Shown here: one piece after another, positions 1 through 47,185 of the stretch
Layout of the letters: each line of letters opens with the position of its first letter
Numbering within the stretch: the stretch's first letter is position 1
Origin: Candidatus Thorarchaeota archaeon
GTDB taxonomy: Archaea; Asgardarchaeota; Thorarchaeia; Thorarchaeales; Thorarchaeaceae
Direction of reading: 5' to 3'
Length of the DNA: 47,185 bases
Assembly: GCA_011364905.1 (NCBI GenBank)
Contig: RDNZ01000021.1
Coordinates: 1-47,185 of the forward strand
Notes under the pieces: model-generated
Database searches by the model: none
Told to the model about the DNA's origin: nothing
The model's input: the letters and a program-made list of their open reading frames with translations, nothing else
Made by a program: the position numbers and the translations under genes

Positions 1-258
1 GTCATTAGTTCATCAATAATTTGTTGGACATCTTAAAGACTCGTAGATGGTCCTTTAGAGGTACGTCTTCTGGCAAAAACATGCTGTGGCCGTGTCAGGA
101 ATCTAGGTTTTCTAGAATAAGCCCATTGGAATCTTGGTACTATTGTCGAGAACTCGCTCAAAGGCAGTCATTCGATGGGTAAGGTCGTGATCCTTTCCTG
201 TGCCGAGTAGGTGTTTTCGACCTAGAGCTTCCATGTCGATTGCCGATTCCGAGTGATG

Positions 259-828
259 TCACTCTATTGGAGATGAAATGAGTTCAGGCCCGGGAACCCT
301 TTGGAGTAGGACCAGACCAAAAATGAATTGAATGGGGATTGGCCATATAATGCCCCACATGGCAATTACAGGTAGGGGCAGTGAAACAAATGCAAATAGA
401 GCAGGATAGATGAAACTCATTGCACCCATAAAGACCGCCCATTTTTTAGATGTCTTTCCTTGATAGTACCTCACTACTTCACGTGCAAAGAGTAAATTGA
501 AAATGCTTAGAACTATAGTAATGACTGTCAGACTAGGCGTGAAGAAGTGAAATCCATAATATCCTAATCCCAAATCCTCAGATGCTCCAAATGACCACAA
601 AAGTCCATACATCCCAGAAGACAGGGTGGCATCGGCGAAAAAGACAATACCATGGAGAAATCCAAAAGGAACGATGAGTGTCACAATAGCCATCAAAATG
701 GCAATCACTCCAGGACTAGCACCTACCAACTCAGGTTCTGATTCCTTAAGATCGGACAAATCAATTCCCTTTCTTATCATCCTCTTGAAAGACCATCTTT
801 TTCTCCTTTTCGAACGGGTCCCAGTCAT
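259..828 (-). CDS. Hypothetical multi-pass membrane protein, paralog of 761-1351; true start probably 780 (ATG) or 759 (TTG)
   Basis: About 4 hydrophobic segments; shares G-x-SP..I..IM.I.TLIVPFG, VRYY, PIP.QFI.GL and GPE.IS motifs with the neighbour. Confidence 0.75.
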   Translation of the reverse strand: MTGTRSKRRKRWSFKRMIRKGIDLSDLKESEPELVGASPGVIAILMAIVTLIVPFGFLHGIVFFADATLSSGMYGLLWSFGASEDLGLGYYGFHFFTPSLTVITIVLSIFNLLFAREVVRYYQGKTSKKWAVFMGAMSFIYPALFAFVSLPLPVIAMWGIIWPIPIQFIFGLVLLQRVPGPELISSPIE

Positions 829-1351
829 TCCTCGGTTTGCCCTGACGCCATTTCCACCACGACAAGTCCAATCGCATGCCAGACCATGGAGATATGATTT
901 CAGGTCCTTCTATTCTCCTCAGGATTATTAGTCCTGCAATGAATTGAAGAGGAATAGGATAGACAATCTGTAGATAATAACCGCCTATTAGTGCTGTAGA
1001 ATAGAAAATTGAACCGATGAAAGGTAATATGAGAGTAAGAAAACCAATCATAATCACTGTGAACCTTGAGCTCTTCGCTCGGTAGTATCTGACAATCCAG
1101 TATGCATAAGCCCAATTCAGAGCTGTCAGAGGGAGTAGAGATAGCATCAATCCCAATGACAAGAAATCAGGATAGAATCCGTAAATCCAGATTTCAATTT
1201 GCCAGAGAAATGAGTAGATCAATTCGGGTTGAATATGATTCGATATGTAACCGAAAGGTACTATGAGTGTTATTATGAGCATGATGTAAGATATTATTGC
1301 TGGACTTACACCATAAAGCTCTATCTCCGTTGAGTACTCATCGGAAGCCAT
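761..1351 (-). CDS. Hypothetical multi-pass membrane protein (tandem paralog)
   Basis: 196 aa ORF, hydrophobic helices, motif similarity to 259-828. Confidence 0.8.
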   Translation of the reverse strand: MASDEYSTEIELYGVSPAIISYIMLIITLIVPFGYISNHIQPELIYSFLWQIEIWIYGFYPDFLSLGLMLSLLPLTALNWAYAYWIVRYYRAKSSRFTVIMIGFLTLILPFIGSIFYSTALIGGYYLQIVYPIPLQFIAGLIILRRIEGPEIISPWSGMRLDLSWWKWRQGKPRNDWDPFEKEKKMVFQEDDKKGN

Positions 1352-1441
1352 TACAGACCCTCATGTACATCTGTAGGATTGAGCCTGATAAGGTCTTTGA
1401 AAGTTTGATTTGCGTTCAGCGCTCCTTGTCATTTTGACAAG

Positions 1442-1506
1442 CTTTAAAAACGAAGTGCATGCACAGTTTTATCAGAAGTACATGCCGAAGTGCATGTACA
1501 GTTTTA
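1442..1506 (+). promoter_or_regulatory. Putative thermosome promoter (TATA-like CTTTAAAAA) followed by 21-bp direct repeats
   Basis: CGAAGTGCATGCACAGTTTTA at 1451-1471 and CGAAGTGCATGTACAGTTTTA at 1486-1506; partial copy GAAGTACATGC between them. Confidence 0.55.
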
Positions 1507-1577
1507 CATAATGAAAAGTACGCTATTCCATCCTAGGAAAACGAATGGCGTAGAGTAAACCATAAGGTGAAAACAAA

Positions 1578-3239
1578 ATGGCACAGTTGTCTGGAACACC
1601 CGTCCTGATTCTCAAGGAGGGTACTTCAAGAACACGCGGCAAGTCCGCTCAAGGCAACAACATCATGGCAGGTATTGTGATCTCCGATGCTGTGAAATCC
1701 ACTCTTGGACCACGTGGAATGGACAAGATGCTTGTGGACAGTCTCGGAGATGTGACCATCACAAACGATGGCGCTTCAATCCTGAAGGAAATTGATGTAC
1801 AACACCCAGCAGCAAAGATGCTCGTGGAAGTGGCGAAAAGCCAAGACCAAGAGACCGGTGATGGTACTACTACATCAGTAGTCATAGCTGGAGAGCTTCT
1901 GAAGAGAGCACAGGAGTTGCTGGAGAAGAAAATTCATCCAACAATTATTGTTGGCGGCTATCAAAAAGCAGCTGAACAAGCTTCTAAGATTCTCAAAGAC
2001 ATCTCAGTTTCGATGGAGGGAACCGACAAGAAGGTCTTGACAGGTGTCGCCGCCACATCAATGAACAGCAAGTCAGTCGTTGGTTCAAAGGACCACTTCG
2101 CAAAGATTGCTGTCGATGCTGTGTTGCAGATTGCCGAAGAGAAAGATGGCAAACACGAAGCTGATATCGAGATGATTGAGGTCATCAAGAAACAGGGCAA
2201 GAGCCTCACAGAGACCGAACTCGTGAAGGGTATGGTTGTCGACAAAGAGGTGGTCCATGCTTCGATGCCAAGAAGGCTAGAGAATGCAAAGATTGCATTG
2301 GTCAATGCAGCCATTGAGGTTGAGAAGACTGAGTTTGATGCAGAGATCAAGATAGACAGTCCTGACCAGATCAAAGCATTCTTAGACGAGGAGGAGCGAA
2401 TGCTCACTGGCATGGTTGACAAGATAGTTGCAACCGGTGCAAATGTGCTTGTTTGCCAAAAAGGCATAGATGATGTTGCACAACACTATCTCGCCAAGGC
2501 TGGAATCATGGCGATGCGAAGAGCAAAGAAGAGCACACTTGAGAAGCTAGCAAAGGCCACAGGCGGTAAGATCGCTACAAGTCTTGATGAGCTGAGCAAA
2601 GACTATCTCGGTTCTGCTGGACTCGTCGAAGAGGTCAAGATTGGCGACGACAAGCTTGTCTACGTCAGGGATTGCAAAGATCCAAAAGCTGTATCGATTG
2701 TGATTCGGGGCGGGACTGAGCATGTTGTTGATGAAGCTGAAAGAGCTATGCATGACGCACTCTGCGTTGTTAGGAATGTTGTAGAAGACACAACCTACGT
2801 CGGTGGTGGTGGAGCAACTGAGTCTGAAATTGCTAGGAAACTCCAAGCATATGCCAAGAAAGTTGGAGGCCGTGAGCAACTCGCAATCGAAGCATTTGCA
2901 GAGTCCTTACTCATTATTCCAAAGACTCTTGCAGAGAATGGCGGTCATGACCCCATAGACATCATTGCTGATCTGAACAAGGACCACTCCAAGGAAACAG
3001 GGATTTGGCATGGCGTTGATGTGATGAAAGGCAAATCTGCAGACATGATGAAGGCTGGAGTAATAGAACCAGCCCGAGTCAAGAGCCAAGCAATTCGCTC
3101 TGCCGCGGAAGCAGCTCAGATGATTCTCAGAATCGATGACGTCATCGCTGCTAAGGCTAGCGCTGGTCCCCCAGCTGGTGCTGGTGGTATGCCACCTGGT
3201 GGAATGGGTGGTTATGGCGGAATGCCTGGAATGATGTAA
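1578..3239 (+). CDS. ths: Thermosome subunit (group II chaperonin)
   Basis: [20 protein letters not shown] and GDGTTT motifs; GGM-rich C-tail; SD AAGGTGA upstream. Confidence 0.98.
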
Positions 3240-3256
3240 TATCAAACAAAATACAA

Positions 3257-3288
3257 TGGAGCCGTAAGGCTCCACTCACTTCTTTTTT
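3257..3288 (+). terminator. Hairpin + T-tract terminator
   Basis: TGGAGCC-GTAA-GGCTCCA then CTCACTTCTTTTTT just after the ths stop. Confidence 0.7.
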
Positions 3289-3303
3289 CCTGAGGCGATT
3301 GAG

Positions 3304-4176
3304 TTGGCTAAGCGTGTCCTACTTGTTGGAATGAACACCTTTGACTCTGGAAAGACTCAGGTTGCGCTCATGATGAGTAAGACGCTGAGTGAATCAGGTT
3401 ACTCCATTGAGTACTTCAAACCGCTTAGTGGTCACAACTACTGGTTTCACTATGAGCACACAAAGTTCTGTTTAGAGAATGGTATACTTGCTTCAAGGGA
3501 TGCAATGAGAGTCAGAGAGTTCTTGGAACCCAAGAGTCCAATTGAACTAGCGAATCCTGTTCATGCCCTTTTCGTACCGATGAAACTGGAAAAACCATTA
3601 CAGACCATGACGAATACACTTGGTCTTGCAGGAACGAGTTCGGTTCTCACGATGAAACGGTTCAGTCAACCTGCTAAATCGAGCGTTGACACAACAGTAC
3701 TGCTTGCTGAGAGACTCCTCGAAGAGGATCGATTAATCATAAATCAAGAAGAAGTAGGCAAGTTGAGTAGAGGCGCCGCGATTCAATCAGTCGATAGTCT
3801 CGAAGAAGTACAGGAGTATGAGAATTCAAACTTTGAGAAACATGTATCAGACTCCTTTGCGGCAATCGAGAGATTGGCGGATATTACTATAATAGAAGGT
3901 TTCAACAATGCAGCATGGCCATGGGATGGACTAGAAAAGGCTGATGCAGTGCTCATCGTAGGCCCGGCACACATCTTTTCTTATGACCCAAAAAAGTTCA
4001 GAAAAGCGGCATACATGATGAAATGGGGAAATCTGCCCATAAATGAAGTGACCTTTGGGAGGATCTCAGACCTATTGAAACCATTTGCTCGAGTCCAAAT
4101 CAAACCAGAGGATCAATTGACATTACAACAGCTTGAACATCTTGGGATTTCTTTCCGCACAGGAAAGAATGATTAA
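3304..4176 (+). CDS. Archaeal P-loop NTPase (BioD/CobQ-like fold)
   Basis: N-terminal DSGKT, FKPLSGHNYW and IIEGFNN motifs. Confidence 0.75.
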   Translation: MAKRVLLVGMNTFDSGKTQVALMMSKTLSESGYSIEYFKPLSGHNYWFHYEHTKFCLENGILASRDAMRVREFLEPKSPIELANPVHALFVPMKLEKPLQTMTNTLGLAGTSSVLTMKRFSQPAKSSVDTTVLLAERLLEEDRLIINQEEVGKLSRGAAIQSVDSLEEVQEYENSNFEKHVSDSFAAIERLADITIIEGFNNAAWPWDGLEKADAVLIVGPAHIFSYDPKKFRKAAYMMKWGNLPINEVTFGRISDLLKPFARVQIKPEDQLTLQQLEHLGISFRTGKND

Positions 4177-4182
4177 GCCTTT

Positions 4183-5184
4183 ATGAAGAATGCAAAACAC
4201 AATATCGGGACCAAACATGGAGACATCACATTGTCAGAGGACTTGAACTGGGAACTCATTGTTATTGGTGGCGGCCCCGCAGGAATGACATCTGCTATTT
4301 ATGGAGCCCGATATGGACTAAAGACTCTGCTTCTTGAATCGAAAGTCCTCGGGGGAGCACAAGCTACGAGCCCAGGAATCGAGAACTATCCGGGTTATAC
4401 ATTCATTGTAGGACTGGACTTGGCAAACAAGATGAAAGAGCAGGTCAAGAAATGTGGTGCTTTTATCAGAGAGATCACTGAAGTGAAGACGGTTCAGAGA
4501 GAAGACAATAACGGCGAATTTCTTCTCGAAACTCGGCGCGGCGTCTATAGAGCGCCAGCCATTATCTTTGCTACCGGAGGAGGACACAGGCATCTCAATG
4601 TCCCTGGAGAGGATAAACTCGCAGGCAGGGGAGTTTCCTATTGTGCCACATGCGATGGTCCGCTCTTTCGTGACAAGACGGTGGCAGTCGTTGGGGGAGG
4701 TAATACTGCAGTCACAGAAGCTTTGTATCTTGCAGAAGTTGTTGGCAAGGTCTACCTCATTCACCGACGAGATGAACTCAGAGCGGAGAAAATCGTACAG
4801 GACTATGTGTTCAACTCCAGCGTGGAAATAATCTGGGATTCCATAGTCAAAGAAATCAAAGGCGATGATCTTGTCAATGAATTGCTTCTGCAAAATGTGA
4901 AGACTGGGGAAGAACGGATTCTCACAGTCGATGGTGCGTTTATTGCACTTGGCTCGAATCCAGAGAGCTCACTTGCCAAGAGTATTGGCGTTGAAACAAA
5001 CCAACGAGGAGAGATTATCGTCAATGCAAAACAAGCAACCAATATACCAGGAGTCTTTGCCGCAGGAGATGTTGTTGAATCAATGAAGCAAATTGCTGTG
5101 GCAGTGGGACACGGAGCAATTGCGGCGGACTCTGCATATTCGTACATTAGGAAAATGCAGAGAGGACCGATTGGTTACGCATAA
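4183..5184 (+). CDS. trxB: Thioredoxin-disulfide reductase (start may be the downstream TTG at 4231)
   Basis: GGGPAG, GRGVSYCATCDG, GGGNTA and FAAGDV motifs. Confidence 0.95.
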   Translation: MKNAKHNIGTKHGDITLSEDLNWELIVIGGGPAGMTSAIYGARYGLKTLLLESKVLGGAQATSPGIENYPGYTFIVGLDLANKMKEQVKKCGAFIREITEVKTVQREDNNGEFLLETRRGVYRAPAIIFATGGGHRHLNVPGEDKLAGRGVSYCATCDGPLFRDKTVAVVGGGNTAVTEALYLAEVVGKVYLIHRRDELRAEKIVQDYVFNSSVEIIWDSIVKEIKGDDLVNELLLQNVKTGEERILTVDGAFIALGSNPESSLAKSIGVETNQRGEIIVNAKQATNIPGVFAAGDVVESMKQIAVAVGHGAIAADSAYSYIRKMQRGPIGYA

Positions 5185-5301
5185 GTCCGTGAAGCTAGTA
5201 CATCCTTTGTTGTGGGGAAATGTTAATAACCGCACCTCTGTCCGATGCTCAAAGTGCTGGGATATTAACTCAGTGACATCAAATCTGGTAGTGATGCCAT
5301 T

Positions 5302-6513
5302 ATGAACAAGACCAAAGTCGTAGCATTCACGCTAGCGTTCACATTCATACTTCTTGCATTTACAGCGCAACCAGCGGCAGCAGCAAGTCGTTTTGATGCT
5401 CTCAGATCTTATATGAACGAAAGATACGACTCGGTCATTGGTGGCTACTCCATCCCGGGAGAAGGTGTGGTTCGTATAGATCCAACCTATGGCGCTATTT
5501 CCGTCATGAATGAAGTTAAGACAATTGAGAATAGACCTCCGCCAATACCCATCATAACAACGTTGGATATGATTTCTGATCACCAATTGTTGACCGGACA
5601 GCCAGATGAGGAACCAAGATATGGAGGAATAAGCGATTACCTTCTTGGACCAGTCACTATTGGAGGCAATTACAGAGCTCTCGTCATGTGGCAAATACTA
5701 AAATCACAAGGCGGAATCCCAGACATAGAGGACTATGCGATAAATGCTACAGCTAACCTTCTCTGGATCAACAAGACCCAGACTGAATCTGGAGGTTTCG
5801 CGGTCAGTCGAGATTATCTTGATGAAGGAGGAGACCCGGACCTTTTGTCAACCGCTTACGCGTTAATGTCAATCAGGATTTTGGATGACCTTTATGGAGA
5901 TGAAAATGCTTGGAATTGGTTGCGCAATGAAACAGCAACAGTGGCATGGATTGAAAGCTGTAAGGACGGAAACGCGTACAAGTTGAGTCCAGACTCACAA
6001 CTTCCAAGTGTCACAGCTACTGCCGCAGCAGTATTAGCGTATCACGCACTGGACCCGATCACAGCTATTCCAGATGTGGCTAACATCATCACCTGGCTTG
6101 TTAATAGGCAAGTTCGGGACGGAGTAGAACCAGAACTGATTGGTGGATTCGAGGAAGGAAATGGCACTGAGACCTCAAATCTATTGTCCACATACTATGC
6201 CATCTCTGCGTTGGGATTATTGAACACACTTTCCTCGATTAACGCGACAGCAGCTGAAACCTTCGTCTTGAATTGTCAAACTCCCCAGGGAAGCTTTGCT
6301 AACTTACCCGGATATGATACGGGTGAGCTCCTATACTCGGGCTATGCATGTGAGATATTGAGCAAGGTTGACGCCAACGGTGCAATGAGTAGTCTCTCAT
6401 CAGTCGACCCCTTCTCCCTTGGAGTAACTGGTTTCGAATGGAGAACATATGTCATTATTGGGATTATAGCCCTCGTAATAGTTCTAGCAATTCTCGGAGT
6501 AAGAGCAGACTGA
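5302..6513 (+). CDS. Secreted, C-terminally membrane-anchored prenyltransferase/squalene-cyclase-type alpha-barrel repeat protein
   Basis: Signal peptide ending AQPAAA; repeats of Q..xGGF...(D/N)LLSTxYA; C-terminal TM helix. Confidence 0.75.
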   Translation: MNKTKVVAFTLAFTFILLAFTAQPAAAASRFDALRSYMNERYDSVIGGYSIPGEGVVRIDPTYGAISVMNEVKTIENRPPPIPIITTLDMISDHQLLTGQPDEEPRYGGISDYLLGPVTIGGNYRALVMWQILKSQGGIPDIEDYAINATANLLWINKTQTESGGFAVSRDYLDEGGDPDLLSTAYALMSIRILDDLYGDENAWNWLRNETATVAWIESCKDGNAYKLSPDSQLPSVTATAAAVLAYHALDPITAIPDVANIITWLVNRQVRDGVEPELIGGFEEGNGTETSNLLSTYYAISALGLLNTLSSINATAAETFVLNCQTPQGSFANLPGYDTGELLYSGYACEILSKVDANGAMSSLSSVDPFSLGVTGFEWRTYVIIGIIALVIVLAILGVRAD

Positions 6514-6589
6514 TAAGACATAGCTTTATCACAGCAGCGAAATATTGAACCAATGAGGGTTGAGTTGGTTCAACCCTAAGGTGTGTCAC

Positions 6590-8164
6590 ATGCCCCAATC
6601 AGAGATAGAAGATGACTCAATTCCGCGATACAAACGAGGGTATGAATGGTTTTCACATCTTGCCAACTCGAAGTTGTCTCGGAGAGGCTGGAGGCGTCTT
6701 GGCATCTTCTCGTTCTTTGATGCGCCTTTTGCAGAGAGTGACCTTTTGTATCTCTCACCAAAACAAGTTATGATGACCATGGCCAAAATAGCAAAGGGCA
6801 AAGAAGCAGGGCTTGTCTTTGTCGTTGATGCCATGGAAAAAGGGGAGATGGGTCTGAGTACAAGAGCTGGATTTGATCAGTTTATGGAGATTTTTCAAGG
6901 GCTTTTTCCAGGCTCTTCAAGCTTTTACTTTGGACCCAAAGAATCAGACAGAAAGTGGTTGCACGACTTTCCCTCCCTAAAGATACCTCTGAAATGGCTT
7001 GTAACCAGACCGAACATCTTCTCAGAGGTCCTGTCTGATGCCTCGCCGGTAGGAGAGCAAATAGGTCCTGTAGATGCGACATTTGAGGACTTTGATGGCA
7101 TGGTTGAGATTCTGGTAGAAAAGCTGGGACCACCTTCTCTAACTGAGGAGGTCATGGGAAGAATACGAAGCACAGAAGCAAGTGAGTATGCTGGTGAAGC
7201 AGTAGGAATGATGACTGTTTTTATCAGCCCTGCAACGGCTGTTTCTCGTGGCGTTAGGTACCTGGGTAAATTCGTAAGCATGATCAAGGACCGTAGAAAA
7301 CAAGAAGTCAAAGATGTTTACTTAGAGTGGACTGAACGTGTGAAGAAGGGATATTCTGAAGAGAAACTTAGGCTGTTCTTTGATGACTCACCTGATTTTA
7401 ATCCGGGACTTGTCGAAGCAGTTGCGTCATTTAAACCCGTGCTGGTTATTCTCGAAACTCGTGGTACACTCTATGATCTTTTCCTCCCGTTAGTTCTTCA
7501 ACATCTTGTTGAGGAAATTGGATATATTCCGCCGCACAGAAGACCAAAAACAAAGAGCGAAGAAACGAAGAAAAGTGAGAAAGAACAAGAATGGGAGAGC
7601 GAGTCTCTTTCCTACGAATCGATAGAGACTATCGAGGATGAGGATCTTCCACCAGTCACAGACCAACTTATTCAATCTGTAATCGAGGATGAGGTTTCAT
7701 CTTCTCAGGTAGAAATTTCATCAGATGAATTTGAAGGAAAACCAGAAACCATTCTATTCCTTGATGCTGCGACTCATCTATCAAAATTCAATCGATCTTT
7801 CAAATTCGCATTGAATATTCCCGAGAAGTATCCGAATATGTCAGTTGCTGCATCGTTCTTTACCGACAGAGAAAAAATCAGTCAGGCGCTGCAAGAAGGT
7901 GTGCTCGAATACATGAAGGACAGGGCACTTATTTTCGACCTACATCCAGCGCTCTTTGATATGGCCACATCGAGAATGCCTGTTTCAAAGAAAGCATGGC
8001 TGAATGGAAGACTCCAAGAGATGGAAAAAATCCGCTCCGATGGGGAGGTGGCTTTTCTTGAATACTCAAGCTCTGATGCGTTCAAATGGGCACTCAGAGT
8101 TGTGGAAAAGCCTGAAAGCGAAGCTCTGACGAAGATTCGGAGCTGGTTTCGTCGAGGGGGTTAA
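6590..8164 (+). CDS. Hypothetical protein with acidic linker
   Basis: Long ORF (track start 6560, ATG at 6590); no family recognised. Confidence 0.75.
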   Translation: MPQSEIEDDSIPRYKRGYEWFSHLANSKLSRRGWRRLGIFSFFDAPFAESDLLYLSPKQVMMTMAKIAKGKEAGLVFVVDAMEKGEMGLSTRAGFDQFMEIFQGLFPGSSSFYFGPKESDRKWLHDFPSLKIPLKWLVTRPNIFSEVLSDASPVGEQIGPVDATFEDFDGMVEILVEKLGPPSLTEEVMGRIRSTEASEYAGEAVGMMTVFISPATAVSRGVRYLGKFVSMIKDRRKQEVKDVYLEWTERVKKGYSEEKLRLFFDDSPDFNPGLVEAVASFKPVLVILETRGTLYDLFLPLVLQHLVEEIGYIPPHRRPKTKSEETKKSEKEQEWESESLSYESIETIEDEDLPPVTDQLIQSVIEDEVSSSQVEISSDEFEGKPETILFLDAATHLSKFNRSFKFALNIPEKYPNMSVAASFFTDREKISQALQEGVLEYMKDRALIFDLHPALFDMATSRMPVSKKAWLNGRLQEMEKIRSDGEVAFLEYSSSDAFKWALRVVEKPESEALTKIRSWFRRGG

Positions 8165-8207
8165 GTATTTGAAGCTCCCGCAACAGATATAATAACCACA
8201 AGATATC

Positions 8208-8651
8208 ATGGCAAGTGAATTCCGGAGGCTGAAATTATTGACTAAGGGTGATATGACGCAGGCAAGAGTGTTGAAAATTGAAAAAGGAGACAAGATCACT
8301 CTGCCAGGGGAATTTGTTGATAGGATAGGTCAACAATATGGTCTAGCAATTCTGGTTGTCAAGGATGGTAACGTCAAGCTGTATCCTGTCGACAGCAGTA
8401 GCGTGATGTATCTCAAGCTGGTCATTGAGAAACTCAGCAAGAGCTTTCTCGAAGAACTCACTATGGTCTTTATGGAAGTAGGTCTCGAAGATATTCTGTT
8501 TACAAGCGGAATCTGTCAAGCGGCTGACGAATGCTTCTATGAGTGCTATTTCACGCCACAACAGCTGAATGTAGAGGTTGCTAAACTAAAGAATCGACTA
8601 GAGGACATCTCTGGCGTTAAACAAGTTATGCTGCATGAAGTGCCAACCTAG
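8208..8651 (+). CDS. Small protein, AbrB-like N-terminus plus ACT-like C-terminal domain
   Basis: KIEKGDKITLPGEF resembles a swapped-hairpin; C-terminal ...LKNRLEDISGVKQV is ACT-like. Confidence 0.55.
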   Translation: MASEFRRLKLLTKGDMTQARVLKIEKGDKITLPGEFVDRIGQQYGLAILVVKDGNVKLYPVDSSSVMYLKLVIEKLSKSFLEELTMVFMEVGLEDILFTSGICQAADECFYECYFTPQQLNVEVAKLKNRLEDISGVKQVMLHEVPT

Positions 8652-8662
8652 TGTTGAGTATC

Positions 8663-10102
8663 ATGGGAGGTATTGCTGGCATACTCGCCTCGACTGAAAA
8701 TGTCGAAATGGATTCTATCCTTCAAAAAATGGATAGTGCAATAAAGCATAGAAGGCTAGAATCATACTATACTGTAAACCACAATCAAGCCAAATGTGCA
8801 ATTGTTGGCCCACATGCATCTCTGAACACCAAGTCGGATCTAGTTATTGTAGACTCCAACAGCGACCTAACAGGTCCAACTGAAACACAACATGTGGATT
8901 CGCTCTCCAAGTTGTTCAGTGTTATCGTTATCACTGTTGACAATTCAGGAGTGAATCTACAAAGGTCTCTTGATGGAACAAGGTCACTCTACTACGGACA
9001 CACAGAGAACACCTTTGTGTTCGCAACGGAACGGAAGTGCCTGTGGAGCACTGACATCACAAAACAACACACCCTAGAACCTGGACAAAGAGTCGCTTAT
9101 TCATGGGAAGGGAATCTGAAGAAAGAACGATTCGTGATTCTAGAAAGACCACAGGTTGTTGAAACCTCTCGAGTTGATACCCTCAACAACTTGAAAAAGA
9201 CCCTTTTGGCATCCTTCGAGAAACTACAGAGGAACGCCTCCTGCGCTGTCTTATTCTCTGGAGGTGTCGATAGCACTCTTGCAGCGGTTCAGGTTGCTAA
9301 CCGGTGTGAAAAAACATTCCTAGTGACAACAAGTCACAAGAAGGCCCATGACGCTTCTGCTGCAATGAGAGCTGCAGATGTGTTGGGTTTCCCTCTCGAT
9401 ATCATTGAATTGGATCCACGTATCGTCTGGAACGTTCTCCCAAGAGTCATCTATTCAATAGAAACAAGTAAGCAGATGGATGTTGAAATCGCTCTACCAT
9501 TCTATCTGGCGTCAAGAAAGGCAGTAGATGCGGGATGCTCGACAGTTGTTTCTGGACAAGGACCAGATGAGCTGTTTGCTGGATATGCAAAACATGTGAG
9601 AATTTTTTCGGAGGAAGGCCCTGAGGTCTTGAATGAACACCTTTGGAGAGAAGTGTCAGTCACACATGATGCCAACATAGAACGCGACGAACGTGCTATC
9701 GCAGCCCATGGACTGGAGAGCTTCTTTCCGTATCTAGATCAGAATTTTGTTCAACTATCACTTGCAGTTCCAGCAGAATGGAAAGTGAATCCTACAAAAT
9801 CTCCCCAGAGAAAGGTCATTTTCAGAGAGCTTGCACAAAGTATGGGCGTTCCAACAGAGATTGCTCTTGCTCCAAAGAACGCCACCCAGTTCAGTTCGGG
9901 TTCATCAAAAGTCATCCTGAATGCAATCATCCAGCACGTTGACGGTTTTGATGATATGAGTAAAAAGGAAGCATCAAAACGGGTCCAAGATGTACTCAAT
10001 GAGATTGCATATCAACTTCATATGCCAAATGTGCAGAGAAGTGATGAGGAACTAGCATTTGACATGAAAGCAATAGACGATGTGACAGAAAGAATAGGAT
10101 AA
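8663..10102 (+). CDS. Asparagine synthetase-like protein lacking the N-terminal Cys
   Basis: LFSGGVDS, SGQGPDELFAGY and PYLD motifs; begins MGGIAG instead of MCGIAG. Confidence 0.88.
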   Translation: MGGIAGILASTENVEMDSILQKMDSAIKHRRLESYYTVNHNQAKCAIVGPHASLNTKSDLVIVDSNSDLTGPTETQHVDSLSKLFSVIVITVDNSGVNLQRSLDGTRSLYYGHTENTFVFATERKCLWSTDITKQHTLEPGQRVAYSWEGNLKKERFVILERPQVVETSRVDTLNNLKKTLLASFEKLQRNASCAVLFSGGVDSTLAAVQVANRCEKTFLVTTSHKKAHDASAAMRAADVLGFPLDIIELDPRIVWNVLPRVIYSIETSKQMDVEIALPFYLASRKAVDAGCSTVVSGQGPDELFAGYAKHVRIFSEEGPEVLNEHLWREVSVTHDANIERDERAIAAHGLESFFPYLDQNFVQLSLAVPAEWKVNPTKSPQRKVIFRELAQSMGVPTEIALAPKNATQFSSGSSKVILNAIIQHVDGFDDMSKKEASKRVQDVLNEIAYQLHMPNVQRSDEELAFDMKAIDDVTERIG

Positions 10103-10309
10103 TCATCCTCCAGCAATACGCGGCAGAACAACAACGTTCGCATTTTCTTGTATTTCATAGTCAAGTGACACCCGCTTACCTTCAATAAGGACTACATGGT
10201 CATCAGAAAGGTCTAGCTCGACAAGAAGTTCAGCAACGGTCTTTGGTTCCGTCACAATGAGTTTCCGAATGCGAGATTTGCTGATTGTATCAGACAAATG
10301 AGTCACCAC
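10103..10309 (-). CDS. ThiS/MoaD/SAMP-family ubiquitin-like protein
   Basis: 68 aa, TVAELL..L.L pattern, C-terminal IAGG. Confidence 0.85.
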   Translation of the reverse strand: MVTHLSDTISKSRIRKLIVTEPKTVAELLVELDLSDDHVVLIEGKRVSLDYEIQENANVVVLPRIAGG

Positions 10310-10455
10310 GCATTATAACGTCCCTACCCTTATAGGATTACGCAACCAGCAAGAAAAAAGACGCGACACTCCTCTATCAAACCTCCAAAGATCAAATCCA
10401 CTATACGAGCTATTTATTATGAGGTGGCTTTAGGGATTGTCGTCATACTCCGAAG

Positions 10456-10475
10456 TCATCGAAAACATTCGATGA
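10456..10475. promoter_or_regulatory. Palindrome in the divergent intergenic region, possible operator
   Basis: TCATCGAA-AACA-TTCGATGA. Confidence 0.4.
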
Positions 10476-10610
10476 GTGTCGTATTCTCTTGGGAGTGCGG
10501 ACAAGAAGCTTCATAAGGGCCATACTGCCCTTTGCGTAGAATAACTAACTGACGTATATGAGTTCGACAATTGGCGAATTGACAAATTACTGATTGAGGA
10601 GATAATTGCT

Positions 10611-11651
10611 ATGGTTGGTATTGTTGGTTATGGAGTTTACATACCACGCTATCGGATTAAAACCTCAGATATTGCAGATGTCTGGGGAGAAGATAGCGCT
10701 CGAATTGGAAAAGGACTTGGTGTTTTTGAGAAGTCAGTGCCAGGACCTGATGAAGATGTGGCCACCATTTCAGTAGAGGCGGCCAGAAATGCAATCAAGT
10801 TGGCACAGATAGACCCGACGGACATTGGTGCAATCTATGTGGGCTCAGAATCCCACCCATATGCTGTCAAGCCAACTGGTACTATCGTGGCTGAGGCTAT
10901 TGGATGTTCGCACGATTTGACATGTGCGGACTATGAGTTTGCATGCAAGGCGGGTACAGCGGCCATACAAACAACAATGGGTCTTGTCAAATCAAAGATG
11001 GTCAAACTGGGCTTAGCAATTGGATCAGACACAGCACAAGGAAGACCTGGTGATGCACTGGAGTATTCCGCAGCTGCTGGTGGTGCTGCGTATATTGTAG
11101 GACTGAAGAACATAATCGCAACCATAGAGGAAACGGTTTCATTCACTACAGATACTCCGGACTTTTGGCGTCGTGAGGGAGAAGACTTTCCAAGTCATGG
11201 CGCACGTTTCACCGGCGAGCCAGCATACTTCAGACATGTTGGTGAGGGAGCAAAGTCGCTTTTCAAAAAGACAAAGACGACCATAGATGACTATGACTAT
11301 TTTGTGTTTCATATGCCTAACGGGAAGTTCCCAGTTGCCATGGGTGCTCAGCTCGGTGTACCACCAGAGAAGCTTGAGGACAGCCTTGTTGTCAGGCAGA
11401 TTGGAAACACTTACTCTGGCTCAGCGATGATAGGGCTTGCACGGGTTCTCGATATTGCTAAGCCAGGAGCACGGATTTTTGTCGTCGCTTATGGCTCCGG
11501 GGCTGGAAGCGATGCTTTTGCGATTAAGGTTGAAGATGCTATAGAGGAACGTCGCGGCGAAGTGCCAACCGTTGATGACTACATCGCAAGAAAGACATAC
11601 GTTAACTATGCGACATATGCAAAGTACCGTGGTAAAATCAAGGCCATGTAG
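10611..11651 (+). CDS. Hydroxymethylglutaryl-CoA synthase (archaeal type)
   Basis: [27 protein letters not shown] and GNTYSG motifs. Confidence 0.96.
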
Positions 11652-11665
11652 AAGGAGGTGTCAGA

Positions 11666-12826
11666 ATGAGTGATAGAGTAGCTATTATTGGAGTTGGAAT
11701 GTGTAAGTTTGGTGAGCTGTGGGAACAGAGTCTAAGAGACATCACTTTGGAAGCAGGAATGTATGCGATATTCGACTCAGGAGTAAGAGGCGCAGACATA
11801 GATGGAGTAGTCATTGGAAATATGAGCGCTGGACGATTCACTGGTCAGGAACACCTTGGTGCTCAAGCAGCTGACATGGGTGGACTCGGAGATATGCCAG
11901 CATACAGCGTTGAAGCAGCGTGCGCTAGTGGAGGAGCTGCTGTTAGACATGCATACATGGCAATCAAGTCTGGCGAACATGATCTAATGCTTGTCCTTGG
12001 AAATGAGAAAATGAGTGATGTGAATCAATCAGAAGCCATGAACACCATTTCTGTCGCTGCGGATTGGGAATACGAAGGCATGTTTGGAGCTACATTTCCT
12101 GCGCTCTACGCAATGATGGCAAGACGACATATGAAGGAATATGGCACGACGGAAGAGCAGCTGGCATTGCCTACTGTCAAGAATCACGCAAATGCAGAGC
12201 ACAATCCTTGGGCCCAGTTTCAACGTGCTGTTCCTCTTGGTGTAGTGATGAAATCGGGATTGATTGCAGATCCCCTCAGAGTACTCCATTCGGCTCCTGT
12301 GACAGATGGAGCTGCAGGACTCGTTGTGTGTCGAGAGGACCTTGCCAAGAAGTATTCAGACACCCCGGTGTATATCGAAGCCTCAGAACAGAGAGGCGAT
12401 ACGCTAGCCTTGCATGATAGAAAATCTATCACAAGAATGGATGCAGTTATCTATTCTACCAAGTCTGCGCTCAAGGAGGCAAATCTCAAAGTAGAAGACA
12501 TTGATGTCTTTGAGTTGCATGATAGTTTCTCAATTGGCGAGATTATACTTACAGAAGACGTCGGTATTGCGAAGAAAGGCGAAGGGGGTAAGGCTCTCGA
12601 AGAAGGAATCACAGAGATTGGCGGAAAGTTCCCAGTTAATACAGGTGGGGGCCTTAAAGCCAGAGGGCATCCTGTTGGAGCAACAGGAGTGGCGCAGATC
12701 GTAGAGCTTGCTCTACAACTTCGCGGCGATGCTGAGAAACGACAAGTCGATGGAGCAGAGAAAGGCCTTGCAGTGAACATAGGGGGAACCGGTGCGACAT
12801 CAATAGTCCACATAATAGGGAGGTAA
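11666..12826 (+). CDS. Acetoacetyl-CoA thiolase (archaeal)
   Basis: EAACASG, ELHDSF and GHPVGATG motifs. Confidence 0.96.
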   Translation: MSDRVAIIGVGMCKFGELWEQSLRDITLEAGMYAIFDSGVRGADIDGVVIGNMSAGRFTGQEHLGAQAADMGGLGDMPAYSVEAACASGGAAVRHAYMAIKSGEHDLMLVLGNEKMSDVNQSEAMNTISVAADWEYEGMFGATFPALYAMMARRHMKEYGTTEEQLALPTVKNHANAEHNPWAQFQRAVPLGVVMKSGLIADPLRVLHSAPVTDGAAGLVVCREDLAKKYSDTPVYIEASEQRGDTLALHDRKSITRMDAVIYSTKSALKEANLKVEDIDVFELHDSFSIGEIILTEDVGIAKKGEGGKALEEGITEIGGKFPVNTGGGLKARGHPVGATGVAQIVELALQLRGDAEKRQVDGAEKGLAVNIGGTGATSIVHIIGR

Positions 12827-12832
12827 AAAAAC

Positions 12833-13258
12833 ATGGCAGAACAAGGAGTAGCACAGGTTTGGCGAAGAATCAGAACTATCTACAATATTCTTGGAAATAG
12901 GTGCACCACATGTAACACTTACTACTTCCCACCTAGACCAGTTTGTCCAACATGCAGGAGAAAGGGGAAGTTGGAGGACTACCAATTCAAAGGACTTGGG
13001 AAAATCTACTCGTACACAATCGTTAGGCAAGCGCCAGAAGATTTTCAGAAACAGATTCCATATGTCATTGCACAAGTCGAACTTGACGAAGGTACAAGAC
13101 TCACAGCACAAATAGTGAATGTAAATCCCGAAGATGTTGAGATAGGCATGCGTGTGCGTGCGTGTTTCAGAAAGATCAAAGCATTCGGTTCTGGTGGAGT
13201 CATTGTCTATGGCTACAAGTTCGAGCCCACAATGCATGTAACGGGGCACGATGAATAA
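12833..13258 (+). CDS. DUF35 Zn-ribbon/OB-fold scaffold of the thiolase-HMGS complex
   Basis: CxxC...FPPR.xCPxC, YGYKF; canonical operon position. Confidence 0.93.
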   Translation: MAEQGVAQVWRRIRTIYNILGNRCTTCNTYYFPPRPVCPTCRRKGKLEDYQFKGLGKIYSYTIVRQAPEDFQKQIPYVIAQVELDEGTRLTAQIVNVNPEDVEIGMRVRACFRKIKAFGSGGVIVYGYKFEPTMHVTGHDE

Positions 13259-13260
13259 TC

Positions 13261-13932
13261 TCAAAGAATGAGTTCTGTAACAGAACCACTAGCAGGTAGA
13301 GCCACATTCCTGATTACTGTGGCTCCTATCTTGATTTTTCCCCTGAATTGATCATGCATGTGTCCGTGAATAATGAAAGTAGGTGACGATTTCTTTAATG
13401 CTTTTGATACCCACCAAGAGTACTCTAAAGAACTACCCTCAAGAAGAGGGCTGAAATGCATTAACAGAATTACATGCTTTGCCTGTTTATGCGATTTTTG
13501 AAGAAGTTGTGAGAGTCGTTCTGCTCGAGCCTCAAAAGCCATTCGTATATCATCATTCACTGTCATTTGAGTGCTGGCTGGTTCTTTGGCTCCAGCCGAC
13601 ATTCCAATGATAGCAACCTTTTTTCCAGATATGCTGAAGGTAGCATGGCTCTCATCGAGGAATACTACTCGATCCTGTGTGATTTGACGAAGTTCATCCC
13701 GGCATGCGATTGGCTCCTCATTCCCGAAACACGCCACAATAGGAAATTCAGAACCGAGTGACTCCACTGCATCTAGAACTTTGGGGTACTCACTACTCTT
13801 ACCGCGATTTATCATATCACCGGCAAAAAGAAAAATGTCGGGCGTTTCACATCGAGAGATGGCAGCCATAAACTCATTCAAGAATCTGGGACTGTGAACA
13901 TCGGCCACTGCCGCAATTCGTACAGACGCCAT
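13261..13932 (-). CDS. Calcineurin-like metallophosphoesterase
   Basis: DVH, GDM, GNEE, MHFSP and HGHMH motifs. Confidence 0.9.
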   Translation of the reverse strand: MASVRIAAVADVHSPRFLNEFMAAISRCETPDIFLFAGDMINRGKSSEYPKVLDAVESLGSEFPIVACFGNEEPIACRDELRQITQDRVVFLDESHATFSISGKKVAIIGMSAGAKEPASTQMTVNDDIRMAFEARAERLSQLLQKSHKQAKHVILLMHFSPLLEGSSLEYSWWVSKALKKSSPTFIIHGHMHDQFRGKIKIGATVIRNVALPASGSVTELIL

Positions 13933-13934
13933 AA

Positions 13935-14645
13935 CTAGTCCTTGCCCCAGACATCCAATTTAGTAATTGCACCGACAGCTGGGAATGCGACATTTCTAAT
14001 GATTGAGGAACCAATTGTCACATCGTGCCTAGTGGAATTATGTACATGCCCATGAATGACAAGATCAGGTTGGTACTCAACTACAACACCATAGAATTTT
14101 CTGCTTCCCAACCAAGAAAATGCTTTAGTGTCCTCTCCCTCGCACGTTTCAAGACAAGGACTATAATGCATTAACAAAATCATGTGATCAACGTGGTTTC
14201 TTATTCTCTTCAGTAGCGATGCAGCTCGTTTTGCTCGTCTCTCATAAACACCCTTTACACTTGGAATGTTACGACGTTGCCAGCTTGTCGCCTTGTCAAG
14301 AGACCCCTGAGTGCCAACAATACCAACTTTGAGACCATTGGACTCCAGTACATGGGATTGTTCATCAAGCAGTATCATTCGATCACGCACGATAGAGAGG
14401 ATATCCTTTCGAATCTCAGTATACTCCTCATTGCCAAAACAACCAATGATTGGAAATTCATCGCCTAGTACTCCCTCTATCACATTCAGTATGTTTTCAT
14501 ACTCCTCTGCATTTCCTCGATATACCATATCCCCAGCAAACAAGAACGCATCTGGCGGCTCATGTAGAGCAAGAGTTTTCGCAAACTCGTCTAGATACCT
14601 TGGGCTATGAATATCTGCGACTGCTAGAATTTTCACCGTAGCCAC
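13935..14645 (-). CDS. Calcineurin-like metallophosphoesterase (tandem paralog)
   Basis: DIH, GDM, GNEE, MHYSP and HGHVH motifs. Confidence 0.9.
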   Translation of the reverse strand: MATVKILAVADIHSPRYLDEFAKTLALHEPPDAFLFAGDMVYRGNAEEYENILNVIEGVLGDEFPIIGCFGNEEYTEIRKDILSIVRDRMILLDEQSHVLESNGLKVGIVGTQGSLDKATSWQRRNIPSVKGVYERRAKRAASLLKRIRNHVDHMILLMHYSPCLETCEGEDTKAFSWLGSRKFYGVVVEYQPDLVIHGHVHNSTRHDVTIGSSIIRNVAFPAVGAITKLDVWGKD

Positions 14646-14784
14646 TTGTCTATATTCTGCAGGTCTAAAGTAAACTGAGATATTAAGTGTTTCAAATGGG
14701 GACTAAATTAGATACATCACTAGCTGAGGGAGGTCACATCTCCGTGGAACTAGGCAAGGTATTAAGTGGTCCAAACAATCAAAG

Positions 14785-15792
14785 ATGGCAGTGAAAAAGA
14801 TGACTGGAACGTGGGGTCTCAATTTGTTTGACCGACTGCATATTGGTCATAAGATCATGATTGACCGCCTCTCGGAGATGCCAAATCCTGTTGCTTGTGT
14901 CACTGGTGGCGAACTCGTCGCGGCAAAGCTCGAGCTTGAGGAGCTTATCCAACCATTAGATATGCGAGAGAGGTACCTGAGGAGATATCTGAAATCTATC
15001 AACTGTGACAACATAATATCGGTGACGACTGCAACACGACGTGAAGATTTGCTGTCAGTTGAGGGGGACACGACCTTCCTGATGTATGAAGGACCTTGTT
15101 GTACAGAGATTCAGTCAGGCGCATTGAAACTACGGAAAAATCAACTAAAGGTAAAGGACACCGTCGAGTTTCTGAAACCATTGAGAGCCCATGATGGAGA
15201 AAAACTGGCATCAGCAAGAATTAGGAAAGGGGAGATAGATAGAGAAGGAAGACAGCTTAGAGGAACGAACGAGCCCCCGAGAGAGTTGCCCAAAGATGGA
15301 AGAACGGTTTTAAAAGCCCCAAAAGGGGATTTGTTTGCTTCAAAAGATGGTTTACCTGAAAAACGGATCGTGGATAGAATCCAGCAAGACCAGCCAAAGT
15401 GCGTCATAGCTGTTGGCGATGTAACAACCAGTACAATCCTAAAGCAGAACTACAGGCCTCAAGTCATGATTGTGGACGGAATTACGAAAAGGGGACGGTT
15501 TGAGGAGAGGTTTTCCGCTGATCGTGTCTACACCATATACAATCCTCCTGCAATGATCTACCCAGAATCTTGGTCTGTCATTGACACAGCCATTCATGAT
15601 GAAGGTACTTCTCTAATTGATGTGGAAGGGGAGGAAGACCTCATGGGATTTCCAGCAGTCTTGCTTGCACCCGATGGTTCAGCTGTTCTTTATGGCCAAC
15701 CTGATGTTGGAATTGTCTGGATTCCTGTTAACAGAGAGAACAAGAAAATCGCTCGTCAACTGCTCGAAAAAATGCCAATCATCAAATCGTAG
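14785..15792 (+). CDS. Fused phosphopantetheine adenylyltransferase + GTP-dependent dephospho-CoA kinase (DUF359)
   Basis: N-half FDRLHIGH and KLASARIR; C-half VGDVTT, VDG.TKR, NPP, EGEEDL and YGQP. Confidence 0.85.
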   Translation: MAVKKMTGTWGLNLFDRLHIGHKIMIDRLSEMPNPVACVTGGELVAAKLELEELIQPLDMRERYLRRYLKSINCDNIISVTTATRREDLLSVEGDTTFLMYEGPCCTEIQSGALKLRKNQLKVKDTVEFLKPLRAHDGEKLASARIRKGEIDREGRQLRGTNEPPRELPKDGRTVLKAPKGDLFASKDGLPEKRIVDRIQQDQPKCVIAVGDVTTSTILKQNYRPQVMIVDGITKRGRFEERFSADRVYTIYNPPAMIYPESWSVIDTAIHDEGTSLIDVEGEEDLMGFPAVLLAPDGSAVLYGQPDVGIVWIPVNRENKKIARQLLEKMPIIKS

Positions 15793-15803
15793 GATAAGAT
15801 GTC

Positions 15804-17327
15804 CTACCATGTACTAAAAACAGAGTGGATTTTCTCGATGCAATCAGTCGCGACGATATGATCACCATACTCATCGAATGCCATCTCTCCAGCCATTCCG
15901 GAAACAAAGGCACCAGCAGAAGCTGCAAGAAATGCAGGCCTTTTCCTTGCCAGTAGAGCTGCGACGATTCCAGTAAGTACGTCCCCAGTTCCCCCCACTG
16001 TCATAGCAGGCACTCCAGTCCTATTCAGTTTGAACTCCCCTCCAGGAGCGGCCACCACATCAACTGGACCCTTAAGAAGAACAGTTGAGTTGTATTTGCC
16101 TGCGCAAGCAATGGCTTGGTCCACTCTGTTTTGTAATGACGCGCTATCACCCAGGTCCTTTTCCATCAGTATAGACAGTTCACCCCAATGTGGTGTCAAC
16201 ACACTTAGTTCAGGACTGAGCTTGAGCTCTGATGCTGCTAGGGATTTGAGTCCGTCAGCATCAAGGACAAGGGGGATTCCAGCTTTTACAATCTGCTCAA
16301 CAATAGACACTACTGCAATTTTGGTCTGTTGCTCGAGGCCCAGTCCAGGACCAATTGCCACCGCAGTACTGTTTTTCGCATATTCGATAACAGCTTCAGC
16401 TGTTTCTGGAACAAGAATATGCGTACCGAGACCTGTGACCATCAGATTAGGACTATAAGATCGGATGGCTGTGACAACGGGATCGGGAGCCAATACCCTT
16501 ACAAGGTCTGCGCCTGTCCGAAGCGCAGCCATAGCGCTGAGTGCTGGAGCACCGGAATAAACATCGCTGCCGCCCACGACAAGAATTCTGCCGAAGTCGC
16601 CTTTCTTTGCTAGAGGAAGACGTGGACTATTAAAGACCATCAAGTCTCCCGGTCCGCAGGTGTATTTGGCTTCTTTGGGGATGCCAATCGAAACAATATG
16701 CAGCTTGCCAACGAATTCCTTAGCTTTCTCCATACCAACTTTCGGAGCATGAAGAGTAATGGTATGGTCCGCCTTTACGGCTGCGCCATGGACTACTCCG
16801 GAGTCAGAATCAATCCCACTCGGAATATCAATCGAGTATTTCTTTGCTGGTGACTTGTTGATCACTTTTACAGCAGTCAGTAAAGGTTCTCTTAGTTTAG
16901 AATGGAGACCAAATCCCATGATACCATCAACAATGACATCGCACTCTTGAATAGGCCTGCAGGACTTTATGGCGGATTCAGTAATTAACTCCGAACTCAA
17001 TATATCATGAAGATTGCTCAGTATATCCCAATTGTGAAGAGTATCTTTGTTCCTAATTCCGGATTCATCTCCAAGTAGATAGACATCAACTTCTGCGCCT
17101 TCCTCATCGAGATACCTAGCTGCAACTAGACCATCTCCTCCATTTCCGCCTAGACCGCAAACAAAGACAACATGCTTCCCATTAATCTTGGATGTTTCAG
17201 AAACTATTCGAGCAACCTCACGACCTGCATTTTGCATCAACATACTATGTGTAATTCCCAGATACTGAGCATTCAGCTCCAGGATTCGCATCTCCTCACT
17301 CGAAACTGGTTCTGTCTCCATCTTCAT
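15804..17327 (-). CDS. nnr: Bifunctional NAD(P)H-hydrate epimerase/dehydratase
   Basis: LMQNAG, GGNGGDG, DIPSG, GPGLG, TPHWGE and GGTGDVL motifs. Confidence 0.96.
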   Translation of the reverse strand: MKMETEPVSSEEMRILELNAQYLGITHSMLMQNAGREVARIVSETSKINGKHVVFVCGLGGNGGDGLVAARYLDEEGAEVDVYLLGDESGIRNKDTLHNWDILSNLHDILSSELITESAIKSCRPIQECDVIVDGIMGFGLHSKLREPLLTAVKVINKSPAKKYSIDIPSGIDSDSGVVHGAAVKADHTITLHAPKVGMEKAKEFVGKLHIVSIGIPKEAKYTCGPGDLMVFNSPRLPLAKKGDFGRILVVGGSDVYSGAPALSAMAALRTGADLVRVLAPDPVVTAIRSYSPNLMVTGLGTHILVPETAEAVIEYAKNSTAVAIGPGLGLEQQTKIAVVSIVEQIVKAGIPLVLDADGLKSLAASELKLSPELSVLTPHWGELSILMEKDLGDSASLQNRVDQAIACAGKYNSTVLLKGPVDVVAAPGGEFKLNRTGVPAMTVGGTGDVLTGIVAALLARKRPAFLAASAGAFVSGMAGEMAFDEYGDHIVATDCIEKIHSVFSTW

Positions 17328-17433
17328 TCACGCTCGATTTGAGAGTGGGTTTTCAGAGGGACCCTCCCTATATCAATTCATTCTCAGTCGTAAAACTCTT
17401 CATCAGAAAGGTGGTTTTTATGGACGAGGCCTA

Positions 17434-18120
17434 TTGAGCGACGGTTATTATACAACAAGACTATCATCAAACATGCTGAAACAGTGTTACGATATTGCCC
17501 CTCCAAGAGTTTCTCAATATCTAAACGCAGAGATCAAACATACAATCAGTCTTATTCGCCCAACGGATGATGTACTTGAACTAGGATGTGGATATGGTCG
17601 TGTTATTGAAAGACTTGCTCAACATTTTGCTGGAAGCAAGCTCGTTGGGATTGATACTTCAAGAGACAGCCTCGAGTTAGCCAGAGAAACTTTTCTGACT
17701 AATCCATTCATTCACATATACCAAATGGATGCAGGCGCTCTAGGGTTTAGAGATGGGGCCTTTGACAAGGTCATCTGTATTCAAAATGGTATATCAGCCT
17801 TCAAGATTGATCCATTGAAGCTTCTGGAGGAATCAATACGCGTGACAAGAGATGGAGGCTTCTGCATACTCTCAAGTTATTTTGAAGGATTCTGGGAGCA
17901 CAGGCTAAAGTGGTTCGAACTACAAGCAGAGAATGACCTTATTGGAGAGATTGACTGGGATGAAACCGGGGAGGGGGTCATAGTATGCAAGGATGGATTT
18001 CGAGCAAACACATTTAGCGAGCAGGACTTCCGAACACTAGCTGAAGAACTTGGTTACAAGACCACAATCAAGGTAATAGATCAATCAAGCGTTTTCTGCG
18101 AAATCCATGTGGAGAGATAG
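17434..18120 (+). CDS. Class I SAM-dependent methyltransferase
   Basis: VLELGCGYG motif I; DA..LGFRDGAFD. Confidence 0.9.
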   Translation: MSDGYYTTRLSSNMLKQCYDIAPPRVSQYLNAEIKHTISLIRPTDDVLELGCGYGRVIERLAQHFAGSKLVGIDTSRDSLELARETFLTNPFIHIYQMDAGALGFRDGAFDKVICIQNGISAFKIDPLKLLEESIRVTRDGGFCILSSYFEGFWEHRLKWFELQAENDLIGEIDWDETGEGVIVCKDGFRANTFSEQDFRTLAEELGYKTTIKVIDQSSVFCEIHVER

Positions 18121-18155
18121 GACTCGAAATATCTAGCCTTGAGTACCATCAGTTT

Positions 18156-19592
18156 TTATTCCCCGGTGAGATACTTGTGAATCCCTCGGGCAGCCTGCTT
18201 CCCGGCACCCGCGGCGCTGATGACTGTAGCAGCCCCAGTGACTATATCACCACCAGCAAATACGCCTGGTAGCGAAGTCATACCAGATTCCTCATTTATT
18301 GTAATAGTCCCCCACTTCGAAACCTCCAGACCAGGCGTGGTCTGTGGGATGATTGGGTTGGGTGAGTTTCCAATTGCCACAACTACCATGTCCACATCAA
18401 CAATGAACTCAGACCCTTCAATGGGAATGGGTCGTCGTCTGCCGGATTCGTCAGGTTCACCAAGCTCCATCTTGATACACTGCATCCCAATGACCTCTCC
18501 CTTCTCGTTGCCAATAATCTCTGTGGGATTTGTGAGAAGACGAAACTCTACTCCTTCCTCCTCAGCGTGATGAACTTCTTCAAGACGAGCTGGTAGTTCC
18601 GTCCGAGATCGTCTATAGACAATCTGGACATGTTCAGCTCCAAGCCTGAGCGAAGTCCGTGCAGCATCCATAGCCACATTTCCTCCACCAATCACAGCAA
18701 CACGATTGCCAATTCTGAAGGGAGTATCATATTCCGGAAACTCGTAAGCCTTCATTAAATTCACACGAGTGAGAAACTCATTTGCTGAGAATACTGTCAC
18801 CAGATTCATACCCGGGATTCGCATAAAGTTCGGCGCACCCGCCCCAGTACCGAGAAATATGGCGTCATAACCATCATCATTCATCAGTTCAAGAACGGTT
18901 CTGATCTTACCGATTACATGATTAAACTTGATTTCCACACCAAGTTTCTCAAGATATTCAACCTCCGCCATGACAATCTCTTTCGGCAACCTGAACTGCG
19001 GAATGCCATATGCGAGCACACCACCAGGTTTGTGGAATGCTTCAAAGATTGTAACCTCATAGCCTAGCTTCACAAGGTCACCTGCACAGGTCAGACTTGC
19101 GGGACCTGAGCCAATGACTCCTACTTTCTTTCCATTCTTGGGTGGTAACTTGGGTATTGGTTCTCCATGGGCTCTCGCATAGTCAGCAACAAACCGCTCA
19201 AGTCGACCAATTGCGATGGGTTCATTTCGGATCCCGTAGATGCAGGGCTGCTCACACTGGGTCTCTTGCGGACAGACACGACCACAAACTGCAGGAAGGC
19301 TGTTGGTTTCTTTTATCTTCAAAGCTGCTTCCATGAACTTCTTCTCTCGAATGAGTGCGATGAAGTCCTTGATATCCACCTCAACAGGGCAACCACCGAT
19401 GCATTTTGGATTTCGACATTGAAGACATTTGTTTGCCTCCTCCAGTGCTTGTTCTTCGGTATAGCCAAGAGCGACTTCTTGAAAATTCTTATTTCTTACA
19501 AGGGGATCTTGCTCCGGCATAGCGACCTTCTTTGTTGGAGGTGGGCGCTCGCGTTTCTTTTTAGGGGCTTTTGCGTTCTTCTCAGGCATCAT
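18156..19592 (-). CDS. nfnB: NfnB/SudA (GltD-like) subunit of electron-bifurcating transhydrogenase
   Basis: CLQC.NPKC..GCP, CGRVCPQE.QCE, GSGPA, GGGNVA and GGDIVTG motifs; start coupled to the nfnA stop. Confidence 0.92.
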   Translation of the reverse strand: MMPEKNAKAPKKKRERPPPTKKVAMPEQDPLVRNKNFQEVALGYTEEQALEEANKCLQCRNPKCIGGCPVEVDIKDFIALIREKKFMEAALKIKETNSLPAVCGRVCPQETQCEQPCIYGIRNEPIAIGRLERFVADYARAHGEPIPKLPPKNGKKVGVIGSGPASLTCAGDLVKLGYEVTIFEAFHKPGGVLAYGIPQFRLPKEIVMAEVEYLEKLGVEIKFNHVIGKIRTVLELMNDDGYDAIFLGTGAGAPNFMRIPGMNLVTVFSANEFLTRVNLMKAYEFPEYDTPFRIGNRVAVIGGGNVAMDAARTSLRLGAEHVQIVYRRSRTELPARLEEVHHAEEEGVEFRLLTNPTEIIGNEKGEVIGMQCIKMELGEPDESGRRRPIPIEGSEFIVDVDMVVVAIGNSPNPIIPQTTPGLEVSKWGTITINEESGMTSLPGVFAGGDIVTGAATVISAAGAGKQAARGIHKYLTGE

Positions 19593-20431
19593 GAGGCACC
19601 TCCATGCTTCTCTCGCCACTGCTTTTCTGAGATGGCCTCTTTTTCCTTGTATGCATTCAAACGGCCCATGAGCTCATCGAAGTCAACCTCATGACCATTG
19701 AATTCTGGTCCATCAACGCAGGCGAATTTCATCTGTCCACCAACATGAACGCGACATGCACCACACATACCAGTTCCATCAAGCATAATACTGTTAAGAC
19801 TCACGAGAGTATGGATTTTCTGTGCTTCAGTTGTCTTTGAAACGAACTTCATCATTGGTACCGGACCAACTGCAAAGACAAGGTCAATCTTGCGTCCCTG
19901 TGAGATAAGGTCTGATAGCACGGTGGTTACAAAGCCATGGACTCCGCAAGTTCCATCATCAGTGGTTATATAATGCTCATCACTGAGGGTCTCCATCTCA
20001 TCACGGTATAACAGCAGATCCATGCTCCTTGCTCCATTGATTGTGATTAGATGATTACCAGCCTCCTTGAAAGCTCGGGCTACTGGATACACTATCGCAC
20101 TTCCGCAGCCACCACCGATAGCAACAACGGTACCATACTTCTTCTCTGTTGGGGATGGCTTGCCCAGTGGACCGACGAAATCTTCAATCATATCTCCGGT
20201 TTCAAGACTTCCGAGAAGGAGAGTTGACTTTCCGACCTCTTGGAAGACAATTGTGATTGTCCCCTTTTCTCGGTCAAAGTCAGCGATAGTCAGTGGAAAA
20301 CGCTCGCCTGTTTCGTTTACACGAATCATTACGAATTGGCCAGGTTTGCATACACGAGCAATCTCCGGTGCAGCAACCACCATCATTTTCGTGACTTCGT
20401 TTAGAACTTTTTTTGAGAGAATCTCATACAT
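19589..20431 (-). CDS. nfnA: NfnA/SudB (PyrK-like) subunit
   Basis: PGQFV, ERFPLTIAD and DGTGMCGACR...CVDGPEF motifs. Confidence 0.93.
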   Translation of the reverse strand: MYEILSKKVLNEVTKMMVVAAPEIARVCKPGQFVMIRVNETGERFPLTIADFDREKGTITIVFQEVGKSTLLLGSLETGDMIEDFVGPLGKPSPTEKKYGTVVAIGGGCGSAIVYPVARAFKEAGNHLITINGARSMDLLLYRDEMETLSDEHYITTDDGTCGVHGFVTTVLSDLISQGRKIDLVFAVGPVPMMKFVSKTTEAQKIHTLVSLNSIMLDGTGMCGACRVHVGGQMKFACVDGPEFNGHEVDFDELMGRLNAYKEKEAISEKQWREKHGGAS

Positions 20432-20536
20432 GGAATCACTGCCTCGAAAGGTATCGGAAGACTCCGAGTCACTTGCGTTGCGGCTTCATGAGTGAGATAA
20501 GGGTTTGGGTTAGGCACTGAGCTTGATTGTGTCGTG

Positions 20537-22276
20537 TTATGAGAGGTAGATACTGCGAACCTCACGAATAACGAGACCAAGCAAGTCTTTTGCTGACTTT
20601 ATAGGATAGACTGTTGCGCCTGCGTCTTCGAGCGCTTTCTGAGTTCTACTTTTCTTCTTGGTGCTTCTACCACCGATATGGAACAGGAACAATTCGTGGC
20701 CATTGTTAGACATCTCCTCAACTGAACTAACAAAATCATCCCAATTCGCGATATCCGCATCAGTCATCATAAGAACCATGACTTTCGCCTCAGCCGCTCT
20801 ACAGGTCTCACTGATTTTCCTGACAGGAGCAACAGTGCCACTTCCCTGATAGGCAAGAAGAACACGCTCGGCTTCGCTTTTCGAATTGGACCAAGTGCTC
20901 GCTATGTTGCCACTTGAGAAATTTATTGCAGCCACTCTAGAGCCTCTCTTTAATGCCACTTCCATCGCAGCGAAAGCGGCGACCAGTGCTGTGTGATATG
21001 GTCCCCGTACTGTTCTGTCTGTCATCGCCCAGGTCATTGAACCGCTCGAGTCTATTACAATCAACATGTCAGGGAGTGATTGAAACTGCTGCTGTCCTTC
21101 TGAGTCCATCTTCAGCCATTTGCGCGTTGACAGGTTTGGTATGAGTATTGGGAATGCTTGGAGAGACTGCACAATGTCTAGGTCTTCAACGGGATCACCC
21201 ATCCTCCAGACCTGTGGAGCAAGAGGGGCATCACCTGAGAACTTTCTTTCGTTAACGTCAAAGCGCAACAATCCTCTTGCTTTGGCTCGGTACCAGAATC
21301 GAATCCATGACTCTCTTGGATCCCCATAACCTGCTGTCAGATACACACTTTCAAGATCTTGGAGGTCGCCACCCAGTTGTTCGACTTCTGCCGCCAATTC
21401 TTCCATCTCGGCTTCGGTATCGGTGGGAGTATCGTTCCTGAGACATCTCCTAGCCACGTCACCATTTCTGACCTCAACGGGACTGCCCATTATCGCGTCA
21501 ACATCAAGCGGCACCAAGACAATTGCTTTTTCCTCAGACGTGCCAGTATCGACGTCTTTTTTGGAACGAGTTTTGGCACATCCGAGAAGTTGCTCATTCT
21601 CTTCATCAGGTAGCAATTTAGCAATGATATCAGCGATTTTCTCGCAAGCTTTGGGCCACCGATTCTCATTGTCGATTGATTTCCTGGCTATCTTTGCGAT
21701 TGCTGTTGCGGCTTCCGAAATTTCTTGGTTAACTTTGGCCAATGCGGGGATTGGAAACCCCCACATTGCGCGATAACAGGACACAATCAGTGTCCATAGA
21801 TCACTATGCTCCCGCATTCGCATTGCTGAGTCATGGATTGATTCATTGATACGTCCATGAGTGAGTGACGGGTGTTGCTTGAGGAGCTTGGAGTCGACAA
21901 CCAAATCCGCAAACAAGTTGCACACGAACATAGAAGTAGCATCGTTAACCCGCTTTCGAGCTGAGGAAAACATTAGACCATTGGTCACTCCATCAAAAGG
22001 ACATAGTAGATAATGCTGAATTTCATGATGACAGACTGACCGTAAGTATGGTTCAGCTTCATTGGCATCAAAATGCAACGGAACCCCGGCTATGTTTAGG
22101 TGAACGGTCCAACTCTCTGAATCAATATAGAAGAAACTTGAAGCCTGTTCTATGTTCTCTATCTCTGGCTCCGGAAGCGGAGGGTGATAGAAGTCCATGA
22201 GAGCTTGTTCCCAAGCACGTCTGGCCACGTCCAGAAGCATGTGCCTATCTTTGGCGCTTGCAGACGCTCGGAACAT
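20537..22276 (-). CDS. HExxH metallopeptidase-like + vWA domain protein (MoxR partner)
   Basis: HHEIQH followed by CNLFAD; C-terminal MIDAS DSSGS and MMTDAD. Confidence 0.85.
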   Translation of the reverse strand: MFRASASAKDRHMLLDVARRAWEQALMDFYHPPLPEPEIENIEQASSFFYIDSESWTVHLNIAGVPLHFDANEAEPYLRSVCHHEIQHYLLCPFDGVTNGLMFSSARKRVNDATSMFVCNLFADLVVDSKLLKQHPSLTHGRINESIHDSAMRMREHSDLWTLIVSCYRAMWGFPIPALAKVNQEISEAATAIAKIARKSIDNENRWPKACEKIADIIAKLLPDEENEQLLGCAKTRSKKDVDTGTSEEKAIVLVPLDVDAIMGSPVEVRNGDVARRCLRNDTPTDTEAEMEELAAEVEQLGGDLQDLESVYLTAGYGDPRESWIRFWYRAKARGLLRFDVNERKFSGDAPLAPQVWRMGDPVEDLDIVQSLQAFPILIPNLSTRKWLKMDSEGQQQFQSLPDMLIVIDSSGSMTWAMTDRTVRGPYHTALVAAFAAMEVALKRGSRVAAINFSSGNIASTWSNSKSEAERVLLAYQGSGTVAPVRKISETCRAAEAKVMVLMMTDADIANWDDFVSSVEEMSNNGHELFLFHIGGRSTKKKSRTQKALEDAGATVYPIKSAKDLLGLVIREVRSIYLS

Positions 22277-22282
22277 TGTATT

Positions 22283-24001
22283 CTATCCTCCAATCTGATT
22301 TTCAATCTCCGTCTTCAATTTCAGTGCATCAGAACCTCCAGATATCTCAAGAAACACAGGTGACTCTGGAGAGTCTCCTGTGGTGTAGATGACAATGGTC
22401 AGTCCATCAGTTCGTACAATCTTTCGTTTTGGAGGCGAAAGAGTCTCTTTCAATATACTAGTCAGCTTCGGATATTGAAGACTGACTATGGTCCATAGGT
22501 CCTGCCATTGTTCAAAATCAATCGTAAATTGGGTTAGTGTGAGTTTATGAAGAGCTTCTGAAACCTGCTTCAAGAGCATACTTCTGTTTGGAAAATCAGT
22601 GTTGTTAAGCAGTTCTTCATGAATCAGAGTGAGTTTCTCAACATTTCGATCACTAATGCCCTTTTCGATATCTTTCACAACTTTTGTGTATCCGGATTTT
22701 CTTAGTTCTTTAGCAAACACTGTGTAATCGAGCCGGACCAGAAGATCGCTCTTCGCCATTTCCTTAAGTTCGTCCATTGCATCTTTTGTTTCGATGCCTA
22801 GCTTCAGTTTTTCCATAATAGCAACTGCAGGGGCTCGTTGTGCAAATCTGGATGTAGCCAATTCTACAAGATATTCAACATACTCGTATATATTCCCAAA
22901 GTAGGGGGAGCGTTCCAGCTCATCCCTCACAAGTCGGGTTCTATGCCAGAATACCAATGGAGCGAGCGACTTGACAATTTCCACACTGACCTCTGGAGCT
23001 CCAACAAGCCACGCAGCGGCCTTCGAGTATCTGTTGAGGTCTTTTGCAGCGCGAACGCTGAGTGGGATTACTACTTTATTGCAGATGCTTTTGGCTGTGT
23101 TAAAGTGACAACCATCACAGAGACCCGACTCGACTGTTAAACCTGAAGATTGGCTCTTGTCCACACGAATGCAGGCACCAAATTCCCTGACAAGTGAACG
23201 CATGAACTCCGATGCCTCCGGTGAAACACGCACTTTATCAGCTAGGTTCCAAATCGTGAGCAGTTTTTCCTCAGTCAACACAGCAGGGACTTGCCACAAC
23301 TCATCAAATCCAAAGAGCCGTTCATCACGGGCGGCCAGAATCAGCTCCAAATCATTCACTGTGGGCATTGTTATGGGCACCGCCATTCCAAATCTATCAA
23401 GAAATGGAGGACCTATTTCAAAGGTCCCTGCATCTGCGGGGTTTAATGTTGCATAAAGACAGTACTCCTCACATCGTTTTATCTCATCATAATACTTCAC
23501 TTCTCCTTCTGCCAGGAGAGACAGTAGTATGTTTTGAGCATGTGGTGTGAGTCGGTTCACCTCATCGATAACCTTCCAAAAGTCAGTAACAAAACGACGC
23601 CAGACAACAACCTCAATTCCATCCTTCATCAGAGGACCTGGCTTTAAGGTCGCAACCATTTTCTCTTCTGTAAGCTGTGGATGCCCTCTTAGGATTCCAT
23701 CCTCTATATCTTCTATGGACTTTCCCGTCATCATTCTTCCGAGCAGTTTGACTAGTGTTGTTTTCCCGCCCCCGTGACCACCGACTAGAAGCATGGCAGA
23801 TCTGGGAACAAGAGCATTAAGTACGCAGGAGCCCACAATCAAAGGAAGTCTTGCGGTCTTGACCGATGTTTTCTTTGAACTTAGGTCATTGTATCGAATC
23901 TCAAGATTTGAAGAGTGAACAAAGAGCCCTCTGCTCTCGACTGTAGATATGACATTCAAAACTAGATCGCGAATCTTATCACTCTGACTCATTAGAACCA
24001 C
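22283..24001 (-). CDS. MoxR-family AAA+ ATPase
   Basis: GGHGGGKT, VIDEVNR, ATLNP, FLDRF and SVRA motifs. Confidence 0.9.
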   Translation of the reverse strand: MVLMSQSDKIRDLVLNVISTVESRGLFVHSSNLEIRYNDLSSKKTSVKTARLPLIVGSCVLNALVPRSAMLLVGGHGGGKTTLVKLLGRMMTGKSIEDIEDGILRGHPQLTEEKMVATLKPGPLMKDGIEVVVWRRFVTDFWKVIDEVNRLTPHAQNILLSLLAEGEVKYYDEIKRCEEYCLYATLNPADAGTFEIGPPFLDRFGMAVPITMPTVNDLELILAARDERLFGFDELWQVPAVLTEEKLLTIWNLADKVRVSPEASEFMRSLVREFGACIRVDKSQSSGLTVESGLCDGCHFNTAKSICNKVVIPLSVRAAKDLNRYSKAAAWLVGAPEVSVEIVKSLAPLVFWHRTRLVRDELERSPYFGNIYEYVEYLVELATSRFAQRAPAVAIMEKLKLGIETKDAMDELKEMAKSDLLVRLDYTVFAKELRKSGYTKVVKDIEKGISDRNVEKLTLIHEELLNNTDFPNRSMLLKQVSEALHKLTLTQFTIDFEQWQDLWTIVSLQYPKLTSILKETLSPPKRKIVRTDGLTIVIYTTGDSPESPVFLEISGGSDALKLKTEIENQIGG

Positions 24002-24165
24002 CTACCACGATGTTTTGTTGGTCTTAACAGTTATGAACCTTGCATGGAACGGCGCGATTTCAGTAGAAAAACACAGAATCGTTTCTTCAGCAAGGTACAA
24101 AAGGACCATAGCCGCGCCTATTTGGAGTCATCTGGTTAGGTTTAAAGAAACAGCGGCGAATTGGG

Positions 24166-25125
24166 GTGCTTCTGATGGAACAGCTGATTATTGAGCTCAC
24201 TGTTTTGGTTTCAATATCATTTGTTATAGGCATCATGGCATCCATGACAGGCATTAGTGGAGGCGCATTCAAGACCCCAATCCTCATTATCATTTTCGCC
24301 CTGAGTGCTGAGCTCGCAGCGGCAGCCTCCCTCCTTTCAGCTTGCTTTGTAGCTCTTGTAGGTACAATTAGCTATTACAGACAAGATTCACAGCTAATTC
24401 ATTTCAAAGTTGGAATCTTGGCTGTCGCAGCAACGATACCGGGCAGCTATCTCGGGATTTTCCTACGAACCATTGCTGCACATGCACATCTTCTACAGCT
24501 TCTGTTTGGTGTTATCTTATTTCCAGTCGCTATTAGATTTGTCTTCTCCAAATCAGATGGCAAAAAAGGAGTCAACGGTCGAAGTGCGAGTGTGAATCTC
24601 AGTGAACTGGATATGAAAAGGCGGGTGACCTTTGTTATCATAGCATTCCTAGCAGGCATCTCAGCCGGTCTACTTGGTCTCGGCGGTGGAACTATCATCG
24701 TTCCTATGCTCTGCATACTGCTGGAATTTCCAATCATCGTGGCTGCTGCAACATCAATGTTCACAATGATTTTTACGTCCCTTGCAGGGTCGATTCTAAA
24801 TTATCTTATCTTTGCCCAGACTGAGTACCTCAATACTTTACTGTATTTTGGGCTGATAATGGGTTTGGGAATGATATTGGGTGGAGTCATAGGTCCAAGA
24901 TATGCCTCAAGAGTAAATGCCGTCCAACTCCAGAGACTCTTTGGTTTCCTGCTAGTTTTCCCTCTGATAAAGATGATGAGCATAGGACACTATCTGTTGG
25001 ATCCTAGCGGTTCAAACTATGTGCTAGCTACTATTGGAGATGGAATAATCTGGCTGGCAATTGGGATTCCAATCTGGGTAATAGCATCCTATCGAATGAA
25101 GTCAGATGGAAGCGAGAATGGCTAA
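24166..25125 (+). CDS. TauE/SafE-family (sulfite exporter) membrane protein
   Basis: Duplicated G(I/L)xGG motifs (GISGG, GLLGLGGG), AAATS. Confidence 0.9.
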   Translation: MLLMEQLIIELTVLVSISFVIGIMASMTGISGGAFKTPILIIIFALSAELAAAASLLSACFVALVGTISYYRQDSQLIHFKVGILAVAATIPGSYLGIFLRTIAAHAHLLQLLFGVILFPVAIRFVFSKSDGKKGVNGRSASVNLSELDMKRRVTFVIIAFLAGISAGLLGLGGGTIIVPMLCILLEFPIIVAAATSMFTMIFTSLAGSILNYLIFAQTEYLNTLLYFGLIMGLGMILGGVIGPRYASRVNAVQLQRLFGFLLVFPLIKMMSIGHYLLDPSGSNYVLATIGDGIIWLAIGIPIWVIASYRMKSDGSENG

Positions 25126-25267
25126 TGAAGCAAGTATGACTAATTGCCACATAGAAAGACTCCACATTATTCCTACTGTTTGTACGGCGCGAAACTATAT
25201 CCAGTCCGAAGATGTAATATGCCTTCAGGCGGAGAACTGCAAAGCCAGCAGCTAGTGGGGTCTAAAG

Positions 25268-26341
25268 TTGGGCGAAGATAAGGAATTCATAGAAACGGTA
25301 GCTCTCACAACTCCAGAGCAAGTTCCAATAGAACGGGTGAACCAACATGCAGTGGTGACTTTTGCTACAGAGTTTCTCAGTCTGCTCAGACGTTTCGATG
25401 CAATAAAAGTACAGATGAATGAAAGAGGTTTAGAGTTTGGAGGCCGGGTTCTACTTGTTGGTCCGCCAGGTACCGATTTTCTAGCGTTTCCCTACTTTCT
25501 AGCACGGGAAGTACCTATCAAGATTGTCCGCTTCAAAATGGAGGGAATTCTTGACGAGAACAAAAGGGCTAATGATGCACTAAGAGGAGGATTCGAATTC
25601 GCCCGAAGAAACTCACCAGCGATACTCTACGTTGAAAAACTGGAGGCCCTTGCGCAAAAGGATTCAATCCAATCAATAGTATTCCAGGATGAGATCAAAC
25701 GCACTGGTTGGAGCGGAGATGAAGTGGTCATTGTTGCAGCTACAACACGGCTGGATCAAGTAGATAGAGAACTGCTTGCCATGTATGATAGGACCTACAT
25801 AGTTGAGGGAACATCTGTTGATGACAGAATTCGAATTCTTGAACAGGTATTGAAAGACCGCAATGATATCGATGTTTCAATTGTTGCAGAACTCACAGAG
25901 GGATGGGGCTTTTCTGATATGAAACACCTAGCAATGAGTCTGTTTATGCAAGAGCCATCCAAGGGAGGAGAAATGTCCAGAGAGAAAGTTGAAGAGCTTA
26001 TCAAACACAGTAGAGTTGCGGCTTTTGGAGATTCGAAGTTTCTCGATTCAGCGATAAGAAAGACTCAGGGCATTCGACAACCGGAGCTCGAAAAGCTGAA
26101 TGGTGAATATCCAGATGGTTTCCTAGATCAGCTATACCTGATGGCAGTGGGAGAAGACTACTCCGAAACACAGCGTGTTATAGAAGTACTGAATGAGGGA
26201 CTACCACTCTCAGCTAAGGATAGAGAGTTTCTGGGGCGATATCCATTCCTTCTAGCAGGCTCAGCTGAAGACAGATTAACCCGCCTTCTAAGAGCGAAGA
26301 AGAGCAGTGATAGACTCCACAGGATAATGGGAAGACAATAG
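25268..26341 (+). CDS. Degenerate classical-clade AAA+ protein (probably ATPase-inactive)
   Basis: Walker A LLVGPPGTDF lacks GK; Walker B PAILYVEK; VVIVAATT sensor; no SRH arginines. Confidence 0.8.
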   Translation: MGEDKEFIETVALTTPEQVPIERVNQHAVVTFATEFLSLLRRFDAIKVQMNERGLEFGGRVLLVGPPGTDFLAFPYFLAREVPIKIVRFKMEGILDENKRANDALRGGFEFARRNSPAILYVEKLEALAQKDSIQSIVFQDEIKRTGWSGDEVVIVAATTRLDQVDRELLAMYDRTYIVEGTSVDDRIRILEQVLKDRNDIDVSIVAELTEGWGFSDMKHLAMSLFMQEPSKGGEMSREKVEELIKHSRVAAFGDSKFLDSAIRKTQGIRQPELEKLNGEYPDGFLDQLYLMAVGEDYSETQRVIEVLNEGLPLSAKDREFLGRYPFLLAGSAEDRLTRLLRAKKSSDRLHRIMGRQ

Positions 26342-29300
26342 ATGAGCGAAACAAAGGTGAATATCGAGTCGATAAGACTGGGGAATTTCCTGTCCTTCTA
26401 TACAGGGACCGTTGAGTTTGATAAAGGGCTCACCGTATTGGCAGGACCAAATGGCTCTGGCAAGACTTCGATATTTCATGCATTAAAATTCGCACTGGGA
26501 TCGAATCAGAGGGAGAATCGTTATAGTAAATGGAGTGATTTCATCCGTCACGGAGCGAGTACAGCTGAGGTGGAGATTGCTGTTCGAGTGAATGGACAAA
26601 GTCGCAAGTTCTTGAGACGCATTGACAAGGATGGCATCCCTCGTGCATATGCAGATGGAAAGCGTGTAAAGGCTGCTGAGCATAAACAGATGATTAGTGC
26701 ACTAGGTTTGGAAACCGATAATCCTCTCGTCTTTATGCCGCAAGAGAGAATCAATGCTATTCGTGATATGGATCCGTTTGAAGTCAGACGCTTGGTTGAA
26801 GAAGGGACTGGACTCGATATACTTAGAGACCGGATTGGACTTCAAGAAGCGGAGGTGGCACAGAGTAGACAGAAACTCGATGCAGCTCTCGCTGAGTCTA
26901 GAACTGTGGAGAGAGAGCTTGAGTTACTTCAGCATGATTTGTCTCGACTAGAGAGAAAGAGAGCGTTACAGGAACAAGAGAGAGAGTTAGAAGAGGAACT
27001 GAAATGGGCAAGCTTTGATGATTTAACGGAACGAATCCAACAAACAAAAAGTGAGAGTGAAGCAAAAGAGTCCGGGCTTGTCAATGTGCTGGAAGAGCAA
27101 AGTGCATTTGAAGAACAGATTTCAGAGCAAGAGAATGCGCGTACAGAATTGGAAACCAAGTTGTCTGGTCTGCAGACAGAAGTTGGCAGAATTGATGCCA
27201 AAATTGAGGAGGAAGAGAGAAATCTAACAAAGCTCAAAGGAGACTCCAAGAAGTACGTCACTGAACTTCATCAGCTCGAGGGCAACATTAAAGCTGAAAC
27301 GCGAAAAGAAGAGAAGCTAGCGGAAGATCTCGAACGAGTTTCTGCAGCCAGAGAGCAATATATGGATCAGCAAAAATCGCTTCGAGTAGAATTAGCTGAG
27401 CTAGAAGAAGAGCGAACTCGAATACGAGATGAACTCGCTGCATTTGCAGAGTGGAACACAAAGAGAGCTGAAGCTCATGGTCACTACAAGGCACTTCAAG
27501 CGGAGATTGAAGGAAAAGACCTTCTCATGAGGAGCCTCCGCGAACGGCTACAAATTGAGGAAGCGGAACTTCAAGCGATAGAGAGCAAATGGTCGCACTT
27601 GTGGGACAAGATAGAGAACACCGATGCAAAAGAACTGGAAGGGAAGAAGTCACAGTTAGAGCGAGAGATTGCTTCTCTCAATGAAGAAAGATTCAGAAGA
27701 ACGAGTTTAGTGGCGCAACTACAGAAGAATATCGATGATATCAAAATAAGACTCTCTGAAACATCCAAACGAATACCAGAATCTGTCAGAGATTTAAGCG
27801 GTGCAATCGCGGAACACAAATTAGGATCAGTCAAGGGACCCATCATCACTTTATTCACAGCTGATGATAGTCTTTCAGCTGCGATAGAGGGAGTACTTTC
27901 AGGAAACCTTCCATTTGCATTTGTTACTACGGATTATTCTGACTATCAGTTGCTGCTTAAGCTCCGCAATCAAGAAGAGGCACCATCGCCTATCATCTTT
28001 TTGAGAAATGAAAATCATGTAGATAAACCGGTCATGCCTCAGGGGGCAGGAATCGAGGGCTGGTTGTGGGACTTACTCACAGCAGAACCTGAAGCTCAGT
28101 TGCTCCTACGTGAAGTGTTCGGAGATTTCGTTTTGGCAAGAAACTCGCAAACAGCATCTAAAGTCGCAACGAAGCACAATCTGAGAGTAGTAACTAAGAA
28201 TGGATTTGTTACAATACCAGATGACAGTCAGATTGTTAGTCACCCGAAAAGCGAGCCATCTGGTATGGTTTCCACTGCGCCGCTACAAGATAGGATGGAG
28301 AGAATGGAGAAAGAATTGAAAGTTGAACGCCAGCGAGTCACTGAAATCATGACAAAACTCGAAAAGCTCTCAAACGACCGAGAAGAAACATTGGATTTGA
28401 TAAGCCAGATGACCCGTTGGGGGTCCACATGGGAACGTAGGCGGACACTGAATGAGAGCATCCCGGAACTTGAGGAGAGAATAGTATCCATTGATGACGA
28501 GCTGAAGGCTCTGCAGCATAACTATGGAAAAGCTGAGAGAGAGCTCAGAAAGCTTGACAGCACACAACCTCCAGAACGGAGTCGGTTGGTGGGAGAGGAG
28601 TCAGCGATTCGAACAAATTATCGACGCCTTCAGAGCGACTTGACCAAGGTTGACAACAAAGCACATGCATCAGAGAGAGATGAAGAATTCAAACGTCAGG
28701 AATTGAAGAAGGCAAAAGAACTCATCATAATGTATTCTGATAGTCTCACAGATTTGCGTAAAGAAGTCAAAGAATCCAAAGATGCAACCTCTTCAATTCT
28801 CGAGAAGATAGAACTAATGCAAGAAAGCAGAGAGAAGACCGAGAAGTATCAAGCAGAGATAAAAGATGAACTCGCAGAGATTCGGACTAAAACTAGAACG
28901 CTAAGTGAGCGTCTTGTAGAGTTGAACCTTCTCATAAAGAATCGACGACTCGAGGTTCTGCAACTAAAAAGGCAACTGACAAACCTTCAGTATGATCTTG
29001 AAGTGATTGAACAAGAACTACAGGGAAAAACAAGACCAAGGAGCATTCGTGCAATTGATCCAGTCCGAAGTGAGCTTGTGAAATTGCGGCACATACTAGA
29101 TGATTATCAAGATGTTTCAGAAACAGTCGCACATACTGAAAACCTATTGAAAGGCAGACTCGGAGAGCTTGTTGAACGGGTTTCTGAGCTGAGTGAAGAA
29201 CTTGACGAAGCAGAGTCTGCAGTCAGGAACATAAGAGAGCAGTATCATAATGGCATGAATGCAACCCTTCGAAATGTGGAAAAAGGTGTGAATCAAGTAT

Positions 29301-29710
29301 TAGGACGTGTGCAGTTTCCTGGTAGCGTCCAGTTTAGACTTGCCTTGAGAGATGGGAGATATGGGGTTGAGTTCAAGTCGAGGATTAAGACTGAGGGCTT
29401 TGGTGACATCAGTGCTGGTTCTGGTGGCGAAAGGTCACTCATTGCTATTGGCTTGATATTGGCGCTGCAGAAGTTCAATCCGGCCCCGGTCTATGTTATG
29501 GACGAGGTTGACACATTTCTTGATGCTACTAACACCGAACTCGTAAGTCGGCTCTTTCATGACGCCTCACGCCGCAGTCAATTCATAATATTAACACCAG
29601 CTAAGAGCACTCATCTTCTAAAACATGCCGACAAGATACTGGGAGTCGTGTCCCCAAATGGTGTGGACCCCTCGGTGATAATCGAAAGTCCAAAATTCAA
29701 GGCACAATAA
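26342..29710 (+). CDS. smc: SMC ATPase with Smc5/6-like signatures
   Basis: GPNGSGKT; NPLVFMPQE; coiled coils with central hinge; SGGERS; VMDEVDTFLD. Confidence 0.93.
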   Translation: MSETKVNIESIRLGNFLSFYTGTVEFDKGLTVLAGPNGSGKTSIFHALKFALGSNQRENRYSKWSDFIRHGASTAEVEIAVRVNGQSRKFLRRIDKDGIPRAYADGKRVKAAEHKQMISALGLETDNPLVFMPQERINAIRDMDPFEVRRLVEEGTGLDILRDRIGLQEAEVAQSRQKLDAALAESRTVERELELLQHDLSRLERKRALQEQERELEEELKWASFDDLTERIQQTKSESEAKESGLVNVLEEQSAFEEQISEQENARTELETKLSGLQTEVGRIDAKIEEEERNLTKLKGDSKKYVTELHQLEGNIKAETRKEEKLAEDLERVSAAREQYMDQQKSLRVELAELEEERTRIRDELAAFAEWNTKRAEAHGHYKALQAEIEGKDLLMRSLRERLQIEEAELQAIESKWSHLWDKIENTDAKELEGKKSQLEREIASLNEERFRRTSLVAQLQKNIDDIKIRLSETSKRIPESVRDLSGAIAEHKLGSVKGPIITLFTADDSLSAAIEGVLSGNLPFAFVTTDYSDYQLLLKLRNQEEAPSPIIFLRNENHVDKPVMPQGAGIEGWLWDLLTAEPEAQLLLREVFGDFVLARNSQTASKVATKHNLRVVTKNGFVTIPDDSQIVSHPKSEPSGMVSTAPLQDRMERMEKELKVERQRVTEIMTKLEKLSNDREETLDLISQMTRWGSTWERRRTLNESIPELEERIVSIDDELKALQHNYGKAERELRKLDSTQPPERSRLVGEESAIRTNYRRLQSDLTKVDNKAHASERDEEFKRQELKKAKELIIMYSDSLTDLRKEVKESKDATSSILEKIELMQESREKTEKYQAEIKDELAEIRTKTRTLSERLVELNLLIKNRRLEVLQLKRQLTNLQYDLEVIEQELQGKTRPRSIRAIDPVRSELVKLRHILDDYQDVSETVAHTENLLKGRLGELVERVSELSEELDEAESAVRNIREQYHNGMNATLRNVEKGVNQVLGRVQFPGSVQFRLALRDGRYGVEFKSRIKTEGFGDISAGSGGERSLIAIGLILALQKFNPAPVYVMDEVDTFLDATNTELVSRLFHDASRRSQFIILTPAKSTHLLKHADKILGVVSPNGVDPSVIIESPKFKAQ

Positions 29711-29722
29711 GAGTGAATCATC

Positions 29723-30382
29723 ATGAGTGAAAACGAGAGTCTTGTAAGAAGCGTCTTCAACATGGTGCAAGCTGTACGTGCAGGCGAAATTGATCCACTC
29801 GATCTGAAACTAACGCAAGCTTACAAGGATCTCCAAGAGTTAGTTGCCAAGATTGACAGTAAAATCGATATTGATGAGATGCTCAATGAGATTCTCGGCG
29901 ACAAGGTCAATCGGGTTCAGGAACTTGCCAGAATCCTTGCGGCACCGGAGGTGTATGTAGGTCGATTAAAACAGCTGTCGATGAGAGAGTTGGCCAAACT
30001 AATGAAACCGGAGCAACCAGTTGTTATTGGACACCTCGAACACCACTCGCTAGAGGATTCGCTCAATCGAATTGTGACCTTGATCGATGCAATGTCAAGA
30101 GAACCAGCCAAGGAGTCTGTTCCGAGCATTGCATCGCTACCAAATGGATATGCACTTGACACTGAGGATTCTGTCTTTCTAGATGACTTGGAAGAATTCT
30201 TGGCAACAATTCCGGAAGGAGAGAAAATCGGGTTTGATGACTTGATAATGTCTGATGAATTCGACATATTTCTAAGGAGATTCCTCTACGTTGTGATTCT
30301 TGTTTCTAAGGGACGGCTGCATTATGATTCTGTTTCTCGTGTGGTATGGAAACCACTAGTTTCTGAGATTGATACTACGTGA
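29723..30382 (+). CDS. scpA: Kleisin (ScpA-like)
   Basis: GEIDPLDLKL resembles ScpA GEIDPWDIDI; C-terminal winged helix RRFLYVVILVSKGRL; directly after smc. Confidence 0.72.
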   Translation: MSENESLVRSVFNMVQAVRAGEIDPLDLKLTQAYKDLQELVAKIDSKIDIDEMLNEILGDKVNRVQELARILAAPEVYVGRLKQLSMRELAKLMKPEQPVVIGHLEHHSLEDSLNRIVTLIDAMSREPAKESVPSIASLPNGYALDTEDSVFLDDLEEFLATIPEGEKIGFDDLIMSDEFDIFLRRFLYVVILVSKGRLHYDSVSRVVWKPLVSEIDTT

Positions 30383-30410
30383 ACAAAAGGAGTTGAGGCC
30401 TGTTTCTTGA

Positions 30411-31751
30411 TTAAACAGGAACCTCAACTGCAATCTCGGGTAATTCGATTTCCTCTTCGGGTTGTTCACTCTCTAACTTACTATGGAGATTAAGTTTAGC
30501 CACAGCAAAGAATCCAAGAACTGAAACCAGGACAAGGGCGAAAGCAGCTCCTATCATTGGAGGACCAGTGGATGCAGCAGCTTCAGCCCAAACGCCGCCT
30601 ATCCCCATGCCCACGACCTGTACGGCAGTGAAGACAACGTTGAGCAACGCAAACACACGGCCGCGCAGTTCATCCCGTACTAGTTGCTGCAAAAGGACTG
30701 TGAGGGGGATATCTAGTATAACATCCACAGAACCGATCATGGCCCACGACAGCATAACTGTTACAAGATCGAATGCCAGGACCATGAAGAAGACTGCAAC
30801 TCCTGCAAGGATACCAGCCCCAGCAATGAGATATAGTGGTTTGTTGATTTTGGTCTTCCGACTGAAATACAATGCAGCAGCTGCCCCAGATGCTGCTCCT
30901 GCACTCAAAACCAGTCCGATTTGTGTAGCCCCCAGGGCAAGCTCACCTTCAAGGTAGGGTATGAAGAGAGCATTTAGAATACCAGAAGAAACGGCAAGAA
31001 GCATTGCAAATACAAATAGGAAAGAGAGTATCGAATTTCCGATTACGAATTTGGCTCCCTCTTTTATCTGCATCATGAGTGACTCTTTACTCTGAAGGTC
31101 GTGATCAGGAACAAGATCAGTGGCAATCATACTGAGTGCAAGCGCTGAGAAGACAAATGATGCAGAGTTGATTGCAAATGCTGGAAGATAATTCGGTGCA
31201 AGGAGTGCAACAAGGATACCACCAACTGGAGGGACAACTAACTGAACAACTTGGAATGTCATCTGAGATAGAGAGTTGGCTACTACTAGCTCATCACCCT
31301 CAACAAGATTGGGGATTGCTGCACTCCTTGCTGGAAAGAACCAAGCATTAGCGGTGGCATAAACAAAAGTGAGGAGGTACACCCAGTAGATTGCGGGGAA
31401 GAAGGTAGGAAAGTACTCTGTCAAAGGTATTAGAATAATGACGGTTGCACGCGTGATATCGGAGGCAACCATAATCGTCTTGCGATTCCAACGATCAATA
31501 TACACACCAATTGGACCTGCAAATGCAACCACTGGAATAGTCTGAGCCATTGCTAGTATTGCCATAGCCATTGGAGATTGTGTCAGGTCGAAAGCATAGA
31601 ACATGAGTGCCAGAGTAGCAATTGCTGTGCCAATGTTTGAAACCAATTGACCAGACCAAAGAAGTGAGAAGTCTCGATGAGTTAGAACTGATCGGAGTCC
31701 TTTGGATTCACCACTATCCTCGAGTCCTTGAGAGGTGACAGCCTCAGTCAT
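30411..31751 (-). CDS. MFS exporter (DHA3/MefA-EntS-like)
   Basis: DFSLLWSGQLVS, GVYIDRWNRK and ELRGRVF motifs; about 12 TM segments. Confidence 0.92.
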   Translation of the reverse strand: MTEAVTSQGLEDSGESKGLRSVLTHRDFSLLWSGQLVSNIGTAIATLALMFYAFDLTQSPMAMAILAMAQTIPVVAFAGPIGVYIDRWNRKTIMVASDITRATVIILIPLTEYFPTFFPAIYWVYLLTFVYATANAWFFPARSAAIPNLVEGDELVVANSLSQMTFQVVQLVVPPVGGILVALLAPNYLPAFAINSASFVFSALALSMIATDLVPDHDLQSKESLMMQIKEGAKFVIGNSILSFLFVFAMLLAVSSGILNALFIPYLEGELALGATQIGLVLSAGAASGAAAALYFSRKTKINKPLYLIAGAGILAGVAVFFMVLAFDLVTVMLSWAMIGSVDVILDIPLTVLLQQLVRDELRGRVFALLNVVFTAVQVVGMGIGGVWAEAAASTGPPMIGAAFALVLVSVLGFFAVAKLNLHSKLESEQPEEEIELPEIAVEVPV

Positions 31752-31756
31752 TCATT

Positions 31757-31855
31757 TCATCTCCTGAAATAGTTACGAGCCAAGGCATCAGTGGTTTGCA
31801 CTGACTTGGCTTCTCTCCATACGCGAGGTTTCCCATCGATTTTCGCTAGAGCCAT
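31757..31855 (-). CDS. Small peptide C, MALAKIDGKPRVWREAKSVQTTDALARNYFRR (32 aa)
   Basis: Hand-translated; SD AGGTGA overlaps the upstream stop; ends 5 nt before the MFS ATG; similar to peptides A and B. Confidence 0.72.
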   Translation of the reverse strand: MALAKIDGKPRVWREAKSVQTTDALARNYFRR

Positions 31856-31860
31856 GTTCT

Positions 31861-31971
31861 TCACCTTTGTACTGTCATGTACGCGTATGCGAGTGCTTCC
31901 GCTGTTTGCACATGCGCAAATACAGTTTCATCAAAATGACGAGCCATTCGACGATCATTAGTTTGTTTCAT
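31861..31971 (-). CDS. Small peptide B, MKQTNDRRMARHFDETVFAHVQTAEALAYAYMTVQR (36 aa)
   Basis: Hand-translated; C-terminus AL.YAY.TV.R matches peptide A. Confidence 0.72.
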   Translation of the reverse strand: MKQTNDRRMARHFDETVFAHVQTAEALAYAYMTVQR

Positions 31972-32114
31972 TTTCTTTCACACATTCCAATAGATTGGTC
32001 ACAGGATATGCTGCTTCTGAGAAGAACTGACCACATCTCTGACCACTCCGTGACCACGAGAGTCACCATCGGGTCTGAGCAGGGCCAAATCGAGTTTCTC
32101 AGAGAATTATTCAA
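31968..32114 (-). CDS. Possible 48-aa ORF (TTG start), MNNSLRNSIWPCSDPMVTLVVTEWSEMWSVLLRSSISCDQSIGMCERK
   Basis: Starts 5 nt after the peptide A stop; its TGA overlaps the peptide B ATG (ATGA); lacks the shared motif. Confidence 0.35.
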   Translation of the reverse strand: MNNSLRNSIWPCSDPMVTLVVTEWSEMWSVLLRSSISCDQSIGMCERK

Positions 32115-32119
32115 ACACT

Positions 32120-32224
32120 TCACCGCACAACTGTAAGGTAAGCGTAAGAGAGTGCGTCAGTGCTTGCGACTGACTTCTTGTTCTTCAAAACAGATGTTGT
32201 TCGTGAGTTAGTTGTTAGAGCCAT
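32120..32224 (-). CDS. Small peptide A, MALTTNSRTTSVLKNKKSVASTDALSYAYLTVVR (34 aa)
   Basis: Hand-translated; TATA box upstream; similar to peptides B and C. Confidence 0.72.
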   Translation of the reverse strand: MALTTNSRTTSVLKNKKSVASTDALSYAYLTVVR

Positions 32225-32256
32225 GATATTTCACAAGAATTAGTATTCAGATTCAG

Positions 32257-32311
32257 TATATATAGCGAAGCCACTTGTGAGGGTCACCAGAGGGAGTCAC
32301 ATCTTGTGACT
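32257..32311 (-). promoter_or_regulatory. TATA box (32257-32264) and 7-3-7 palindrome (32295-32311)
   Basis: TATATATA about 33 nt upstream of the peptide A ATG; AGTCACA-TCT-TGTGACT. Confidence 0.6.
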
Positions 32312-32554
32312 AGGTGAATGGATAAATGATAAGATAGGAAATTCGTCTGTGGAGTGTATTTCCAAAGCAGACAGAGCTGCCAGCTTATTACTTGTTCATT
32401 AATGATGGCTAAAGCAGGAAGAGAGGAACTATTCTCCTTGAAGTCGGTCGTTCATATCAATATCAACTGCTAAGTAGAATGACATTCTTATCTCAAAGGT
32501 TATATGATAATTAACTATAGTTATTATTCAAATAGAGTATTGGAGACATCATTG

Positions 32555-32968
32555 ATGCAAGACTTCATCAAACAACTGGCTGATGCTCCGAGTGAAAAGA
32601 GAATTCAGGCAATCAATGAACGCTTGAAAGCCCTAATAGCTCAGAGTGAGTCAGAAAGAATTGAAACGATGAAAGGGTTAGTCATGTCTGTGTCTGAACT
32701 ACCTGAGAGTAAGAAGGCACAGTTCATTTCTGATCGTACGTTGTGCATATCACAACTGCCCACCACTCAAATGGCGGCCATCATGAAATCAAGAGCTAAG
32801 CTCTCATCGCTCATCCCGACAGATGTGAATGAGGCGGACATGAAACAGACATTCATGGTCCTGAAGCAGTGGCCAGAGGAAAAACGCAATACATTCATTC
32901 ATGAGATCAAACAAGCATATGAGATTGCGAATGTCAAATTTCCTGCAATGGAAGCAGCCATGAGCTAG
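32555..32968 (+). CDS. Hypothetical all-helical protein
   Basis: ORF from MQDFIK; recurring LP..(K/R) helical units; followed by a terminator. Confidence 0.75.
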   Translation: MQDFIKQLADAPSEKRIQAINERLKALIAQSESERIETMKGLVMSVSELPESKKAQFISDRTLCISQLPTTQMAAIMKSRAKLSSLIPTDVNEADMKQTFMVLKQWPEEKRNTFIHEIKQAYEIANVKFPAMEAAMS

Positions 32969-32979
32969 TGATCAACAAG

Positions 32980-33040
32980 TGCTTCACCTGATTCATTCAA
33001 GATCAGGTGGAGCATCTAATTCTTCATTTTTCATTTGTTT
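32980..33040 (+). terminator. Hairpin terminator
   Basis: TGCTTCACCTGAT...ATCAGGTGGAGCA followed by a T-rich tract. Confidence 0.65.
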
Positions 33041-33160
33041 GTGAACCGCTTTTGTCAAAAACATATTGGAGAACATCCCAGCACAGGCCGATTCAGAAAA
33101 AGCGCTTGGTTGCGTTAAGAAGCCATACTTTATAGAGTGATGGTCTGGAAGATACTCATA

Positions 33161-33655
33161 ATGAACGAATACGCCACGCTGGTCAAACTCCTCACACGTA
33201 CGGGTAATCCTATTGGTGCGAGTGTAGATGACATGCTTGATGCACTGGGACTTCCAGAGGACTTAGGAAGAGATACGCTTTATCGTCGGTTGAGTGAGTT
33301 GTATTCAAGACTAGAACCACTAGGACTCACAATTAAACACAACCCTGTTAGTGGTGTATTCTATGTAGATACAGCTTTACGGTCAGAGAGTTCTACACTC
33401 CCAGACCGGTTGGCTGCAACGCTACTGATTGTGATAACCCTCGCGTATCAAGAGGGCGGATGGGTTTCTTTCGATAGAGTAAAGGAGTTTCGTAAAAAGA
33501 GTATGAAAGGAGTCATGGAAGATCTTCGAGAGTTACAGAATCAAGGCTACATTGAGTTAGACCAATTGGGGAAGAGAGCTCGTCTAGGTCTGCGTGTACC
33601 ATTTGAGATAGATTATGAGGCTTTCTTCCGAGAACTGGTATCGGAGAAGGAGTAA
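33161..33655 (+). CDS. Tandem winged-helix KITE-like protein (ScpB/Nse1/Nse3-like)
   Basis: L...LEPLGLTI..FYV in WH-A; ATLLIVITLAYQEGGWVS and L.EL...GYIE in WH-B. Confidence 0.6.
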   Translation: MNEYATLVKLLTRTGNPIGASVDDMLDALGLPEDLGRDTLYRRLSELYSRLEPLGLTIKHNPVSGVFYVDTALRSESSTLPDRLAATLLIVITLAYQEGGWVSFDRVKEFRKKSMKGVMEDLRELQNQGYIELDQLGKRARLGLRVPFEIDYEAFFRELVSEKE

Positions 33656-33718
33656 TCCAAATTAGACAGCTTCGTTAGTTTTATCAAGGCTCCAACTTAC
33701 GACAATTTGGTCGGAATC

Positions 33719-34078
33719 ATGTCACATAGACGTTCACTAAGATTCGCACAAACGACCTGCCCGATCTGTGGCAGTAAGGAAGTCGCCCGCGATGACCACA
33801 AGGGAGACCTCCTCTGCACAAACTGCGGTCATATCATTGTCCGGACTGAAACAAGAGCAGTAGGCAAATTCGATATTGCACAGCACTTGAAAAGGAACGG
33901 AAAAATGAACTTTGCCAATCTGCAAAAAGCCACTGGAGCTTCAGAAGACAAGCTACTAGGTGTGCTCTACAGTATGGTGGAGATGGGATATCTCTCTGAG
34001 ATTCAGGGAGTGTATTCTCTCACCAAAAAGGGGCAAAGATGGTACCGTCAAAGGCTTGGGCAGGAATGGGGATACTAG
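33719..34078 (+). CDS. TFIIB-type Zn-ribbon + winged-helix protein
   Basis: CPICGS...D..KGDLLCTNCG; C-terminal wHTH ending YSLTKKG. Confidence 0.8.
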   Translation: MSHRRSLRFAQTTCPICGSKEVARDDHKGDLLCTNCGHIIVRTETRAVGKFDIAQHLKRNGKMNFANLQKATGASEDKLLGVLYSMVEMGYLSEIQGVYSLTKKGQRWYRQRLGQEWGY

Positions 34079-34628
34079 TCCCTTATGGGGCATCCCTTCA
34101 CTTTAGTGGACACTATTTTTTTTAGATTCGTGCACATGCCAATAATTAGTCAATTTTTCCTAATGAATTAAGTTTAAATGCGGTTGATTTTCTGAGCATC
34201 TAGGGATTCGATTCGTCGATTTCTATAAATCTTCAATCTCCCTCCTACCACGCGATTATCGTGCTGCGTTAATACCAGCACGTTCACACACACCGAATCG
34301 GATCCTCTCTTCTGTTTTATCTAGTTCCAACGATTTGCTGCACTGTTCCAACAGTCGAGCCGATGCCTGTCATTGGATTCTAGATACCCACCTTCACAAA
34401 GACAGGTTTCATGGAGGAGTTAAAATCACACATATCCTCAACATGCCTTAGTGCGCTTGTCAAGATCCACTGTCAACTATGAAAACAGTCGGTCTCAAAG
34501 GACGTTCCCTCAAAAACATGATTGCACCTTTATAGTTAAACAATACAGGATTAAGTGACATGGATATCTACCATCATCAATAGTCCCATAGAAAATATAA
34601 GAGGGGCATGGGCTACAACTAGCATCTA

Positions 34629-35024
34629 ATGGAGGGATGCTATTTGAAATTAGAATTCGACACACTTGGGGTACTATTGCTTATTATTGGCGATTTGATT
34701 ATGATTGCTATTGTCCTACCGTTGGTCTTTAGTGTGAGAGGTTTGGAGTATCAGCCCCTCGCAGTAAGATCAATTGCACCAGTTCTCATATTCCTGGTCT
34801 TTATGTTTCTCTTTCGACCAACAGCTAACAAACCTCAATTCGTGATAATCAATGGAGTGATATTCCTAATCCTGTCGATTGTATCACTAGTCTTCGCACC
34901 ACAAGAGGCAGTTTTGAATGGAATCGTTAGAATCGCATACTATATCGGAGCAATAGTTTCCACGGGTGGGTCAATAGTATTGCTCTACAGTAGAGTCATC
35001 AAACGTTCCACACCAACGCCGTGA
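34629..35024 (+). CDS. Small 4-TM hypothetical membrane protein
   Basis: Four hydrophobic segments. Confidence 0.7.
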   Translation: MEGCYLKLEFDTLGVLLLIIGDLIMIAIVLPLVFSVRGLEYQPLAVRSIAPVLIFLVFMFLFRPTANKPQFVIINGVIFLILSIVSLVFAPQEAVLNGIVRIAYYIGAIVSTGGSIVLLYSRVIKRSTPTP

Positions 35025-35176
35025 CGAACACAGCAGTAAAATGGCGACAATGGACTGCAATTGCCCTATTCGTCCAGTTTCAGGGCATCAGTTTGAAAAA
35101 TGAGCTCGAACACGCATTGTTTTTTTATTTTCCTCTAGAGTAATCCTTAATATACTATAGAACAACCCTATCTTAG

Positions 35177-35270
35177 GGTCTGGTACAGAGGGCTTCAAAC
35201 TCCCCTCCTAACCACGCGAATACCTACAAAGTAGGGTACCTACTTTCCCTTTTTACCTCTGCACCGGACC
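35177..35270. mobile_element. MITE-like 94-bp element or structured RNA with 15-bp terminal inverted repeats
   Basis: GGTCTGGTACAGAGG ... CCTCTGCACCGGACC (13/15 match); internal hairpin AAAGTAGG-GTA-CCTACTTT. Confidence 0.45.
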
Positions 35271-35281
35271 TGTCTTATTCT
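35231..35281. repeat. 51-bp direct repeat, copy 1
   Basis: 49/51 identical to 36821-36871. Confidence 0.95.
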
Positions 35282-35318
35282 TCTTAGCAATGCTACCTCT
35301 TTACTGAATCTGCAAATA

Positions 35319-36662
35319 TCAACCGGTCCTCACAGCATTAGCAGGTGATGTCTTCCTTCTCCTAACAATCCAATACAATATTGGAATAGCAACAATCATG
35401 CTAGCTCCAGAAAAAATCACCAGATTTGTCAAATCAAATGGTGTGGGAGTTGTTGCACTTGTAGACTGATTCAGTGGATTGATATCATAGAAAAACACTA
35501 GCATTGTATCATATTCAGATGCGACAGGACTATCCGTTGTAGTTGCCAATGCAGCGAATCGGGCGCCTTGATTGACCATTGATTTTGGAAAGTCTAGCGA
35601 ATCTCTGATCAATGTATTAGCCCACAATTTCTCGCCCGACTCATCTGTTCTAACGAGCCATAGATTCTGGCCTTTGTTAGATATACTGTGCGTCCATCCA
35701 AACATCGCAAAACCATTGTCCTCGCATTGAACTATATCAACTCCTGATGTTGACTCTTGTGTTGGAAATCGTTGGTCATTATCTGCATAGGTTCTATTCC
35801 ACAAGAGAACTCCGTGTGAATCAGTCCGAATTGAGTACACTCTGTTTGGAAAGGTAGGCCAACCCTCAGGTTCCCATCGACCGGTCATTGCAAACCCACC
35901 ATCATGTGTTTCTAAACCTGACATAAGGAATTCATGACCGGCTTTGTCGTAGATTCTCTCCCAGATTATATCACCTGAACCATTCAACCTCATTCCCCAG
36001 AAATTCCCTTCACCATCTTCGGGTCTGTAGGAATTTCCGAACATCATGATGTCACCATTCTCACAAGAAGCAATAGCAGTGCAAACCAAACTGTTAGATG
36101 TATTTCCATGGAACCTACTCCAAACAACATTGCCATCGAAATCCAATCTATATATCCAAGCTTGCGTATAATTCTGCCCTTCCATTTTCAATTTTCCAGC
36201 AGTAACAATATCTCCATTTGGGAGCTCGACAATATCATCCAGACTTGACACGTCTTGGTTCACTTGAGGATATGTCTTATTCCACATTTCATCTCCAGAG
36301 GAGTCGATTCTAAGAAGCCAGGGAATATCAAAATCTCGTTCTCCTAGAAGGAGGAATCCATTGTCTTGACATTTAGCAAGTGCATGTAGATGTTCATTAC
36401 TGCTTGTTCCATATGTCCGAACCCAATACAAATCTCCGGAACTGTCTGTTTTGATCAGAACAAAATCGTTAGATCTTGATGATAGGTGGGAAAATCCACC
36501 GATGGCAAGACCACCATCACTACAAGAAATAATTTCAACCATGTGTTCCGAGTAATCAAAATTATAGATGTGGACATAGGGGACACCAGTTACTCCTCTT
36601 GGAAGTAAGGAACAAATCAGTGCGAAGATAATGAAAGCAACAGCATTTCTGCGAGACCGAAT
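35319..36662 (-). CDS. Secreted beta-propeller-like repeat protein with C-terminal TM anchor
   Basis: Repeats such as W.L(R/K)TD..G...W.(R/K)TY; S/T/P linker, TM helix and RRRK tail; frame open 40 codons upstream of the track ATG and includes a signal peptide. Confidence 0.85.
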   Translation of the reverse strand: MRSRRNAVAFIIFALICSLLPRGVTGVPYVHIYNFDYSEHMVEIISCSDGGLAIGGFSHLSSRSNDFVLIKTDSSGDLYWVRTYGTSSNEHLHALAKCQDNGFLLLGERDFDIPWLLRIDSSGDEMWNKTYPQVNQDVSSLDDIVELPNGDIVTAGKLKMEGQNYTQAWIYRLDFDGNVVWSRFHGNTSNSLVCTAIASCENGDIMMFGNSYRPEDGEGNFWGMRLNGSGDIIWERIYDKAGHEFLMSGLETHDGGFAMTGRWEPEGWPTFPNRVYSIRTDSHGVLLWNRTYADNDQRFPTQESTSGVDIVQCEDNGFAMFGWTHSISNKGQNLWLVRTDESGEKLWANTLIRDSLDFPKSMVNQGARFAALATTTDSPVASEYDTMLVFFYDINPLNQSTSATTPTPFDLTNLVIFSGASMIVAIPILYWIVRRRKTSPANAVRTG

Positions 36663-36820
36663 TCAAATCCCCTCCACAGGAATAACTACATTCTATCCTT
36701 GGCATCTAATCAATCTTGTGAACAAAGGCAGTTGCAGACCGATATTGTAGTCAAAAATCCACCTGAGAAAATAGAAAAATTTGTGGAACCATTTATGAAG
36801 GTTCGTGGATGGAGTTCATC

Positions 36821-36871
36821 GTAGAGTACCTGCTTTCCCTTTTTACCTCTGCACCGGACCTGTCTTATTCT
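36821..36871. repeat. 51-bp direct repeat, copy 2
   Basis: GTAGAGTACCTGCTTTCCCTTTTTACCTCTGCACCGGACCTGTCTTATTCT. Confidence 0.95.
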
Positions 36872-36937
36872 GATTATTTCGTGACCTCTAGTGGGGCATC
36901 TCTTTAGAAACATTGAAACCAGCGAAGATGTAGGATA

Positions 36938-37279
36938 TTGATGAACGGAATAATGATGGGAAGAAGAAGAACGCAAAGGGATCCAACAAGAAGAAGAAGA
37001 CCGCGAGTGGTCAAGGAATTGATTCGGATTGGTTCAGGACCCGCAATGCTGTATCTCGTTGCGGGAACTGATAAAGCTGTTAAGTTGCTGAGGGAAGATG
37101 TGCAAGCGCTTGAGAAAGAGACTGGAAAACATATCGAGGAGATGTATGAAGAAGAGCTCGTAAAGGGAATGCAACGTCTAGATGTAGAAGCGATCCATTT
37201 GACCGATGATGAGAAAGATATAGTTAGATTAGCATCCAAGTATGTATTAGCAGGCTACTTCATTCTTAGCGAAACTTGA
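36938..37279 (+). CDS. Hypothetical protein with Arg-rich N-terminus
   Basis: 113 aa ORF with protein-like composition; start uncertain. Confidence 0.6.
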   Translation: MMNGIMMGRRRTQRDPTRRRRPRVVKELIRIGSGPAMLYLVAGTDKAVKLLREDVQALEKETGKHIEEMYEEELVKGMQRLDVEAIHLTDDEKDIVRLASKYVLAGYFILSET

Positions 37280-37315
37280 AAATCAGCTTCAGCTAAACAA
37301 TTGATTTTTTAGGCA

Positions 37316-37966
37316 TTGCCACGGATTCTATACGGAGGACTGTATTTGACTTCTGGAGAAATGGAAGGAGAGCCCTTTATTGATTGGACAGGACTCAGAC
37401 CATCTGAACGGGATAATTTCCAGATGTATGTAAGCGCGGTTCACGTTGGCGTCGGAATCGGAATATCTATCTTAAGTTACCCTGGCGATCTACTTTCGTG
37501 GAATGAGGGCATAGGAATACTGTTACCAAGTCTAATTGCCCTAACTGGTCTAGCCTATCTACTCCCAACGGGAATCAATTGGTATCGGGACGAGTTCCTT
37601 CCCTTCGTAAATAGATTCATCGAGATACCTAAGACTGAGAGTGACCATTTTCTAAGGTATCAAAGAATAATGCGTTTCGCTGTACTCGTTTCAGGATATC
37701 TTGATACGGTGGTTTGTCAAGCTGTGTATACATGGATTAACGCAGTTTTTCCTCCAATCGGGGTGAACCTTAATCCGGCATTAGATACAGAAGGGGGTCT
37801 CATTGCTGGTGTGGTTGTACTCTTTTTCATTCTTTGGTTCATCTTCATGGCTTTCTTTGAACTTATTCTTACATCGGTGTATCCTGATGTATTGCGTCTC
37901 GCAAGATTAGACAACAGCATTACAGAAGCTACTAAGAAGACTGCTGATGAACAGGAAGACAAGTAG
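37316..37966 (+). CDS. Hypothetical membrane protein
   Basis: About 4 TM segments. Confidence 0.7.
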   Translation: MPRILYGGLYLTSGEMEGEPFIDWTGLRPSERDNFQMYVSAVHVGVGIGISILSYPGDLLSWNEGIGILLPSLIALTGLAYLLPTGINWYRDEFLPFVNRFIEIPKTESDHFLRYQRIMRFAVLVSGYLDTVVCQAVYTWINAVFPPIGVNLNPALDTEGGLIAGVVVLFFILWFIFMAFFELILTSVYPDVLRLARLDNSITEATKKTADEQEDK

Positions 37967-38029
37967 GATTACAGGAAGAATATGATGGGACGTTTCGATG
38001 GGAAGAGAGAGATGAGTTAAGCACTGATA

Positions 38030-39178
38030 TCATTTCTTTACAACAAGCAAAGGCCCATCAATCTTCACTGGTGTTTCGGGCGGAAGGTCTAGAAGCCAGT
38101 CCTCTAAATCCTCCATTTTCTCGAAACGAAGCAGAACCGCCAGTCGCTCCAATGGAAGTGTGTCATATCGGGTGATTACTTTTTTGAGCTGGAACATCCT
38201 GAAGGCGTCAAGTTCGGCTTTCTGTTCCTCTGCTCGGTCTTTTGAAGTGTCAATCCATGGACTGTCTACCTCAAAGTCCCAGATTTCCACATTGCCATCC
38301 ATTGAACCTGTTACAACATGCTTCCCATCAGGAGTCACGACCATGGAGTGAACATTCTCAGTAGATGTCAGACTCTGGAGAAGCACACCTCCACGAAGTA
38401 ACCAGGCTCTTATGGTTCCATCTGTTGATCCAGTAATGACATGCTGACCATCAGCAGTCACATGTATCATCACAATTGAGGTCTTATGACCAGTCATAGT
38501 CTTAAGAAGAGTCCCAGTTTCTAGGTCCCATAGATGGACAATCCCATCCTGACCGCCGGATAGTATGTATCGCGAGTCTGCCGTCATGGCAAGTGCAGTG
38601 ACGTTACCCTCGTGACCTTCAAGTTTCCTAATCTCCGCACCCAACTCGAAATCCCAAATCCAGACCATGCCTGGTGCATCAGAGGTGGGAGCTTTCTTGC
38701 TACCGCAGAGCATGTGCCGTCCATTAGGACTGATAGTGATGGTGTAGATTCCCTGTGAGTGTTCGAGATAGCGAAGCATTATGCCTCGGTCAATGTCCCA
38801 GAACCGAGCGATGCCGTCATCTCCACCAGTCACAATATATCGATTATCAGGGCTAACAGCGACTGCATTGATGTGAGCAGAATTTGGCGCGAGAGAGGTT
38901 CGGAGTGTCTGCCTGTCCAAGTCCCAAATCTTAACCGCAAGGTCCTTGTCTGCGATTGACACCAGTTGCGAGTCATCAGCCATTAGTTCTAGTCCGTAAA
39001 CAGGACCGTTATGACCCAGAAACTTGTGAATTTCCTTTCCACTAACAAAATCCCATAGACGGATTGATGCATCTTGACCACCAGACACAATGGTCTGTCC
39101 ATCCTTTGTTATAGCCAATGACCAGACCGTGAATTCATGCCCTTCTAACTGCAAATTAGGTGTTAATTCCCCTTCCAA
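38030..39178 (-). CDS. WD40-repeat protein with C-terminal PCI-like winged helix
   Basis: About 7 GH...WD repeats; tail LKKVITRYDTLPLERLAVLL.F. Confidence 0.92.
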   Translation of the reverse strand: MEGELTPNLQLEGHEFTVWSLAITKDGQTIVSGGQDASIRLWDFVSGKEIHKFLGHNGPVYGLELMADDSQLVSIADKDLAVKIWDLDRQTLRTSLAPNSAHINAVAVSPDNRYIVTGGDDGIARFWDIDRGIMLRYLEHSQGIYTITISPNGRHMLCGSKKAPTSDAPGMVWIWDFELGAEIRKLEGHEGNVTALAMTADSRYILSGGQDGIVHLWDLETGTLLKTMTGHKTSIVMIHVTADGQHVITGSTDGTIRAWLLRGGVLLQSLTSTENVHSMVVTPDGKHVVTGSMDGNVEIWDFEVDSPWIDTSKDRAEEQKAELDAFRMFQLKKVITRYDTLPLERLAVLLRFEKMEDLEDWLLDLPPETPVKIDGPLLVVKK

Positions 39179-39265
39179 ATAAATCGACTCTCTCAGATTT
39201 TATAGCAGCTAGAATCTCTGTATATGAATGAACAAAAGTTTGTCGATTGTGCAAATTGGATATTT

Positions 39266-39304
39266 CAACAAAAAAGAGGTAGTTGGTGGCACTGAGTGCC
39301 ACCA
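39266..39304 (-). terminator. hppA terminator
   Basis: Perfect TGGTGGCACT-G-AGTGCCACCA palindrome followed by a T-tract on the - strand. Confidence 0.75.
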
Positions 39305-39313
39305 TATTCGATT

Positions 39314-41773
39314 CTACTGTGCCTCAACTTCGATCTCGGCGTCCATGCCAAAATCAGCTGGTTGCATGCTCTTTCGTAGCGACCAGATTGTCATTGCGAA
39401 GAGAATGATGAGAGCAAACACCGCTGCAAAGACCAACGTTAAGCTCCCGCCGTTCTGAATCATGACAAGAACTGGAGCCAATATCAAGGCAAGCAGGTTC
39501 ACGACTTTAATCATCGGATTAAGCGCTGGACCAGCAGTATCCTTGAGTGGGTCACCAATGGTGTCGCCAACGACCCCACATGTGTGACGATCAGAACCTT
39601 TGCCAGTATTATTGGCCGGATCGCTAGGCTCGTCCTCGATGGATTTCTTCGCGTTATCCCAAGCTCCACCAGCATTAGACATGTATACGGCAAGGAGCTG
39701 ACCAGAAACGATGATTCCTCCAAGAAAGCCGCCGAGAGCTTCGACACCGAGTAATATAGCAACTATTAGAGGTATTGAAACTGTCATTGCAGCCAATGAA
39801 ATCAGTTCTTTCTGTGCCGCTGTGGTTGAGATATCAACAGCTCTAGAGTAGTCTGGTGTTTTGGTGCCCTCTAGGATACCAGGTATCCTGAATTGCCGGC
39901 GCACCTCTGTCACCATCTGACCTGCAGCGCGAGTCACAGCTTTGATGTTTACTGCTGAGAATAACCAAGGCAATGCTGCACCTAAGAGTAATCCTGAGAA
40001 AACTCGAGGATCATCAAGGAACAGATGGATTTGTGAGGGGTCTACACCTTCGAAAATGTCTAGTCTGTTAAGAGCCACAACGATGAAGCTGTCAAACAAG
40101 CTTACCGCCGCAATGACTGCCGAGGCAATAGCAACACCTTTCGTGATAGCTTTGGTCGTATTTCCTACCGCGTCAAGCTCAGCCATTGTCTTCATTGCAT
40201 CTTCATCAAAGTCACCTGGTGATAGTTCACCGATGCCAGCTGCATTGTCGCTGATGGGGCCATATGAGTCCATTGCCACATTGTTGCCTGTGTGAGAGAG
40301 CATCCCGATACCAATGAGCGCAATACCGTATAATGTCCATAAATTGCCAGTAACGAGATCAGCGACTATCACCCCTGTCGGAAGAATAGCTGCATTGATC
40401 ACAAATGGTGCAATAGCAAGAGCTATTGGTGAGAAGAATAGAGCCCAAGCAATACCAAAGGTCGCGACAATAACAACCAAGGCGGCGACTGTTGATTCAT
40501 ATCCTGCAACTATCCCAGTCAGAATGAATGTAGCTTGTCCAGTGTCAGCAGCTTTCACGATCTCTTGTACTGGAGGCTTTCGCAGCGATGTGAAATAGCT
40601 CGTTATGGGATTGAATGACACAGCCAGCATCACACCCACTGCTATAAGGATACCAAATCGCAAGTCTCCAACATAGAACCATGAAAGAAGTCCTGTCAAT
40701 GTAATAGTGAAGATACTCGAAGCTTCGTAAGACATGAACATAGCCTTCTCAGCATAGACAGCTCGTTTCCGTAATAGTCTGGGCCATACGGGAACCATGA
40801 CTGTCCCAATCATTGATGAAATGACTCCAACTGCTCTGACAAAAAGTGGAAAGACCACAACTGCCAGAGGAGAAGCAAATGGAATTGGAATGAAGAAGTC
40901 CCTAAGCGCATCTTGCATATCAAGATATAGTACGATTGCTAGTATTAGAGCAGAAACGATTGTGACCTCATACGACTCAAAAATGTCTGCAGCCATTCCT
41001 GCACAATCGCCCACATTATCACCAACTAGGTCAGCAACAACCGCCGCATTTCTTGGATCATCCTCTGGAAGGCCTTGTTCAACCTTTCCAACAAGATCTG
41101 CACCTACATCGGCGGCCTTTGTGTAGATGCCACCGCCAACCCTCATGAATAGAGCCAATAGAGTGCCTCCAAGACCAAAGCCAAGAAGTGCATCTGGAGC
41201 GGCAATTCCGAATATTATGAAGACAATAGTTCCACCGAGGAGACCAAGTCCATCAGTGAGCATTCCAGTAAAGGTCCCGCCTCTATATGATATTGTCAAT
41301 GCGCGATTGTATCGATTTTCTCCTTCTCGTGTAGCCTGTGCAACCCTAATATTGGACTCAACAGCTATTCGCATACCAAGCTGCCCCACTGTAAGTGAGA
41401 AGCTTGCTCCAACCATGAAGGCTATCGAGCGGCCAATCCCTACAAGGATTTTACCCCACTCTGGATCTGCTTCAAATAGTTGCTGGGTCCCCCTCTCTGG
41501 GGTCGTTATGTATACGGTAAAGAAGAGAAGGAATGCTAGGATTAGGATAATGGGGAGAATTGTCTTTAGCTGTCGGTTCAGATAAGACAATGCACCTTCC
41601 TTGACTCCATTCCAGACCTTCTGCATCTGCTCAGTCCCTTTGTTCTCTTTAAGAACACCTCTCCTGAGCCACCAGGCATACACGAGACTTACTAGAGCGG
41701 CGACGATAACAGTAAGAATCATCGCTCGTTCAACAGGTGACATTGTATCTAAGAAAGTCTCGAGTAATTGCAT
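39314..41773 (-). CDS. hppA: Membrane-bound pyrophosphatase, K+-independent type
   Basis: GGIYTKAADVGADLVGKVE and DNVGD motifs; GNTTKA, where Lys indicates K+ independence. Confidence 0.97.
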   Translation of the reverse strand: MQLLETFLDTMSPVERAMILTVIVAALVSLVYAWWLRRGVLKENKGTEQMQKVWNGVKEGALSYLNRQLKTILPIILILAFLLFFTVYITTPERGTQQLFEADPEWGKILVGIGRSIAFMVGASFSLTVGQLGMRIAVESNIRVAQATREGENRYNRALTISYRGGTFTGMLTDGLGLLGGTIVFIIFGIAAPDALLGFGLGGTLLALFMRVGGGIYTKAADVGADLVGKVEQGLPEDDPRNAAVVADLVGDNVGDCAGMAADIFESYEVTIVSALILAIVLYLDMQDALRDFFIPIPFASPLAVVVFPLFVRAVGVISSMIGTVMVPVWPRLLRKRAVYAEKAMFMSYEASSIFTITLTGLLSWFYVGDLRFGILIAVGVMLAVSFNPITSYFTSLRKPPVQEIVKAADTGQATFILTGIVAGYESTVAALVVIVATFGIAWALFFSPIALAIAPFVINAAILPTGVIVADLVTGNLWTLYGIALIGIGMLSHTGNNVAMDSYGPISDNAAGIGELSPGDFDEDAMKTMAELDAVGNTTKAITKGVAIASAVIAAVSLFDSFIVVALNRLDIFEGVDPSQIHLFLDDPRVFSGLLLGAALPWLFSAVNIKAVTRAAGQMVTEVRRQFRIPGILEGTKTPDYSRAVDISTTAAQKELISLAAMTVSIPLIVAILLGVEALGGFLGGIIVSGQLLAVYMSNAGGAWDNAKKSIEDEPSDPANNTGKGSDRHTCGVVGDTIGDPLKDTAGPALNPMIKVVNLLALILAPVLVMIQNGGSLTLVFAAVFALIILFAMTIWSLRKSMQPADFGMDAEIEVEAQ

Positions 41774-42049
41774 TTATCTTTCACCACTTCAAGGGTCTCC
41801 GGCCTATTGAAATGGCAATCTACCACTTAGTATGAAACCCTTGGCGTTTCGATTCCCGCAATTTTGCCCCCCTTTAAGGGTTACCTTTGGACAGGGTTTG
41901 TGAAAATTCAGGACTATTGTAAGTAATTCCTAAGTAACTGATAATCAATCATGAGCGCAGTTTGCGGTTTTTCGTCGAAAGAGATTCCTTTTGGAAAGTT
42001 CAATCAGAATGAGGATGCAATCTTTGTCAAGGAGTTTGCTGCTGGAGAG

Positions 42050-42126
42050 TGGTGGACCGAGCGAGATTTGAACTCGCGACCTTCTGGATGCAAACCAGAC
42101 GATCTGCCAGGCTGATCTATCGGCCC
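42050..42126 (-). tRNA. tRNA-Ala(UGC), CCA encoded, no intron
   Basis: Acceptor GGGCCGA/TCGGTCC with G3:U70; anticodon arm TCTGG-TTTGCAT-CCAGA; T-loop TTCAAAT. Confidence 0.97.
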
Positions 42127-42218
42127 ACGTCTATCGAGAGCGTTTTCGACTAGTTGTTTTAACCCTTACGCTATTTACGATTTTCAGAGCAGTTTCAGAC
42201 AACTGGTGTGTCTTCAAA

Positions 42219-42830
42219 CTATTGGCTCTCAGCACTATAGTCTTCTCGGATTGCGTCAAGCCAGAAAGGAGCGCCTTTCAATTTTGAGGCTTCCTCAACA
42301 CTAAGTTCCTCAATCTCGACCATGGACATGTCGTCAGGGATGATACCACTAACGCCAGCAGGATCTTCAAGAATCAGCGTAAAGGGGAATTCGCCATCTG
42401 CAGCAGATTCCATCTTTGAGAGGATCTCGGTGCCTTTTGTCTTCTCTTCTGGAGTATCTGCAAAGCCAATCGCAGTTTCTACTACAGACATCGTCCTCTG
42501 AAGAACTCCCTCGACATTTGTGATAAATGACTCCGCGGCAGGTCCGGGCTCGACATCAATCCCAAACTCAGGAAATCGGATTGTTCCGGAACCAGACCGA
42601 ACAACCCGTGCGCGAAGAAGAGATGGGTCGTTAACGTGAAGAGTGAAACGGGAGGGTTTCCGTTGTTCAGCAGAAAACACATCATTATGTGTAAAATGAC
42701 AGGATGGACAATCCATCGAGAAGATGACTAGCTCGTTAAAGAATGGAATACTGTAGAGCATAGACCGCACCTTTAGGTTCGCCGCATTACACGATGGACA
42801 TACTATTCCAATCTCTTCCTTGTCCGACAT
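42219..42830 (-). CDS. ZPR1 zinc-finger protein
   Basis: CPSC...IPFF...CPSC, RVVRS, PGP...FITNVEG and DPAG motifs; ATG at 42830 preferred over the track start. Confidence 0.92.
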   Translation of the reverse strand: MSDKEEIGIVCPSCNAANLKVRSMLYSIPFFNELVIFSMDCPSCHFTHNDVFSAEQRKPSRFTLHVNDPSLLRARVVRSGSGTIRFPEFGIDVEPGPAAESFITNVEGVLQRTMSVVETAIGFADTPEEKTKGTEILSKMESAADGEFPFTLILEDPAGVSGIIPDDMSMVEIEELSVEEASKLKGAPFWLDAIREDYSAESQ

Positions 42831-42998
42831 GTCAACCGGTTTTGATTTGATAGCTGTTCCTATAAGGCTGACCCTGTAGACCACGTTGAATTGCTGAATA
42901 CATCACTAGAAGGCTCAAAAGCATACGTACATACTCCGCACATGTAGGGTCATCAACTGCAACGATTACGATAGAGATTGACCAATATGTGAAGAGGA

Positions 42999-44213
42999 TT
43001 GCACCCCATGGAAATCAATAGTATATATATCATCAAACGTGAAACTGGGGTGTGCCTGTATCACAAGGATTTCACAGAATCGGCTTTCGATCCACAGTTG
43101 TTATCGTCGTTCCTTGTTGCTATGACATCTTTCTTTGATGAAGCGACCCGTTCTGTCACATCACAAGCGCGGGCATTTGAAGGAACTCACTACAAGATCC
43201 TTGTGGAATTTGGAAACTGGACACTTGGTGCTGTATCGACCAAAGAAGACAGTGCCTTCGCTCGGACTAAGCTGAAGAGGTTAGTCGAACGGTTCGAAAA
43301 TCAGTTTAATGTCCTTAGATGGGTCGATATTGACCTTGCAATCCATACTCGATTTGAGCAGAGTGTAATTGAAGAGTTTGTTAGAAGCATCATACATCAT
43401 GACACAATCATCACTGTTCGAGCAGAATGGCAACACTTTACGAAGAAAGCAGAAGTGGTTTCCTTCTTGAGGTTAATCCCGTCAATTTGTACAGTTAAGG
43501 AAGCAGCAGACTTTCTGGAGATACCACTTGAAGTTGCACTAAACTTGACTGCTGAAGCTCTATGGGAAAGAACAATCACTATAGAGAATCCAGTTAAGCC
43601 CGATGACATTTATCAACCAACTTCAATTACAGGAGAAACAGACCTAACAGAACCCTTGCCTCCTGAAACAGTAAGAACAATAGGGGAGTTTGATGGTGAA
43701 ACCCCAATATCCATCGCCGCTGAACGTCTGAAAACATCAGATCTCAAAAGATTTCTAGACGAAGTAGCACTCTTAGAGAAAAGAAAGATAATCGAGCTTG
43801 TAACGCCTGCGCATTCCATCGCGATACGATATACTTCAGCTCTCCAGTCATTATTGAAAAACTGTGCGAATATTGTTGGAATGAACGTCATGAGAGATGT
43901 CTTTGTAAGGTCAAAACAGAAGCTAGTGGAAACATACCCCTGGCTTGCCTTTGTAAGCCTTGAAGACGGCGTCGATATTGAACTTCGTAGCTCTTTGACA
44001 GCGGCAACGATCAAAGGTTCAATAAGCCCGGATGCGGTCAATGATGGTTTTAGAGTACTATTACAGTTTGTCACAAGACGGGTCAGAGATATACTAGGTT
44101 GTAATCCCATCAATAAAATAGTGGCAAACACCAGGAAAGAGATCCAGACTCACTACCCGAGTACGGCGTATGATATAGAATGGGAGTGTCTTACAGCAGT
44201 GAAATCATCGTAG
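42999..44213 (+). CDS. Longin-like domain + tandem winged-helix protein
   Basis: N-terminal IYII...GVCLY...DPQLLSSFL.AM..F pattern; two wHTH-like repeats. Confidence 0.7.
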   Translation: MHPMEINSIYIIKRETGVCLYHKDFTESAFDPQLLSSFLVAMTSFFDEATRSVTSQARAFEGTHYKILVEFGNWTLGAVSTKEDSAFARTKLKRLVERFENQFNVLRWVDIDLAIHTRFEQSVIEEFVRSIIHHDTIITVRAEWQHFTKKAEVVSFLRLIPSICTVKEAADFLEIPLEVALNLTAEALWERTITIENPVKPDDIYQPTSITGETDLTEPLPPETVRTIGEFDGETPISIAAERLKTSDLKRFLDEVALLEKRKIIELVTPAHSIAIRYTSALQSLLKNCANIVGMNVMRDVFVRSKQKLVETYPWLAFVSLEDGVDIELRSSLTAATIKGSISPDAVNDGFRVLLQFVTRRVRDILGCNPINKIVANTRKEIQTHYPSTAYDIEWECLTAVKSS

Positions 44214-44274
44214 CAATATACAAAACAAGATAGGGTTACCCATTGAACATAGACCAAAGGGAGTAAGAAGTGGA

Positions 44275-45051
44275 TTGTCAAGGTGGACCTATGCAATAGC
44301 AACCATCTCATTAGGATTTGGTATCCTAATTACATCCGTTCTTCTATGGGCATTTGGTTTTGATGTACTTGCTCTTTCTCTGACTAATGTTCTTGCACCA
44401 TTCACTGCAATCTCAGTAGGAATACTCGGAATGGCATTCTTTGGTCGTGAATCATTTCTAAAAGAAGATCGGTATCATACTCTCTATGCGTGGATAGCCC
44501 TTGGGTTGATTTTTTTTAGTTTGGCAGATTTTACGACAATTTTGGTTTCTATGGCAGAAGATTCAACACAACTGTGTTTTACAATTGGTCTTGTTCAGAT
44601 ACCAGGACTATTCCTCTGGGCGCTGGGAATTATGAGCTATCTTAAGTCTCTTAATTCATCACTGAGATTGACAGAAGGAACTCAACTTTGGTTAGCCCTG
44701 GGAATTATAACAACCTTAATGTCATTATCATTGATTGTAATTGTGTCCATTGTATTTCCAATGAGGAATCTTCTTTCAACCATTGTGTTTGTGCCAATCA
44801 CAATTGTATTGGGACTTGTCTTTTTCATTCTTCTGGCAGTTTTGTGGATTTTCAAAGATGGAAGTTTGGCACAACCACTATTGTTCCTTCTCTTCGGAAT
44901 TTCCCTTCTATTCTTTCGTGCTATCTTTTGGCAGATAGAGGGCTACTGCAATGAAACTGCTTTCAATCAATTAATGGCAATTGAGTCTTACTTATTCATC
45001 GCAGTGGCATTTCTCATTGCAAACAAGATAGGCATTAGCTTGGAAACGTAG
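44275..45051 (+). CDS. Hypothetical ~7-TM membrane protein
   Basis: Seven to eight hydrophobic helices. Confidence 0.75.
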   Translation: MSRWTYAIATISLGFGILITSVLLWAFGFDVLALSLTNVLAPFTAISVGILGMAFFGRESFLKEDRYHTLYAWIALGLIFFSLADFTTILVSMAEDSTQLCFTIGLVQIPGLFLWALGIMSYLKSLNSSLRLTEGTQLWLALGIITTLMSLSLIVIVSIVFPMRNLLSTIVFVPITIVLGLVFFILLAVLWIFKDGSLAQPLLFLLFGISLLFFRAIFWQIEGYCNETAFNQLMAIESYLFIAVAFLIANKIGISLET

Positions 45052-45128
45052 GAGAAATTCCTTTTCTTTTCTGGTTGTTGAAATTGCTTGACCCCACGTA
45101 GAGCTACAGGTTTCTTGTCAATTAGGAG

Positions 45129-47183
45129 TTACTCTTCCGATGCCTCATCCTTAGCGATGCTTCTTGCAACCATTTCTCGGACATTCGGTGGCAATGAGTC
45201 TGGATCAGCCTTGTATTGCTCCTTCAACTTCTCAATCATCTCCGGAGAAGGCCTTCCCGAACCTATTGGTCCTCCGTGGCCACTAAGTTCTTGTTTTCCT
45301 AATTTCCTTTTCTTATCATCAGTCATTTTTTCGTCCTCAAACAATTTTTCTATCATGTCATGGAATTGCGGGGGTATAGAATCTGGATCAGTCTTGAAAC
45401 GTTCCTTTAGTTTCTCCACCATCTCAGGCGGAGGTTTCAGCCCGCCCATACTGCCGCCCATTCCGCTATGGCCCATACCACCGCTCATCGCCATCATCAT
45501 TCCTGAACCAGCGGGGACTGGGGTTTCTTCCTCATACTTCTCCACTTCAGACTTGGCGGTCTCTGCAACCTCTTCTGTGATTTCCTCTAGTCCTTGATGA
45601 GCATAATAAGTATCATAGAGCGCTTTGAAGACACCATTGAGCGCAAGCAATTCCTCATGCGTACCTTGTTCCACAAGATTGCCATGGTCAAACACAAAAA
45701 TTCGGGAGGCATTGGTAATTGTAGTCAGACGATGAGCAATGACAACTGTGGTTCTATTTGAGAAGAGACGTTCTTGTGCATCTTGTACTAATGATTCGCT
45801 ATAGGCATCCAATCTGCTTGTGGCTTCATCCAGAATGAGAATCTTGGGATTGGCTAACATAGTACGTGCTATTGTTATCATCTGTCGTTGACCAGCACTC
45901 AGGTTTTTGCCATTTTGGAATATCTTTGTTTGATACCCATCCGCAAGAACCTCGATGAATTCGTTGGCTCCAAGAATCTTGCACAACTTATGGATCTCCT
46001 CATCGGTCGCTTCTAGGTTCCCGTACCTAATGTTCTCCATTATTGTATCATCAAACAAGTATGGTTCTTGAGGGATAAGTGACATCGAATGGTGGAGAGA
46101 ATGCTGCTGGACTTCCCGGATGTCTTGGTCCCCTATGTAAATTGCGCCTCTTGTAGGATCATAAAATCGATTCACCAACGCGGCAAGAGTCGTTTTTCCA
46201 GCTCCTGTGTGCCCAACAACTGCCACGGTTTCTCCGGGATCAATCGAGAAACTAACTTCCTTCAGGACGGGAATTTCTTTCACATACTCAAATGTAACGT
46301 TCTTGAAAAAGATTCCATCGCTTTCTGCCCTGAGTGGGACTGCATCAGGTGCATCAGTGATAGCAGGCTTTGATTCTAGCACATCTGTCACTCGATCCAT
46401 GGCAGCAAGCGAAGCCTGCACTTGAGTAGCCATCATACTCAATCCCAGCAATGGAAACATTATACCTCGAACTAAGGCTATGCCAAGAAAGACACTGCCA
46501 AATGATAGAAGGGGAAGTGTACCCGTAGCAAGGGAACCCGCAACGAAAAGCATAGCTGCAACTGCAAATTGGCCAATTGACATCATTAAAGGCTGCATTG
46601 CTGTCATCAAGATCATAAATCTGAAACCATATTTGTAGGACTTTTCATTCAGCGTCATTAAGTTCTCTGCAAGCTCTGTTTCACGATTGAATGCTTTAGC
46701 TACATGAATTCCACTGAGATTCTCAGCGATTTGACCAGATACTTCTCCAGATGCACGTTGTGAAGCAAGCATGATTCTCTGTCCGACAGTGCCAAAGAGT
46801 CCTGCAATGAATAAGATGCCAGGTACAACAACGAGAGATGTCAAAGCGAGAAACGGTGACATCAACCAGAGAAGTGTAAATGAAAATCCGAGTGTAAGAA
46901 GTTGGCTCGCAAAACCGATTAAGACTTGGATTCCTGTGCTTAAGCTTGTTGAATCACTTACAACCCTCGAAGTAACGTTTCCAGCCTGCTCGGCTTTATG
47001 ATAAGACAGATCAGCCTGAACCAGGTGTCGATAGACATCCTCTTGAACATTCTGGACAAGACCAGCTTGAGCCACCGACATTATCCATGTATTTGCACCG
47101 CTCATTGCCCAAGATAATACAGCAAGAATCAAGAAAAGAATGGTCAGTATGAATAAAGTGCTTAGAGACCCCTCTGAATAGAC
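45129..47183 (-). CDS. ABC exporter (TMD+NBD), 5' end outside the window, with unusual C-terminal extension
   Basis: GHTGAGKT, LSAGQRQ, ILDEAT and AHRL motifs; frame open to the window edge. Confidence 0.95.
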   Translation of the reverse strand, partial: VYSEGSLSTLFILTILFLILAVLSWAMSGANTWIMSVAQAGLVQNVQEDVYRHLVQADLSYHKAEQAGNVTSRVVSDSTSLSTGIQVLIGFASQLLTLGFSFTLLWLMSPFLALTSLVVVPGILFIAGLFGTVGQRIMLASQRASGEVSGQIAENLSGIHVAKAFNRETELAENLMTLNEKSYKYGFRFMILMTAMQPLMMSIGQFAVAAMLFVAGSLATGTLPLLSFGSVFLGIALVRGIMFPLLGLSMMATQVQASLAAMDRVTDVLESKPAITDAPDAVPLRAESDGIFFKNVTFEYVKEIPVLKEVSFSIDPGETVAVVGHTGAGKTTLAALVNRFYDPTRGAIYIGDQDIREVQQHSLHHSMSLIPQEPYLFDDTIMENIRYGNLEATDEEIHKLCKILGANEFIEVLADGYQTKIFQNGKNLSAGQRQMITIARTMLANPKILILDEATSRLDAYSESLVQDAQERLFSNRTTVVIAHRLTTITNASRIFVFDHGNLVEQGTHEELLALNGVFKALYDTYYAHQGLEEITEEVAETAKSEVEKYEEETPVPAGSGMMMAMSGGMGHSGMGGSMGGLKPPPEMVEKLKERFKTDPDSIPPQFHDMIEKLFEDEKMTDDKKRKLGKQELSGHGGPIGSGRPSPEMIEKLKEQYKADPDSLPPNVREMVARSIAKDEASEE

Positions 47184-47185
47184 CG

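Follow-up and report, generated by a model that had tools for sequence, protein, structure and literature searches.

The window analysed here (47,185 nucleotides, contig RDNZ01000021.1 of assembly GCA_011364905.1) belongs to Candidatus Thorarchaeota archaeon, an Asgard archaeon, and encodes a divergent SMC ATPase, a small predicted kleisin and a kite subunit, together with several conserved neighbours (Table 1). Every SMC motif quoted in an earlier note on this DNA was located in the SMC open reading frame. The Pfam profile SMC_N spans residues 8-1104 of the protein (E 3.1e-39), and SMC_hinge matches residues 497-608 with 31.8 bits against a cut-off of 22.5. The ATPase site is intact (Walker A, Gln134 of the Q-loop, SGG of the signature, DE of Walker B and the D-loop Asp), and the H-loop position is occupied by Pro1086 (QFIILTP), a proline also found in Smc5/6. 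As far as can be judged from the sequence, the protein has what defines an SMC sensu stricto: a split ABC-type head, a hinge between coiled-coil arms and a dedicated kleisin. The RNA evidence amounts to a few short metatranscriptome contigs.

Table 1. Genes and motifs of the SMC locus, with nucleotide positions in the window and residues of the encoded protein.
Feature	Position	Strand	Residues	Remarks
VWA protein with HExxH motif	20537..22276	-	579 aa	divergent neighbour of the operon
MoxR-like AAA	22283..24001	-	572 aa	divergent neighbour of the operon
Cdc48/p97-like single-AAA	25268..26341	+	357 aa	TAG stop abuts the SMC ATG
Divergent SMC ATPase	26342..29710	+	1122 aa	complete; no cysteine
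SMC, N-head			~1-170	
SMC, Walker A	26444-26467		35-42	GPNGSGKT
SMC, Q-loop	26720-26752		127-137	NPLVFMPQERI
SMC, hinge			~495-650	
SMC, hinge motif	27836-27946		499-535	GPIITLFTADD...AIEGVL...AFVTTDYSDY
SMC, C-head			~940-1122	
SMC, signature	29420-29437		1027-1032	SGGERS
SMC, Walker B/D-loop	29501-29524		1054-1061	DEVDTFLD
Kleisin (predicted)	29723..30382	+	219 aa	12-nt spacer after the SMC stop TAA; N-terminal helical part
Kleisin, linker			130-148	low confidence
Kleisin, C-terminal winged helix			~150-211	
Kite subunit	33137..33655	+	172 aa	tandem winged helix
TFIIB-type zinc ribbon + winged helix	33707..34078	+	123 aa	PF08271, E 6.6e-8

Kleisin, kite and neighbouring genes

The gene just downstream of the SMC, the kleisin position, is kept in all 18 operon-type Asgard loci examined, and the Thorarchaeial family aligns with the candidates from other Asgard archaea with a probability of 98.6 and an E of 9e-16 (hhalign). 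The AlphaFold2 model of the protein is of low confidence as a whole (pLDDT 63) and reaches about 80 in the C-terminal winged-helix domain (C-WHD). The best fold match is the C-WHD of Pyrococcus ScpA (4i99_C, Foldseek rank 1; VIA Z 7.7, rmsd 2.1, 61 aa, 28% identity), with the caveat that many unrelated winged helices give a similar Z. Chains 7qcd_F and 7tve_G of Smc5/6 complexes follow at ranks 2-3 with an rmsd over 20, and the C-terminal winged helix of 8t8f_G has a Z of 6.5, level with unrelated winged helices. The top PDB matches of the kleisin profile are also ScpA C-WHDs, with marginal E values of 0.0059 and 0.012. Sequence matches are to ScpA C-terminal domains only, and Pfam Nse4_C has no match anywhere in the genome at E<=10. 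The 219-aa protein is a predicted kleisin by context, fold and marginal profile match. The suggestion in the earlier note that this SMC has its own kleisin is borne out by the adjoining conserved gene, the C-WHD fold and the ScpA profile matches; of the proposed ScpA/Nse4 type, the ScpA side is recovered by sequence and the Nse4 side is not.

The kite gene directly adjoins the kleisin in other genera and is set apart from it in this one by a genus-specific insertion of 2.75 kb, which explains why the two are not adjacent here. Its AlphaFold2 model has two winged-helix domains (pLDDT 88), and the top Foldseek matches are all kites: ScpB, JetB, MAGE-A3, MAGE-G1/Nse1, Nse1-Nse3-Nse4 and MukE. The fold matches ScpB (E 3e-5) and the MAGE/Nse1/Nse3 proteins (1.7e-4 to 6.6e-4, with MAGE-A3 at 1.7e-4) about equally well. 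By sequence, the kite connects to ScpB, not to Nse1/3. The Pfam families MAGE and SMC_Nse1 match neither the kite nor any other gene of the window. The kite profile, run against 1.84 billion representatives, found only 86 proteins, none of them with the length of eukaryotic Nse1, Nse3 or MAGE; the 25 Pfam families listed for these relatives do not include MAGE or Nse1, and Pfam ScpB was found in 15 of the 57 that were scanned, one close member being above the gathering score. In one other class, 62 of 64 near-complete genomes have the kite.

The Cdc48/p97-like gene lies directly 5' of the SMC in 18/18 operon-type loci. Its product matches PF00004, has a conserved C-terminal domain of ~80 aa, and gives a profile that matches the D2 domain of Cdc48/p97 with an E of ~1e-51. 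Both ATPase motifs are degenerate in the window protein (Walker A GPPGTDF, lacking the Lys; Walker B YVEK), and in an alignment of 20 sequences Walker A is intact only in some of the non-Thorarchaeial members. On the other side of the operon, the zinc-ribbon gene comes right after the kite in 10/10 Thorarchaeial loci (48-87% identity); it is uncertain whether its product is part of the complex. The MoxR-like gene adjoins the operon in 10/10 Thorarchaeial loci and the VWA gene in 9/10. At one Jordarchaeales locus, MoxR and VWA genes are on the same strand as the operon and directly upstream of it, with overlapping gene ends. A functional tie of this pair to the operon is uncertain.

A paralogue distinct from canonical Smc

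Most of the Thorarchaeial genomes searched carry both an orthologue of the window SMC (29-84% identity) and a canonical Smc of ~1200 aa that is ~25% identical to the window SMC. The order AAA-like, SMC, kleisin, kite is kept in 10 Thorarchaeial loci and in 8 loci from four other Asgard families, with one operon-type SMC gene per genome; in the Jordarchaeales genome searched, the operon-type SMC is the single non-canonical one. The earlier note had called for a search for a separate canonical smc, and we found one in the same genome: another contig encodes the C-terminus of a canonical Smc together with ScpA and ScpB, so that the window SMC is a second paralogue.

We rejected the candidate assignment of the window protein to canonical archaeal Smc (the TIGR02169 equivalog). 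It aligns to this NCBIfam model end to end (positions 2-1156) with 290.2 bits, far below the cut-off of 729.4; the canonical copies of related Asgard genomes score 790-940 bits. It also has PQE instead of QG in the Q-loop, lacks the glycine-rich hinge and falls outside the canonical clade. The latter was seen in a Rad50-rooted tree of 38 sequences, all from Asgard genomes, built from heads plus hinge (498 columns). There, the operon-type clade (19 sequences, SH-aLRT 89) is sister to a clade of canonical and third-type SMCs (96*) rather than nested in canonical archaeal Smc, the placement that the earlier note had regarded as fatal to its proposal. The branching inside the operon-type clade broadly mirrors that of the canonical clade. 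These results support the window SMC being a paralogue distinct from canonical Smc.

Across the 19 operon-type proteins, the signature SGG, the Walker B DE, the D-loop Asp and the H-loop proline are invariant, and Walker A G-x-N-x-x-GK[TS] is present in all 17 rows that cover the site. When they are aligned jointly with 14 canonical Asgard Smc, the hinge motif G-x6-G-x3-GG is missing from 19/19 operon-type proteins. The motif occurs in the canonical copies of Thorarchaeia and Jordarchaeales/f19 (e.g. GDLVERSGLITGG) and is degenerate in the other two. The PQE Q-loop is restricted to most Thorarchaeia, the remaining operon-type members having QG as in canonical Smc, and the FLD D-loop also occurs in the canonical Smc of other Asgard groups. 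Hence, the argument that the motifs favour Smc5/6 is only partly valid: the Q-loop is specific to a lineage and the D-loop is not specific to this type of SMC.

Relative affinity to Smc5/6 and competing explanations

When scored against solved structures, the operon-type profile obtained 169.5 bits for Smc5, 148.8 for Smc6 and 161-240 for Smc1-4. The canonical Asgard profile obtained 417-494 for Smc1-4, 92.2 for Smc6 and less than 85 for Smc5, which was absent among the 60 matches listed. Relative to canonical Asgard Smc, Smc5/Smc6 scores are thus about doubled and Smc1-4 scores about halved. As a lead only, a language model places a 96%-identical homologue near eukaryotic clusters that carry the name SMC6 family, and near none that carry the name Smc1-4. 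In absolute terms, the window SMC is more similar to Smc2/3 and to archaeal Smc heads than to Smc5/6. The kinship with Smc5/6 claimed in the earlier note is supported in relative terms, as more affinity than canonical Asgard Smc has, and not in absolute similarity.

Published phylogenomic work describes how TACK and Asgard archaea have, beside the canonical operons, SMC-kleisin-kite operons related to SMC5/6 (Yoshinaga and Inagaki 2021, PMC8665677; van Hooff et al., bioRxiv 10.1101/2024.01.07.573240). It tabulates an adjacent SMC5/6-related SMC, Nse4-related kleisin and Nse1/3-related kite in Jordarchaeum madagascariense. For the lone Thorarchaeial genome of the published survey, the table gives a kite that lies apart from the SMC and no Nse4-related kleisin. 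The locus studied here resembles these systems in being a second paralogue beside Smc-ScpAB, with its own SMC-kleisin-kite operon and a presumed homodimer, and in its relative affinity to Smc5/6, seen here through profile scores. It adds to the published work the identification of the Thorarchaeial kleisin, the insertion that explains the separated kite, and the upstream Cdc48-like pseudo-AAA gene, which that work does not mention. Membership in the published group is supported indirectly; the published Prometheoarchaeum cluster, which would provide a direct tie, was not located. The kinship to Smc5/6 itself is likewise indirectly supported, by the relative profile scores, the language-model lead and the literature.

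These observations are best explained, with a probability that we put at roughly 70%, if the region encodes the motor and the bridging subunit of a second SMC complex that belongs to the published SMC5/6-related lineage and serves specialised genome maintenance. The resemblance to eukaryotic Smc5/6 lies in the combination of SMC, short kleisin and kite, in the glycine-poor hinge and in arms shorter than those of condensin-type Smc (1122 aa vs ~1200). Unlike the eukaryotic complex, a heterodimer of SMC paralogues (kappa, nu), the operon has one SMC gene, as expected for a homodimer, and a single kite gene that lacks a RING; no Nse2 or Nse5/6 candidates were seen in it. With canonical Smc-ScpA-ScpB it has in common the three-part architecture, the gene order, and a kleisin C-WHD and kite fold nearest to Pyrococcus ScpA and to ScpB, respectively; it differs in the Q-loop context, in the Pro that replaces the H-loop residue and in the ~25% identity to the canonical Smc of related genomes.

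The similarities to the canonical complex raise the question of whether this is an old, fast-evolving duplicate of archaeal Smc-ScpA-ScpB, without specific kinship to Smc5/6, in which the Smc5/6-like features were kept from an ancestor or arose by convergence. In favour of this, the kite family merges by degrees into Pfam ScpB, the kleisin profile reaches ScpA alone, absolute similarity points to Smc2/3, several of the supposedly Smc5/6-like motifs do not extend to the whole family, and the monophyly of all eukaryotic SMCs was not rejected by van Hooff et al. (p-AU 0.317; bioRxiv 10.1101/2024.01.07.573240). Yet faster evolution alone would not explain why Smc5/Smc6 scores double as Smc1-4 scores halve, archaeal SMCs of this kind group with Smc5/6 in two independent published phylogenies, and the H-loop proline is invariant in the operon-type clade. 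We regard such a duplicate as unlikely.

Restriction of episomal and viral DNA is a known activity of eukaryotic Smc5/6, and Wadjet too combines an SMC, a kleisin and a kite, which makes one think of defence against plasmids or viruses of the type of Wadjet/JetABCD, MksBEFG or Lamassu. Weak PADLOC matches of the SMC to LmuB and mad3 go in this direction. With Wadjet and MksBEFG the locus shares the single-operon architecture, and its kite model also matches JetB and MukE. The PADLOC matches are, however, of the generic ABC-ATPase kind, PADLOC gives nothing meaningful for the kleisin, kite, AAA-like, MoxR and VWA proteins, and neither the operon nor its conserved neighbourhood encodes a JetD, MksG or LmuA-type nuclease in the 18 loci. 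Moreover, the same neighbourhood is found class-wide, the system is near-universal in complete genomes and its phylogeny follows that of canonical Smc in broad outline, which is the behaviour of a core gene and not of a defence island. A defence role is accordingly improbable. Even less credible is that the protein is of the Rad50/SbcC type or an archaea-specific SMC-related protein (ASRP, ClsN or arcadin-4 type) instead of a true SMC: the other NCBIfam matches, to ASRP (139.6 bits) and Rad50 models (47-81 bits), are far under their cut-offs (300-1087, with 700 or more for Rad50), the hinge passes the Pfam cut-off, the alignment to SMC models runs end to end, the absence of cysteine leaves no CxxC zinc hook, and the partners are a kleisin and a kite instead of Mre11.

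Proposed mechanism and significance

In the preferred reading, an SMC5/6-related second complex, two SMC copies would dimerise via the hinge; the homodimer proposed in the earlier note is consistent with the single SMC gene per operon. The kleisin would close a ring by binding one SMC at the neck through its N-terminal helices and the second SMC at the head through its C-terminal winged helix, and a kite dimer would sit on the middle part of the kleisin. ATP binding and hydrolysis would then drive DNA entrapment or loop extrusion. The canonical condensin-like Smc would keep the bulk folding of the chromosome, leaving to the second complex, most likely, a specialised task in genome maintenance, for example in repair, at replication-associated DNA junctions or in local organisation. 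From gene linkage, we speculate that the Cdc48-like pseudo-ATPase may be a dedicated regulator or loader. A more specific version, in which this protein, having lost the Walker A Lys and the Walker B acidic pair in Thorarchaeia, is an undescribed dedicated subunit of the Asgard SMC5/6-like complex (a loader, unloader or ATPase regulator) that is linked to MoxR-VWA in Thorarchaeia and Jordarchaeales, is a tentative proposal to which we give less than even odds. Its role would be analogous to that of Nse5/6, to which it is evolutionarily unrelated, and the archaeal Smc5/6 ancestor would then have been controlled by an AAA-type remodeller.

The feature is real but largely known, as reports on SMC5/6-related complexes of archaea appeared in 2021 and 2024/25. 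What is new is the Thorarchaeial kleisin that the published survey missed, the reason for the non-adjacent kite in this genus and the constant linkage of the Cdc48-like pseudo-ATPase gene to the operon (18 loci examined). No known organisms are more closely related to eukaryotes than Asgard archaea, and among the eukaryotic SMC complexes Smc5/6 is the one least understood. A simple archaeal relative, homodimeric and with a single kleisin and a single kite, would offer a tractable system for studying the core mechanism of Smc5/6, and would bear on how SMC complexes diversified before eukaryotes.

The genes of the operon

In the 1122-aa SMC of the window, Pfam SMC_N covers residues 8-1104 with E 3.1e-39, and the SMC_hinge model spans residues 497-608 (31.8 bits, cut-off 22.5). 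Its alignment to the archaeal SMC model TIGR02169 runs end to end, but the score of 290 bits is far below the model's cut-off (729). The Q-loop, signature, D-loop and hinge motifs quoted in the earlier note were all found where it had placed them. The protein has zero cysteines, ruling out a Rad50-type zinc hook, and because every catalytic motif is intact in the sequence, it is expected to be an active ATPase.

Genes of the SMC operon and its surroundings in the window
Feature	Positions	Strand	Length	Remarks
MoxR-like AAA and VWA (HExxH motif) genes	20537-24001	-		conserved divergent neighbours of the operon
AAA-like gene	25268-26341	+	357 aa	TAG stop directly abuts the SMC ATG
SMC	26342-29710	+	1122 aa	
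Kleisin	29723-30382	+	219 aa	begins 12 nt past the SMC stop codon
Insertion	30411-32968			between kleisin and kite genes
MFS transporter	30411-31751	-		within the insertion
Kite	33137-33655	+	172 aa	
Zinc-ribbon/winged-helix protein	33707-34078	+	123 aa	TFIIB-type zinc ribbon and winged helix

We compared the gene order in 10 Thorarchaeial loci with orthologues of this SMC and in 9 loci from other Asgard families, reached via the kite. The Thorarchaeial order is AAA-like protein (~357 aa), SMC, the 219-aa and 172-aa proteins, and the 123-aa zinc-ribbon/winged-helix protein. The core order, from the AAA-like gene to the kite, is repeated in 8 loci from 4 other families, with AAA-like proteins of 276-481 aa, SMCs of 835-1177 aa, proteins of 190-256 aa in the kleisin position and kites of 152-224 aa. 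The MAGs of these 8 loci carry the NCBI labels Jordarchaeales, Lokiarchaeia/Promethearchaeia, Hodarchaeota and Hermodarchaeota. We call the SMCs of such loci operon-type. The operon kite was detected in 62 of the 64 near-complete genomes of one non-Thorarchaeial Asgard class, and thus behaves there as a core gene.

Some features of the neighborhood vary. The insertion that parts the kleisin and kite genes, which besides the transporter holds a helical ORF of 154 aa and other small ORFs, is found in the genus of the window, and in other, more distant Thorarchaeial genera the two genes adjoin or overlap. In Thorarchaeia, the 123-aa protein (48-87% identity) comes after the kite in every case; it was not seen at the other Asgard loci, and it may be a further subunit of the complex or have a regulatory role. 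Each of the 10 Thorarchaeial loci has the MoxR-like gene divergently upstream of the operon, and in 9 of them the VWA gene lies beside it. At a Jordarchaeales locus (L051:38-3266), both genes are on the same strand as the operon and directly upstream of it, with overlapping gene ends, as if the six genes formed one operon. RNA matches amount to two perfect short contigs from a single mangrove metatranscriptome, one of which crosses the SMC-kleisin junction with just 28 nt on the SMC side, and they are too thin for claiming expression or co-transcription.

Members of the 219-aa protein family are annotated as hypothetical throughout and have zero matches in Pfam and NCBIfam. In operon-type loci, their gene always lies between those of the SMC and the kite, and hhalign finds the Thorarchaeial family homologous to the proteins in the same position in other Asgard groups (probability 98.6%, E 9e-16, 201 columns). 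In the AlphaFold model, of low overall confidence (pLDDT 63), the N-terminal part is helical, residues 130-148 form a disordered linker, and the C-terminus folds as a winged helix (pLDDT ~80). The model's best Foldseek match is 4i99_C, the C-terminal winged helix of Pyrococcus ScpA bound to the Smc head, and other matches include chains of the yeast Smc5/6 complex, B. subtilis ScpA-C and Scc1-C. 4i99_C is also the top match in VIA-align (Z 7.7, rmsd 2.1 Å, 61 residues, 28% identity), with many unrelated winged helices within one Z unit. Searches of the PDB with a single sequence or a small profile gave nothing significant. With a profile of 24 sequences, the top two matches were ScpA C-terminal domains (E 0.0059 and 0.012), in alignments covering the conserved FLY..L...G motif; the profile matches the genome's own ScpA weakly (hhalign probability 15%). 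In the whole genome, the Pfam ScpA and Nse4_C models matched no gene of the window, and SMC_ScpA did not detect even the canonical ScpA (L002, G000:C84:699-1424) at E<=1, so the standard model generally misses archaeal kleisins in this lineage. Position, architecture and similarity, none decisive alone, jointly make it reasonably safe to call the 219-aa protein a kleisin. The earlier note had described it as of the ScpA/Nse4 type: the kleisin assignment stands, as does a sequence link to ScpA, whereas for the Nse4 side the Pfam Nse4_C model finds nothing.

The kite also has zero matches in Pfam and NCBIfam. AlphaFold predicts two winged-helix domains (pLDDT 88), and the structural neighbours retrieved by Foldseek are almost exclusively kites: ScpB (3e-5), JetB, MAGE-A3 (1.7e-4), MAGE-G1/Nse1, Nse1-Nse3-Nse4 and MukE. 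ScpB-like and Nse1/3-like kites cannot be told apart by this fold. When 1.84 billion representative proteins were searched exhaustively with the kite profile in order to reach Nse1, Nse3 and MAGE, just 86 relatives came back; all but two are shorter than 235 aa, and none has a length that would fit eukaryotic Nse1, Nse3 or MAGE. Pfam ScpB is carried by 15 of the 57 relatives scanned, and one close member of the family exceeds the ScpB gathering score. Run over the whole genome, the Pfam models for MAGE and Nse1 left the kite and the other genes of the window unmatched. Given the ScpB-like relatives and the lack of a MAGE or Nse1 match, an Nse1/3-like character of the kite is unconfirmed at the sequence level.

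Canonical Smc and the relation to Smc5/6

The database proteins nearest to those of the window bear the names Candidatus Thorarchaeota or Promethearchaeota. The genome (3.08 Mb in 95 contigs, 81% complete) does encode a separate canonical Smc: a whole-genome search found a second strong match to TIGR02169 opening contig C84. What is present there is the C-terminal head only (281.6 bits over just 216 model positions), with the motifs SGGEKT and DEIDAALD; next come an ScpA-like gene of 241 aa and an ScpB gene of 191 aa (116.5 bits on Pfam SMC_ScpB). Most of 41 Thorarchaeial genomes carry both an orthologue of the window SMC (29-84% identity, 1122-1145 aa) and a canonical Smc of ~1200 aa that is only ~25% identical to the window protein. 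The latter is therefore a second paralogue, distinct from the canonical Smc.

The earlier note had placed this paralogue near Smc5/6 and outside canonical archaeal Smc. In a Rad50-rooted maximum likelihood tree of 38 Asgard sequences (498 head and hinge columns, LG+C20 PMSF, quick search), all 19 operon-type SMCs fall into a single clade (SH-aLRT 89). They do not nest within canonical Smc in this sampling: their sister is a clade (96*) of all canonical Smc, a third paralogue of ~1480 aa and the SMC of Borrarchaeum. The internal branching of the operon-type clade broadly parallels that of the canonical one, which suggests an old duplication followed by vertical descent.

PDB profile scores (bits) of operon-type (n=18 sequences) and canonical Asgard (n=14 sequences) SMCs
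Match	Operon-type profile	Canonical profile
Smc1	161	418
Smc2	239	476
Smc3	240	472
Smc4	209	494
Smc5	169.5	under 85 (outside best 60 matches)
Smc6	148.8	92

With the operon-type profile, scores against Smc5/6 are about double, and those against Smc1-4 about half, what the canonical profile gives. The comparison is a similarity argument and not a phylogeny, and coiled-coil composition may add to the scores. The pattern is the one to be expected if operon-type SMCs group with Smc5/6 and canonical ones with Smc1-4, and a faster evolutionary rate alone would not give it. For a homologue with 96% identity, the nearest named neighbours in the ESM Atlas include three eukaryotic clusters, called 'SMC6 family', 'Rad50/SbcC-type' and generic 'putative SMC' (green algae), and none of them bears an Smc1-4 name; we regard this as a lead only.

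Column by column, the motif argument of the earlier note holds in part. The hinge is poorer in glycine than that of canonical Smc across the family. The PQE Q-loop occurs in most Thorarchaeia only; QG, the canonical form, is found in two Thorarchaeial orthologues, in that of Jordarchaeales and in those of the remaining families. The FLD ending of the D-loop is also found in the canonical Smc of Jordarchaeales and of family f19, and SGGER also in Rad50. A feature absent from that list is the proline at the H-loop position throughout the operon-type family (QF..TP/LP/MP/VP), which we take to be carried by Smc5 and Smc6 too. The Smc5/6-like conclusion is thus better supported than the motif reasoning behind it.

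Archaeal homologues that group with Smc5/6, often beside canonical aSMC, have been defined as 'SMC5/6-related aSMC' (Yoshinaga and Inagaki 2021, PMC8665677). Van Hooff et al. (bioRxiv 10.1101/2024.01.07.573240) tabulate an adjacent SMC5/6-related trio in Jordarchaeum, and the Jordarchaeales genome examined here has exactly one non-canonical SMC, of the operon type. The one Thorarchaeon tabulated in the same preprint has SMC5/6-related SMCs, one non-adjacent Nse1/3-related kite and no Nse4-related kleisin. Taking into account the divergent kleisin and the insertion, this agrees with the present locus, which encodes a genuine and well-conserved second complex of SMC, kleisin and kite, of this already published kind.

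Several other SMC proteins were encountered. The ~1480-aa paralogue of some Asgard genomes (L062, G161:C2:363986-368365; L063, G118:C6:15086-19471) has a non-alignable hinge region and falls with the canonical clade. A 446-aa ORF of the window's genome (L003, G000:C25:147311-148132) matches the SMC model at the N-terminal head only (62 bits), and similar proteins of 428-465 aa recur across other Thorarchaeial genomes. The Borrarchaeum locus (L055, G077:C7, NCBI label) was set aside as an operon-type candidate, its SMC lying at the base of the canonical side with 597 bits on TIGR02169, a score below the cut-off. This SMC is a mosaic, with a canonical-like Walker A and Q-loop and the H-loop TP of the operon type; it is flanked by an AAA gene upstream and, downstream, by a kite that matches weakly, and no other full-length SMC was found in the genome. 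Finally, 41 near-complete genomes of genera g24, g43, g31 and g52 of family f9 gave 0 SMC at E 1e-200 on the canonical model, and the operon-type kite is present in nearly all of those to which the kite profile was applied. Canonical Smc may be absent there, or present only in a divergent form.

The Cdc48-like neighbour and possible roles

The most novel aspect of the locus is the linkage of the AAA-like gene to the operon-type SMC across families: it lies directly 5' of the SMC gene in 18/18 operon-type loci (L009-L018, L049-L054, L056, L057), and van Hooff et al. (bioRxiv 10.1101/2024.01.07.573240) make no mention of it. By profile, the protein resembles the D2 AAA domain of Cdc48/p97/VAT (E about 1e-51). 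Its Walker A reads GPxGTDF in Thorarchaeia (GPPGTDF in the window), with the lysine missing; some non-Thorarchaeial members retain GxGKT. The acidic pair of Walker B is conserved nowhere in the family, and a C-terminal domain of ~80 aa, without match, is kept across Asgard families.

As the operon has a single gene each for SMC, kleisin and kite, a homodimeric ring like that of Smc-ScpAB would be the simplest model. That such a complex serves as a defence system is unlikely, as the operon has no nuclease partner and no specific PADLOC match, its core neighborhood is fixed and its inheritance vertical. Since nearly all these genomes retain canonical Smc-ScpAB, a specialised role appears more likely than redundant bulk folding of the chromosome, and the complex may act in repair, at replication-associated junctions or in local organisation.

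Follow-up and report, generated by a model that had tools for sequence, protein, structure and literature searches.

On the minus strand of the 47,185-nucleotide stretch that we analysed (the window), three short open reading frames (ORFs), here named pepA, pepB and pepC, lead up to the gene for an MFS transporter. An operator palindrome, a proximal element, a TATA box and a Shine-Dalgarno (SD)-like element precede pepA, and a spacer separates pepA from pepB. In the order of the minus strand the features are:

32296–32310, minus strand: distal operator palindrome GTCACAAGATGTGAC, a putative operator with exact coordinates taken from the sequence
32271–32287, minus strand: proximal operator element GTGACCCTCACAAGTGG, abutting the promoter and near-identical at C17, C78, C11 and C53 of this genome
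32257–32264, minus strand: TATA box TATATATA, 32 nt 5' of the pepA ATG
32230–32235, minus strand: SD-like TGTGAA, 5 nt (32225–32229) ahead of the pepA start
32120–32224, minus strand: pepA, 34 aa, MALTTN type, first in the array
31972–32119, minus strand: conserved spacer of 148 nt, with three TGGTCA(C) repeats (32056–32027) and an inverted GTGACCA within 32005–31995
31861–31971, minus strand: pepB, 36 aa, MK.TNN...HVQTAEALAYAY type
31757–31855, minus strand: pepC, 32 aa from its ATG, MALAK type, ending YFRR
30411–31751, minus strand: MFS transporter, 446 aa, DHA3-like, starting 5 nt past the pepC stop

The original prediction had placed three peptide ORFs here, with a TATA box ahead of the first and gaps of 5 nt both between pepB and pepC and between pepC and the MFS gene; all of this was confirmed, on the minus strand and with the TATA box at 32264–32257, and the C-terminal sequences it quoted are exact. 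It had also described the stops as lying in SD-like sequences. The stop codons of pepA, pepB and pepC fall within cGGTGA, aGGTGA and AGGAGATGA, respectively, and the final codons of pepC, AGG AGA TGA, are themselves the SD sequence of the pump gene. Because the 16S rRNA of this genome, read from the genome itself, ends in GGATCACCTCCT, these GGTGA-type contexts are true SD matches for the next cistron. The TGTGAA ahead of pepA is complementary to the UCAC part of the same 3' end, and across the arrays surveyed GTGAA is kept 5' of the first peptides even where promoters differ. An alternative pepC start, a GTG at 31864 that overlaps the pepB TGA, would give a product of 35 aa, and the pepB ATG overlaps the stop of an ORF in the spacer (ATGA). 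The neighbours of the array in the window are an SMC protein, an unnamed 219-aa ORF, orphan proteins and a TFIIB-type zinc-ribbon protein.

pepA, pepB and pepC are real coding genes that had previously gone unannotated. A profile built only from the copies of other genomes scores them at 56.5, 20.1 and 47.8 bits (E values of 2.5e-16, 5.9e-5 and 1.3e-13 among the 1,751 small frames of the window), and the top score across 20 shuffled windows was 11.2 bits. Each peptide is under purifying selection in its own frame only: pN/pS is 0.38 for pepA (1.1–1.5 out of frame), 0.37 for pepB (0.8–0.9 out of frame) and 0.42 for pepC (1.1–1.6 out of frame, 19 orthologues). Among the pepC orthologues pS is 0.65 and pN 0.27, and the length is exactly 32 codons in 19 of 19; the DNA of the three peptide copies differs at synonymous sites. 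Near-identical paralogues of pepA with the same promoter are found at C78, C11 and C53 of this genome. Orthologues of pepB occur in L040, L042, L070 and L072, and in some lineages the motif at the pepB position has decayed while an ORF of 37–39 codons is retained.

Against this background, the probability that the three ORFs are a non-coding DNA or RNA repeat, open in one frame by chance, is negligible. Such a repeat would fit the near-identity of promoter and pepA at the nucleotide level among four loci of the genome, and the spacer does behave as a nucleotide-level element. For the peptide ORFs themselves, however, the idea is refuted by near-saturated synonymous sites in genes whose amino-acid motif and exact ORF length persist from genus to genus, by pN/pS values of 0.8–1.6 out of frame, and by the diversity of the family, whose 128 distinct peptide sequences form a single length mode of 27–37 aa. 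The original prediction had itself allowed for loss of frame and motif in orthologous loci and for a non-coding DNA repeat as the source of the similarity. Frame, length and motif are conserved in the orthologous loci and the similarity is at the protein level, not the DNA level, so its view of these ORFs as paralogous coding genes, judged by foreign-profile scores and frame-specific pN/pS, holds.

The peptides belong to an undescribed, many-copy family that in the searches made here is restricted to Thorarchaeota (Asgard archaea). Profile searches found it in 78 of 87 genomes and 16 of the 17 genera of the class, with several copies each; a first sample of 36 genomes from the same taxonomic family carried 5–15 copies apiece, and 23 other genomes of the phylum gave no convincing match. 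A search of 1.84 billion representative proteins yielded some 40 tiny matches, all of the same family, which was met nowhere else in that set. The original prediction did not recognise the family, and the peptides have no match in Pfam, NCBIfam, PHROGs, PDB sequence profiles or the ESM Atlas, and a full-text literature search returned no description. Three long proteins, P0001 (1927 aa), P0026 and P0041, matched 10–18 profile positions in 8–24 repeated stretches and are probably low-complexity repeats rather than relatives. This genome alone holds 13 family ORFs at six loci. Gene callers mostly overlook proteins of about 30 residues, and here a whole Asgard class retains hundreds of such genes under selection.

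Across 135 loci and 128 distinct sequences, the peptides are 27–37 aa long (median 33) with a mean net charge of +5.1. The N terminus reads MAL or MAF in 105 of the 128 and the C terminus ends in RR in 79, following a core of S-T-(D/E)-A-(I/L/V)-x-x-A-Y; the region between is variable, rich in Lys and Arg and, by prediction, disordered. In 46, 44 and 28 peptides, respectively, 12, 13 and 14 residues separate the S-T-x-A motif from the C terminus. AlphaFold2 leaves the N-terminal half of family peptides disordered and predicts a C-terminal helix at residues 22–33 of pepA (mean pLDDT 85 over 21–30) and a core helix in a second family member (mean pLDDT 93 over model residues 21–30). The peptides are polar, with no signal sequence, membrane segment or Cys. 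Intergenic gaps are 4–7 nt in 95 of the 135 loci, and array-final peptides without a downstream ORF retain their Arg-Arg through AGA/AGG CGC, which are non-SD codons.

These features bear on the RiPP role put forward in the original prediction. Precursors that are modified in trans and leave the cell through the pump are, in our view, highly improbable. Tandem paralogous short ORFs do adjoin a transporter, and an aromatic-rich tail (Y-A-Y-x-Y) could in principle be cross-linked. Set against these points, no modifying enzyme is present in the window or turns up repeatedly in the surveyed neighbourhoods, and none of the window's neighbours recurs beside surveyed arrays. The conservation pattern is moreover the reverse of a conserved leader with a variable core, with both ends conserved around a variable middle; there is no Cys and no Ser/Thr-rich core, and the family is near-universal in its class rather than patchy.

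The pump itself scores above the gathering thresholds of PF07690 (MFS_1; 99.4 bits, cut-off 33.4) and PF05977 (MFS_3; 97 bits, cut-off 27). Its score against TIGR00900 is 217.7 bits, under the cut-off of 319.6, and against the NCBIfam models for Mef(A), Tet(V), Tap and EntS it reaches 45–81 bits with cut-offs of 324–870. The description of the gene as MefA-like therefore stands at the level of the superfamily and DHA3 group and does not extend to the named families. In about 30 Thorarchaeota genomes an orthologous MFS gene (55–77% identity) is preceded by family peptides, and a peptide ORF is chained to it in nearly all of those with readable upstream sequence. The arrangement upstream may be pepA-pepC-MFS with gaps of 4–5 nt, pepA-spacer-pepC-MFS or, as in this window, pepA-spacer-pepB-pepC-MFS. 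A coupled full-length start was found in 22 of 24 pump loci examined, and in 20 of these the gap between peptide stop and pump start is 5 nt (4 or 6 nt in the other two). Pump genes begin with ATG, GTG or TTG, and many species use one of the latter two codons. The profile missed the last ORF in divergent clades; even there, an ORF of 30–32 codons that ends in AYAYF(S/T)R, or its decayed counterpart, lies directly against the start of the pump gene or overlaps it.

The proposed translational chaining to the MFS gene appears borne out by these 5-nt gaps and stops within SD sequences, kept in orthologous loci. Coupling by termination-reinitiation is predicted in Haloferax for distances of -8 to +10 nt and abolished at 20 nt, and coupled pairs are eightfold enriched for subunits of complexes (PMC10666635); the window gaps of 5 and 5 nt, on one strand, fall within that range. 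RNAalifold finds no conserved pairs at the pepC-MFS junction over 17 orthologues from 17 species (single-sequence z-score -1.5), which makes erm-type control by a hairpin unlikely, and the simplest reading of the coupling would be direct termination-reinitiation. A complex prediction for pump and pepC, both entered as alignments, returned a score of 0.00, under the mark, in a run without controls, and weighs neither for nor against an interaction.

Such a geometry invites an explanation in cis, which we consider unlikely as an account of the family: a translational relay, or leader peptides that arrest at termination, would set the supply of ribosomes to the weak start of the pump, either through the nascent chains or simply through the passage of ribosomes over two or three short ORFs, and in the arrest version a ribosome stalled at the pepC stop would cover the pump start 5 nt downstream. 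The unbroken ORF chain in nearly all readable loci, including divergent clades with an overlap, would fit, as would the GTG or TTG pump starts, conservation that extends to the stop codon, and the length of the ORF at the pepB position, which outlasts its motif. The gene content near other arrays (a second MFS, GNATs, an Imm5-like protein and a YbaK editing domain) also looks like equipment for intrinsic resistance. However, the peptides share a conserved N-terminal tripeptide and retain Arg-Arg through codons that form no SD sequence, there is no conserved RNA structure for a stalled ribosome to remodel, and the distance from S-T-x-A to the C terminus varies among 12, 13 and 14 residues. In the arrest peptides known so far, the distance to the catalytic centre has to be fixed.

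The wider set of arrays weighs further against a general role in cis. Arrays hold 2–4 peptide genes, and in five good genomes, with all arrays considered, the commonest form consists of a MALTTN-type peptide, a MALAK-type peptide and an acidic ORF of 36–41 codons, which in most loci begins 5–6 nt past the second peptide and has a conserved C terminus, E-E-V-L-x-x-E-A-T, with synonymous variation. This cassette has its own promoter and closes with TGAGCA and a T-run, often with a convergent gene next; most family members sit in terminator-ended cassettes with no gene to regulate. There are three cassettes in this genome (C11, C53 and C23), and one genome carries five near-identical copies. With most copies in such pump-less cassettes, the array is no accessory reserved for this pump. 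Of the peptide-plus-exporter operon that was originally envisaged, the chaining to the pump survives and the private accessory does not, with 5–15 copies per genome of which most have no pump; roles as tandem arrest leaders or small regulators of the transporter are likewise weakened as a general function of the family by the pump-less cassettes. Secreted or antimicrobial peptides are still candidate roles.

Members of the acidic family are 36–41 aa long, share the C terminus (L/I)(S/T)x(E/D)EVL(A/M/L)(L/W)EAT and close most cassettes; they include C11:19846-19960 of this genome (G000), its equivalents at C53 and C23, and L096:1226-1342, L098:1297-1404 and L099:1123-1236. In at least 14 distinct loci the preceding peptide ends at an in-frame TAG and the acidic ORF begins 6 nt beyond it. 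Apparent peptide-acidic fusions of 69–72 aa (P0018 and P0028) are gene-calling artefacts in which this TAG is read as Gln on short ENA contigs, and P0029 and P0042, with the same Gln at the junction, are taken as the same artefact. The predicted fold of the read-through form, two helices with a disordered linker (pTM 0.31), is not informative on contact between the parts.

An MFS gene accompanies no more than one or two of this genome's six arrays. At a second MFS-linked array (C78:67691-67866, minus strand), decaying family members lie 0.4–0.9 kb upstream of a 521-aa MFS gene, one with a weak motif (MALTNSNCPIALDRKAVIQTSAIIHAHVYRR) and one with no start codon (...SRSQTVSTRAIADMYFRR).

The 148 nt between pepA and pepB, which the original prediction passed over, are a conserved nucleotide element and not an empty gap. 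Twelve loci carry the same motifs without change: three TGGTCAC repeats at 12–13-nt spacing, GTCTCAGAAAC, and GTGACCA in inverted orientation. Their GTGAC core also occurs in the promoter operator. The window's spacer can be read as a 51-codon ORF (32123–31968, minus strand) that fits exactly, with GTGA and ATGA overlaps, and that has no match in Pfam, NCBIfam or PHROGs scans. In other lineages the motifs lie in the two other frames, in ORFs of 41–45 codons. Because the reading frame differs between lineages, it is the nucleotides and not a peptide that are conserved, and we rejected a conserved protein on that ground. A structured RNA was rejected as well: the sole predicted stem is made of invariant bases, with no covarying pairs. 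The spacer is optional, some species having pepA-pepC-MFS without it, and it may serve as an internal operator, a roadblock or a translated bridge.

Several arrays have a putative control region in common. Operator and TATA box are nearly identical at the four MALTTN-type arrays of this genome, the TATA position is kept in all MALTTN-type arrays, and the palindrome (with at most two mismatches) precedes a TATA box at those four arrays and at two other genes. Upstream of arrays in four other genera the distal palindrome is kept, and the proximal element is recognisable in other genera. The two additional genes of G000, each with operator, TATA box and a related proximal element on the 5' side, are C10:61473-62070, which is bactofilin-like (PF04519, 21.7 bits, sub-threshold) and cut by the contig end, and C32:20025-21254, which encodes a 362-aa multi-pass membrane protein whose N terminus is acidic, then Arg-rich. 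Both are likely members of the same regulon, to judge from these upstream elements. Adjoining the operator in the window is a divergent 154-aa ORF (32504–32968, plus strand) with no family match (best Pfam E value 0.02); the divergent genes at other arrays bear no relation to it, so nothing marks it out as the cognate regulator.

Near other arrays we found a second MFS gene, GNAT acetyltransferases, a YbaK-type editing domain, an Imm5-like protein and a flavodoxin, and since a terminator or an opposite-strand gene separates several of these neighbours from the arrays, co-transcription is not implied. A RimJ/RimL-like GNAT lies within 0.1–1.3 kb of cassettes in four genomes, in varying orientation and as an observation without statistics: G000 C53:13028-13597, L098:2148-2717, L105:2518-3207 and L115:1353-1934 (other strand). 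PF13302 was confirmed for the C53 and L098 copies; those of L105 and L115 were assigned by sequence similarity. As a testable idea, this GNAT might acetylate Ala2 of the peptides, nearly all of which start with Met-Ala.

On balance, we think it probable that the peptides work in trans as basic micro-proteins, produced at a constant ratio to a third-position partner, here the pump, and are not only leaders. One operator-controlled TATA promoter would drive a relay from pepA through the 148-nt element to pepB, pepC and the pump, every stop being placed inside an SD sequence 4–7 nt before the next start, so that ribosomes finishing one ORF could reinitiate on the next. Output of the pump, whose start is a weak GTG or TTG in many species, would then be tied at a constant ratio to that of the last peptide. 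Because an acidic ORF takes the pump's place in the commonest form of the array, we infer that the third position belongs to a partner that handles the cationic peptides. The cassette form, the near-identical copies, the non-SD Arg-Arg codons and the variable distance from motif to stop favour stable products acting in trans and weigh against a pure arrest-leader role. On the other side, only two of the six arrays in this genome adjoin a pump, the peptides are polar and lack a signal sequence or membrane segment, and the family, syntenic and present almost throughout the class, does not resemble accessory bacteriocin clusters.

Within this trans-acting explanation the relation of pump to peptides could take two forms, between which we divide its probability about evenly. 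The pump may export or counteract the peptides; alternatively, the peptides may act inside the cell, as effectors whose induction simply accompanies that of the pump in one stress regulon. DHA3-type MFS pumps export small drugs and siderophores and are not known to export 30-residue peptides. Action in trans would also leave room for a contribution in cis in the pump operon, where the ORF at the pepB position is retained after its motif has decayed, as would be expected if translation as such mattered at that place. A further reading, in which the peptides would be nascent-chain sensors that gate the efflux pump by termination-reinitiation and the free-standing cassettes would be decoys or a second output, strikes us as improbable.

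If the peptides were nascent-chain sensors, they would be the first termination-stall arrest peptides described in archaea, in the closest prokaryotic relatives of eukaryotes; if they were exported or toxic, they would form a candidate peptide-based interaction or defence system in Asgard archaea. The locus unites one shared DNA switch with an unusually strict stop-in-SD relay onto a pump. It offers a compact, reporter-testable model of translational coupling over several micro-ORFs, and it bears on the wiring of an Asgard regulon that would include peptide cassettes, two MFS pumps, a bactofilin-like gene and a membrane protein.

Several known systems share parts of this design. The bacterial arrest leaders PepNL (PMC11890864), TnaC and SpeFL are likewise short ORFs directly 5' of a possibly dependent gene, conserved as far as the stop and set in a transporter or stress-gene context, and pepC, 5 nt before the MFS start, has that position in cis. 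The Thorarchaeota family differs in its archaeal host and in being multi-copy and mostly free-standing, with its own promoter and terminator, so that most copies have no downstream gene. Its motif-to-stop spacing is not fixed (12–14 residues), its N terminus is conserved, and no regulatory RNA or Rho-type element stands between leader and gene; arrest here is only hypothetical. The conserved hairpin that, in erm/cat-type attenuators, hides the SD or start of a resistance gene until a stalled ribosome opens it is absent from the 17 junctions compared.

Among leaderless bacteriocins, aureocin A70 and garvicin KS also consist of leaderless cationic peptides some 30 residues long; their 2–4 tandem paralogous genes are followed by a transporter gene and several peptides are co-produced, much as the arrays here hold 2–4 genes for peptides of 27–37 aa and charge +5.1. 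Those bacteriocins are hydrophobic or amphipathic and Gly/Trp-rich, with dedicated ABC transporters and an accessory, strain-variable distribution, whereas the Thorarchaeota peptides are polar, adjoin an MFS gene at only two of this genome's six loci and are near-universal (78 of 87 genomes, 16 of 17 genera), with conserved synteny to the pump. An acidic partner ORF takes the place of the usual membrane immunity protein.

Small proteins such as AcrZ, MgtS, SgrT and MntS, 30–50-residue products encoded or co-induced with the transporters AcrB, MgtA, PtsG and MntP, offer another parallel. They are mostly membrane helices, single-copy and specific for one transporter; the Thorarchaeota peptides are, in contrast, soluble and basic, and most copies have no adjoining transporter. 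The alpha/beta-type small acid-soluble spore proteins (SASPs) are also multi-copy small proteins with dispersed genes under one shared regulator, but they are 60–75 residues long, monocistronic and bind DNA through a defined fold, and they have no sequence or architectural relation to this family.

The coupled gene pairs of Haloferax volcanii, which are enriched for proteins that work together, fall into a class of -8 to +10 nt that includes the 4–7-nt gaps described here (PMC6728339, PMC10666635). The usual archaeal form of such a junction is a 4- or 1-nt overlap, whereas the Thorarchaeota arrays have a short positive gap with the SD sequence in the last two codons and, unlike the usual archaeal pairs, repeat it two to four times in a row over micro-ORFs.
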